From positions 75,394,001 through 75,458,000 of the forward strand of contig CM052816.1 of NCBI GenBank assembly GCA_028534125.1: 64,000 bases of DNA. The letters run 5' to 3'. Shown piece after piece: positions 1 through 64,000 of this stretch. The notes under the pieces are model-generated. The model ran no database searches, was not told the origin of the DNA, and saw nothing but the letters and a program-made list of their open reading frames with translations. The translations under genes were made by a program, and so were the position numbers. Positions within the stretch are counted from its first letter, which is position 1. Every line of letters begins with the position of its first letter. The stretch is from Lama glama. Its lineage: Eukaryota.

Positions 1-739
1 ATGATTACAGGGCCCATAGACACACAGACTCATTAGCACCTGGGATATTATGATCAAATTAATTCTGTTTGTGTTCATTCTGCTTGTTAGCATTTTCCCT
101 AAGGAATGAGAAATTTCTGAATTTGACTTTTTAAAAAATTGCACATCTGATTTGAATGCTATAAGCACATTTATCTTTGAAAGAACATGTCCGGGACATG
201 GAGTTGCACAAAGTACTATACACAAAAGGCTGTGATGATGTAAGGAAAACCTCCCTCCCTCCAGCTTTTGCTGGGCAGTTTGGGCTGGAAAAGTCTCCCA
301 TTTTAGTGACCATGACAATTGTTTTCTTTAGAAGTAGGCTCAGATTTTCTGGGCTTCTGATACATTACTCCTAGCATAATGGTACCCAGTGGGAAATCCT
401 AACAGATGACTGATGTAAGACGATGTGCTCACTATTTCTAAGTGGTCTAGACTTGGTGGCCTTTCTGTTTTGCCAGAGGAAGTAGAGGTACCCATGTGAC
501 TCTGCATAGTGCATGGTCCAAAGCATAAATGAAGTTTTTCTCAGGTAATCCTCTCCCACCTCCCTCCCAAAAAAAAAAAAAAACCCTCAAACCAGCCAAA
601 GACCTGCCATCTTTGTATTGGGGGAGTGGAAATGTAGTGTCAATTTCTCTATCTCATTAAGGGTGCCAAAGTTTACTCCTAGTTCCTACTTGGGGAGAAA
701 GTCTACTGATCACAGAATTTCTTGTCATCTAAATTGAAG

Positions 740-1170
740 ACTTGTAGGTTGGGTTTCCCAAGAAACAGACTCTTAGACTCTGAGATTTGTGTGCAGTTTT
801 ATTCTGGAGTTCCATTGACATCCATGTCTATGGGAGAGTGAAGGGACAGGACTGGTTAGGGGGAGAAGCTGGGCTGTGGTGCTGTCACAACAAAGGCCTT
901 AGCTGCACATGCAGGGAGCCCTGGAACTAGGGTAACCTTCTGAGTTGTCCCATCTTGAGGCAAGTGCCTATATCCACTCCTTCCCAGTGATCAGTCATTG
1001 GATGCAGGTTGTCCCCGGAGAGGGTGTGTGACCTTGAGTGGTGTACTAACTCTTTAGCTGAGGGCAATTCTCAGACAGACATTGACCCGAGAGCTGACAG
1101 CCAGCAGCGTTCTGAGCAGCCGGAGGAGTGAGTGCTCTCACTCTGGGAAGGGACGGTCTGGGCAGCTCTT
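740..1170 (-). mobile_element. ERVL solo LTR, LTR16-like
   Basis: Resembles the reverse complement of LTR16 (taggttgggtttcccaagaaacagactc...gagttgtcccatcttgaggcaag...cagtcattgg...agggcaattct). Confidence 0.7.
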
Positions 1171-1299
1171 CCATACATAGAGAAACTTTTTCAGTCACTT
1201 GCTTCAGGTATCCTAAAACTAGGGAAGATGAAGGTAGCTAACGTTTATTTACTGCCTACCTTGTAATAAGCACTTGAAGCATTAACACTAAGAATGGAG

Positions 1300-1517
1300 G
1301 AGCAGCTATCATTTATTGAGTTCTTATCTCTCAAATGTTATGTTCATTTTGTTATGAATGCTATTCAATTCACTCTCCACATTAATTCACTCTTTTTATT
1401 CTCTTTCACAAAAAAGGAAACTGGAGCTGGAAAAGTTTAAGTAACATGCCTAAAGTTACACAAGTATAAGTAAGAGTGCCAGGATTTGAACTCAGTCTGC
1501 TTCAAAATTCACTCTCT
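1300..1517 (-). mobile_element. MIR SINE interrupted by an L1; remainder at about 2339-2375
   Basis: MIR core: ggaaactggagct...aagtaacatgcctaaagttacaca...ggatttgaactcag. Confidence 0.7.
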
Positions 1518-2338
1518 CTCTCTTTTCTTTTATTTGAAGTATAGTCAGTTACAACGTGTCAACTTCTGTTGTACAGCATAATGTCCCAGTCATGTATATA
1601 TATGCATATATTCATTTCATATTCTTTTCCATTAAAGGTTATTACAAGATATTGAATATAGTTCCTTGTGCTAAACAGAAGAACTCTGTTTTTTAAACTA
1701 TTTTTAAATATAGTGGTTAGCATTTGCAAATCTCAAACTCCCAAATTTATTCCTTCACTCTCCCTTTCCCCAGTAATGCTTGTTTACTGTGTCTGTGAGT
1801 CTTTCTTTTGTAGATGAGTTCATTAGTGTCCTCTTTTTTTTTTTTTTTTAGATTCCACATGTAGGTGATATCATATGGTATTTCTCTTTCTGGCTTAATT
1901 CATTTAGAATGAGGATTTTTCAAGTCCATCTATGTTGCTGCAAATGGCATTATTTTATCCTTTTTTATCACTGAGTAGTGTTCTATTATATAAACATATC
2001 ATACCTTCCTTATCCAATCATCTGTTGATGGACATTTAGGTTGCTTCCATGTCTTTGTTATTGTATATAGTGCTGCTATGAACATTGGGGTGCATATATC
2101 TTTTTGAATTAGAGTTCCCTCCAGATATATACCCAGGAGTGAGATTGCTGGATCATATGGTATGTCTATTTTTAGTTTTTTAAGGAACTTCCATACTGTT
2201 TTCCATAATGGCTGTACCAATTTACATTCCCAAAAGCACAACCTCCACATTCTCCACATCCTCTCCATCATTTATCATTTGTGGACTTTTTATTGATGGC
2301 CATTCTGACTGATATTTTGATTTGCATTTCTCTGATAA
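1518..2338 (-). mobile_element. 5'-truncated young L1 (ORF2 C-terminus, 3' UTR, polyA)
   Basis: ORF 1999-2271(-) encodes the L1 ORF2 tail ([12 protein letters not shown]...PYDPAI.LLGIY...CTPMFIAAL.TI.KTWKQPKCPS). Degenerate TSD caaaattcactctct (1503-1517) / caaaattcgccctct (2339-2353). Confidence 0.93.
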
Positions 2339-2409
2339 CAAAATTCGCCCTCTTAACCTCTCTGTTATACCACCTATCCATGTGGTATTATTTTGTTTTA
2401 TTTTTGCAA

Positions 2410-2560
2410 AACTCCTATGAGGTACGAACCAGTATTATCCCCATTTTATGGTGAAAAAAATGAGCATCAAGTAAGCTACATGATCTTCCCCAATGTCACA
2501 CATTATTAGTAACTCAAATAGGGCTCTAATTCTAAAGCTCTTGCTCTTTCTACTGCCCCT
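2410..2560 (-). mobile_element. MIR fragment
   Basis: cctatgaggta...tattatccccattttatgg...cccaatgtcacac. Confidence 0.6.
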
Positions 2561-2980
2561 CTATTGATTGTAGGCAGTCCATTAAAACTCGATAAATACT
2601 CACTTAACTTACGAGTCCTTAGAGAGTAGTCTTTATTTAGCCTCATGAATTGATAAGAGCCCATGGAATATTTCCATTGGAATTGGAGTATGTGCCAAGA
2701 AAGCAGCTAGTTGAGGAGGCCAAAAGAGGCTTCACGCACATCATTTTCCAATATTTTCATGCAAGTCTCTTCAGAGCAATTAAGCAATTTCTATTTGTAG
2801 CAGTTCAGATAATTCCAGAAGTAGTCCCATAATTAAGGCAGGGACCATGTCTAGTTCATCTCTGTATCCACTCTCACAACTGCCATATAATAGGTACTTA
2901 CTAAAAATCTGTTGACAGTAAGAGGGAATATATGAACATGAAAGGCCAATAGTTCCCAGGATTTCACCATCAAAAATCTC

Positions 2981-3463
2981 TACAGATGACTGGATAAAGA
3001 AGATATGGTATATAAATAATGGAATACTACTCAGTCTTAAAAAAGAATGAACTTTGGCCATTCGCAACAACATGGGTGGACTTGGAAGGCATTATGCTAA
3101 GTGAAATAAGTCAGATGGAAAAAGATAAATACTGTATGTTATCACTAATACGTGGAATCTGAAAAATACAACAAACTGGTGAATACAACAGAAAAAGAAA
3201 CAAACTCACAGATACAGAGAACAAGCTAGTTATCACCAGTAGTGAGGGGGAAAGAAGAGGGGCAACATAGGGGTAGGGGATTAAGATGTGCAAGTTATTA
3301 GGTATAAAATAAGCTAAAAGGATACATTATACAACACTGAGAATACACCCAGTATTTTATAATAACTGTAAGTGGAGTATAACCTTTTAAAATTGCGAAT
3401 CACTATATTATGCACCTGAAATGTCCATGATATTGTACATCAACTATATTTCAATTAAAAAAA
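2981..3463 (+). mobile_element. L1 3' end fragment of an older subfamily
   Basis: acagatgactggataaagaag...ggaatactactcag...ctaagtgaaataagtcag...tcaattaaaaaaa; approximate TSD aa(a/g)aatctct. Confidence 0.88.
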
Positions 3464-5004
3464 GAATCTCTTACACCATTTTCCCTCACAAAGACCATCT
3501 TCTCTTAGTAAATGTATATTTTTAAAGTAATAACTTATCTCTCCATTGTGAAGATTAGGGTCCCACGGAATTCCACTAGACCTTCCAATAAGCAATAGGC
3601 AGTCAATACTAAATCAGAATTAATAAAATAATTCTGCCAGTGGTAAAGAAGAGCAGCGTTTCAGTTGACTTGTGTGACCACAGTTCAGGGATGGTTGATT
3701 TCTGTCACGGCTTTCAACGTTGCTCCTTCTGCTCTCCCAAGGTCCAGGACCCCCCGAGTTGGGAATCACTGAGAGTAAAGGGATAAACCTAGACAATCCT
3801 TGAGATCCCTGTTCCAAGCAAACCCAGGATTGTTAAAACTTCCTTTCAGAGCAGGTTCAGCCCTGAATTTTTCTTTGCAAATGGAACTCTTTCCAAAGAG
3901 GAGAAAGGACGGGCAGGTGCCTGCCAATAGCAACAATACGCTTTGAAGAAAGTAAATTGCTTCTGAGCTTTGAGTTCCCAAATTCCCTGAGCATTTGTGC
4001 TGAGTGAGGGGCTATTTGGCGCCGAGGAAGAGACTTAAGGTGGGAACACTTGGTCCCACACAGAAGTGTTCATTATACTGATACTCTACCCTTGAAAGAA
4101 AATCCATTTTCTGCCTCCTGGCAATCTAAATCTTAATAATGTACTGAAAGGTCTCTTTGTCTAGAATTTACAAAGCTTTCTTTCTTCCTTCTCTCCCTTA
4201 GAAAATCAGCAGACAGTATAGCCTCTGTGCAGCAGGAGACCCCCATCCGGGGCTGAGCGCTTGTGTTCTATCCCCTGGCAGGGTTTATAACTTATTCCGA
4301 AACATTGGCTGGAGCGAATGATGCGCCTGAAGACATAGCACATTTCATGAACTGTAAACACCACTCTTCTTGCAGTTTATATGATATCATTTTAATTGAA
4401 AATGGATTTTTAACGGTTTTCTTCCACACCACAATGAAAAGGCTACTCTTGCCATCATCAAAGGAAATGGATGGAGTCTTTTGCTTTGATTTGACTGCAT
4501 TACTTTCTGTTAAACAAACACAAAACTAAAGCAGACTAACAACCTGCCAGGCATGGGAAGAAGGGGAGGTAGTTTCCATGTCTTCCTGAGGATTTGGAAC
4601 CTGTCCTGTTGAAAACTTAAAGCAGCTAGTATAGTACGGGTGAAGGTGAGTGTTGGTTAATCCCTGGACCCCAATATTCCTGGTGTGACAGTGGCTCTTG
4701 TGTCCTTATCCCACAGTCCCCAGAACATGTCAGCACTCACGGCTGTGGCTGAGTTGTTAGGAACAACCCTGACCTTACATGTGAATAGTACCCTGATAGA
4801 TAACATCATCTTGTGTGGGAGTGTGTCTGCCCGAAGTGCTGTCATACGTAATTTTACAATTAGGAAAAACAGGGACTCACATAGCTTGCCTAATTTATGC
4901 AGGATTATAATACATAATAAAAAACATTACTATAGTCAGGACCAGGACTGAAATTTCTCTCTTAAGACCAATCCAGTTGATGTGATAGTTCTGTTTGTTT
5001 CCTC

Positions 5005-5140
5005 TTAACAAATCTCTCCCCTACTAGAGTGTATGTATGTACCAGGAGGGCAAGGGCTGTTTCTGTTTCTAGGCACCCCTGTGTCCTCAGCCCACAGGAT
5101 AATGTGTAGCACATAGAGGTGCTTTATAAACATGTGTGGA
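5005..5140 (+). mobile_element. L2 3' end fragment
   Basis: ctccccctactagagtgta...gagggcaagg...tgtagcacatagaggtgct. Confidence 0.55.
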
Positions 5141-6689
5141 ACAGATGTCTTTATCAAGCTACAAATGGAGCTTGAACCTGATTTGAGCAGAGAATCTGGG
5201 AAGGACAAGGAGAGAGGGACTTCTTCCTTTCACAACCACAGAGGGGAAAATTCAGATCAACTATTTGTTTAGTTGTAACTTTCATTATTTTCTGTTTTGC
5301 ACCTTAATAGTTGTGGTAATTTTGTTCTGAAAGTATAGAGTGCAGGTGATAGGAAGACTTGGGAGGGCTTTGGTCTCTTATTCAGAAAAGCCCAGGTCCT
5401 CGAAAATCTCTAGAGTTGCTTTTAGGGCATTTGTTGTGCAGGTAATTCATAAGACTTCATTCCTTCCCTGGGTGCAATTTTAGGGGAAAAAAGTTTTTTT
5501 TCCCAAAAATGAGCTATTTCACCACGCATAAATCAGATATGCTCCTTCCTGAACAGAAACAGCTTTAGCAAAACATGATAAGCCTTGTCTTTACACAAGT
5601 TACATTCTCTAAGATACACTCATCTGTCTACCTGAGGTTATTTTGAAGCCCCTTCTGGAGTTTCAACCTACAGATAGATGCAAAGGCCCTGACTTTTATC
5701 ACTGTGTGCTTCTGTGCATAAAATGCCAACCTTTTGGACAAGAGTTTCTTTTTGTTTTGTCTTTCTCTTCTTTACATTTTCAAGTGAAATTTCTAAGCTT
5801 TCAAAAATGGCCAGACTGACAGGAAATCACATTGTAAAATATGTCAGAGCTGATTTTAATTAGTTGGTCCTGGGTGACTCAGTTGCCCAGGGGAAGAAAG
5901 ACCTGTGATCATCACTTTAAACTTTGCAGATCATCGAAGCCTCCGTTTCTCAGGAGAGGCTGAATTTGGACAAGGTTCTGATGTTTTCACTGTAATCTTT
6001 ACTCCCAAGGGCAGCAGAGAGTTCTGCAACAATTAATGAGTTGAACTGAGAGATTCTATTTCATTCAACAAAAGAAACATTTCGTTGATAATTAAGTACA
6101 TTCAAATAAAATTCACTGAAACATGCAAGTGTTTCATTATCCACAATTGTTCATTCATTAACTGCAAAATACAACAGTTTAGAGAATTTAGAGAAGTAGC
6201 ATGTATGAAATACTTTTGTTGTTAGCGTGTTATGTATACACACACACTTGAGTATGAATTTGACATGAATTCCTAATAAATTTAAATCTAATTAAATAAG
6301 TAATTATAATTAATAATTTGATAATAAATTGGTAGTAAATAAAGACATCTAAGTGATTAAATTTAATTCTAATAAATTTTATTCTTAGAAAGATGATGAT
6401 TACTACTGTCATTATTATTAACCCAGACTCTCAGGGCACTATCTGTATAATGCAGGAAAAGTCTTTTTGCAAATGGACTGGTCAGTTTTAAAATTTGCAA
6501 GTAAGACCCACCAAATACAGAAAAGTTAAAATCCTTCACTTTTATTCAGCAAAGCAGTAATAAATTCACAAGCTGAAATCTGTGCCAATAGCCACAGTGA
6601 GGGGAACAGCAATCTTTTCATGAACTGTGTTACCGCACACACTTTTATTCTAAAAACAAATCTTTTGTTTCTAAAAATAAAACCTGCTA

Positions 6690-7140
6690 AGGACTGGGGA
6701 TACAGCAGCGAGAAAACAGTCTTTGCCCTTAAAGCCATTGCTGTCTAGCTGGGGAGACAGATATTGATCAACCACATAAATATTATTGCAATTTGGACTA
6801 GTGTTCTGAAGAAGTGACATTTAAACTATCACCTGAGAGAGGAGTGAGCAACTTGGTCAAGTGAAGGGGCAGGGAAGATGAGGTATTCTTGGTGAAAAGA
6901 AAACAAAACAACAAATGAACAACACCAAAACAGCATTTGCAAAGTTCCCTGAGGAAAATTAGGCTGATAAGATGAGCAAGACTGAGGATGTGGCTAGAAT
7001 TCAGTGAAGGAAAGAAGAAACTGGAGGAGCAGCTAGCGGCCATTGTTCAGAGCCTGCGGGTCAGTTAAGAACTTTTGTCTTTGAGCTAAAGGCAGTAAGA
7101 GGTGATAGAAGCTTCCGAAGTAGGAGACTGACATGAATTA
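6690..7140 (-). mobile_element. L2 fragment
   Basis: ctggggatacagcag...gtctagctggggagacag...gaagtgacatttaaact, typical antisense L2 3' region. Confidence 0.65.
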
Positions 7141-7749
7141 ATAAGTCAAGGTCAGCACATTGAGGGTTACTGAACCTTCCAATCTCTAAATCTTTTCCTT
7201 TAAATCTTTCCAAAATCAGTTCTCAAAACCAGCACATCAGAAGACCTCCGGTTCCCACATGGCTCCCCTCCTGTTGCTTCCTTGGAGAAAGGTTTTCGGA
7301 TTCCTGTAGACTTGCCCGTTTTCTCTCCTAAGACGCCTGCAGTCTATTTGAAGATGCTTTTCCTCAGGAGAGCTCCACGTTCCAGAGAAAAGCTTTGAGG
7401 CTGCATGTAACAAATTTTGGTTCCGGACCTGCACTTTTGCTAAGTTAGAATCTATAATAGGAAAAGCATACCTGGACGTTTGCCACAACTATGTGCCCCA
7501 AAAGAAAGCCTTTCCAAGGATCCTTCCTTAAAACATCATCACCAGTCATGCCCTCACAGCCCCAGGACATCACCCCCATCCATTTTCTATCATTGATTGG
7601 AAATTGTGAAAGTTGGAAAGAAATCCCACAGGCTCGTTTTTACATCACAACTGTATTATGTCTGGGTGTTGCTCTCAGAATTCCCTGATGTCATCCTTCT
7701 TTGAGACTCAAGAAGGGCATTGCATGGGCTGTCACCCAGTAGATATTTA

Positions 7750-7950
7750 ATACATTACCACTTCTAGAGCAGTAGGCACTCATCCAAGCACTTTAAATGC
7801 ACTAATTACTTTGATTCTCATTATTATGTGCATTTGACAGATGGTGAAACTGAGGCTTAGAGTGTTAACTAACTTGCTTATAATAAATGCTGGTGCTGAG
7901 ATTTGAGCAGAAAGAATCTGGATCCAGATTTGACACTAGTGCTATGGTTT
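7750..7950 (-). mobile_element. MIR SINE
   Basis: catttgacagatggtgaaactgaggcttagagtgttaactaacttgc. Confidence 0.75.
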
Positions 7951-8366
7951 TATTTAAATTTTTATTTATCGTGAAACGATTCTCCTGGTAGTCAGTGAGG
8001 TCTTGCAGATAAACAGTCTAAATCTACACTATAAATCCAGCATCTAATAAAAATGAGAATTAAGAAAAAAGATGGGCATTTATTAAACAATATTGCAGTT
8101 CCTGTATAGTCACATCTTTCTATGCTAAAAGAATCAATCCGGTAAATGGATACTAAAATATTAATATACAAATTCAAAGAGAATTTAGTCATCTCTTCAG
8201 ATTACATAATTTCACTAATATCTTCCTTCATAATATTAGTGAATGTTTTTCAAATTTCTGCTAGCAACTCTTTGACTACAAAGGTGGGGGTATTATGAGT
8301 AAATGAATGAATGAATGAGGGCTTTTTAAGATCTTGTAGCAATCTGAGAACTTCCCAAGCTCTTTA

Positions 8367-9279
8367 ATTTATTTTTTTTAAATCTACTGTATACACCTTT
8401 TTGTTGAATTGGCAGATAGAGGTTTTTTTGTAATCAAAGTATAGTCAGTTTGCAATGTTGTGTTAATTTCTCATGAACTGGGTAGTGATTCAGTTATACA
8501 TACATATGTATATATATTCCTTTTCATATTCTTTTTCACTATAGGCTATTACAAGGTATTGAATATAGTTCCCTGTGTTATATAGTAAGGACCTTGCTGT
8601 TTATCTGTTTTATATACAGTAGTCAGTATCTGCAAATTTCAAACTCCTAATTTATCCCTTCCCATCTCCCTTTTCCTCCCAGTAACCATAAGTTTGTTTT
8701 CTATGTCTGTGAGTCTGTTTGTTTTGTAAATAAATTCGTTTCTTTTTTTAGATTCCACATATAAGTGATATCATATGGTATTTTTCTTTCTACTTTTGGC
8801 TTACTTCACTTAGTAGGACAATCTCCAGCTCTATCCATGTTGCAGCAAATGGCATTATTTTATTCTTTTTTATGGCTGAGTAGTATTCCATTGTATATAT
8901 ACATCACAACTTCTTTATCCAATCATCTGTCAATAGACGTTTAGGTTGCTTTCATGTCTTGGCTATTGTAAATAGTGCCGCTATGAACGTTGGGGTGCAG
9001 GTATCTTTTCAAATTAGAATTTCCTTTGGGCATATGCCCAGGAGTGGGATTGCTGGATCATATATATGGTAAGTCTATTTTTAGTTTTTTAAGGAACTTC
9101 CATACTGTTTTCCATAATGGCTACACCAAACTACATTCCCACCAACAGTGTAGGAGGGTTCCTTTTTCTCCACACCCTCTCCAGCATTTATCATTTGTGG
9201 ACTTTTAAATTGTGGCCATTCTGACTGATGTGAAGTGATACCTCATAGTAGTTTTGATTTGCATTTCTCTAATAGTTAT
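8367..9279 (-). mobile_element. 5'-truncated L1 with a short extra 3' segment and a TSD
   Basis: L1 3' UTR and ORF2 tail at about 8430-9278; exact direct repeat ccaagctcttta at 8355-8366 and 9280-9291. Confidence 0.93.
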
Positions 9280-9608
9280 CCAAGCTCTTTATTTATATAT
9301 GAAGAGAATACAAGTTTTAGTGTCATTAGATGGTAGACTTTGTATGGAATTAATATTAGATTATTCTTTTTGTGAGAAAATCAAAGAACTCTTCTTTGGA
9401 TAAAATTAGTGACAAATCTTTAAGCGCACGTAGAGAGAAGTTCAGACCCCACAGGCTGTCAAAGGAGGCCCTTAATAATCTGGCGCAAACATCTTCCTGT
9501 TCTTCCTCTCTTCCAGTCAATCCCCCTAACGGCCTCCCACCTCCATGGCACTACTCTCCGGTCATCTTGTCCTTCCTAATCACATCATCTTTTTCACATC
9601 CGTATGCT

Positions 9609-9932
9609 TTAAAAAAAACTTTATTGATGTCTGATTGACATATAAAATGGTAAGAGCACTTAACTTAGGATCTACCCTCTTAGAAATTCTTGATATACAA
9701 TACAGTTTTGTTAGGAGGGCATTGTGCTAAGTGAAATAAACCAGACACAGAAAGACAAATACTGTATGATCTCACTTACATGTGGAATCAAAAATAGTCA
9801 AATGTATGGAGCAGAGAATAAAATGGTGTTTACGAGGGGCTGGGGAGAGGGAGAAATGGGGAGGTGATGCTTAAAGTGTACAAATTTCCAGTTATGCAAA
9901 ATACATTAGTTCTGGAGACCTGCTATTCAGTG
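9609..9932. mobile_element. Old L1 (L1MA/MB-like) 3' end with an internal inversion, inserted in an L2
   Basis: About 9612-9713 is the antisense L1 terminus; about 9714-9931 is the sense upstream part; flanked by cgtatgct/catatgct. Confidence 0.75.
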
Positions 9933-10209
9933 CATATGCTACTGAACATGCTGTCCCCTTTTCTTGAAATGCTTTCCTTCTTTATCTGAACAGTCATGGC
10001 CAAGCTCAAATGTTAACTATTTTTTGATGTCTTTGTTAAATTTCTCCTTCATTTCTCACAAGTGGAAGTATTTTACCTACATGACCCCATAGAATCCTAT
10101 GCTCACGACTGTTGCACCATCTTGTATTGTCATGACTGGTTCATACCCATTTTGCTTGTTAGACTTTGAGACAGTTGAGACCAGGATTTCTAGTTCAACA
10201 TTTGAGTTT

Positions 10210-10830
10210 AATAAATGCGCTGTTTTCCTTCTGGTTTCCAGGGATTGTGGTAGGTACAGGGGATATAAAGATGACTATGATATGATTTTTTTTTGAAAAG
10301 TGTACAGGCACTGATAGAAATAGGCATGGAAGTGGATAATCTGAATGCCATGTGCAGTGCGTAGTCATAGAGCTATGCTATAAAAGGAATGCTTTAAAGG
10401 TGTTTAAGGCATCAAGAAAAGAGCTCTTCACCCAGATGCAGACTGCAGGGATTGAGATAATGCCTGGGCCAAGTCTTGAAGGGCAAGGAGAAATGAGTGA
10501 GACCAAGAAGGGTACTGGAAGAAGGAATGGTATTTCACATAGGGAAAAGTCCTGGGGGAAAAAAAAAGAAACAGGCATGAAGCCTGGGAGAAAACACAGG
10601 CATTTCAGTATTACCAGAGAACAAGTTAGCATGTAGGAGGTAGTAACAAATGAGACTGAAGAGGGTGTGAGGGAGGGACTCACCCATACTGTTCAAGAGC
10701 GGGGTGTGTCTTGTGAGTAAGAGAAGACTTTGTGGTTTTTCACATAGAAGAAGAATGCACTCAGCTGAGAGAAAGATTGTTCTGACTACAGTATAGAAAA
10801 GGCACCAAGTAAGAGTGTGGGGGCAGGGCT
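10210..10830 (-). mobile_element. L2 fragment
   Basis: Degenerate purine-rich antisense L2 3' region. Confidence 0.5.
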
Positions 10831-11029
10831 GTAGCAACATTTCTCTAAGACGGTTGAGGAAGGTCTGGACTCCTGAATGGTTCTAGGGAGCTACGCCTAA
10901 AACACTGTCCTCCACAGATGCAGTATATCTCTGCAGAATGAATGAATGGGTGATTTTTAAAAATTAAAGTTTAACTACTTTGTCTTGTACCATGAAAACT
11001 GTTATACTGAGACAGTATCAGTAATAACC

Positions 11030-11290
11030 GCCAGAGTAGGCTTTTCAATTTCTCAATTATCTGATATAAAATTTATTACAATTTATCTGGTATAAAAATT
11101 GATTCTTGGGAGGACAAATAAAAAATTTACTCTTTTTACATAAAAAGGATAGGTATATACAAACAGTATATAAACAGATTCACAGTCTATCTGTGGCATC
11201 AAAATTGTATGGAGAAGGAGGGTAAGTAGAAAAAAAGTATCTGTAAAGACTCCATAGTGGGGAAATAATGAAAAAAAGTTTGACTGCTAT
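11030..11290 (-). mobile_element. hAT-Charlie-like DNA transposon relic
   Basis: taaacagattcacagtctatctgtggcatcaaaatt...ggggaaataatgaaaaaaagtttga resembles a Charlie-type terminus; family uncertain. Confidence 0.45.
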
Positions 11291-12419
11291 GCTAAATAAT
11301 TTTTGTTACTTCAGCAGCATCTGCTAGTTTTAATCCAATATATTGTCTTTTTTGTTAACATAATTCTACTTAAGTCTGAGTATTTGAGATTCAACTTGGC
11401 ATTATTGCTTATTTTGTCTTTGGTATCATATTGACTTTAGAAAAGTATATCTGAACAGAAAAATAGAAATACTCCCATGATGCAGAGAAACAGCATTTTA
11501 AATATAAAACTCATATTTCACCTGAGGACTACACACTATTCCAAAATGATATTTCATCAATCTTCAAAGCAATAAATATTTAGAGAAACAGAGAAGAGCA
11601 CTCTTACACTTTCCTAACATCTCTCCATGGGGATAACCATTAATAGTTCTAAATTCAGATCCTGGAATTTTAATCTTAGAGTAGCAGAGGGCATCTGAGT
11701 TGCTGTTTTTTGTGATGGTCATGGTTCTAAGATGGGAATTCAATTGCTCAGGCTCCTCCCATAACCTAGTACCTTATGGATCTGGTAGATCAGCTACTCA
11801 GTTTAAGTTAATACAGAACCAGCACTGGCCCCAGCTGGCCCCAGCATCACTGGAGAACCACGCCTTTTAAGGTGAGTATACCTGCTAAACAACCATTCTT
11901 TCCAGGAAATACACTGGTTCTGATGCTTTTCCCAAAGAACATCTGCCTTTTCTAAAATGCCAATGTGATATTGCATTCACAACAAAGATACTGCATCTGC
12001 TTTACCAGGTCCAGAAAAGAAAGTAATGAAATTCAAACCCGAGTGGCTGCACATACATTGCCACAGCATCTGTCTTTCTGATGAACTTGAATACACTTCT
12101 ATCTGTTCTCTGGGGATACAGATTTTTCATTTTAAGATAGAATTCTCTTCTGAAACCGTTACTGTAAAGACCAGATTTCTCCACCTGCCAGTCTATTTTC
12201 TAAATGTGTTGAGCCCTTTAGATCCGTGCTACGCTCTTTTAGAAGCATTTGGGTCCTCTTCTATCTGTAGCTAACAAACAAATGTATATGCTGAAAGACA
12301 TAGGTCAGAATTTTTAAGGTATCACCCACAGGATTAATGTAGTCATTGACCCAGATGGGTGGAGTTTGACAAGATGAGCTTTCTGGAGAGAACGTATTAC
12401 ATAGCATGCAACCTCACAA

Positions 12420-14300
12420 ACCAAAAGGAACATGGCTTTTCCCTTGATTTTCATGACACTATGCTCCTGATTTTCCTCCTGCTTCTACGCCTAATTTTCT
12501 TTTTCTCTTCTTGAATCAACCATTCTGCCCATCCCTTATATGATCTTCAGATTTTCTCTTCTCATCCCCCTCTACACAATCTTCCCTGGTGATATTACCC
12601 ACTCTCATAGCTCTAACCATTGTCTCTGGGTAACAGCTCTCATCCAGCTCTGTGTCCTGAATATCAGATCTGTACCTAACTATCAATTGAGATCTCAAGT
12701 CATGGGTCCCAAAGTCACCTCAAAATCAACATGTCTCAGACTGAACTTAGCACATCCACTGGACAGCCTTTACTTCCATCTTTCCAAGAGTAGTATGATG
12801 GTGACTGCCTGCCAGGAGTAGCTAGAAATCTTGGCATCACTCACAGCCTCTTTCTCCCTCTCCATCTACATCCAATCTCACACCAACCAAATGTTGTCAT
12901 TTATCTCCTCAGTTCCTTCCGTATGCACTTATTGCTGCCACTGCAGTGTAAGCTACCACTCTGGGCTGGATTCCTTTCACAACTACATCATTGTTATTCT
13001 TGATCCTAGTCTTGCTTTCTCCCATTCATTTGTTCACACTGAAGGCAAACCACTCTCTCCAAATCACAAATCTAAATATGTTATTTCCCTGGTTAACAGC
13101 TTTCAGTTGGTCTACATTTCTGAAAGCCCTCTGTCATCTGGTTCCTTCCTATCTCTCTAACATTTTTTAAAACTTCCTTAAATTAGATGATATAACTTCT
13201 TTGAAATTCTTAACTGCATCATTCTCTCTCCTCCCCTCCTTTCTCTTTCTCCTTCCCTTTCCATCTAATCCAGGAGTTTAATGCCCACATGTATTTCCTT
13301 ACACTTTCTTTACTATTGCATTATCATCTCTCAGACCTCAGTTCGTTTATCCCTTTCTCATGTGAGTCTCCTTCCTGCCCTCTTAAGTCATAGTGGTTTC
13401 TCTTCAGCATGCTGTCATAGGACATTGCATTTTTACTAATATCTCCTGGATCTGTCTGTGTGCCCTACTCCTAAGCAGACACCATACTTCTGTCAATGAA
13501 TGAAAAAATGCTTTTTCCTCTGTCTGAAAATGCACTGCATCCTCCTCCATCTCCCATCCCCACCTTTACCCAGCTAAGTCTTCCTAATCCCTCAACATTC
13601 AGGGAGTGCTCTTCTGAATCCACTATGCTTTCATAGTAATAAATCGTCTTTAATAATGAAAGCCAGATCATATCACTCTTCTGCTCAAGATCTTCCAAAG
13701 ACTCCTCATTTCACTCAGAGTGAAACTGTTAACCAGAGAAATAACAGGTCTAGATTTGTGATTCAAGATCTTTATAATAGCCTACAGTGCCCTACAGGAT
13801 CTACTCCCCTTGCCTCATTATTCCTCTAACTTCATCTTTTAATACTCCTCTTTTCTTTTTTCCAAGCTTAAGTATGCTACCCTTGTAGGGCCATGGCAGT
13901 AGCTGAAGTGCTTTCCCTAGATATCCACGTGACTAACTCCCTTGTCTCCTTCAAACCCTTGCACAAATGCCCCCTTATCAACAGGCCTGCTTAAGCACCC
14001 TATTTTAAGTTGCAATCTCTCCAACTCCTCTGTCTGCACACTCCTAATCCTTTTTCATTGTTGTTGCATTTTAATAGCACTTAATCCCTCCTATCAAATA
14101 ATATAATTAATTCATGATTATTATTCATTGTTTATCTTTTCTCATTAGACTGTAAGTGCCACACAGGTGGATATTTTTATATACTTTGTTCACTCAAGTT
14201 TTCCAGTGCCTTCAATAGTGTCTGGCATAGAAGAGGTGATCAGTAAATATGTTTAAAGGATAAGCCCTGATTGTACTGTATTCAAATTTCCTTCCTTGTC
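12420..14300 (+). mobile_element. Cluster of L2 fragments including an L2a-like 3' end
   Basis: cacctcaaaatcaacatgtc; cagatcatatcactcttctgctcaa; agactgtaag...tagtgtctggcatagaagaggtgatcagtaaatatgttt. Confidence 0.7.
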
Positions 14301-14602
14301 CATCTGCCCATGAACCACCAAACCATGAACTCTTTAAATGCAGGGAGTTTTGCTATTATGTCTATTTACAATATCTAGCACATTTCCTGAAACCAGTGGG
14401 TTCATAATAAATGTTTGCTAAGTGCAAGTATTCATCTCTGACCTCATTACCCCATAGCTTTGCAGGGTTTGCAATCACACCATGCCAAACTAGAATACAA
14501 GTACAAGAATGTTGTTTTTTTAGTGGAACAGTTTCACTATAAATTCTCACAGCATCTGAGATCTCCAAAGATGGCGTCCAATGTGGACCAGTATAGTGAC
14601 TA

Positions 14603-14766
14603 CAGTTGGCCCTCTACATCCTCAGGTTCCACATCCTGGGATGGCTGAATTCATAGATGTGGAAACCACTGACAAGAAGGGCTGCCTTTGCTACTCCATT
14701 TTATATAAGAAACTTGAGTATTCACAGATTTTGATGCCAGTCCCTCGTAGATTCCAGGGACGACTA
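14603..14766 (-). mobile_element. TcMar-Tigger MITE, MER2-like
   Basis: TIR-like ends cagttggccctc... and ...agggacgacta, flanked by TA (14601-14602, 14767-14768); internal ccattttatataagaaacttgag. Confidence 0.75.
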
Positions 14767-14925
14767 TATTTCTCCTGCAGAGTTTCTTTAGAAGTTAAGA
14801 ACTTACCATTGTCTATTTGGCACTTTTCTCCATTCTGTGTCTGTAATTATAGCATTTACTTTAATAAGTTAGAAAACTAAAGGAAATCCTGGGAATTGCG
14901 AGCTTAAAGAATAATATCTTTCCTC

Positions 14926-14957
14926 CTGTGACTTTTTTTTTTTCTTTCCTATCTCAG
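14926..14957 (+). promoter_or_regulatory. 3' splice site of the PLCXD3 last exon
   Basis: ctgtgAc branch-like motif (A at 14931), then a T-rich tract and atctcag. Confidence 0.85.
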
Positions 14958-15111
14958 AGCTCTTCCTGCCATGATGCAGTGGGTCCGCACACAGAAGCCA
15001 GGAGAGAGTGGCATCAACATTGTGACCGCTGACTTTGTAGAACTTGGTGATTTCATCAGCACCGTCATAAAACTCAACTATGTCTTTGAAGAAGGAGAAG
15101 CCAACACTTGA
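14958..15111 (+). CDS. PLCXD3: Terminal coding exon of PI-PLC X domain-containing protein 3 (partial CDS; upstream exons lie outside the window)
   Basis: Polypyrimidine tract and CAG acceptor (AG 14956-14957). After 1 nt completing a split codon, the frame from 14959 reads ALPAMMQWVRTQKPGESGINIVTADFVELGDFISTVIKLNYVFEEGEANT then TGA (15109-15111), matching the PLCXD3 C-terminus as I recall it. Confidence 0.96.
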
Positions 15112-18100
15112 TAGCACCATGTGGCGTGTCCGTGAATAAGATAGAGAAGACTCACTGTATTAGGCGTATTATCTGTAAACACTCTGAACTTCCTATTCCA
15201 CTGAGTCTCTGAGGGGATAAGGGCTGATAGTGGGTGGGAAAAGGGGGAAACCATTTCTTCAGTGATTATTACCATACTCTTCACTACTATAAATATTTCA
15301 TTTCCCATTTGATGAGCAAAACCTACTTCTAGCGTTAGGGATTAAAAAAAAAAGACTAGCACATTTCATTTTGCAGAATTAGTCTTTGTAACGTACAACT
15401 CATGAGTGTTTACTTGATTGCATTTCTGATTTCAACCTAGGGCTCCTACACTGTCTGTATCCTCTAAACGAACCTTTCTGCTCCCTCTCTTGCTCGCTCT
15501 TTTTAATCAGAAGCTGTACGGGACTTAAAATAATTGAATGCCCAACATAACGTGTATTACATTGTTGTACTGAAATTTACTTGTCTTGTGGGACTTGGTA
15601 TAATATTCTGTAGTCTGCAGTCTTGCTAACTTTTGGTCATAGACAATATGCATCAAATCAGTTTCCGTGCATCAGTAATATTGGAGGCCATGATCAGTAA
15701 TTTTTGTGTTATATAAAAACAATAGTGTTTCACAGTATTTCTATTTGAGGCAGCTATAAATATAGAGTAAAAACTTTTGTGGAAGAATTATTAGTGCCAA
15801 CTCCATAGTGAAAAATGGGGGTGAGGGGTGAGGGATGCCATTTAATTCAGAAATCTCTAAATAATATTGTTCCTCAAATGCCCTGTAAATGAAAAATTAT
15901 GACACGTGTGTTAAAAATCAGAAGACTCTGAAAAGAACTCTTAACAAAATTTCTTCTAATAACCTACTGATTAAAAAAGAAAAAGAAGAAGAAAAGAGAA
16001 GGATTGTGCAAACTTTCCTACCAAACTGAGATTTCCAAACATGTAATTCTAAATCCAAGATTTTGAGGAACATGTTTTGAAAAGCTTCAATTTGAGTTTT
16101 TTCACTTGAAATTGAGGAAAAAGGGAAAGAGAGGAATGTTTCTGAAGCTATGTCCGTGAACTCTCAAGGATCCACAAAAAATCTTTAAGAGATTCTTAAA
16201 TACATGTGGTCTGGGCAGACTTGTCAAAATTTGGCACTGCCTCACCACTTCTGGGTTCCATCCTACCCCAAGGACAAGACTGAGGCAGAAGCCAAAGTTT
16301 TACAGGAAGTTTCCGCTGTCCATCATTTGATAGTCCAGGTCCATGAGGAAGAAAAATAGTAATGCAGCTTTGAGCATTACTTCCTCCTTGGTGTCTTTGT
16401 GATAGTTGACAGCTCTAAATAATCTTAAAAGAGCACAGTAACCCATATCTAAATGCCTTACAGGAATATGTGGGGTGTTTATAAAGATCTCTAAAATTTG
16501 CTGATATTCTTACAATTTTAAATTATTTTATCTTCATGTTTGGAAATAATCACACCTCAGTAGTTTCTTGGGAAAATACAGTCCATGGCAGGTGGGGCCA
16601 TAGAAAAAGAAAAGCATGCTCTCAGCTTTTAATGAATTTAAATGTTTGACATGTGGTTTAATCTCTTAGTCCTAGGTAAGAGAGTTGATTCCAAGGTTAT
16701 GTAGGACAAAATTATAAATAATCAAGAGTTGATTACAAGATTATAAATATTCATTATCAAAAAATAGTATTTATTAGCCACTGTGGGGAAGGAAGGAAAT
16801 TGTTTACACTGAAGAGAACATTTCTGAAAAGTGTGTAGGTGTGTGTGGTAGACCAGGTCGCACACGTATACACGCAACAGATATGTTCTGCACTCCAATT
16901 GTGTGTATGTCTCCTCAGACCAAATATACCAATATAGACCCACCCCGTATAGGCAGACACGTACAAATACACACAAACACACACAGACATGGACCTACAC
17001 AGTGACAATTCTTCTTTTCAGGTGAAAACTTTGATAATATTAAGTAATGCAGTTCTGAGACTAAAACCCTTAACAATGTATGAAAAAGAGTTGAGATCTT
17101 TGAAAGTAGAGTAGCTGATCATATTCAAATATTTTTGTAAAAATATTCTAGCTTGAGGCTTAATAATCTACCAATATAGTTTTCTCTCTGCTTACCCTCG
17201 CCTTGCTGTTTTATTGTCTTTCTATCTCTTTCACCTGCTCCTTATGTGCAATTGAATATGAATCCTTTTTAAAGGACTATAGATTATTGAAATTTATGTC
17301 CTGTAAAGTTGCTTTCTGGGCAGGTTTTCTCTGACTATTCATCATTCATCCCTCAGGGGGATCTTTAGCCAAGCACACTTGCAATGACACAAGGATTTAA
17401 CTTATAAATATATAAGAGAACAGATCTTTCCACATATTTATGACAAATGAATAAAATATAGAGGTAACTATGTTGTATTTTCTCAAACTTAGATGCTTTC
17501 TTATGATGTTTGCTTAGACTTAGCTTTGTCATATTTGTCATTTAGGTGCTGGAAAAAAAAAACAAACATGCTGAAGCATTAGACAAATTGTGCAGTTTCT
17601 CAATTGGAGAAAGCTTGTAATTGCTATTAATGATATGCACATAGAGACCTTGCTGGACAAAAGATACTTTCAAGCCAATGTTATAGTTTTCATGTGGACA
17701 TAATAGTACCTGTGAAGCAGGCACTGAGAGTAAATGGACTTGCCTTAATTTCTGAAGGAAGGAACAGGGTAGACGTGAACCAGGGGTCCCCCAGCTAGAG
17801 GAAGTGTTCACTAAGCGGGATTCCTTTGAAAGGGGAATGGAGAGAAGGTGCCTTTGGCTGTCTTCTGTCCACTGGCCCTGCCCTCAAACACACTTAGGGA
17901 GCAGGCTGTGGGCTTCACATAAGGGTGAGGGACTAGTGTTATGCAACCAGTGCTTACCCCCAGCCTAAGCTCCTTTGTCTAAGCTGGGCATTGTATTTCC
18001 AGAGTTAGAGCACAAGGGCTACAAACAGACCCCCAAATGGTAGGAGATACATCTTGGTGCACTTTTTGTTTTGTTTATTTTTTAGGACTTTTCCATCACA

Positions 18101-20100
18101 GGTCCTGCAAGGCAAAAAAAACAAAGTAAGATCCAATTTTTACCCAATCTACAGCAGAAAATCAAAAGAGTGAGTGGGTGAGATGAGGGAAAACATGCAA
18201 AGAATATCATTTTTTACTTTGCTTTCCTGTCTGTAATTTTGAAGGACCAATATCGTGAATACGCCTGCCATTATCCTTTAAGTCTCCCTTATTACTACAC
18301 AATCATAGGAATGCAGAGAATGAGGAGGCATCTTTTAAAAGCCTTAGGTTATTCTATATGATGACCTCAATATTCACTTTCAGCCATACTGGGAAAACTC
18401 ACTTATCATGGAGTGCCACCTAACAGTGAATGTATTAGAGCATAGTGTTTGGTAAGTATGAGCCTGTGTGTGGACACACATGTAAACACGTACATACAGC
18501 ATGCACATCTCACACACATCATTCAAGTTGAAACTATAGACTAATCACTCAACCTGAGTCTAGTGCCATTTTAACTCTTAAAATCAATATCTCCTACGTA
18601 AGTAGGCACAAACATAACTCAAATATTTAAATATTTAAGAGAGGAAAAATCACTAGAAAACCAATGAAAACTGAGACCACAATAAATAAGAAATGCCTAG
18701 CAGGAAAAGCCTAACTACACTGTCAATTACACTTCAAGCTGGAGGATGGACTTAAATTTAAATCGCAGACAAACCAACACGCATCTTCACTTAACGTCAT
18801 TGTAAGTTCTCTGAGGTTCTGACGTGTTTTAGCCAGGGTTACCTGTCCAGGATCTCCCTTATTAGGATTCCAGACTAGAAGAGTTGTCAAGTCTCAGGAA
18901 ATGTACGTTTCCACGAGTGTTTCAGTTCTGCAGTTTTAGTGATCCAATGACAGTCTTCTGACCTTTCTTTGGTTGCTTGCTCATCCAAACGGGAGAGCTC
19001 CACAGGTAGAGTGCTTTCAGTTTGAATTGCTAATAGAAAATAATGCCTATTGTCCCTCAGGACATGCTAAACAAGGTTTTTAAAAGTATTTTATTTTACC
19101 GCACTTTAGTCTTTTCAACTAGATTTCAGTGACATAATGGTGTAAATGCTGTATTTGCCATAACTTATTGGTGGCTCCTGTGTTACATACAGTTTTAAAT
19201 AATGCTCTAAATTGTTTGTTTTCCCAATGATGATAAAATGTTCTGTAGAATTTGTAAAACGTGTTGATTAAGTCTGTTGAAAATTGTGCAATTTTTATTT
19301 GATTTGTGATACTCTTTTGTAGGTATTAGTTCTAAATGTGTATTTGTATGAGTCTGAAGTTTGTGCTTGTGTGTGATATGTGTGTATTAGTGTATTGTGT
19401 CTTATACAAAATCAAACTTATCCTAAAGAAAAAGGGCACATTATGACCAGCCTTAATTCACTGACATTTTTGTTATTGTTGCAATTTCGGATAAAAATTT
19501 TAAAAGAAATTATGTTTTTGTTAAAAATGGCCTTTAAAAAAATCATATGAAGAATGTGCTTTAAAACTTATTTGAGTTTCCACAAGAGAATAGTCCAGCT
19601 TGTGGAACACCCGGTACTCTTTAAGTTTCAAACGTCAATTCATTTATTAACTTCATTAACATGCAAAGAAACTCAGTTCACATTCGTTTCCACCAACAAC
19701 AGAACCAGTGCACTTCTAAAGCTGTTCTTCCAAACGTGGAACCCATTTTGCTGATAAGGATAATTTTTTATGAAAAATTATTTCTCCAAACCATTACTTT
19801 TTAAAAATTGGATCTTCTAAAGAAAGATGAACTGCCTTGGCTCTGTGAGAGTCACTAAAGACTCACCAACATTAGGTGGTACCAATATGGTTCCCTTTGC
19901 AAAAAACTAGGATGCAGCACTCTTAGATTTTTGCTATCTGCCTACGTGCAGTCTGGCAACAGGAAACTAATTACTAATGTGAGGATCTGCACAGGTGGTC
20001 ATGCTCAGAGCAAAACTCTGTAACCTTTGGGCCTGGGATCTTGGTACGAAATATTAATCAATATTCTTCCCACTCTCTCAATTATTTCTTTCCCATATTT

Positions 20101-20287
20101 TAGGGCTGCTAGATAAAATACAGTACACCCAGTGAAATTCCAATTTCAAATAAACAATGAACAAATTTTAGTGTAAGTATTTCCCCAATATTACATGAGA
20201 TATACTTATACTAAAATGTTATTCACTGTTTATCTGAAATCCACACTTAACTGGGTGTGTATGTGGTTTTTTAATCTGGCAACCCTA
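20101..20287 (+). mobile_element. MER53 palindromic hAT-type MITE within the PLCXD3 3' UTR
   Basis: tagggctgctagataaaatacag...taagtatttccccaatattacatgagatatacttatactaaaa...atctggcaacccta; full length and self-complementary. Confidence 0.9.
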
Positions 20288-21495
20288 CCCATCCTGTTTT
20301 TCTGCCTTTCTCAGTGGGGCTACCTATAGGGGGTGGAATCCTACCTCCTTCCTTACTCCTGTGGTAAGATACTTCATGAAAATCAGTAGTCCTGATACCC
20401 TTCAGGAAGGAAAATATGGGCCCATGCCAAGTCCCACAAATACATTGTGAAGGACTAACTCAAATGTAGGTGGAAAAATTAGGCAAGAACCTTCACAAAA
20501 TTAATGGCCATTCACTGGCCTATTGTGAGATCCAGAGTCTCCTTCCCCCCATTAATCCTGTAAGCAACATTCCCCAGTAACTGGAAGAGTCAGAAACACG
20601 CCCCTGGTAAGTGATAGCACCTTCTAACTCAGTACCAGGACCGCTTTTAAATTTTTATTCGTTTTCTTTCAGAGAGGTAACAGATTAATCCATCACTCCT
20701 ATCATGAACAACTTACCACAAATTATTTTTAACCAGATTAGAACTGGTCATTTATGGAATTGTAGAAAACTTGGCATAGAAAGGAACTCTGTCGACTGCT
20801 GGAGGAAGAGCCTGAGCCATAAGCACAGCTCTGTTCATGTCTACTCAGGAGACTGGGTGGAAGTTGGGCAGCAGGTGGGAGAGAGGATACAGCTCCTGAC
20901 AATGAGCTAGCACCTGACAAAGAGACTTGCCAAAGCAAATGGTAACAACCTGCACCTTTTCTGAGGAATTGGAAACCCAAGACGTCCCAAAAGGAGGAAA
21001 AGTGAGATCTAAGGCCAGTTTCTAGAACAGTTTGCAGAGAGCAGGACCATGTTGGAACTCCTAAAATAGAATTTCCAAATATTGTTGTGTCCAACAGTGA
21101 ATCCTTGGCAGAGTCTGAATGTGGATGGAGTTTCAGAACATTTTGGTAGCTACCTCCTCTCTTGAAATTTGTGTAAGGGATAAGAAAATCCAGATCCCTT
21201 AATGGAACATTTCCATCTCACGGCCCCTGCTTTCTCACACTGGTGTTGATTTGCTTCATGTCTAAAGGATGGGAATTTGCAGAGCTGGTGACATTTCTTT
21301 TTTTAGACACCATGAATTCACCAGAGGGAGAGAGATCTGTGCCTTCTCTTTTTAGGATCTGGTCATCGATACTTTAATAAATGTGGTGTAAAGAAAACAC
21401 ATGCCTACAGTTCTGTTCAGCAAATGTGAAATTTTTTTGACGAGATTGTGTTCTTGATGTTAAAAAAAAGTTTCTTCGTATCTAGTGAAAAGCCT

Positions 21496-21501
21496 AATAA
21501 A
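21496..21501 (+). terminator. Probable distal poly(A) signal of PLCXD3
   Basis: AATAAA with a T-rich tract about 20-30 nt downstream; alternatives at 21376-21381 and 21677-21682. Confidence 0.6.
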
Positions 21502-24500
21502 GTCCTGATACCAGTTATCTAATTTTTTTTAATTTCCTATTATCAATGCTTCATTATAACACCAAAGTGGGTCTCTTAAATAGAGCATGACTCAGAACAT
21601 TAGAAAATATCATTCTTTTTTAAAAATATGAATCACCATATTAGGATTCCCTCTGTGAAAGAATGTATTCGCCACCAATAAAGGTAACACCATGAGTGCT
21701 TCCATTACGTCAGAGTTGGGTATCTCTGAAGTCCGATACTTTTAGCTTCTGATATTGCCACAAAGAATGCCAATATCAATAGAGTAATACTATGATAATA
21801 TAGTATATTAATATTATAAAGCACCATCTTGAGGTTAAAAGCTTAAAGTGAAATCCACCTTTTTGTTGAACTCCACTATGTCTAATGCATGAAACATTGT
21901 TTCACAAAACAAACCCTACATGTTGGGTTCAAATCAGTCTTAAAACAAAATGTAAGCATTGTAATAGTAGTATAAAAACCCAGCAAAAAATATGGTCCAA
22001 GATTACTTTTGAGGTTGAACTTGGACATAAATCCCCCAAAAGCTCTACTTGCTATATACACTAGCAGATTCAAAACATTAAAGGCTTGCTATTTATAGAG
22101 CTGTAATGATTTCTAGATTTATGAAAAAATATATATCTGCAAATAATATTCCATGTAAATGTATCTTTGATCTTAATATGACACTGCTATCATTTTATCA
22201 GAGCCATTACTTATTTATTTATTCAGTCATTTAGCAAATATTTGCCAGATCTCTACTATGCAGTAGGCTCCCTGCTAAGCACTACAAAGTGTTCCTAAAG
22301 GTTTCCTTAGGACAATGGATGAGTATACCTCAGGTAGTTTATCACGAGAAATAACAGGTGGCATCCTCTATGGTCCTCTAAACAAGCATAAATTCACTCT
22401 CCTTGCCCCTTTCAAGGCAGTATCTCCAGACAGTAAAACTTTTTGAACACAGTTATTCCTGAAAGGCTGAGAAGAAAGGAACCATTTCTGCAGTAAGTAA
22501 AATGGGAAATAGGTTGGTCACATCATGAAGAGCAGAGTTCCCCCCGTCCCCCGCCGTGATCCCTGTCACCATGCAGAGGACACCACATACAAGCTTGGCT
22601 GCCACACTCCAGCTCTACAGCAGCACAGAGGCTTCCTCCCTTCCCCTTGCTCTCCTCACCTCCAGAGCTTTAGTTTCATCGACAGGAGAGGCTGACCTAG
22701 TAAAGTAAAGCAGATCCCACAAAGTAAAGGAGTGTCTCCTGCACACGAGGTAAAATGGTGATGCTTCCTAGATCAAAGGAGTGCAAATGTCCTCTGGAAC
22801 TGGAGAAAATATTTCTTTATAAGTGGAAGGTAATACTGGGGCATGATGGAGCTTTTCAACACTGGCTCTCGACCTGTGGTTCAGTATTCCTTCAGGAGCT
22901 GGAATAATGGTTGCGCTTGAATTAAGTGGCAAGTGGAATTAACTGAGCCTAAGTGTAACTTACTGGGCATCTTCCATCATCATCCTTCAGTCCTGTGGAT
23001 AGAAATGCTCCTGGAAACATCTGGAGCTTCAGACTAAGGTGAACCACATTAAATTCTAGAAAGTGGGCGTCGGTTCCCTGAGCGAGGAGGAGAGGAGGGT
23101 GGTGGAGAACCCCAATGCTGACAGCTCCCAAGCGCTCCTCGGCAGAACACTTATTCTCCACTCACAGTTTTTCCCTCAGAGGATCATGGAAACTTGACCT
23201 CCTGGGGTTTTACTGAGAAATAATAAAGAAAAGCTCTTTTGCCTCAACACAACTGCTCAGCTGTTTTTTTTAATATAAAATGGGATATAGAATTTTATTT
23301 CATCAACCACCTGTCAAGCTAACCTACTTATAAATTCCAAAATATTTTTTAATCTTTGCATTAATGTTTCTCTCCATGTTCATTCTCAAAAAAACCCAAA
23401 AAAACCAAAAACCACACCAAATTTTGAACAAAGTGCTTTTTCATGGGTTTATGTGTACTTTCACTTTTTGAAAGCAAGTAATAGGCTATGTTAAAACGTT
23501 GCTACTTTTTTTTTTTCCCCCAGTCTGGTTTTTTTTTTAAGGTCAGAGTTACCACTCAATTCAGCCTGTTCTAGAACTAGGTGCTGGGAAGAACACCACC
23601 TTTCTTTCTGGTCACTCTTACTCAACACAGAGTCATCGTCTTTACTATGAAGGAGTACATTTGGGGTTGGAAAAAATAAAACTGACCTTGTAATCTTAGG
23701 TTTCTGCTCAGCTATTACTAAATTGTACTGTTTCAATATGAAAAAGAAATAAGGTACCCACAGACTGGTTTCTATTTTGGCATGGGGAGAAGGCAGAGAT
23801 TAATTTAGAACCAATAACTCTTTTCTCATTAGACTAAAAGATTATGAATCTTTTATTTAAACTTTGAAGGGTAAGAGGCACAGCCTCACTATTTTTATAT
23901 TCCCAGGGTATGGCAGTTATTAAAACATGTTTGGAAATAATGAAAGTGTGACTGGCTCTGACCCAAATGAATGGTGACAAGTGCTGGATAGGAGCTGTGT
24001 ACATGCTCAGCAGTGTTGGATGGTGCTAAGGGTTTACAAAAGTGCCAGGCAGTATCCTCCACCTCTTGTATTCCTTGGAGAAATACTGACAACATTGGGA
24101 GAATTGAGAGGAAAATGCACTGCCTGGTGTTCTCTTCAAACACAGAAAGACCTCTTCTCTTAGCTGAAAATCATCTCCAAATCTTCGAAGAATATTCACC
24201 CAGGGGAACTCGCGTTGCAATGCATCTATTTAAAAGGAGCCAAGAAAGATTACAGGAGGGGATTACAGCTTGAGCTTCAGCAAATCTCTTGTTAAATGTT
24301 CCCATTCCTCATCTACTTGTAGATACAAGTGGGATTGCATGAGTACATTAGCTGAAATTCCCCAGGCTCCTGTTTCCACACAGGAGCTCTGCTCACACAT
24401 CCTTTGGGAAGAATTTCCCCTTCCCCTATAATTTCCTGAGTCCCCAGAAGATGTTTTCTGGTGCTGAGTAAAACTCCATGGCCTCTGGCTACTGGCTGCT

Positions 24501-24773
24501 GCCACTTTCTCATCCCAATGCCCTCTGCAGTCGCCAATCATTGCCCTTTCTCTATCAGGACCGGCAATCTGCCCAGTTGGCTCTGCTTATCCCCAGTTGA
24601 GCATCACTACAGAGAGGCAAAGTCCTAAGGTGCCAAAGGGATGAGTGGTCTGTGACCAAGTGAAGATAGGTGAGCAAATGCTTTCTTTATGTTACATTCT
24701 AACAGATGGACTCTTGTGTTCCGATAGTTACCCCAGATCAGGGCGAGAAGCTCATTCAACTTTTAGATACAGT

Positions 24774-24840
24774 TCTCTCTCTCTCTCTCCCTCTCCCTCT
24801 CTCTCTCTGTCTCTCTGTCTCTCTCTGTCTCTCTCTCTCT
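24774..24840. repeat. Imperfect (CT)n microsatellite
   Basis: Seen directly. Confidence 0.95.
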
Positions 24841-25469
24841 CCCCCCCAGCCCCCCACCCCATTCTCTGTCTCCTATGGGCTTGGAACAAGAACTAATTCC
24901 AATGACAGCCACCATGCTATTCTCAAAATCACTAACCCCCTCTGAGGACCAAGACTTTTTCCCTTGTCAAATTTATCTTCCCAGCTTTTCCTTTTCTCAA
25001 GAAATTATCCTGAGTTTCCTTAGTTCTTGTACAAATAGGCCTCTGATAGGCCCACTTTCCTGATTCTGTGATTTAGACTTATTCTAGGACCAGATACATG
25101 TGGCCTCAAATGACCAGCAGCTTCCGCCAGCAGCCATCTCCCTACAGATGGCAAATGACAAAATTGGGTAGGGGACTTTGTGTCCCAGGGCCCAACTTGT
25201 CTTTACTGGGATTCTTCCTTCCCCTGCCCACCACAAACAAAACCTATTCCCTCACAAAAAAATCTGATGCACTCATTCACAATGAAGTATTAATGGGGCT
25301 GACTACGATGTTTTTCAATTATTTTTGACTTTAAAAAAAAGCATTTACAGAAAAATGAAACTCACAAAGCAGTATACTACAGATGGCTTTCAGAAGGTAA
25401 TCCAATTACTGTGTCCCCTGTCAATGAGTTTTCCTGGGGAGACTTACAGAAATTCCCAGGACTCTCCTG

Positions 25470-25631
25470 AGCTGTGCTTCTCAAACTTTATTGTGTATGT
25501 AGTTGCCAGAATCTTAATGAAATGCAGATTCTAATTCAGCAAGTCAAGAATAAAGTCTCAGATTCTGTCTTTCAAACAGGCTCCCAAATAATGCTGCTGC
25601 TGCGGCAGGCGTCCCACTTTGCGTAGCTAGG
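25470..25631. mobile_element. MER5-family hAT-Charlie MITE
   Basis: gtgcttctcaaacttta...aaatgcagattctaattcagc...aacaggctccc...ccactttgcgtagc. Confidence 0.75.
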
Positions 25632-25750
25632 CTGTGGAGTCCAGCTTTGGAACAACTGATAGGTCTTGACTTTTCCATGAGATTTACTTGGGGGGAAGAG
25701 TTAATGACCAAATCTTCAATAATAAAACAAACAGTTTTGGGGGAGGAATT

Positions 25751-26181
25751 ATTATAGGAAAGAAGAAAGCCAAACCTAGTCAACCTAAAAGCACCAGTAA
25801 CTACCGTGGTCGGATGAAGTCAGATTTATTCACCCACACAATGAGAAAGACCACACAGAAGATGAAACACGGGTTATCTCATCAAACTAAGGAAAACGGA
25901 CTTGTTACAGAGTCCTATGCAGCAGGGAGTTTAGATAAAATTTAAACACAAATTTAAGCCTATTTTGATAGGTTCGAAACAAAGTTAAGGCTGTGTAAGG
26001 GATCTGGACTGCAAAACGGTCTTGTTTCCTTTGGCTCTACAAAGTTAAGATAGCTGTGGCAGGCTGTGTGTGCAGAAACCCTGTCCCTGAAGTTCTGTTT
26101 CCCGTTCACTTTGCAGAACTAGTTTTATTTATGCCTGTTATTCCAGCCTGATGAATGGCCAGGGCAGATTTTACTTTCTCA
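25751..26181 (-). mobile_element. Probable old solo LTR, family unresolved
   Basis: On the minus strand it begins tgagaaagtaaaatctgccctgg and carries AATAAA about 70 nt from its end (tttatt at 25825-25830). Confidence 0.45.
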
Positions 26182-26194
26182 GTCCAAGCTATTT

Positions 26195-26620
26195 TTCAGT
26201 TTCTCAATTTATAAATGTTATAGAAATCCAACTCAAATTAATTTAAGCCAAGGGGGGGAAAAAAAGAGAAGGGTACTTTTGTGGCTAATTGAAACTGAGA
26301 AAGCAGCAGCTTTGAGGATAACCACATCTGCAATCTCACACATCATCAGGGCTTGGTTTTTCTCCATCTCTCAGATTTACTTGCCTCTGCATTCACTATA
26401 TTTAGGTAGGGTTTGAGTCGAGATGACCAAAGAGTACTTCTTTTTCCCAAAAATTTCAACCAAAAAAAAAAAAGAGTCTCATTATTCTGAGTAGGGCCTG
26501 AAGTCAATTTCCCAATCAAGCACACGAGAATGGAAAATGGTGTTTTACAAAGGAAATTGAAGCTCTAGACTAAAAGATGTGAGAAGTTGCTCTATTCAAG
26601 TACAAATACAGATGTCTTTT
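26195..26620 (-). mobile_element. MaLR LTR, MLT1K-like
   Basis: agaaatccaactcaaattaatttaagcc...tctccatctctcag...gcctctgc. Confidence 0.5.
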
Positions 26621-26784
26621 ACAGACTTTCCCCAAAGCCTGAAACCATGTCCTGTAGGGGGCACTTCCTTCCTTTACTTCTCAGTAAAGGCCTCGGTTGC
26701 TTTGACTTCAGTTCTGCATTCCAGAGGAGAGGAGAAAATAAAAACTAACTCTAAGTAAAGTTTTAACTGTTATGTTTTGGAGTC

Positions 26785-26900
26785 TTTTTTTCCAAAACTT
26801 TTTATTGTAAATAATTTCAAACTAACAGAAAAGTTGCAAAAACATTGCAGAGAACTTCCCCGTATACTTTCCTAGGAGTCATTTGTTAATTAATTTTTGC
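26785..26900 (-). mobile_element. Old L1M 3' end fragment
   Basis: tttttattgtaaataatttcaaactaacagaaaagttgcaaaaac...agagaacttccccgtatac. Confidence 0.6.
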
Positions 26901-28927
26901 AATACTAGATTAAATAGTGTGCTTAAACTATAAATTATTCACATTCCAGAAGCAATTAAGATGTCAGAATTGAAAAGTTTAAGAATCTATCTCCTTGAAG
27001 ACTTTTATATAATAAAGTAAGTCTTCATTCAAACTGTACAATATACTAAAGCACCACAGAGATTATGAAAATAAAGCCAATGGCTCATATGAAAAGAAAA
27101 GAAAGTAAAATGTAAAAATGTATATATTGTACATCTTTAGGGTGTATAATGTATGGGAGGATGTTAGGTGTGCTGTTTAGTCTGAATAAGATACGAGACT
27201 TTAACTGTGGGGGAAGTGACCAGCAATTCTTCTGAAAGAGGCCATTTCCAGAGGAAAGTTGCAATGTAGTCACATAAATTCTATAATGGAAGGAAATTAT
27301 AGCCTTGGTAACACCAAATCATTTCTCCCTAATCAATGCTAATCATGGGAGATCCAGAAGTCACCAGATCAGTTCTGGGTCACAGTTGAAATCACCTCTA
27401 AACTATACAAATGCTAAGGGAACTACATGACACTGGAAGCCAAAGATGGTTATGCCTGATGTGTGCTGTTTGTGTAACACTTCAACATAGTGACCTGCAA
27501 TGCTTAGGAAATCACAATACCTTTTATATTTAATAAATTAAAATCACTATTACATATAATTAGTATTTTTAATTTAAAAGTCTAATTGGTATTATACCTA
27601 CTTTCTTTTTTCTCACCTCATGCTTCTTTAGATCGTGATGATGATATTGATATTTACTGATAAATATTAGCGCTAGGAGGACCTAGCCTGTATTAAAAAT
27701 TATTTTATGTACTAGTACTTTCTTTATATAATTTTATTTAATTGTCAAATATCTATCTTGGTGTTTAAGTATTATCATCTCTATTTTTTTTTAATTTAAA
27801 GAAACCAAGAGTTTACGTTCGATAACTTGCCCAAGTTCATACAAGCCAATAAATGATTGAACCAGGATGTAGAGGCAGACATGTCTCAGTCAATTGACTC
27901 ATTGGACCGCCAAAAAGCTCCCTGAAGAATATAATACTAATGACCTAAAAAATTATACAATAGTTGTTTCATTGCTATTGATAATTTAGCTCCCCTTCCT
28001 GGTAACAAAAAGGGTAGAGAACAGTCTTCCTTCTTGCAGAATTAGACTAGATAAAGCAGATCAGTAATGATTGTTTTTTAATAACATACAACATAGCTTA
28101 TGCTGTTATCACATGTGCTTATGGGAACTAAATTGAATCATTTTTTCCACTTCACCTTCTTGTTTCCACACTGCATTTTGTTCAGAACCTGGTGATCATA
28201 AGCCTTCTTCTCTTAACTATGGAGCTCACAGGGGTCTGCTACTAACATTCGGGAGAGGGCAGAACAATGAATGAGCTTTCACTAATCCTTGCGATTATTT
28301 CCGTAGATAGTTATGGAACAGATCAATAAGCGAAATTATTAAAAGGCAATTTGGGAGAATAAAGAAGCTGTGCAAACAAACATCTTGTTGATCAGTGGAC
28401 ATTAATGAGTTACCTCATTCAGTAATTTGCTTTAGGACCTACCTAGGAAATACCTCATCCTTTGAATGCTTAAAATATTTTATTATTTGACAAAATAAAC
28501 ACACCATCTATGCTTTGAGTAGAGTGATGTATATATTTCCTTCAAGTGTATCATGAAAGCTCACAATTACAGTTTCAAGAATTTTTATATATAATTCATT
28601 CACCAAATACTTATTGAATATGCAGTATGTTCTAGGCTGGGGCTACAACAGTGAACAAAGCAGACAAAAATTACAGCTGTTTTAGACCTTAAAGTCTAGT
28701 GAGGAGACTGACAATACACAAAATAAATAAGTAATTTTATGGTATATTGGTGACATGGGAAAAATAAATCAAAGAAGGGGGATTTGGAATATGTAGGTGA
28801 CTATAATTTTAAACGAGAAATTGAGAAAAGTCTCCCTGAAAAAGGTGACATTTGAGCAAAGATCACCTTTACTCAAAAGTAAAGTGAACCATGCCAATGT
28901 CTGGAAAAGAGAACACTCCAGGCAGAG

Positions 28928-29361
28928 TTTATCAGACATCCCTTATGCATCCCTGAGATCCTCTTGGCCTCATTTGTGTCTTGCTCCAGTTCTGTGTAGA
29001 CTCTGACTGATTTCATTTCTTTCCTTCTGCCCCAGGGCTTCCTGTTGTTACTGCTGCAGACCCTTGGGCGCCTAAACCCACACACGTGCAGGTTGGAATG
29101 CAGGGAATAATGCCGTTTAACTAATGCAGTAGAGGTGTCTGTGGATACATTCTTTTCTTTTAAGTTTCCCCATGAACACAGCTGCTCAAAGTGCAGTCTC
29201 ATGAACTGAATAACTAATTGCCCCAAAAGGAAGCCAGCTCAATGTGTCCTTGCATTGGCTCTCCCTTCTTTCCTGCATCTCTCTTCTTGTCCCTGGGACC
29301 AGACTCCTTGATTATCACATAAGCTCTATACTTCTGTTTCGGGGTAGCTGAAGCTAAGACA
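28928..29361 (+). mobile_element. ERVL solo LTR, LTR33-like, nested in L2
   Basis: atcctcttggcc...ttctgccccagggctt...gtggatacat...cattggctctcccttc...ctgtttcggggtagctgaagctaagaca. Confidence 0.7.
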
Positions 29362-29527
29362 CAAATGGCAATAAAAGTGCAAAGTCCTGAGGTAGAAATC
29401 CAATTGGCGAGCTAAAGAACAGCAGGAAGTCCATTGCAGTAACACCAGATGGAGCTAAGGGAAGGATGAAAGGAGACTGAAGGCTCAACCACGTAGGGCC
29501 TTATAGACATTAAGAATTGAGGATTTG

Positions 29528-29957
29528 CCTAGAGATTATCATATTAAGTGAAGCAAGTCAGACAGAGAAAGACAAATATCATGTGAGATCATTTATATGT
29601 GGAATCTGAAAAAGATACAAATTGTATTTACAAACCAGAAATAGACTCAAAGACATAGAATACTAACTATGGTTACCAAAGGGGAAAGTGGAGGAGGGAT
29701 AAATTAGGAGTTTCAGATCAACAGATACACACTACTGTATATAAAATAGATAAACCACAAGGACCTAACTGTATAGCACAGAGAACTGTATTCAATTTCT
29801 TGTAATGAGCTATAATGGAAACGAATCTAAATATATATGTGTGTGTATGTGTATGTATAAGTGATAAACTTTGCCCTACACCTGAAACTAACATTGCAAA
29901 TCAACTACACTTTAAAAAAAAAAAACTAAAAAAAGAAAGAGAAAAAAATATGCTAAA
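29528..29957 (+). mobile_element. L1 3' end with polyA and 16-bp TSD, nested in L2
   Basis: TSD aagaattgaggatttg (29512-29527) / aagaattgaggctttg (29958-29973); TT|AAGA endonuclease-type site. Confidence 0.92.
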
Positions 29958-31929
29958 AAGAATTGAGGCTTTGATTCTGATTGATATGGGAAGTTACTGA
30001 CAGGATCTGACTTCTGATTTAACAGATTACTGTGAGCACACTGTCCATAAAGACTAAATAGCAGCAAGGGTGAAAATAGAAACCAGACAGAGTTTTCTGT
30101 CACAATTCTGATAAGAGATGATGGTGGTTTGGGCCAGTAGCAGCAGAGATGAAGGAGATGTGGGGGATTCTTGTTACATTTTGAAGGTAAATAGATCAGG
30201 ACTTTCTTTATGGAGTTAGAAAGAAAGAAGAAGCAAGGATAACTCTTAGGGAAACTTGAGTTTATACGAGCTGAAAAGAGAAAAACAAGGAAAGAGTAGG
30301 TATGGGGGGAAGCTCAAGGATTCAGTTTTGGACATACTTAGTTCAATAAATCCATGACATCCCAGTGAAGATGTCAAGGAAAAAGTTGCAAGTATGTGTC
30401 TGGATTTCAAGGGAAAGTTACAGGATGGTAATCATCAAAGTGTTTGGATTAAAATTCAAGAGACTGAATGAGATTATCAAAGAAGTAGTGTTACTAGAGA
30501 AAAGAAAATGTGCCGGTACTGAGCCCCAGGACACTCCACCATTAAAGAGAGGGAGATAGAGAGGAATGAAGAATGGTCAGTGAAGATGATGAAAACCAGG
30601 GGAGAGCGGTGTCCTGGAAGTTTAGCAAAGAAGGCACTTCAAAAAGAAAAGCAAATAAAATGAAAGAAAAGAAATGAGTGATCTATTGTCCTGAATACTG
30701 CGGAAAGGACAAAAAAGCTGAGTATGGAAAACTGATCTTTGGATTTAACAAATGGAACTTATTGCTGAAAACAATACTTTTATTGGAATTATAGAGATAA
30801 AAAGCATCACTTGTGTGGGTTTAAAAGAGAATGGGAGAAGAGGTAGTGAGTAAAGACCACATTTTTGAGGAGTTTTGCTGTAGAGGAGAGCACAATAAAA
30901 AAATACTAGAGAGAAAAGTGAGGTAAAGAAAGTTTACTTAAGAAGGTGAAATAATGGTTTATAAGTAGATAACGGGAATAATCAGTGGGAAAGAAAACTG
31001 ATGATATAGTAACGGAGTATTACTGGGGCAATGACCCTGAGAGTGTGAGGAGAATGAAATTTGACAGCCAGTTGAAGAAGTTGTCCTTACTGGGAACAGA
31101 CACTTCATCCATAATAGCAAGAGGAAAGCAGAACGTAATAAGGGCACAGGTGGTTGGTGGATAGATGTAGTGTGGGAACTTGTAGATCTTCTATGATTGC
31201 CATGGTATACTCACTGAAACTGAGAGCAAATTCATCAGCTGAGAGTAAGGACGAGTGGGGAGATGTTGAAGGTAGAGAGAGAGGAGAGGGCATGAAATAG
31301 TCATCTATCATCCTTTCTGTTAAAAATTCTAGATTTCTTTCATTCTAAGACATCCACTCCCATCTCACCCAACCCAATTACCAATGCTGAATGGCAACCA
31401 GAATAGAAGAATTCAGGGAGGGGTACTATGGTGAGGTAAATGGCTCTGCCCAGTCAATTCCTCTATTTTACGTGGGCCACAGGGTTGGGGCTAAGAGTGG
31501 GATCTGTTTCTATTAAATGTTTTTTAACAACAGTGCATTAGTCTTTATGTCCAATCCCAGGGATGCAGTAGGCACCAGACCAGTCCTGTAGGATGGCGTC
31601 AGGCAGACCTAAGAGATGGTAAAGGATAAAATTTTAAGTGTAAAAGAATATATTCATAGATAAAAATTTCTCAGTGTAGGTTAAACAGAATTCACAATGT
31701 AGATTAAATAGGAAACCAGAAAGCTAATATCAAAAAAGAGAACATATTTCGTCAAGTATAAATTCTCAACACTGACTTAACAGTATATAGGTTATTTTTT
31801 AAATGCTTTCTATACATCATGTTTACAATTAATCAAAGGTAATGATGCATAGATGAAAGATATTGAATTATTAAGTGGTACAAATTTTGAAAATCAAGAT
31901 ATGCTCAAACATATGGTATAGATTAGTTG

Positions 31930-33000
31930 TTCAATCAACAAACACTTGCTGAGGAAACATCATTTGATAGACTCCATGTTGTATCTATATCTGAGGATAC
32001 AGAGATGAATAAAATACTAGTTTCATTATGGAAAGTCAAGTTTTGGGGGAAAAAACAGATGAACATCAGTTAAAAAGTGTTAAGTACTAGAAATAAATAT
32101 GTATTTCCATGAGCACATGTCAATAGGGTCAATTCAGTTGGTTGAGGGTAGTAACATTGATTAAGGTTGATATTAAAGGATCAACGTGCCAAATGAAAAA
32201 TGGTGTAGGGGTTTTACAAGCATAAGACAGCATGACAAAACAACGGAAGAATGTGGAAGACTGGGGGCTCAGTGATTGATACACAGGTGTATTGTGGGAA
32301 TTGGTGGAAGAAGAATAATAGATTGGAGTTCTACTGTGCCATGGGCTTTATCCTGCAGGTAACAAGGGAGGATGTGACCTATTCCCAAGAGGGAAGTGAA
32401 CCATATTCCAGCATGAGACCTAGATCTGGATACTGGTTGAATAGAATATTATCTGAGTAGTCATAGGACTATAACAAATTATGTACAAAAGAGAACACAA
32501 CTGCTCAGCATTGAGAAAGTCACATATGTCACGTGTGAGCATTTGAGTACCCTAGGTGAAGTCAAGAGTATCAAAAGGGGAGTGGTTGAAGGAATGGGTG
32601 GATAACAAAAAAGCATGGGTAAAGTAAAATCAAGGTTCCCAAGGCCTGGAGAAGCAAAGATTTGTTTAATTGACCTCTGGCTAGGACATGGATGAGTCAG
32701 CCTGGTTAAAAGGAATATAGATGGGGGAGTTCTCACACAGGGAGACATTGATGGTTGTCAAGCAAGGAGCTAACATAATCTGGTTAGTATTTTAGAAGAA
32801 TTGCACTGAGGTATGGTGAAAGACAGAGAGGAGGTATAGTAAACGGGGGTCAGGAAGAGCATTCTTTTGTGAAAGTGAGAGTTTGATGAAGGTCTGAGCT
32901 AGGGCAGTGTCCATGAGCTGGAGGAGTTTGATCAGGAAAGGGAAAGATGTTATGATGCCAGAATGGTTGTGAGAAGACTTCAAGGTCATTTGCAAGATGG
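31930..33000 (-). mobile_element. Degenerate L2 fragments
   Basis: ttcaatcaacaaacacttgctgag...gaggatacagagatgaataaa; later gcaaggagctaacataatctgg. Confidence 0.5.
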
Positions 33001-36000
33001 GCAGAAGTTAGCTTGATAGTGAAGAATGAGGAAGGGACTCCATATTGGAGGGAAGGGCAGCAGAACTTTTCACAGGAGAGCAGATTTGGTAGATCCCCAA
33101 GCCTGACCTCATCTGGCATTTTGATATTCATATCTGGTTCCTGGTATTAGCAGCATCTCTTGGAAAGAATTTGTAAGTGGGCCTCAGCTTCATACTGGTT
33201 ATTGTCCAGTGGTCTCCTGAATCGGTCACTTTAAAAAGTTTTAGCACAAAATCCTTGGTTGGAAATCAATGCAGAAAGAGCTAATCTGTGGGCTCAAGTT
33301 CATTTAGGAGTCTACTAAGAAACTTCCTGTGGTTCTCAACAATCCATTCCCACCATCTCCAAGGATATGAACCCTTCTTAAATGCAGCTGAACTTCTACA
33401 CAGGTTTATACACCCTGGTGTAGTGGATAGAACCTGAGGTGTGACCACATAGTAGCTAAATGATTGATGAAAGTTACCTTGCAACAGGAAAAGACGGCTG
33501 TCTGTCAAAATAAAAGATGATACGGCTTGAGTATCTGCACACTGAGCTGCAATCACTTCCACGGAGACGTTCTGCAGACTGGTCACTGCTTTTTAATGAT
33601 GTCATTGACGTCAGATGGTGTCTAGTGCAACCAGCTATTTTTATGTATCCATTGAAAGTGCAGCAGCTATCTCTCCTCTGAATTAGATCACAGAACAGCA
33701 GTGAAACACATGCTTCTGACATAAGGTAGATGAACAGGCACTTCTTGGTTATGTTAGAGAGAATATAAGTTTTTCTCAATCTGCCTTGAAGCAATGGTTA
33801 CCGTTGTCAATTGTACAAATCACTGGGAACTTTTTCTTGAAGAATTTGCTAGGAAGGAATGAAGAAAGGAAATATTTTGCTCTGCTGATCTGAGGGTAAC
33901 TACAAGAAAGCTGAGCACAGCACACAGCACAAACCCATCTCTAGGAGAGCGGCGGGATTGTCAATGCCAGACAAGGATAGGAGTGAGTGTAAAATGTTCA
34001 TGTCCTTTTCTTCATCTTAATGCTGATTCCTTTGATGAAATGGAAAGTGGATGATCAGATCCAGGGCCAAGAAGATTATCCAGGCCCCATGACTCTGAGG
34101 GGCACCTTCTGTGACATTGAGACTACGGTTCCCAAAGCTAATCTGAATTATTCCAATAAGATATATTCTGACGCAGATGTTACTGAAAATACCTCCTGAT
34201 GTTACCAGATCGTAATCTTTGGACTAGGAAACATACATAAGAACACAGCAGCAGCACGACTACCACTGGTATTCTCAGCAGAGTCTCCAGAGTGGCTTTG
34301 AACATATTTTCATGCGCTTTCATATTTTGATTAGAAATAAAACAAACAAAGAAATCAAACAATGATCAACAGGATCGCACAACGTACATTGAAGAGAAGT
34401 CCCTTAACCATAATACGGAGGTCATGTTTAAATCCCCCTATGTAAAATTAGTTTCTTATACATAGAATTTTGCTGGTTGCAGAAAAATAGGAACTCCTTA
34501 TTTCCTAAAATTTGGGGGGTAAGATGAGGAAAAATTAATATTCATATTCAAAGCCATCAATTTTTTGTGACTGTTTTGCTTTCCCAGGTCAGTGCAGACA
34601 TTTCAGCAAGACCCTTGGTTTGCTGGGCTGTAGTATATGAAAGGCAGTTTATAAATTCTGAATTTTAAACTGCAGACAATAATATCAGCTCCCAAATGTC
34701 AGGCATCATGAGGAATTGGCTTTTCAACTTTTCAAACCATCTACTTCCCTTGCTTCCAAAATGTCAAATGTAAAGTCTCCTGATTTTAAAAAGCTATGCA
34801 AAGCATGTTGTTAGTATTATTTTTTGCAGCAATCATAGTACTTGATGCACAATCTTTCCAAAGCTTTTCTCATATGTAAAAGCCTGTGTTATTTGCCTGA
34901 TGTTCTAATTGTTCAGACTAAGTCAGCTTTTAAGTAAATTAATCAATAAAATCCAACTGCCCCAATGTAGCACATTTGAAATGATTGATTTCCCCACTTC
35001 AATAGTACTAAAATTTGTGTTTTTAAAATGTCGATCTAATGGTTAATTAATCTCTTATTTTTAATTTGTCTTTTGTTCCAGACACACAGATGTTCATTTG
35101 CCCTTTTGGAAAGTGAAGGTAGAGCAGCTAATACAGAATTTCAAGGCTCATGAAATTTTCTTCGTTAACATCTTAATCTAGCAAAACTGACATAAGAATT
35201 GCGCCTTGAATTTCATGGAATCTTGCTACAGAGAAGTATTAAAAACTGGGCCATTATGCCTTTTTTCTCTTTTTATCAAAGCTCAAACAGAAATACTCAT
35301 TACTGAAAAGTATAGAAATTAAACCACAGATTGTTTGATAGCTGTTTGATTTATTTGTAAATGTACCTGTTTTCATTCATTCAGTGCGTATTTATAGAGT
35401 ATCTACCAGGTTCTAGACTAGGTAAGAAATACAAGGGTAAATAAAGCACAATTTCTGGCTTCACGGAGTTGGAATTTAAGGCGGGAGCAGGTTATAACCA
35501 TAGCCACAGATAGCTAGAAATTAGTGGGTCGAAGGCTACTCATTTCTCCGTTCTGGAAATGACTTGGAAATTGAGTTCGTGGATTTCTGAAAATGAAAAC
35601 TACGCGATAAGTCTTGAAAAACTTACCTAAACTATAACGTAACATAGCTCTGAAGGATACCCCTTCCTTGCTTCAGTCACATTATCATCCGCTTTTACCC
35701 TAGTATTCAGTGATACCCCCTACAACCTGAGGCAGGGCACAATGCCCTTATATATTCTACAACACAAACAAATACTGATTCCTAAGTGAGCTTCATAGAA
35801 AAAGTTGTATGTATTGCTTCATTTTCAGCAAATGACTTCTCCATTTTCTGTTTTATCTCTCAGGAAAAACAAGTTGGCAGTCTAGTCAATTCCAATGGTC
35901 CTGAGTTTGTCTTCTGTTACAGAGGGAGCACGTAACTTTCAGGTGGCTTAATTGCTAAGCAAAATCGTCAACACAGAAGACGCAAAAACCCTTCCTCCAT

Positions 36001-36029
36001 ATTGGCAACAGAAGAAAATAAATATAGTC

Positions 36030-36200
36030 ATATTATACATGTATCAAATATCTCTGGAAATACACAGGAAACTGGTAACATCGGTTGCCTCCAGAATTGG
36101 GACCCGAATGACTTAGAGGCAGTGACTGTATAAACATTTTCATTGTATGTCTTTGTAAGCCTTTTAAACATTTGAAATGTGTATATATTATCTATTTGAA
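36030..36200 (+). mobile_element. L1ME-like 3' end fragment
   Basis: tctctggaaatacacaggaaactggtaacatcggttgcctcc. Confidence 0.6.
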
Positions 36201-39200
36201 CACACATACACAACACACATGTAGGTATGCTTGAGATTAGAAGTTTCTCAGGCACTAAACAGAATATTCACCGTTAGTTTCAAGACCTGTCATTGATCTA
36301 GCTCTCTCCTAAACTGGAGGATCCTGAGATTCCATGGTTTCCTCTCCCCAGTCAAGCCAGCATTCTTTTCCTTGTTCTATTTTCCTTTTCTGCACCACCT
36401 TTCTCTGCATCTTAAATGCCTACAATTTTCAGCTTTCCATTTTCCAATTTCAGCTTGACTCCACCCCGACCCCCTCTCTCCTTTTGTGCCCAAGGTATTT
36501 CAGTCTCTGGGAAGCTGCCTTTTTTAAGTAAGGGGAGCAATATTTTTGAGAACCTGCAGGTGGTATATGAACAATGGTTTCTCCTACCCTGTACTCCTAC
36601 CCCTGCCCTCCATATAGAAATATACGTTTCTTATAAAATAAATTAAAATTTAAGTTGATATATGAAAAATATATGAAACTCTGGCAATTTATATCTGGCT
36701 TTCTCCACAGTGATCTGTGATCTCAGATGAGGCTGCCGGTCTGTGATCGTGAGCCTCCCAGGTGCAAATACACATTGTCTCGAGTGGGAAGGAGGTCAGC
36801 CTCTCTCACTTATCTCCAAGATATCAGAAAGGAAGGATGCTCTCTTCTTCCTGCTTAAGGACTTCTTGAGGCCACATAATTTTTACCCCATCTGAGACAA
36901 CCAGTGAGTAACCTAAGAAAGTATTTTTTCCCTCCTACATTAAAAAAAGTACCTACTTTTTCCTCCCTGAATTTCCTTTTGTAGAGAATACCTCTATCTC
37001 TGCCTGACTGAGTCCAGATATGTACCTATTACATCTAAAATGACATTTTAAATGAAAGATCAGTCATATAGTTCAAGAAAGAAGTGCCTTTCTTTTAAGT
37101 GATACTCTATTTTGAGTGATAAGGAATCTAGAATGTGGAGTAAGCCTATTATAAGAATCCTCAAAACAAAGGAACTAATGTTGCCTAATAAAATTCATGA
37201 CTGTATCACCTTTTCAGATTTCATTCTAAAAGAAAACGAATATACTTGTTGTTTTCCTTTAAAAGAGCATTGGGAGGTATCTTTTGTTAGAATTCAGTCT
37301 GCTGCTAGGAAATTAAGAACAATATAATTGTATCACTAAACTGGGTCTGGTGTATTTCACTGTTAAACCTCTTAACAGGACATACGGAAGGACGTTTATA
37401 TAGAATGTCTTGAACTCTTACTTAAAACATGTATTGTGTATTTTTATATCTTGTCTCTCCAAATGTATATTTGCTCTTTCAGAAGGGAGCCAAATCTTAT
37501 TTAATCCACAGCATCGGTCTCAGTGTCTGACAGATAATACGTCTTCAAGAAATGGTTGAATAATAAATAACTTGAGAAACTGAGTTGAGAAACCATAGGG
37601 AGAGAGCAAGATACAGCCTGGAGGGGAAACATTTGGGTCAGTATGAATAAACCATTTTCTTAATGATCAGTATCCTCAGAAAGAAAATCAATTGACCATA
37701 AAAAACAACTTAAGAAGTTTTGCTTTATTTACAGAGAAAAATATTCTCTCTGCTTCAAAAAGTGGAAATGGTTATTTATTAAATATGTATAATTAGTTCA
37801 AAGGCAAAGTAAACTACTGTAGTTCTCAAATCATAGTCAATTAAAGCAAGGGATGTAAGAAACCAGAATAAAAAAGGGAAGATAAGGGGGGAAAGCAGGG
37901 CATATTAAGGGAGAAAATTAATGAAGAGGCATGAGTCTGTAAGGCAGAAGTGAAAATTTGAAGGGGTAGAGATTTCCAAGATGTTGGTTTGTTGTACGTT
38001 TTTATTGTTTATTTGGGTTGTGAAGCTCAGAGTAAATTTTTATTAATCAGCTCAGTCAGCTCTTTGATACTTTAAATGATAGCGATTGCTTTTCCTTATT
38101 GATGAATTCATTATTTGACTGCTGTTTGGTGCTCATGTGCTTGACCACTGAATGGTTAGAAGCTGCATTCTCTCCCTGAAATACGGTAACAGAGAAATGC
38201 AGCCCGGTATTCCCATGAAATCACCCCAAGAATCAACCTGAGAACTAGCTGGTCGTGACCCCTGATAGGCTCACTCCCCCATCCAGGTGCTGGAGGCCTC
38301 TAAATTTGAATTAGAATCATTCTGCATCAGAAGAATAGAAAGACTCAACATTTTTCTCAATGAGAAAAGCAGTATTAATTGCATATTTTTACTCTAATAA
38401 TAATAATACCTAACACTTATTAAATGGCTACCATGGACTCACTTGTAGATGCTGTGATTCACCTTTTATATTCATCATCTCATTTTCGCTGCTACAATCC
38501 TGAAAACAGAACAGGGGCCAAAGGTAGCCAATGCAAGTATGATGCTTACAAAACCTGCTACATGCGATCACAACTGCCATCCAGCTGTGCAGATCAGGGG
38601 AACTTGAACATGCAAAGGTAACTTTGCATAAGTTGGTCCTTTGGAATAAGGACCAACAGGAGTTTTCTCTCTACATATTTGAGAGCCAAGAAGCCAGCAA
38701 AGTTGTGTGGGACTGAGAAGGGATTAGATAAAGTTGAAATGAGAGTGAGGCTGCCAGAAAATGTCCCCAGTGGTGTGGTGACTAAAGAACTTTTGCCCCA
38801 AAGATGTCTACAGTTTAACTTGACTTTGTTCATGTCTGTTTAATGTATAGTCTAATATACTTCAAGAAAGTCTTCTACTCCAGCAAAATTTCCCTGTAAG
38901 GGAGTATGTTGATGTTTATTGGTCCATTTTGTGAAAGGGGGTTGAATTTTTGTGTGTATGTTGAAAGTAAGGGAAATAATCTAAGTCCTACCTCAGAGTC
39001 AACCAGTATGGGAGGAACAGCAGGAGCAAGACAGCAAATCAATTCATGAAATCAGAGCCCACTGATGGAAGCAGATATTCAAAGCCAGAGGTGACAATGA
39101 GAATGCAAGTCCCTCTGGAGCTCCTGGCAAACTTGAAAAGGAGTCTGTTCTTCTGCTGTTGAAGGAGGGGGGCCCAAATCAATCCTCTTTAGATCTGAAG

Positions 39201-39656
39201 GGTCAAGGGGAACGCCAGATACACAAATTACATTAATATCTGAACCAAGCCCCTTCCCTACAATTATTGCAGAAACCACAGGCAAAAGTTTGTGTCTATT
39301 GCCTGTTAGAAGACTAAAGGAATAGAAGTCTATGTATCGATTAAATCTCCTGAATAAAACTAGATTTCTGTTTTCCCTGTAAGAACTTCTTTTTTTTTTT
39401 AAAATAAGTTGGTCCCTAGAGAACTGATCACTGAACTAGAGGGAACATGTTAAATATGTAATTATTTCTCTAGAGCCTCAGACTTCCTTTCTCAGAGAAG
39501 TCCAAGAGACCTGGGCTAAGGTGGTGTATATGCACCAATATTTTGTGGTCAAAAGACTTTGTTCCCTTGTCACTGATAACACATTTATATGAGAGCTCAT
39601 TTGAGTTTTCTGTAAAATGGTCATTGAAGACATCGTGCATTTTGTGATTCACGGCC

Positions 39657-40125
39657 TGTGGCAGAGATGTCCAGTTGCTTATCAGATATTTTTAGTGGTG
39701 TACATTACCACTCAGAAAAAGACTACATTTCCCAGCCAACCCTACATTCTTACACAATGTGGCATGTGACTAAATTCTAATCAATAAAATAGATGAGGAA
39801 GTGTTCTGTGGGACTTCTGGAAAATTTTCATAAATGGGAAGGGACAAATAACTTTGGTGGCTTACTCCTTTTTGCTGACAACCTGGAACTCAGATATGAT
39901 GGTTAGTGCTCCAGCAGCCATCTTGGACCAAAAGATGGAAATGCACATTTCAAGGATGATGGATCAGAAAATAGGAGCCTAGGTCCTCGGTGACATCATG
40001 AATATTCTCCAAACAAGGATTCACTATATCTGACCTTCCTTTACAGAAGAGAAGGATAGATGCTAATTTGTTTAAACCATTTTTATTTGTGTTTCTTCTG
40101 TTTTATGCAGCAATCTAATCACCTG
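39657..40125 (+). mobile_element. MaLR LTR, MLT1J-like
   Basis: tgtggcaga...gactacatttcccagcc...catgtgactaaattct...gctccagcagccatcttggacca...tgtttaaacca. Confidence 0.8.
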
Positions 40126-42635
40126 TCTCTTACATAAGAATATGTATGATAAATTTCTTGAGTTTCTTCTAGAGTTATTACCAAGAAAGACTTCTTCTTC
40201 CCTAATAGGTTTACTTCACATCTCACTGCTTTTGCTTTTTTTTGGCCTGGTCTACCATGAAGAGCAGAGATGAATGTAGTGGTTGTTTGCAGTAATGACT
40301 CTTGCCCTAGGCTACTGGTATAATGATTGCTATCTCTTCTCTCCACCCCAAGTCTGACCCATACCCACATCTTCCGGTAGTTTACCTCCATTTGAATAGT
40401 CCAGTTGCATATCTTTATAAACTTCCTGAGAAAGTGTTTTTAGAAAGACATAATCACAGGATTTAGAATAATCTGCTAATCAGGAAACAATGCATTTTTA
40501 AAAGGACTAATACAGGAAAGGGCAACCCTGACTTAAATCAGTGCTATTTAAATCCTAAAACTATGAAGTCTTTCTTAGCTGAAACAAAATCAAAGCCAAA
40601 CAAAAACTATATATATATTTTTTTTAAATAATTCAGATTATAAATAAATATAATTCTTATGCTATTGCTTCCTTTGTATACATAGAACTCAGGAACCCAA
40701 CACATAGCTACTTAGAGGTACTAAATTAATTGGTGTTGGATATGAACTTTTATGATAACAGCTGGTAAGTGGCAGAGCCAGGATCTAATCCCAGGACTGA
40801 AACCTCTGCTCTCAGTTCATACTGACCCCTACATTATTATTCTTATTTATAAGACACAGTCTCAAAAAAAAAAAATCTAATCTGCTAAGAGCCATCAACT
40901 TCTGTCCTCTTCAAAGTTTTTTTTTTTTAATTAGAAAAACACATAACAGGAAATAAGCCTGCACAAATCCCACAGTGGCATTTTTGCCTCCTGTCTGAGG
41001 CACCAACATCTTGAAATCTGCAACTTCACGTTGACACACCTCCCGCCCTTCCTCTACCTGCTCTCCTCTCGCTTCCTCTGAGATGTGGTGAAAACTTCTC
41101 AGATCTTCAAGGACTTGCTACAGGTATAAATACATTGGAGAGAAGTGTGGGGTGATTTTCACATTATATAAATAAATGCACAAAATAGAAGCCTTTTTTT
41201 TATTGAGACACAGTTCTGACTGCACTCTCCTTTGTGGGTGGGCAGAGTTGGGCTCACAGTAGATGATTTTGGTAAACCTGCTGTCAGTAGGAGAAGAAAG
41301 TTATATTTCCTTCCAGCAATATCCTACTTAAACACAAAGACTTTCTTAAGAAGATTATTTCAAAAACATAACTCAATAGATTAATGTAAGGGTATATTTT
41401 TCCCTAAGAAATATCCTAAAATAACCTTTTAAAAGCCCAGAGAGAGAACTACCTTAATGTCTCCTGAACAGAGGTTCTAGTTTCCAGAATTTTATTGGTC
41501 TCTTCTCTTCACTCCTTGGTCAGTACTGCCTTAGGATAGTGATGTTATGTTTGTAACTATTGGTCCCCACTGTTAACTCTTCTAGGCAGGGACTACAGCA
41601 TGATGCTAGGAATCCAGATAGTGGTAATGACTCAAAAAATGCCAAAATGAAATGAGTTGCTGATTTAAATCCGTCTTGCCAGCTCTCAGTTCTTCACAGA
41701 GAGATCTGCTCACACCCACACATCTTCTCCTTTATTTGAAGACTTGCAATCCCCTCTACACTGTCCTCTCCAAGCCACTCCTGTTTGTCTAGTTATGTTA
41801 TTCTTTCCTATGGTGATGTGGTTCTTGGTCTTTTGAAGGCTCCTCTCCCTTTGAATGAGTGGGGAGCTAGCTTACTCTTTCATTGATAAACTGAAAGTAG
41901 TTTCAACAGCAATAACACTAGGGCATGCTAATTAGAATGTCAAAGGAGATTCAGCAGGCTGGCATAAATGGCTCTTTCCCATGAGACCTGGTCTTATCCC
42001 TGAGCATTTGAGCCTGAACACTGCCTCCCCGATGCACTTGACATCCTGTTACATGGCGAGTGTAAAGCATGAGGTTTTGTTATTAATCAATTATTCTAAT
42101 TAAGAAAGGTTTGTCTAATTAGTCCTTACATGGACTGCCAATTTTCAAAGGATTTAAATACAATAAAATATAATAAATAGAAAAAATATATTGTACAAAT
42201 ATTTTCTTCAAAATCCAGAAAGTATGTCAAGAATGCACATAGAGCATTTTCCCCAGTCCCTGGAATGTGATAAGTACTCAACTTTAACTAGTTTTATAGT
42301 AAATGAGGATTGCTATGCTCAGAAATGTCAGTAAACAAAAGAAGTATGGATAAAACATAAAAGCAAAGTTGTAGGAACTGTCACAAAGCTCCCTATAGGT
42401 CAGAGGCAGGAGAGGGCTTCTTTTAATAGTGAAACTCACAGGCCACCTAGAAAGGTAAAGCTTTATAGAAGTCAGTCTGTCCTCTGCCTCCTATTCCAGT
42501 TCCCACTTCCATTCCCAAACCCAACCTTACTCCCTTGCCCATCTCATTAAACAATTCATATTTAATCTCCCAATCATACCTCCCAGAACTCATTGGGTAA
42601 TAGAATAAGCAAATTCATGTCTGAGACTAAATTTT

Positions 42636-43054
42636 CAGCCTAATATATAAAGCTCATGCTGCAGAATCTGAGATGAAGATTAACATTCAGGAAGTTTATT
42701 AGGGAGTATTCCTGGGATCAAGAGTGAGGAGAGAAAAACAAATAGTATTGGACAGCAGGAGAATTGCGGCTTTGATGCATTCAAATCAAGGTCTCAGCCA
42801 ACACCACTGGAAGCTCCAGATTTAGCTGGGAGTCCTTAAGAGTTGTTTCAAGTTGGGTCAATAGACTCAGGATATTAATTCTCAAGTCAACCAGTCAGTG
42901 GAGCAAGCTGCCATGGGAAAGGATTGTGACCTTGTGCAAGGTTGACTCTCTTCAATCAAGGCAATCCCAAAAGAGGCAGACAGCTCTCCACAGCTGGAGA
43001 ATAAATCTTTCATCCTGGAGGAGGATCAGAGCGGCACAAACCAGCATCCACACA
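42636..43054 (-). mobile_element. ERVL solo LTR, LTR16-like
   Basis: gcagaatctgagatgaag...gtttattagggagt...ccagtcagtggagcaagctgcc...gtgaccttg...aggcaatccc; related to the element at 740-1170. Confidence 0.65.
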
Positions 43055-43654
43055 GGGTATACATTTTCTCCATTTAAGTTTTCCAAAGTCAACTGGTATT
43101 TTTAGAATTGTCTTTACTTGCTTTATGCATATATGCAATATATTGATGTCTCCTGATTAGCATTATAATTACCAATGCTAAGTAATAAAATACTATAACT
43201 TTGTGGATGATCAAACTTGGAAGTACTGAATTGGTTGTTATGTTCATACCTCCTTTTTCAAATAGAATAGTTCACCCATCTTTCTTGCCCAGCTGTTGCT
43301 AAGTAATTTGCAACTCAAGAAAGGCTAAGGGAGGTATAAACAATGCACAGATGTCTCTCTGACTTCCTTTATTGTGTTCCTCCGAGAGGTGTTATGGAAA
43401 TCATCCATTGGCTTTGCCAGAGTTCATTGAGGAGGTTGATCATAATGGGAATGAGCAAGTGCGTGAGAATAAAGAGCAGTTCTGCTCTTCCCATCAAAAA
43501 AAGTGACTGGAGGTGCTATGTCAAGATGCCACCAGAATTTAGACTTTTGGAAAATAGTTTCATAGGTAATTTAATTATGATACATAAGCAATTATTTGCA
43601 TCATAAAAATATGCAGAAATATGATTGTAGATGGCTGAGTTTCTCAATTACTTC

Positions 43655-45280
43655 ACTCATTCACCAGTAAATTTCTAGAGGCCCACTAAGAACCTTGGAG
43701 ATACAATAGTAAGTACAAAAGATACACCTACTTCTTTCATGGAGACTGCAGAATAGTGGGGTAAATATTCTAACCACAAATATACAGTAAAGTCTGAGGT
43801 GTCACAGGAACATAAGCAGGGTTTCTAATCTAAATTAAGAAATTCCTTTAGATCTCCAAAAGGAAGTGACATTTAAGCTGAAACTCAAAATATGAGTTGG
43901 ATTTAGACATTCAAAGTAGTCAAGGAAAGGTGTTTTAAGTAAAGGCAACAGTGTATGCAAAGGTTCAGAGGAAAAAGAGAGAAAGGTATATTTCAGAAGA
44001 TAACCAAAAGAATATTGTATGTTCTAAGGAAATAATGAGAGGTGACTTAGAGGTCAAGGAGGAGAGAAGGAGTAAATCATGAAGGACACTGTAAACCATG
44101 GTAAAGGGCTTGGACTTTATTGTGGTGAAATGTGGCAGCCACTGAAAGATTTAAAGCAGAGAAAAGATATGAACATAATTTAATTTTATAAAAATGATTT
44201 TGGTGGTAGTGTAGAGAGTATAGACTGGGGAGAGCAAGACTGAGGGCAGAACCCAGGAAGGAGGAAAAATGATGACAGACTTTACTCGGATGTTGGAGCT
44301 GGAGAAGGAAAGACATGATTAAATTTAAGAGATATTTGTCAACTAGAATCATGAGCACTTAATGATTGACTGGATGACAAGAGGAAGAGATGGAGAGTCA
44401 GGAATCACTCCCATTGGGCAATTTGGTAGAGAATAGTACCATTTCCTGTGTCCAGGAAGGCTGGAAGGAGAGAAGATTCAGAATGGAGCTGACAAATTCA
44501 CTTTTGTGCATTTGAGGTTGAGGAACCATTGAGATACTGAGAGGGAGAATTTCACCAGCAATTTGACTTTGTTTTGAGGATCCCTGTCCTAGACATGTAC
44601 ATTAAAGCCATGAGAAAGAATGATATTGACCAGGGAAGGCTTGGAGACCAAAAAGAGCAGTAGACTTAGAGCCATGAGGAAAATCAATGTTCAAGGACCG
44701 GGTAGAGAACAGAGTCACCAGTGCATTTGAGGAAATAGCATGCAAAGTCTTAGGAAGAAAACAAGAAGAGGTTGTTTGGCAGAGATTGTTATCTGAGCAC
44801 CAATCTGCTTCCTCTTCTTTCTAGACTGTTTTCCTCAGCCTCCCAGGAAGTTCAGTCTTGCCATATGGTTAAGCTCTAGCTTACGGAATGAGAGCAAAAG
44901 TGTTGAAAGCCACTTTCAAAGCTGCTGCATAAAAATCTCCCATAATGATCTCTCTCTTCTCAATCTAGTGGCTCAAAGTCAACACCCAGAGGAAGCCAGA
45001 AACTTTCCTTTTCCCCTGAGGGAAAACACTATTGGACTTCACAGAGTAAGCATCAAACTTTTGTGTTAAGCCACAGAGACTGGGGGTGGAGCTACTGCAA
45101 CAGAAGCCTTACCTTCACTTCTACAATGTGAACTCATGAAGCCGACGGAAGAGGCTATTTCAAAATGGAGGGAGTGTTCAGCAATGTCAAGTGACTGCTG
45201 AAAAGTCAATCAAGTTAAGTACTGAAAGGAGTCTCTCAGATTTAGGAAGGTACAGGTCCTGAGTCACCTCCATGCATCAA
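43655..45280 (-). mobile_element. L2 interrupted by a MaLR LTR
   Basis: cactcattcaccagtaaat...aggaagtgacatttaagctga...gcagccactgaaagatttaaagcag; resumes after about 45125. Confidence 0.75.
44776..45125 (+). mobile_element. MaLR LTR, MLT1I-like, nested in L2
   Basis: ttggcagag...cagcctccc...ccatatggttaagctctagc...attggacttc...tgtgttaagccacagaga. Confidence 0.7.
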
Positions 45281-45689
45281 TATTTACAGATGAAGATTTT
45301 AGAATAAACCTAAACATATCTAGGATCTTTTTTTCTAAGGTTGTTTCTGCACTCATAAATCAATTTGACTATCTTGACAAACTTTGTGGATGGGGTGTTG
45401 TCAATGTCATTTTTTCAGTCAAATAAGATTTCTGAGATGGTTACACAATTGAATTTTGATTTATTAACTCAGTCCTCAGTTTTCAAGTGATCAAGTAGAT
45501 TATTTAACTCTTTGATTCAATTTGGATGAAAAAAACAAAGACTGTTCAAAGTGTCAGAGAAAAACTTGGGATCTATAATAATCAGTCAATCAACCAACCA
45601 ATTAATAAATGGCTGTCTTGCCTGGCTTAAGCAATTACACCTACTATGAATTCTTTGAATTTTTAAATCAGTGATTTAAATCTAAATTT

Positions 45690-45880
45690 TACACACATTA
45701 AGCATTAATGTGTATGAAAGCCATAAAGACCTAGTTTTAAAGTGTAGAGACCCAGAACCCACATCCAAATATTCCAATTCATTAAATAGGCTTTGGGTCC
45801 AAGAATTCATGCTGTTTTTTTTTTTTAAAAAACACTTCAGGTGGGTCTGATAGGTGTGCTCCTCAGCCCACACTTTGCTG
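45690..45880. mobile_element. MER5-family MITE relic
   Basis: cccagaacccacatcc...gggtccaagaattcatg...caggtgggtctga...cccacactttg. Confidence 0.5.
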
Positions 45881-46984
45881 CACACTGATCTGCATCTACT
45901 GGAATGCTTCAAATTCACATTTGCTCTCAAAAGAGGAACTACAACTAAGCCTTAGATAGTTGGCACCAGAAAGAAAATTTGAGGAAAAAATATCAGAAAA
46001 TCATTTTTGTTATAAGGGAATGGAAGGGAGAATTACAAAAGACAATGTCACATTTTTCTTTCCTTATTAATTTACAGGCATTATTTATTCCATTTTTATA
46101 CATTCTCTCCTCATTGTGAAATTTCAAATAAAATGTTAGTTCAGTGATGAAATTTTCCCCTTTCAGAGCCCCAAAATAAAGTTAGCAGGTGATGCAGCCA
46201 GCTCCTATAGTAATTGGTTGCACTATGAACTCATAATGAAAACAAGCATGGTTTTTTACCAGTCTTCAGATGCACAGAAAGGCAGCTGAAGATAATATCA
46301 CCCACCACATCCTGCTAGTGCCGGAAGCCTATGCCTTGTGTATGTAGCTTGCACAATGCCTGTTCATCATTAAACTTGCTTTTGCTCCCATTAAATTGAT
46401 TTCTGAAAGAATTACTCTATTGGCAGCAATTTCATATGTACAAAAGTAAGCAACTGAAACTTTCAGAAGCTTGTATACAAGAGGTTTATGAGGACTCCAT
46501 ATTTCATGCCTAGCCTGATTTTGTGCTGGACTAATCTCAGTAGCTAATCCAACTAACCTGGAAAAAAGAAGGAAGCAAGGCAGGCAGGCAGGCAGGGAGG
46601 GAGGGAGGGAGGAAATGAGCGATTGCAGTTAATTAACTCCAAGGAACCAAAATAACCATCACACACACACAGAGCATTGCTTCATATGGAACATCTATTG
46701 ATAACGTGAATGAAAGCTTGAAAAGTGGAGTTAAAAGGGAAATTGGCCATGCATATAAACATGTGACAGAACTTGAAAGTCAGTTTTCATCAAGTAAGAC
46801 TATACGCTACCTTTTACATGATAGCCTCATTCTAACAGAATCTTACTTCCCAGCAAACTCACCTTTTAAGACAGCCCTCCTACTCTTATTCTTTGAGTTA
46901 TAAAAAATAGGAACTCCTCTTCCCACCCCATCCAGATGCATATCCATTTAAAACACTCATTCTTCTACTTTCCATTTATTCTCC

Positions 46985-47120
46985 TGGATCTGTTTCCTCG
47001 TTTGTAGAGGTGGGATAGTCAAAGAACTGACTTCATTAATTTGTGAGAATTAAATGAGATGATGTATGTAAGACGTTTAGGAGAATGTCTGGCATTTTGT
47101 AAGTCTTATACAAATGTTGT
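46985..47120 (+). mobile_element. MIR fragment
   Basis: tctgtttcctcgtttgta...gtgagaattaaatgagatgatgtatgtaa...tgtctggca. Confidence 0.7.
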
Positions 47121-47447
47121 TCAGGAAAAATATTAGGCACAGGTGTTTCTGCCATATCACCATATGTAGGCATTCTTCACTTTTTGCAAAATCACATACT
47201 AATCATAACAACACTCATGGGAAAAATAGGGTTAGGAGCAGATACTGAAAAACCTAAGGTGCTTTGTAACCAGGACACCAACAAAAACAGTAAGATTCCT
47301 AAAGATACTAGCAGAGTTAAATCTCCACTGGCCTTTGCCCCCAAAATCAGAGAGAGTCTACCCTTTGATGTCTCAAATCCTGGCCCTCAAGCTCCCCTCC
47401 TTGGAGATGTAGGTCTTAACAACAGCCATTTTAAAAAAGAACAATTA

Positions 47448-47645
47448 ACTATATATAAAATAGACAGACAAGTTCATACTGTATAGCACAGGGAACTATA
47501 CTCAATATCTTGTAGTAACCTATAATGAAAAAGAATATGAAAAGGAATATATGTACATATATGTGTGACTGAAACATTATGTAGTACACCAGAAATTGAC
47601 ACATCGTAAACTGACTATGCTTCAATAAAAAAGAATGCCAAAAAT
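47448..47645 (+). mobile_element. Short young L1 3' end
   Basis: ctgtatagcacagggaactatactcaatatcttgtagtaacc...cttcaataaaaaag; approximate TSD aaaagaacaatta / aaaagacagtta. Confidence 0.88.
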
Positions 47646-48879
47646 AAAAGACAGTTACATCCAAAATAAAAATGTGATTCATAATTTTGTTCTTTTTTGT
47701 TGTTACTGTCTTGTCTTAACACAGGGACACGTCTGCCCAGGTTCTTAACCTGCATTCACAGTTTTCTCAGGTAGTTTAGCATAATGGACAGTATAGAGGG
47801 CCTTCCTGCCACTGAAGCAGCCACTGCTCGCACTAAAGGAAAATATTTGGAAACTTAGCTTTTTTCTTTTTCAAATCTCTTCAAATACCATTAAAGCTTT
47901 TTTTAATTGTGTTTAACTGTGAAAAAGCTGAACCTTGATCACTTCCAAAGATGAACAGACTAGGAAAAATCATGTTTGGTCCAATTTGTTTTCTCTGTTA
48001 TGCTGACATCATTCTCCTAATTACCTACTGAATATGAGTTGATTTGCATTGTAAATTATGTATTGTAGCAGAACAGACTGTAGATGTAATAAAAAAAATA
48101 TCCAGAGGAGCTGAGAATTGTGCGATGATAAATAGTGCCTCACAGGTCCAACCCCCGCCCCCATATTCTTTTCAGAAATGACTTGAGCCCAATTATGAGG
48201 AGGTAACAAATGTGATCTTGTTAGAAGTTTGGAATAGCGTGTGCGTTGGTGCACCCTGGTGGTTAGCAGAGGACAGCCAGAAAGGATATGTTTGGCTAAT
48301 ACATTAACCAAAGAAAGCAGCTCTGTTCTTTTAACTTCCTTTCCATCTCAGCCAGTAATAAACAGACAAATAATACTCAACTCTGAGCTTCCTCGGAGAA
48401 CATTCTTTTGTTGGTGTTTTTTTCCTTTCTTTGATTATCATTCCTTGCTTTTTTTGTTTTCCCTTTTCTCATTTCTTCTTCAAAACCAAGGTAGAAAATA
48501 AGTAGATTTTAACTGTTGTTCTAAAAGCAAGAGCTGTTTTCCTGAAAGATTTTAGCTCCTAGATCCTTTGAGGGGAACTAATGGGAATGTGGTATGACCA
48601 GAAACAGCAGTTCTCAAATGACTTATGGACGCTCTTCAAGAAAACTGATGCTCCGGTAGACTATTGATAAGCATGCTACCCACCCAGCAAGCCTCATAGG
48701 GAGCACTGAGCAAAGGCCAACTAACTGTAAGTGTACGGCCTGAAAGTTCCTCACTCGTGTCCCCAGTCCATCTCTACCATAACCCATTGTCCATTTCCGG
48801 TTACCCACCTGCCCTCCGACATCATTCCTTTGCTACATCCACAATGGAAGTTCTGTCATTTTTGCCTTACTTTTTCATG

Positions 48880-49220
48880 CTTTTGCAAATGTCATTCTCT
48901 CTACTTGAAATGTCCTCTACCAATTCTTTGTCTGCAAAATTTACTTTTTAGGACCCAAATTCACCTTCCCTGGAATAATTTCCTTACCTTTGTAGGCCCT
49001 GTTGCTCATCTAGTTCCCATTTTCCTTTGTATTTGTTCCCTTTTGGTGCATGTTAGTAGTTACTATACTCCGTGGGCCCTGTTCATTAACTTGTTTCCCA
49101 TAGTAGAAGGCGAGCCCCTGAGGGTACGTGTGTGTCTATCTCTTCCTCATCACAGCTTCTTCACCAGTGCCTGGGACTATGTCAGGAACGCAGTAGGGAT
49201 TCAATAAAGGTTTTCTGAAA
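48880..49220 (+). mobile_element. L2 3' end fragment
   Basis: gagcccctgagggta...cagtgcctgg...cagtagggattcaataaaggttttctgaa. Confidence 0.5.
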
Positions 49221-49672
49221 GAACCCAGACATAAGTGAAAGAGGTGTTTGTAGTGAAAATAAAGGGAGTAAATCAGGGATTAGTGAAAGAGGAAGAAAGA
49301 AAATGACAGTACTCAGTCTATAAATAACAGTCATCCTCTCAGAATACTTTTTGCCAAACAAATACACCCGGGCTAGGCAAATTCTTACCACATCAGTTGA
49401 CTTCTTCATAAAAGGTAAGCCTACATTTATGGGGAAAGAAACTGATATTATAGCTTATATACCATGAGTACCATTAAAATAAACTCCCTTTCTGAAAAAT
49501 AAATAGTAGTTTTTCTTAATGTTGACATCCTGGGCAAATTCTTAACACAGCAAAACTTCAGATTAGCACTATTGCATCTTTTAACTTGTGTTAATCTGGA
49601 ATAAGAGTAGGAGAAAAGAAAAGAGTTTTTATTTATGGAAAATGTAGAATTATACACTTTTAAAACAAGAAT

Positions 49673-50207
49673 TGTTTCAGTTATTTACAGTTGCAAATAA
49701 ACTACCCCAAATCTAAGTGGCCTAAAACAACAATCTTTTATTTTATCTAAAGATTTTATCTGCCACAAATTCAGCTAGGATTCAACTGTGTCCTCTGTTC
49801 CACGTCTCATTGACTGTGGTCCCTCTATGATATTTAGCTAGAAGCTAAGCTGTGCTGGGTAGTTCAAGACGGCTTTCTCGCCTGCCTGCTGCCTGGGTGG
49901 GGCCAGCTGGGAGACTGGGCTCAGCTGGGCTCCTCCTTGTCACCATATAGTCTCAGGACCTTTTTAGCAGTGAAGCTGAACTTTATATATGACAGCTCCA
50001 GGCTCCAAGAGACAAGACAAAAGCTGCTCTCCTCCCAAAGATTAAGACCAGTCCGACGTGGTATCACTCTTACTGAGCTCTGTTGGTCAAAGCAGTGACT
50101 GGCTGGGCTAGATTCAAGGATGGAGAGGAATAGATTCCATCTCTTGATGGAGGAGGGTTTGTGATACAGACAGAGAAGAAATAAAGGTGGCCAGGCTGGG
50201 AACCACA
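49673..50207 (-). mobile_element. MaLR LTR, MLT1F/G/H-like
   Basis: taaactaccccaaatctaagtggcctaaaacaac...tgttggtcaaagcagt...agattcaagg...gaatagattccatctcttgatgg. Confidence 0.78.
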
Positions 50208-53200
50208 GAAATAAAAATTCTTTCTTTTAAGAAGATAGAGTAACTTGATTCAGGTTTAAATCAGTCAGTGAATGATTATTGAGTATTTATTGTGTGCCTT
50301 GCTCTCTGCTCAGTTTTATTTGGTCTACCTTAAAGTCCTTAGAAGGCCTGTTTTCATGAAATAGATGCTATGACTGATGATGATTTTTAGAAAAACCATC
50401 TCCATTTGTCCTCAAAAAAAAAAAAAAAAAAGCCCTCCCTGGGTTGGGTCTCAGAATAGGCAAAGCATCCATTCTAGCTACCTGTGTGGTTGCAGGCAAC
50501 TTAGCAGGCCTTTTCAGAGCTTCAGTTTTTTTATCTGCAAAATTTATTTAACTAGTTTAGGGGCTACTCTCTGTCTGTACTGGTCTAAGTACTAGTGTTG
50601 CAAAGAAACACGGGACCATTCATGAATCAAAGAACTCATAAGAAAAGGACACATTCATGTGTAATTATAATGCACAATTTTATGACAGTACTGATTGCTA
50701 AGGTCTCTTTTATATCTAAAGTTGTGTGACTCTATGAGTTTTAATTAACTTACACATAATTTATATGTAAATGAGTGTCTGAAGAAATTACTCTCTTAAG
50801 GATTTAAAATATGCATCTGTACAATTTGTTTACATTATTAATTTGTAATTGACTGCACTTCAATCTCTTCTTACAGAGTCATAAGACTACAACTGACAGA
50901 GGTTAAGAGTGCATTCATTTCAGTTCTTTCCTCTAGAGACAGAAAACTTGAGACACAGAGAGGTTAAGGGACTTGTCTTACACCACACAGCTTGTTACTG
51001 GCAAAGGAGGCCAGGCCAGTGTGTTCTGCACTTTACAGACCTGCTTGCCTTTAGAGACATTTTAGTCCGTTATCTCTTTGCCCACTGAGATGCTAAGTTC
51101 TAGAGCTCTGCCAATTTAGTTGCATCTTGTTTACCTTCACCAGAATTCTTGCACATTTTTGATGAAGAGAACTTTAACCTCTCTACTTCACAAGTTTTAG
51201 AATTCATGCAGGGATGTGGTGACATTTCTTTGGCCATGGAGGAAGGTCCCTAAGTATGTGCACACTAAAACACGGTTACAAATTCTACTTTCAGTTGCTC
51301 TGCAATTCCTAACTGGAGTGAGCTTAGAAAATACAGTTGTTTGCAAATCTAAAAATTCCTTCATTACTCAAACCATAGTATCACCCCACTTTTTATTACT
51401 CGTAATCAACAAGACACGTACGAGAGACATGGCTTTTCCGAGCCTCTTTTCTTTCTCTCAGCTGTCAGGGAGAAGCACAGATTTCCAGAGTATCGGCATA
51501 AGGATGGATCTGAGGATACCTCTATGTCAATCTCCACACTTTCCAGATGTGAAAGCGGAGAACTTAGCAGCCTTTTCTAAGTTCCCGTAGACAGTCACCA
51601 GAGCTTAAACCAGAGTCCAGCTTTCTGATGCTTAGGTAGAGCCCATGTCTAAATGAAAGAGCTTTGCTGGAACATCCTCGGAAAATTATATTCTAATTTA
51701 GGGTGAATACAAAAATTCTCTTCCAAAAAGAAATCCTACTGTTTGCTATAGCTCAGAGAAGAACTTTTAAAATCTTTCCTGCCCTTCCATTCACAAAGAC
51801 ATTTTCTTCTCAGGCGGTTCCGCTGGTCCATATAGCTATGCCCTGGGTAACAGGAAAACATCCCTAAGTCTTAATGAAATAACACAAAAGGAATGAGCTT
51901 TCATGTTTGCTTCAGTACTTTTTTGTTGATATCAAAATGGTTTGATGTGGAAATTCCTTGAGCCGCTGTTTTCTGCCTACAGACAGTTTCCTCCTATTTT
52001 TCCAAATTAAGAAATTGACATCATATTTTAAAGATAAATGATTATGCAAATTACTTCTTCCTTTAGCTTCAGCCAAGGCTAGTTAGTGTAGACATACCTA
52101 ACCCAGAGCAGAAACTAGCAGGAGATAATACGGCCTGCCCTTCCGGCAGTAGTGAGTGCATTTCTGCTCAGTGGCCTCCTTGCTGTTTCTCTTCATTTAT
52201 CCCCCAAAGGCCACCAAATCTTCCTGCCCGAGTCTCCTTTATCTCTTGCTTATTCTTCCCTCTAAACTTACACTCCTTATCTTACTGTGATCTTTCTCAA
52301 GGTTTCCTTTTTGCAGGCATCAGTGTAAATCTTAAACAGCACAATGTTCAGACACCACAAGTATTAATATCACACAGATCAGTCATCTAAGAGGAAAAAA
52401 ATAGTTCACTTTCGTTCTCTGTGTATTGATGTCTAGCCTGACTCTACCTGTATTTTGAGTTGAATAGGAAGCATTTAGTCTATTTTAAGAATAGGTTCCC
52501 AGTGAGTAGGCTCATCTCTTTTGACCTAATCATAAAGAAAACACCTGGACCTTTCAAAAATATCCTGATTCTGACTCCCGGTCAGAATGAATTGGAAGAA
52601 CGCTGACCTTTGGTGTATAAACCCTTGGGGGTGTTCACTTACTCCTCTCAATGGGATTGGTTGATATTTCCCCCTGCTTCTAGTGTAGCCTAGAGCCATG
52701 TCTTTAAAACAGCTTTTTAAAAAATTAGACAGAGAAATCAAAGAGCTAGCCTCAAGGACATAGGCAAACAGAGGCCAGACTTGTCTTTTTGGCAGGCTGA
52801 GAGCTCTCCATTTGGTTGTGGCAGGAAGCCTAATGAGAAAGAAAGCCATTAATTGAATAAACAAAACCTCGCAGTTGGATCAGAGGAGGCAGTAGAGGCA
52901 ACATCACATTAGCCAGCTCCTAGCTTTTTCTAGGAAGCAATTACACGTGTTCCAAAGACTTGGTTTGGTTTGGCCCACCACAGTCACATCCAGGGAAAGA
53001 ACTCCAGGGTGTACGCTGCTTAACCACTGCGCACATCTTGCATTTGGGCTTTATCTCAGAGGCTAAACTGTAATGTCGTGGTTGCATCCCTTCCATATGA
53101 AGAGAGACAGAAACAGTCTCCAGGTTTTAAGAGCTATATAGCCCAGAACAGTCTGTTAGCTCTCTTTTTGGATGGATTCACTTGCTGGCTCCCATGGTCT

Positions 53201-55502
53201 ACCATGGGACGTTGGGAACACTCCACTTCGGGTCCTATCTTCTCTCCACTGCCCTAGTCACGGTGGAGACAGATGATGGGGAAAGCTTTGGGTGCTGTTT
53301 TTACTTTATTATCTGGTCCCTAGCACAGCTGTGGTACCTCACTGGAACCTGGCCTAATGGATTTCTGCAGTCAGATAATTATTCACAGGACTTATCTTCA
53401 TTGAGCACATGCTGGGGAGAAAAATAATAGCAGGATACAGGAAACACTATCTGCCTCAAATTCAAAATTGACTTGCAAAGACTAGATTCTGGTTCATGTT
53501 ATGAAAGGGAAATGAATGATGTACCTTTCATTAGTATGAATACATTTGCTGAGCCCTACCCCATAACATCATAACCCTACATCAGAAAATGCAGGTGTTC
53601 CATACTGCTTTCCAGTGATGGAGATGGGTAATAGTCTCAGGCATATTATCTCTCTTGGTCCTTGTTGAGACCAATGGTATGCATTTGTGCCATGATACTG
53701 AGGGAAGAAATCCCATCTCTATTTGGGCTTATGCGTTATGACCCCAGGTGACCTCTGCTAAAGCATAGGACTATAACCTGGAAGGGAGACATGCTGACCC
53801 ATTGACCCCCAATGACAATTTAGCAGGTTTGATTAAGATCAGGTAGTTTGCACCCAAAGCCATAAAGAGAGGCAAGATTTTCTGATAAAGGAGGAAATTA
53901 AGAAAGATATCTTAGAAGTTCAGATCTTTGTAGGCTGTAAACTAAGGACACTATACACTTAGCACCTATCACACCAGGTCTAAGTGCCTAAGTAATGTTT
54001 AGAGAAAAAGGACTAGAAGTCCAGAAGGAGGGAAACCATAGGGAGAAGTTGGGAGGAATGACAGTGATGACAGAAAAGTTAAAATAACGTCTCAGGCAAA
54101 TCCTGAGTGAAGCTCATTTTTTTATTTGAATGTAAACTATGGGGAATTCAAATGATCTTAACCAGAGTAAATACTGATCAGACATATTACTTGAAACCTT
54201 TATGTAGACTTTTTAAAGAGTCTTAAAACAGTGAACATTCTGTAGCCAACCTACCTGAAGTTTTGATTCATCCTTTTCAAATGGAAGAGTAGGACTACTG
54301 GCCTATAAACTATGAGCCCATGGTCACTTGTTCTATCAGTATTTCCCATGGTCAGTGCTAGGGAGCTAATCCCTTGCAGAAATAGCCTTCCTCCCCACTG
54401 CTAATTTCCCATTTTGGTCACTTCCCATCCCTATTAATGACCTCATGTTTCAATCCAATCACAATTCGAAAAACAAAAGCAACACTGGCCCGTATACTCC
54501 AGCATTTCTTGTTGCTATAACTGTCTTCCTCAAGTTGTGAATAAGGTGAGAATATCTTCGCCAAAATCATTTGGAAAATAAAACTGTTTTTCTTCTAAAG
54601 TCCTGATCCATGGATAAAGTATCAGTTATATTAGAAAATCCCCGTTTGAAGGAATGCTTTTCAGATAGTGGGTAAAATTAAATTTGTTTTGCATTTATAC
54701 CTTCAACTGGATGTTCAAACCTATTTCTACTTAATTTAGTCTTTCCATAATATTGTAATGCCTGTTTTCAGAGTGACTCCAAACAGCAGTAACATACGAA
54801 GTTCAGTCACGAAATGGGTGATGGTACACAGAGGAGAAAAATTCCTAATAGTCTCAGTTTTCCTAAATTAATGAATGCCTTCCAAATTTTGGGTGATTAC
54901 TAAGAAAGGAAAGAACAAAAATGACTGAATTTCATCCCTCAACTGGCAAATGAGTTCGTTATACAGACACTATTCATAGACACACACCATCTTAAAAATG
55001 GCCCTTTAAATTGTCCCGGAAGACTCAGACTTCCTGCCCGCTCTGTGTGGCTGGCGGTGCTCCAGGAGAGGGAAGCAGTGGAACAGAGGTCCTTCCCGAG
55101 GAGGACAGGAGGACGTGGCAGGAGGTGGAATGTGAGGGCGGCTGGGTTTCAGGGGGTGAATTCCTCCCTGATCTCCCCTCCACAGCACAAATTGAGCTCC
55201 TGTCCCATTCAAATGACTTCACGCAGCTTCTACCACCTTGGAGTGTGACTGTAGACCTTATAAATTGCCTCTTTGCTACAATTTTATCCCTCCTCATTTT
55301 CTGACTGGCCTATGCCCCCTCCGCCCTGCCCACCTGAGTTCTTCAATGCTAGTTTTGTGAAACACACTACAGGAAAGTGGATTTTGAAAGGAAGGAAGGA
55401 CAAAAGAAGAAAGAAATGTGGGTGGGATAGAAAGAAGGAAGGGGAAGAGAAAGGAAAAGAAGAGAAAGAAAGAATTTGCTTGCTCACTTACATACTGACA
55501 GA

Positions 55503-55505
<3 letters not shown>

Positions 55506-55535
<30 letters not shown>
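55506..55535. repeat. (TG)n microsatellite
   Basis: Seen directly; about 15 units. Confidence 0.95.
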
Positions 55536-55538
<3 letters not shown>

Positions 55539-55959
55539 GTGGTACTTTTTCTCACCCCCCAAGAATGTCTTGCTTCTTGTAGCATTTAGCATATTTCATT
55601 CAATGGGATGTTTTAAATTCAGTTTTTATATGTTCCAAAAGCCTGTCAGAAGCACAGAATTTGAAAAGTGTTATGTAACTGAGTCAAGAAACTGGGTTTT
55701 TGTGAATGCCAGAGCAGCTTACCACTTAGTAACTGCTTTATTTGCCCAGACTGAAAATTTAAAAGATATTCAACTTGAGTTTAGAGTTTATATTAAGCTC
55801 ATAGTAGAATAAAAACAAAATGTTAGCCTGAATTACTTTCGGAAAAATAAATAAATAAATGCTAGGAAACTTTGGCTGTCACTTATGAATAACCTAGAAA
55901 TTATTATTTCATAAGTGGATAATAAACAGACACATTTAAAAAATTACTTCTTCCCCTTC

Positions 55960-56177
55960 GGGGCTTAAGTTTCCAGCTGGGAGTGGTTTGCTCCCTAGAG
56001 GACGCTTGAAAATGTGTGGAGGAGGTTTTTGATTGTCATAATGACTGGGGACAGCCCCAGGCACTGAGGATGCACAGGCCAGAGATGCCAAATAACCCTC
56101 AGTGCATACAAGATATTCTGGCTTAACGAAGAACTGTCACATCACAACGCCAACAGCACCCCTCCTGAGAACCATTG
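55960..56177 (+). mobile_element. MER20-family hAT-Charlie element
   Basis: tttgctccctagaggac...tttttgattgtcataatgactgggg...ggccagagatgccaaa...gaagaactgtc...tgagaaccattg. Confidence 0.7.
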
Positions 56178-56541
56178 GTGTCCCTGTTCTTTACAGTTGT
56201 GACATATGGGAGATATTAGGAAATTAGAATGCATGGTTTCCTAACTTTTTGTTTTAAACAGTGCAGCCTCAGGCCAATAAAATGAACTAATTAGGAAACA
56301 GAAACTTCAGAAACTTCCTCTTCCTAAAATTATAGTTAACACCCACCGTAAGGATTGCTAATTTAAATTCTCAAGGGGTGCGCCAAGGGGTTTGCTTGGT
56401 TTTGTGTAAGGTGGTAATGTGCTGGAAATTGCCCATCTTATTATGGGAAAATAGTGAGATTACCTCAGAAAACAAAAGATTTCCTGTAATTTCAAGGGCT
56501 CAAAACTGGGACAACTGTGGAGGCTTCATAGTGTTGGACCT

Positions 56542-56826
56542 ACAGAGGCAAACTCACAGACATGGAAGGCAGACTTGTGGTTGCCGGCAGTGGGGAGTGG
56601 GGAAAGACTGGGAGTTTGAGATTTGCAGATGCTGGCTGGTAGATACAAAATGATAAACAACTGGTTTGTGCTGTGTAGCACAGGGAACCGTATTCAATAT
56701 CTTGTAGTAATCTCTGGTGAAGAAGAATATGAGAGCGAATATGTGTTTCTATGTGACTAGGGTGTGCAATGTGTTGACACAACATCGTAAACTGACTGTA
56801 CTTCAATAAAAATTATTTTTTAAAAA
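56542..56826 (+). mobile_element. Young L1 3' end with marked A>G excess
   Basis: Colinear with other L1 3' ends in the window; TSD atagtgttggacct (56528-56541) / atagtgttgaatct (56827-56840). Confidence 0.88.
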
Positions 56827-58259
56827 ATAGTGTTGAATCTGAAAAACAGAATCTAAAATTAAAGTTAGCCCTGTTAAGAGCCCAGACATCACTGCTTACA
56901 TTGATGATGGAATAAACCTAAGAGACTAGAAATCCATACATACACCAAGGCACAGAGGGTAAAATAAGCCATGTATTTAGTTCAGTCTTGGCCAATTAAA
57001 CATGTTTATCCTTTTCTTTCCTCCATTAATCAGAACTAAGTTGCATTCATGGTTTTAAAATTTCATCAAATGTTTAATTTAATGGTTTTTAATATGGACT
57101 AAGTAACTTTTTCAGGTCCATTAGAGCATTATTCCCTAAAGGCAGGAACAATTCATTACATTCTTTTTTTTTTTAAAGCTTTTAAGATGGAGCTTCTCAT
57201 CTGTGATAGTGACCCAGACTCCAGTTCTTTATTGCTGAACAATAACTCATGACTCCCTTGGTTACCCTCACTGTTTATGTTTAGACATCGTTACTTTCAT
57301 TCAATAAGTCTCTAGCTTTAAAGCCTGTTTAATATAAATAGATCCCTTGTGAATGTTCAAAAAAGTTTTTGCAAATCCTTAGGGTGAGCTTCGGTTTTAG
57401 TCCTGTATTTCTCTGTTTTCAATTTTTTGAATTATTGCTGGAAAGTAAAGAAGAGAAAAAAATTGTTTGGCTTTGAACTGAGTTTACGCTATTATGTTAC
57501 AGTCAGTTGAAATATACTTTAGTTTTGTGTTAGGAAACTCTCTGGCATTACCTTAAATTATCCTCACAACAGCCACCTGGGTTCAGTGATATTATCCCCA
57601 AACTACAGCACTGGAGTACTTGAATGACTGGAATATCTAACTTTTGGAAAGGGACAGATCTGCCTGCTAGCTTGAAGCTTTTCCAATAATAGTACATTAT
57701 CTTCCTACTTTCATTTAAATGTGATAGCTTCATATTTTATTTAATAAAAGCATTGAAGTCATGAGACTACTATAATACAGAGACCTGAACCAAAAAAAAA
57801 ACATTGAATAAGGGACAGAATCCTTCTCTAGTCCATGCAGAAAAAAGAAATTTATAAAATTTGACTTTACAGATCTCCTTTGGATATTTAGTTTCTGTAA
57901 GGTAATACAAAAATAATGGTTTTCAAATTTGTTTGAACTTTAAATCAAAATTTGGATGATATCACAAATATGTTATTGTAGAGTGACCAGAGAAATAAGC
58001 AATTTGAAGTTTTGCTTGTGACAACCATCTTTCTGGTATTTTTCTTCATTTTTTTCAGAATCACATCAAATTTTATGATTTGGTAGAAACACAGTGCTGT
58101 ATAAAAAAAAAAGTTAATGTTTATGTAAAATATTTTCCTATATAAAGTTTTGAATTTGATTTAAATGTTTTTATGCTGACAATATTAATGCATTTTTTTT
58201 AAATCATTGTATTTGTCAAAGAAAAAAAGGAGATTAAATAAATGAAAAGAGAAAAACTA

Positions 58260-58650
58260 GCATTAAAACGGTGGACTTCAAGTTTTGATGAAAACATAAG
58301 CAGAGAAATGGAAGGGGTGCTGGACGTTAAAATGGGAGAGATTGTTTTACTTTGTTTTGGGTTTAAGATGGGAATAATGAGAGCATGCATATGTGTTGAT
58401 AGGAACCATTTAACACTAAGAGAGAATTTGGTAATTAACAAAAGAGAAGGGAGATAAATCAGAGGAAACTTCCTGATTAAGCAAGAGCAGATGGGATCTT
58501 GTGCATGTGTTGGCCTTAGATGGGAGAATAGGCAGTTAAAACCATCAACAGCAGAGAGGGCTGAGTATGTACACACAGTTGCAGATGTGGGAATAGGTAT
58601 GGTGGTAGTTGTTTGTGCACATTCTTTGCTGATGTTGTCTGTTTTCTTAG
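58260..58650 (-). mobile_element. L2 fragment
   Basis: Resembles the L2 segment at about 30900-31240 (tttaagatggga...gggatcttgtgcatgtg...tggccttaga). Confidence 0.55.
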
Positions 58651-59064
58651 TGGTAACTGCCTTACACTTAGAGAAGCCTGCTCTCAGACACTTTATTTAT
58701 ATGGAAGTCTAATACCATTCGAAGTTTGAAGTATTACTTGCTATTTGTTGTGTAACAAAGTTGAAATCCTTGATTTAAATTGCAGAAAGCCTAGCTCATT
58801 CAGAGAACAACAAAAAAGCCAAGATGGACTTGGGTCCAACCCCTTGGGGGGTGGGTATAGGATCACGTCCCACAGATAATTAAGTCATGAGGCAACTGTT
58901 CCTTTACCCACTTGTAAAACCTGTTCCATTTTACCAAGGAATTGGTTGGCCTTCCGCTTCACTAATAACAGCTCACAGGTGCAGAAGTTTAGGAAAAAAG
59001 AAGCTTCCTGTGGAGTGTGCTGTTGTTGGCAAGATATCACTAGAGGTATGATATCTTACATCTT

Positions 59065-59172
59065 AATATATGTATGTATATGTGTAACTGAACTATTATG
59101 CTGTACACCAGAAATTGACACAACATTGTAAACTGACTATACTTCAATAAGAAAAACAAAAAAGAAAAAAAA
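59065..59172 (+). mobile_element. Very short young L1 3' end with polyA
   Basis: tgctgtacaccagaaattgacacaacattgtaaactgactatacttcaataa followed by an A-rich tail. Confidence 0.85.
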
Positions 59173-60078
59173 ACTATGATACTGGCATAAAAACAGAAAC
59201 ATAGATCAGTGGAACAAAACAGAGAGCCCAGAAATAAATCCATGCTAGCACATCAATTCACCTACAACAAAGGAAGCAAGAATACACAATGGGGAAAAGA
59301 GCCTCTTCAATAAATTGTGTTGGGAAAACTGGGCCACCATGTAAAAGAATCAAACTGGATTACCTTCTCACACCATATACAAAAATAAACTCAAAATGAA
59401 TTAATGATTTAAATGTAAGACCTGGAGCCACCAAACTCCTAGAAGACAATATAGGCAGTATACAAAAGCAAAAATGAACAAATGGGATGACCTCAACCTT
59501 AAAAGCCTTTTCACAGCAGAGAAAACAATCAACAAAGTGAAAAAGCAGCCTATGGGAGAATATTTGCAAATGCTTTATCTGATAAGGGGTTAATATCCAA
59601 AATATACAAAGAACTTATACAACTCAACACAAAAAAAGTGGGCAGAGGACATTTTTCCAAAGAAGACACAGATGACCAAAAGACATGAAAAAATGTTCAG
59701 CATCACTAATCATCAGAGAAATGCAAATCAATGAGATACATCCTCATACCTGTCAGAATGGCTGTTATGAAAAAGACAACAAATAACAAGTATTGATGAG
59801 GACGTAGAGAAGAGGGAGCCCTCCTAGACTGTTGGTGGGATATAAATAAGTACATCCATTATAGAAAACAATATAGAAATTCATCAAGAAATTCAAAATA
59901 GAACTGCCATATGATCAAGCAATTTCACTTTGGGGTATTTACTTGAAGAAAAGTAAAATGCTATTTGAAAAAAAATATGCACCCCAATGTTCATAGCAGT
60001 ATTATTTAAAATAGCCAAGATATGGAAGCAACCTAAGTGTTCATCAGTAGATGAATGTATAAAGAAGATGGTATAAAC

Positions 60079-60114
<36 letters not shown>

Positions 60115-60575
60115 AAATATTAGTCAGCCATTACAAAAAAGAAATTTTGCCATTTGTGACATGAAGAATAGACCTAGAGGGTATTATGCTAAATGAAATA
60201 AATCAGACAGGGAAAGACACATACTGTATGATATCACGTATACATTGACTCTAAAAAATCAAAACAAAGCAAAATGAAAAGAGATTTATAGACAATGAGA
60301 GCAAATAGGTGGTTGCCAGTGGGGAGAGTCTGGGAGATGAGGCAAAATAGATTAAGAAGATTGAGGTGCAAACCCCAAGTTATAAAATAAATAAGCCATG
60401 GGGATGTAATATATAGCACAAGGAATATGGTCAATAATATTATAACAACTATGTATGGGGACAAATGGTTAACAGATGTAATGCAATCATTTCATAATGT
60501 ATACAAATGTCAGATTACTTCATTACTTCTGAAAATAACATAATATTGTACATCAACTATGTTTCATCAAAAAAA
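59173..60575 (+). mobile_element. Older L1 (L1MA9-like): degraded distal ORF2 and 3' UTR
   Basis: tactggcataaaaacagaaacatagatcagtggaac...agcccagaaataaatcc...ggaagcaacctaagtg...tataaaataaataagccatggggatgtaat. Confidence 0.9.
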
Positions 60576-60579
60576 TTAG

Positions 60580-60722
60580 TGATTAACCATTTTAACAGAA
60601 TAAAGGAGAGAACCACATGATCATTGCATTAGATGCAGCAAAAACATCTAAAATAAATCAACATTAATTCATGATTGAAAAAACTCTTAGAAAATAAGAA
60701 TAGAAGGTAATATCTTCAACCT
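60580..60722 (+). mobile_element. Separate old L1 ORF2 fragment from the RT region
   Basis: aacagaataaaggagagaaccacatgatcattgcattagatgcagcaaaaacat resembles the NHMIISIDAEKAFD-coding stretch. Confidence 0.7.
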
Positions 60723-60984
60723 TTTTGTGTTTGCACTGTTGAATGTTGGCAATACTAACTAAAATTTAGTATGTAGAAGAGAATCAGATCTGGAGGGAAA
60801 ATCATTTGTTTGATTTTTGAATACATCTGGCTTTGAGGGCATCTAAGAACAGATTCCAAGGGGAGAGTTGGTTGATAGTTCTGGAGGTTGTAGACACGTG
60901 TGAATAGAATGATAAATGTGAGTGTCATGGCTGGCAGGAGGTTACTGAAACAATGTCACAGATGAGGTTGCACAGTGACTTCAT

Positions 60985-61215
60985 AGCATGGTGTTCAGGA
61001 ACATGTACTTTGGAATCTCACTGCTTGAGTTATACCTAGCCTGTAACATTTTGATCCTGGGCAAGAAATTCTTCTCACTTTACTTCTTTAATATTGGGAC
61101 AATGGTGTACCAGCCATAAAGATACATCTACCTGATGGTACACTATGTGAGGATGTTATGAGAATTAAGGGAATTTTATGTGTAAAACATCTAGAAGATG
61201 GCCTGGCATATACTA
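60985..61215 (+). mobile_element. MIR SINE
   Basis: tagcatggtgttcagga...gatcctgggcaag...gatgttatgagaattaag...gcctggcata. Confidence 0.65.
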
Positions 61216-61451
61216 CCTTTGTAATTTTATGATTTTAAAAACTTCTATAAATTTATAGTTTTTGCTGTCACTGCTGTTATTTTGAGAGAAAGATAATAGA
61301 ATGAAAATATGGAGAGGACCTGGAACCAAGTTCTTTGATTTAGAATTTCCATACTTACAACACTGTTTTTGTATCATTATTATAAAAAATTCTGTCTATT
61401 TCTTAAATGTTGAGTTCAAAAATATCTTTTCTCTAGTTTTTACTTCCCCAC

Positions 61452-61900
61452 CTTTTAGGTTGTGTTCTCCCAACAGCAGATCCTGAGACAAGGAGGTGAG
61501 TGCATGTAGTTTACTTGGGAGGTGATCCCAAGACACATTGGTAGGGCAGCTGGGAATGAGACAGGGAAAGGTGGATTAAGCCAACATCCATCTGGATTAT
61601 CACCCTGGTTAGCAGTGTGGGCAAATGTGACTTAATTCCACCCAGATCTCTAGGGGACAATGTGGAACACATTTTGGAATTATTTCAACTGAGAATAGGG
61701 AAAATGAGAATAGCTTTTTACCAACAGCATCAACTTTCTGGCATTTCTGACCTGCCTTTTGCATAGGCTATGAGTTTTCCCAGGGTCAGTAAAGAGCCCT
61801 CAGGCAGAAAGTAGCAGAGATTTCACTAAGCAGGCTTTGGTGTGCAGAGGTAAACTAAGGCAATATGGCAGGCCACCCACATCTATATCTACACCCACAG
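61452..61900 (-). mobile_element. ERVL solo LTR, LTR33/LTR41-like
   Basis: gcagatcctgagacaagga...gtagtttacttgggaggtgatccca...gagacagggaaagg. Confidence 0.7.
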
Positions 61901-62769
61901 TCCAGACAGGAGATACACTAAATAATAATGGTCTAGGTCAGTAACTAGTCTTGTTGTTCCCAGAAGCTTTATAAATCAAAAAGAACTTTTTAAAAATATA
62001 TATAAAGCAACTAAGTTGAAGAAATTCTACTTTAAAAGCCTAACACATTACTATGAAATACCATACAAGTTTTAAAAGGGCCAAGGACAAGAATTTTTTT
62101 AACGTAATGGATCAGCAAGTGAATAGTTACTTGTAATGCCTGTAATGCTACAAAACAGGAGAAAAGCAGTGCACTCATAAATCATAAGATGTGTCAACAT
62201 AAAAGTCATTCAGTCCATATATTTTGTAAATAACATTTCGTCTAGTTGTTTGCCTGAAGTCTAAGTAACTTCCTGTTCCATCAGTCATTAACACAATGAA
62301 TCCTTGATATGCTGTAAGTAAAATATGTTCCATTATCTGCTGTCCTTAATAAAACCAGGCTCTCTTCTGACCTTTCCCTGCTCATAGCTGCTACTCACCA
62401 AGTTTACCAGAAGGTCAGGAAGTGGAAGTTGGTGTTCTTCCCTGTCTCCTGCGTTCCGGACTCCCTCCCTTTTTCTAGACCCTAATACTTGCACTTCTTG
62501 TAAAATTCTTGTAAAATCCTCTTCTGTGGATTAATTCAATCTCCAGTCCCACCATTTTGTTTTTAAGGCACTCCTTTTCCCACTTCCTTTGGGAAACCTT
62601 CCTGATTCTAGATTCTCTGCCCCTGCACTGCCATCCTGTACTTCTCCTTCATTACACTGTTAGTGACTATTATTAAAATTCCAAACGTACCTATCCATAT
62701 TAACTGTCAGTACTGGAGATGGCCTTCTCAGTTCTAGCAATTTACATTTTTTAAAATTTGATTTTCAAG

Positions 62770-62930
62770 AAAACTAAATTTATTCCAAGTTTACAGATGA
62801 AGAAAATGAGGCTTTTCAAGGTTAAGAAATTTGCCGATACCACAGTTAGAAGGCCTTGAGCCAGTCCAGTATCAAATCCAAGAAGCAGAACTCCAGAACT
62901 TTCTCTTCCACCTGTACTCCTCCACTGCCT
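62770..62930 (-). mobile_element. MIR SINE
   Basis: tttacagatgaagaaaatgaggct...aggttaagaaatttgcc...cacagttag. Confidence 0.7.
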
Positions 62931-63469
62931 CCATAGTATTCTAATTTGTTTTATCATTATTGTTTATCCTCTTGAAAGATTCCAAGCTTTGTGAAGGAAG
63001 GGACCGTATCTACATTTCCACATGGGTAGGTCCTAGACCCATGCTTGACACATAACAGGAGTCTGATTTATATTTGCTAAAGAAATGAATGAGTAAGTCA
63101 GTCAATACCCTATCCTGTATTGTTAAAAAAAGATGGTCGATAGGTTGGTGATGGGTCAGTAGTTTTATTTTCCTGTGATAAAATCAAGCATATTGATCAA
63201 AATGGAGCCACAAAAATAAACTACTTAGCAATAACCCGGAGCACATAATGTTCTCAGACTTTTTTTTTTAACTTTCCATTTATATGTAAAGGTCTCAATT
63301 TCGACTGGTTGAAAGAAGGACAGTTTCAATTAATGAAATATCCTTAAAGAAATAAAATTTTATTACTCAAGTGTATAGTGCAATAAACCAAGTCAATAAG
63401 ATGTGCTTCATGGATATGTACTTCATGAATAAGTTAATTATAATTTGCTTTTCCAATAATTTTTTAAAA

Positions 63470-63850
63470 CATCAACACACATGCCCCAGATTATGCTAAG
63501 CATTATAGGGAATATGAAAGAAGGAGAAGCTCTAAACTTGCGTTCATAAGTACTTTACAATCTAGTTTGATGTATGAGACAATGGATGGGCAGAAAAGAA
63601 AATCTCTAATCAAGTGACATGTTGCATGATGCAGCTTACAATGCTGTAGATATCCTGAGTGGAGCATCTTCCTGAAAGCTGGAGAAGTCAGGAAAGTTTA
63701 GAGAAGGAAATGATGTTAGCTGAGAGATTATAAACTTTTCATGAGTAGAGATGAGGGAATTTTAGGAGAAGTACAGGGAAGGGTAGAGAAATGAGCTAAC
63801 AAGTAGGAAGTTAATGAATAGAACAGAAAGGCAAGTTCCTTTCCTTTTTG
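63470..63850 (-). mobile_element. Degenerate L2 fragment
   Basis: tatgctaagcattataggg...tttacaatctagt...agtcaggaaag...gaaggaaatgatg. Confidence 0.5.
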
Positions 63851-64000
63851 TGCTATAAAAACAATTTGTGATTGGAAAGAATTACAGTTTGCATTCTATT
63901 AAAAACAACGGGCTGGTTGATGGAAGACAGTGACCACCACTCTGAGCATTTAGCCTAACGTAAGACCTAATAGAGAATCATTGAAGATTAAGAGCAAAGT

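Follow-up and report, generated by a model that had tools for sequence, protein, structure and literature searches.

A truncated LINE-1 copy in the llama genome with a one-strand excess of A>G changes, a possible fossil of a hyper-edited RNA

The window analyzed here, which is the whole 64-kb stretch of Lama glama DNA, contains the 3' end of a LINE-1 (L1) element that a sequence-only reading had singled out as a candidate genomic trace of an ADAR-edited transcript. The features of this element, hereafter the focal copy, are as follows.

56528..56541, + strand: left copy of the 14-nt target-site duplication, with G and C at 56537 and 56539, respectively, against A and T in the right copy
56542..56826, + strand: 5'-truncated LINE-1 3' end (last 285 nt), with a B-type 3' part and A-type alleles in the 5' part
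56547..56735, + strand: A>G hypermutated stretch, with 20 A>G changes versus the subfamily B consensus (19 of them within 56547-56690) and 13 private sites
56572..56639, + strand: A-coincident stretch, in which subfamily A has the alleles seen here at six G sites and at 56608 (C)
56759..56773, + strand: segment with local rearrangement, some 10 nt short of the consensus length, left out of counts
56805..56810, + strand: polyadenylation signal AATAAA, within the last 50 nt, nearly unchanged
56811..56826, + strand: AT-rich tail of subfamily B type with a short terminal A run
56827..56840, + strand: right copy of the target-site duplication

The focal copy is a LINE-1 insertion generated by target-primed reverse transcription. 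Specifically, a search of solved structures with the reading frame upstream of L024, a sister copy, gives LINE-1 ORF2p at E 3e-32, and the locus exhibits the hallmarks of insertion, namely 5' truncation, a poly(A) signal, an A-rich tail and a 14-nt duplication with two mismatches, the latter as the sequence-only reading had described them. A Pfam search for L1 homology with two short pieces gave no match. The LINE-1 endonuclease has the consensus target TT/AAAA, relative to which the left junction of the focal copy, TC/ATAG, is non-canonical or mutated. The genome contains 4979 candidate copies of this element, the best other copy being 77% identical among 40 that were scored. The locus lies 26.6 Mb from the chromosome end in sequence of 36-39% GC. 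The rearranged segment at 56759-56773 may be a micro-inversion with deletions, with a direct alignment with deletions being about equally plausible.

To sort the G sites of the focal copy we retrieved 101 L1 copies, which fall into 26 older (O), 27 subfamily A, 30 subfamily B and 18 unclassed copies, and removed four duplicate or outlier rows ahead of the counts. The O set was retrieved with the 8.5-kb copy of the window; likeness to the focal copy was the basis for retrieving the A and B sets, which if anything raises their A>G background. Among 27 scored G sites, seven (56707, 56716, 56717, 56722, 56733, 56776 and 56798) are B alleles with G in 26-30 of 30 subfamily B copies, six (56572, 56577, 56583, 56634, 56638 and 56639) are A alleles with G in 19-25 of 25 subfamily A copies, and one (56606) is partly an A allele, with G in 10 of 25 subfamily A copies. 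The remaining 13 sites (56547, 56548, 56564, 56568, 56569, 56631, 56635, 56663, 56668, 56670, 56675, 56690 and 56735) are private to the focal copy. The possibility that a whole subfamily shares the G alleles, which had been named as a rival to editing, is thus accepted for the seven B sites and extends to the six or seven sites that coincide with A, but is rejected for the 13 private ones. All three sister comparisons quoted in support of editing are present in the sequence, including a 26-nt stretch that differs from the 8.5-kb copy by six A>G changes and nothing else. However, three of these six (56572, 56577 and 56583) are alleles of subfamily A, which has hundreds of copies; a 30-nt pattern of this region has 326 genome matches with up to 3 mismatches, mostly of A type among the first 100 listed. 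In contrast, a genome search for copies with the same G alleles at 56663-56695 found the full set at no other locus and four other loci within 3 mismatches.

Motifs of the A-type 5' part and the B-type 3' part are joined at only two loci, one of them the focal copy and the other no closer to it than the rest, indicating that there is no subfamily with this combination. The focal copy is either a B copy with hypermutation or an A/B mosaic, and the block at 56572..56639 could stem from a mosaic history or from hot sites that were changed repeatedly. A heavily changed copy on C32 described below (L108) has G at 56572, at 56577 and, by alignment, at 56583 even though its middle is not of A type, which shows that these A-diagnostic sites can be hit independently. 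A subfamily A copy that lies about 153 kb away, oppositely oriented to the focal copy (L107, C1:75297040-75297400), has the same C at 56646, but was rejected as a conversion donor since its private changes are absent from the focal copy.

The excess of A>G changes was quantitated by strand-specific tallies with the G tract, the TA microsatellite and the rearranged segment at 56759-56773 masked, giving 227 well-aligned nt relative to the B consensus. Against this reference the focal copy exhibits A>G at 20 of 93 positions, T>C at 3/60, G>A at 1/40, C>T at 2/34 and four transversions, such that A>G comprises 20 of 30 changes. Sister copies have rates of 2.6-3.9% for A>G and 3.7-5.5% for T>C; the focal A>G count has a binomial p of 3e-13 at a sister rate of 2.6%, and A>G exceeds T>C with a Fisher p of 0.005. 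Changes other than A>G occur in the focal copy at the rate seen in sisters (10/227, or 4.4%, versus 4.7%), indicating that the focal copy is not simply older. When the reference is instead a mosaic of A at the 5' end and B at the 3' end, A>G is observed at 13 of 86 positions and comprises 13 of 22 changes, with p ranging from 4e-7 at a background of 2.6% to 3e-4 at 5%. At columns that are identical in the three consensuses, 12 of 77 A's are changed to G versus 3.2% in 79 sisters (p=6e-6), and T>C is seen at only 2/50 (A>G versus T>C, p=0.047). Thus the focal copy has neither a strand-symmetric weak-to-strong excess nor, with a single G>A, an APOBEC3-type sense-strand G>A excess.

The one-strand A>G excess is therefore real and persists against every reference tried, although it had been overstated: the initial count of about 20 A>G to one G>A against sisters in the window was inflated by subfamily alleles, and an excess remains without them. 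Since T>C and the remaining types of change do not exceed background and the excess survives removal of subfamily alleles, the two rivals that the sequence-only reading had named, GC-biased gene conversion in its symmetric form and subfamily-diagnostic sites alone, both fail to account for it. Two of the 79 sisters reach at least 13% A>G at invariant columns, with the value for one (L012) being partly due to misalignment (7/94 on recheck). An otherwise ordinary-looking sister (L059, C2:101290143) has A>G at 12/88 versus T>C at 1/53 at these columns, and an ordinary-looking mirror sister (L046, C12:8144293) has A>G at 2/86 versus T>C at 8/53. The L1 pieces that adjoin L059 and L046 are unaffected.

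When the bases that neighbor the changed sites are analyzed relative to the B consensus, 19 of the 20 A>G sites have A or T on their 5' side and none of 20 G-preceded A's is changed (p=0.004); relative to the mosaic, 1 of 22 G-preceded A's is changed (p=0.09). Pooled over five loci, the changed fraction of A's is 55/131 (0.42) after T, 64/156 (0.41) after A, 19/94 (0.20) after C and 11/94 (0.12) after G, and the difference between G and A/T (11/94 versus 119/287) has p=4e-8. Later CpG decay could have lowered the class preceded by C. Backgrounds for the 5' context differed between methods and the estimate from invariant columns was adopted; the antisense-strand background is flat (p=0.47), and sense-strand A>G in ordinary sisters is about 2-fold higher after A or T. 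Upstream depletion of G is a mark of ADAR (PMC2873906, PMC4365171), and polymerase eta generates A>C/G changes at WA sites (PMC4686820). Depletion of 5' G is thus present in the focal copy and in the pooled loci but, given the trend in sisters, is not specific to ADAR, and the argument for editing that had been drawn from T or A as 5' neighbor is weaker than was claimed. Hyper-edited RNA also has G enriched downstream of edited sites (PMC4365171), and this is absent here: the pooled fractions are flat across 3' neighbors, A's followed by G being changed in 22 of 84 cases (26%, the lowest class) versus 29-35% for other bases, and in 2 of 14 cases in the focal copy.

The same preference for neighbors appears in the divergence of the subfamilies. 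With polarity assumed from the greater divergence of the O set, the changes from the O to the A or B consensus comprise 15 A>G among 107 A's and 5 T>C among 64 T's (p=0.33), and all 15 A>G changes have A or T on their 5' side (p=0.002, or 0.04 with 5' C set aside). This is a hint that low-level editing may also have fed L1 subfamily evolution.

Analysis of the surroundings gives no indication of a regional process around the focal copy, and such a process was rejected. A>G/T>C asymmetry is absent from five further L1 3' ends of the window, among them a same-strand piece 2.2 kb downstream with A>G at 0/28, and from an older L1 at 59150-60350. No repeats with usable paralogues were found within 1 kb of the element, and the flanks, checked by composition, exhibit no A depletion. 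Downstream, a young short L1 3' end at 59065-59160 is followed in the same orientation by an older L1 of about 65-75% identity at 59168-60436, neither with an A>G excess. The focal copy shows no tendency to self-fold (z -0.26), an inverted L1 partner is missing from the 47.8 kb upstream and the 7.2 kb downstream, and our searches found no unedited source copy. Absence of a partner near the focal copy would be expected if editing took place at the source locus.

Other copies in the genome carry the same type of change at higher density. The most extreme, found via a pattern taken from the focal copy, is an L1 3' end of about 780 nt (C32:2617530-2618310, comprising L126:680-1141 and L108) in which 111 of 284 A's (39%) are changed to G versus 16 of 170 T's to C (p=9e-13). 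C>T (12/79) and T>C (11/98) are also slightly elevated in its upstream part. The copy is located 2.6 Mb from a chromosome end, its flanks have no A depletion, and comparison of an old downstream repeat with one paralogue gives no excess of A>G. Six G's follow its short A tail, and a possible diverged target-site duplication is present.

Genome-wide motif searches were performed as mirror images, in which at least 3 of 6 hot A>G or T>C changes were required. These gave 103 A>G-cluster matches versus 115 T>C-cluster matches, and 5 versus 8 distinct loci at no more than 2 mismatches, so that motif-match counts show no sense-strand A>G excess genome-wide. Among listed matches on 22 chromosomes of known length, 25 of 46 T>C matches and 17 of 55 A>G matches lie within 5 Mb of a chromosome end, relative to 10 of 42 ordinary copies and a uniform expectation of 17%. 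This subtelomeric concentration points to GC-biased gene conversion for many T>C clusters. The A>G class has an interstitial part, and much of the T>C class looks like gene-conversion background.

From the top motif loci, four of the five A>G loci and four of the eight T>C loci were retrieved. Outside the search motif, L132 (C552403:152-462) has A>G at 15/47 versus T>C at 1/21 and L133 (C26:60936234-60936544) has A>G at 17/60 versus T>C at 3/38, an A>G-specific change of about 30% of A's in both. L134 and L131 have no significant excess outside the motif, and L135 and L129 have both A>G and T>C raised. Two older-type copies, L094 (C9:21956300-21956780) and L095 (C4:48729280-48729760), have a local G-rich cluster in place of A runs of the family, with L094 not being strand-specific overall (12/80 versus 5/47). 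Given that the motif search was insensitive enough to miss the C32 copy, we would roughly estimate that there are tens of hypermutated copies.

One locus has the geometry that a paired RNA would leave. L128 (C922360:14160-14645, with L136) is T>C-specific in its own L1 sense, and is followed at its 3' end, after about 70 nt, by an L1 3' end in inverted orientation with 5 A>G and 1 T>C in its own sense; both tail-to-tail arms thus carry A>G on one strand. This is the pattern that a tail-to-tail hairpin edited as RNA would show, and it would support an origin in an RNA duplex. A paralogue, L137 (C1:61085350-61085860), has the same junction of L128 with an older L1 without a partner at that position. 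Relative to L137, the young L1 part of L128 has A>G at 16/44 and T>C at 1/70, and the adjoining older L1 has A>G at 3/30 and T>C at 8/60 (p=0.014 for the edge). The two are otherwise about 15% apart, indicating that the event is old, and 3' transduction from a lost source allele is a candidate explanation of the difference between them. Small contigs C563026 and C562879 are identical to part of the C922360 copy. Ten other inverted L1 pairs, spaced 0.2-1.3 kb, include none with one-strand A>G in both arms, the lowest p (0.036, L038) coming from one arm. A partner in place is therefore not sufficient, and in-place conversion of any inverted L1 pair was rejected.

A second locus has the opposite implication. 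L130 (C30:22226421-22226731) is a short, 5'-inverted (twin-primed) copy with a target-site duplication, 2.7 Mb from a chromosome end, in which the A>G changes of both arms and of one duplication copy all lie on one and the same genomic strand (A>G 11/50 versus T>C 1/30, small numbers that include four motif-selected sites). Had a sense RNA been edited, the changes should switch strands at the inversion point, so that L130 is contrary to RNA editing and favors a DNA-strand process for that copy.

The reading that we lean towards, and judge to be slightly on the probable side, is that the focal copy derives from an ADAR-type hyper-edited L1 RNA that was retrotransposed. In such a scheme the 3' region of an L1 transcript would pair with complementary RNA, supplied by an inverted L1 in a read-through transcript or by an antisense transcript; ADAR would hyper-edit the paired RNA from A to I; ORF2p would copy it by target-primed reverse transcription with I read as G; and a 285-nt truncated copy would be inserted with its edits fixed and would have aged at the normal rate since. 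Of the edited-transcript origin first proposed, the strand-specific A>G excess, the stronger copies elsewhere and one hairpin pair stand as observations, while we infer the enzyme, the RNA duplex for the focal copy and the dating of the changes to insertion. Editing would account for one-strand A>G clusters that reach 39% in the C32 copy, near the approximately 50% of avian retrovirus inverted repeats (PMC12925331), as well as for the A>G specificity of L132 and L133, the restriction of A>G to one strand of the L128 pair and the pooled depletion of 5' G. It is opposed by the equal abundance of mirror T>C motif matches, the strand of L130, the absence of 3' G enrichment, the absence of a partner or source for the focal copy, the comparable values of ordinary sisters L059 and L046, and cell culture data in which editing was not seen in L1 RNA (PMC5224506, PMC8677026) or in new Alu inserts. 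Overall, the case for some real hypermutation process in this L1 family is much stronger than that for any single enzyme.

A less likely explanation, but the strongest of the alternatives, is that the focal copy is a mosaic of A at the 5' end and B at the 3' end, formed by template switch or ectopic conversion, in which the remaining 12-13 A>G changes are ordinary (for example, transcription-associated) and come from the tail of an over-dispersed, strand-asymmetric mutation process, with the extreme copies elsewhere being a separate matter. All six A/B A>G differences in the 5' part and the C at 56608 match A, the A-type L107 with the same C at 56646 lies on C1 about 153 kb away, and a family of thousands of copies in which 2 of 79 sisters reach at least 13% A>G offers room for such a tail. 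However, the excess at invariant columns has p=6e-6 at the pooled rate, only two loci join the A 5' and B 3' motifs, the private changes of L107 are missing from the focal copy, and other L1s in the window have no strand bias.

Similarly unlikely is error-prone DNA synthesis, either polymerase eta-like or from a skewed dNTP pool, that misinserts G across from T in a single nascent strand, while the second strand of the insertion is being made or in later long-patch repair, and that would yield WA A>G in either L1 orientation. The 19 of 20 WA sites agree with the A>C/G changes of polymerase eta at WA (PMC4686820), and the equally numerous mirror-type matches and the tracking of the genomic strand by L130 are as such synthesis would produce. 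Not accounted for is the ending of the L128 changes at the edge of the pairable arm, and A>C and A>T are scarce, with one each in the focal copy. Single-pass error rates of polymerase eta are also below the 39% of A's that are changed over 780 nt in L108/L126.

That weak-to-strong changes were fixed after insertion by GC-biased gene conversion, at a hotspot of recombination, is improbable. In its favor, the focal copy has 25 weak-to-strong versus 3 strong-to-weak changes and two strong alleles in the left duplication copy, and both A>G and T>C are elevated in L129 and L135. Yet 8-11 T>C changes would be expected at the invariant columns if T>C were boosted like A>G (p=0.011 and 5e-4), versus the two observed; the locus is also interstitial and of modest GC content, as given above, and normal ageing would suffice for two differences in a 14-nt duplication. 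Less probable still is a sequencing or assembly artefact, for although L128, L129, L132 and L135 are on unplaced contigs, the focal copy, L108 and L133 are on chromosome-scale scaffolds, and, as a weak indication, 20 of 24 listed runs (10 studies) contain 67-88% of the sampled words of 55700-57700, with shares of 0.86-0.88 exceeding the roughly estimated 0.84 that is possible without the words of the element.

Beyond this locus, it is plausible, although we would stop short of calling it probable, that ADAR-hyper-edited L1 RNAs retrotranspose in the mammalian germ line and leave tens of A>G copies, including 3' transductions of edited inverted-L1 hairpins with one T>C arm. If true, fixed A>G L1 copies would preserve in heritable form a trace of A-to-I editing in the germ line, and would represent a path by which RNA edits become DNA changes; counting them would be feasible in any assembled mammalian genome with a reduced-alphabet scan. 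Should a DNA polymerase turn out to be the cause, germ-line strand-specific hypermutation of up to 39% per adenine would likewise call for explanation. We found no report of A>G-hypermutated genomic L1 copies in a search of mainly open-access literature, and an earlier description may exist. Published assays gave no editing in more than 2.5 kb of L1 RNA with ADAR1 or in half of the L1 RNA with ADAR2 by Sanger sequencing (PMC5224506, PMC8677026), nor across 52,039 bp of newly inserted Alu sequence, and a review calls the role of ADAR in retroelement evolution undetermined in a passage about Alu (PMC4982230).

Genomic fossils of editing are already established for APOBEC3 (G>A), and the focal copy resembles APOBEC3-edited retroelements in having a one-strand, one-type mismatch cluster relative to a subfamily consensus (PMC4866542, PMC2873906). 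It differs in that those fossils are sense-strand G>A changes from cDNA editing, mostly in LTR elements, and here the changes are A>G in an L1; in PMC4866542, non-LTR elements were left out and cluster types other than G>A were negligible in ERVs. The polymerase eta signature associated with non-canonical AID activity also includes A>G after A or T (PMC4686820), but it is somatic and sparse with many A>C changes, unlike the up to 39% of A's changed here almost all to G. A likeness to inverted-repeat hyper-edited RNA (PMC4365171) is seen in the dense A>G, the upstream G depletion and the inverted partner at C922360; however, that editing is described there in RNA only, and the llama copies lack downstream G enrichment and the focal copy lacks a partner. 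Finally, the clusters resemble those of ADAR-edited retroviruses (Rous-associated virus, avian leukosis virus and HTLV-2/STLV-3), in which A>G changes that affect near half of adenosines fall in inverted-repeat regions and have passed through reverse transcription (PMC12925331). Those viruses are exogenous and were edited in culture or infection, whereas the element described here is a non-LTR element that is fixed in a mammalian germ line.
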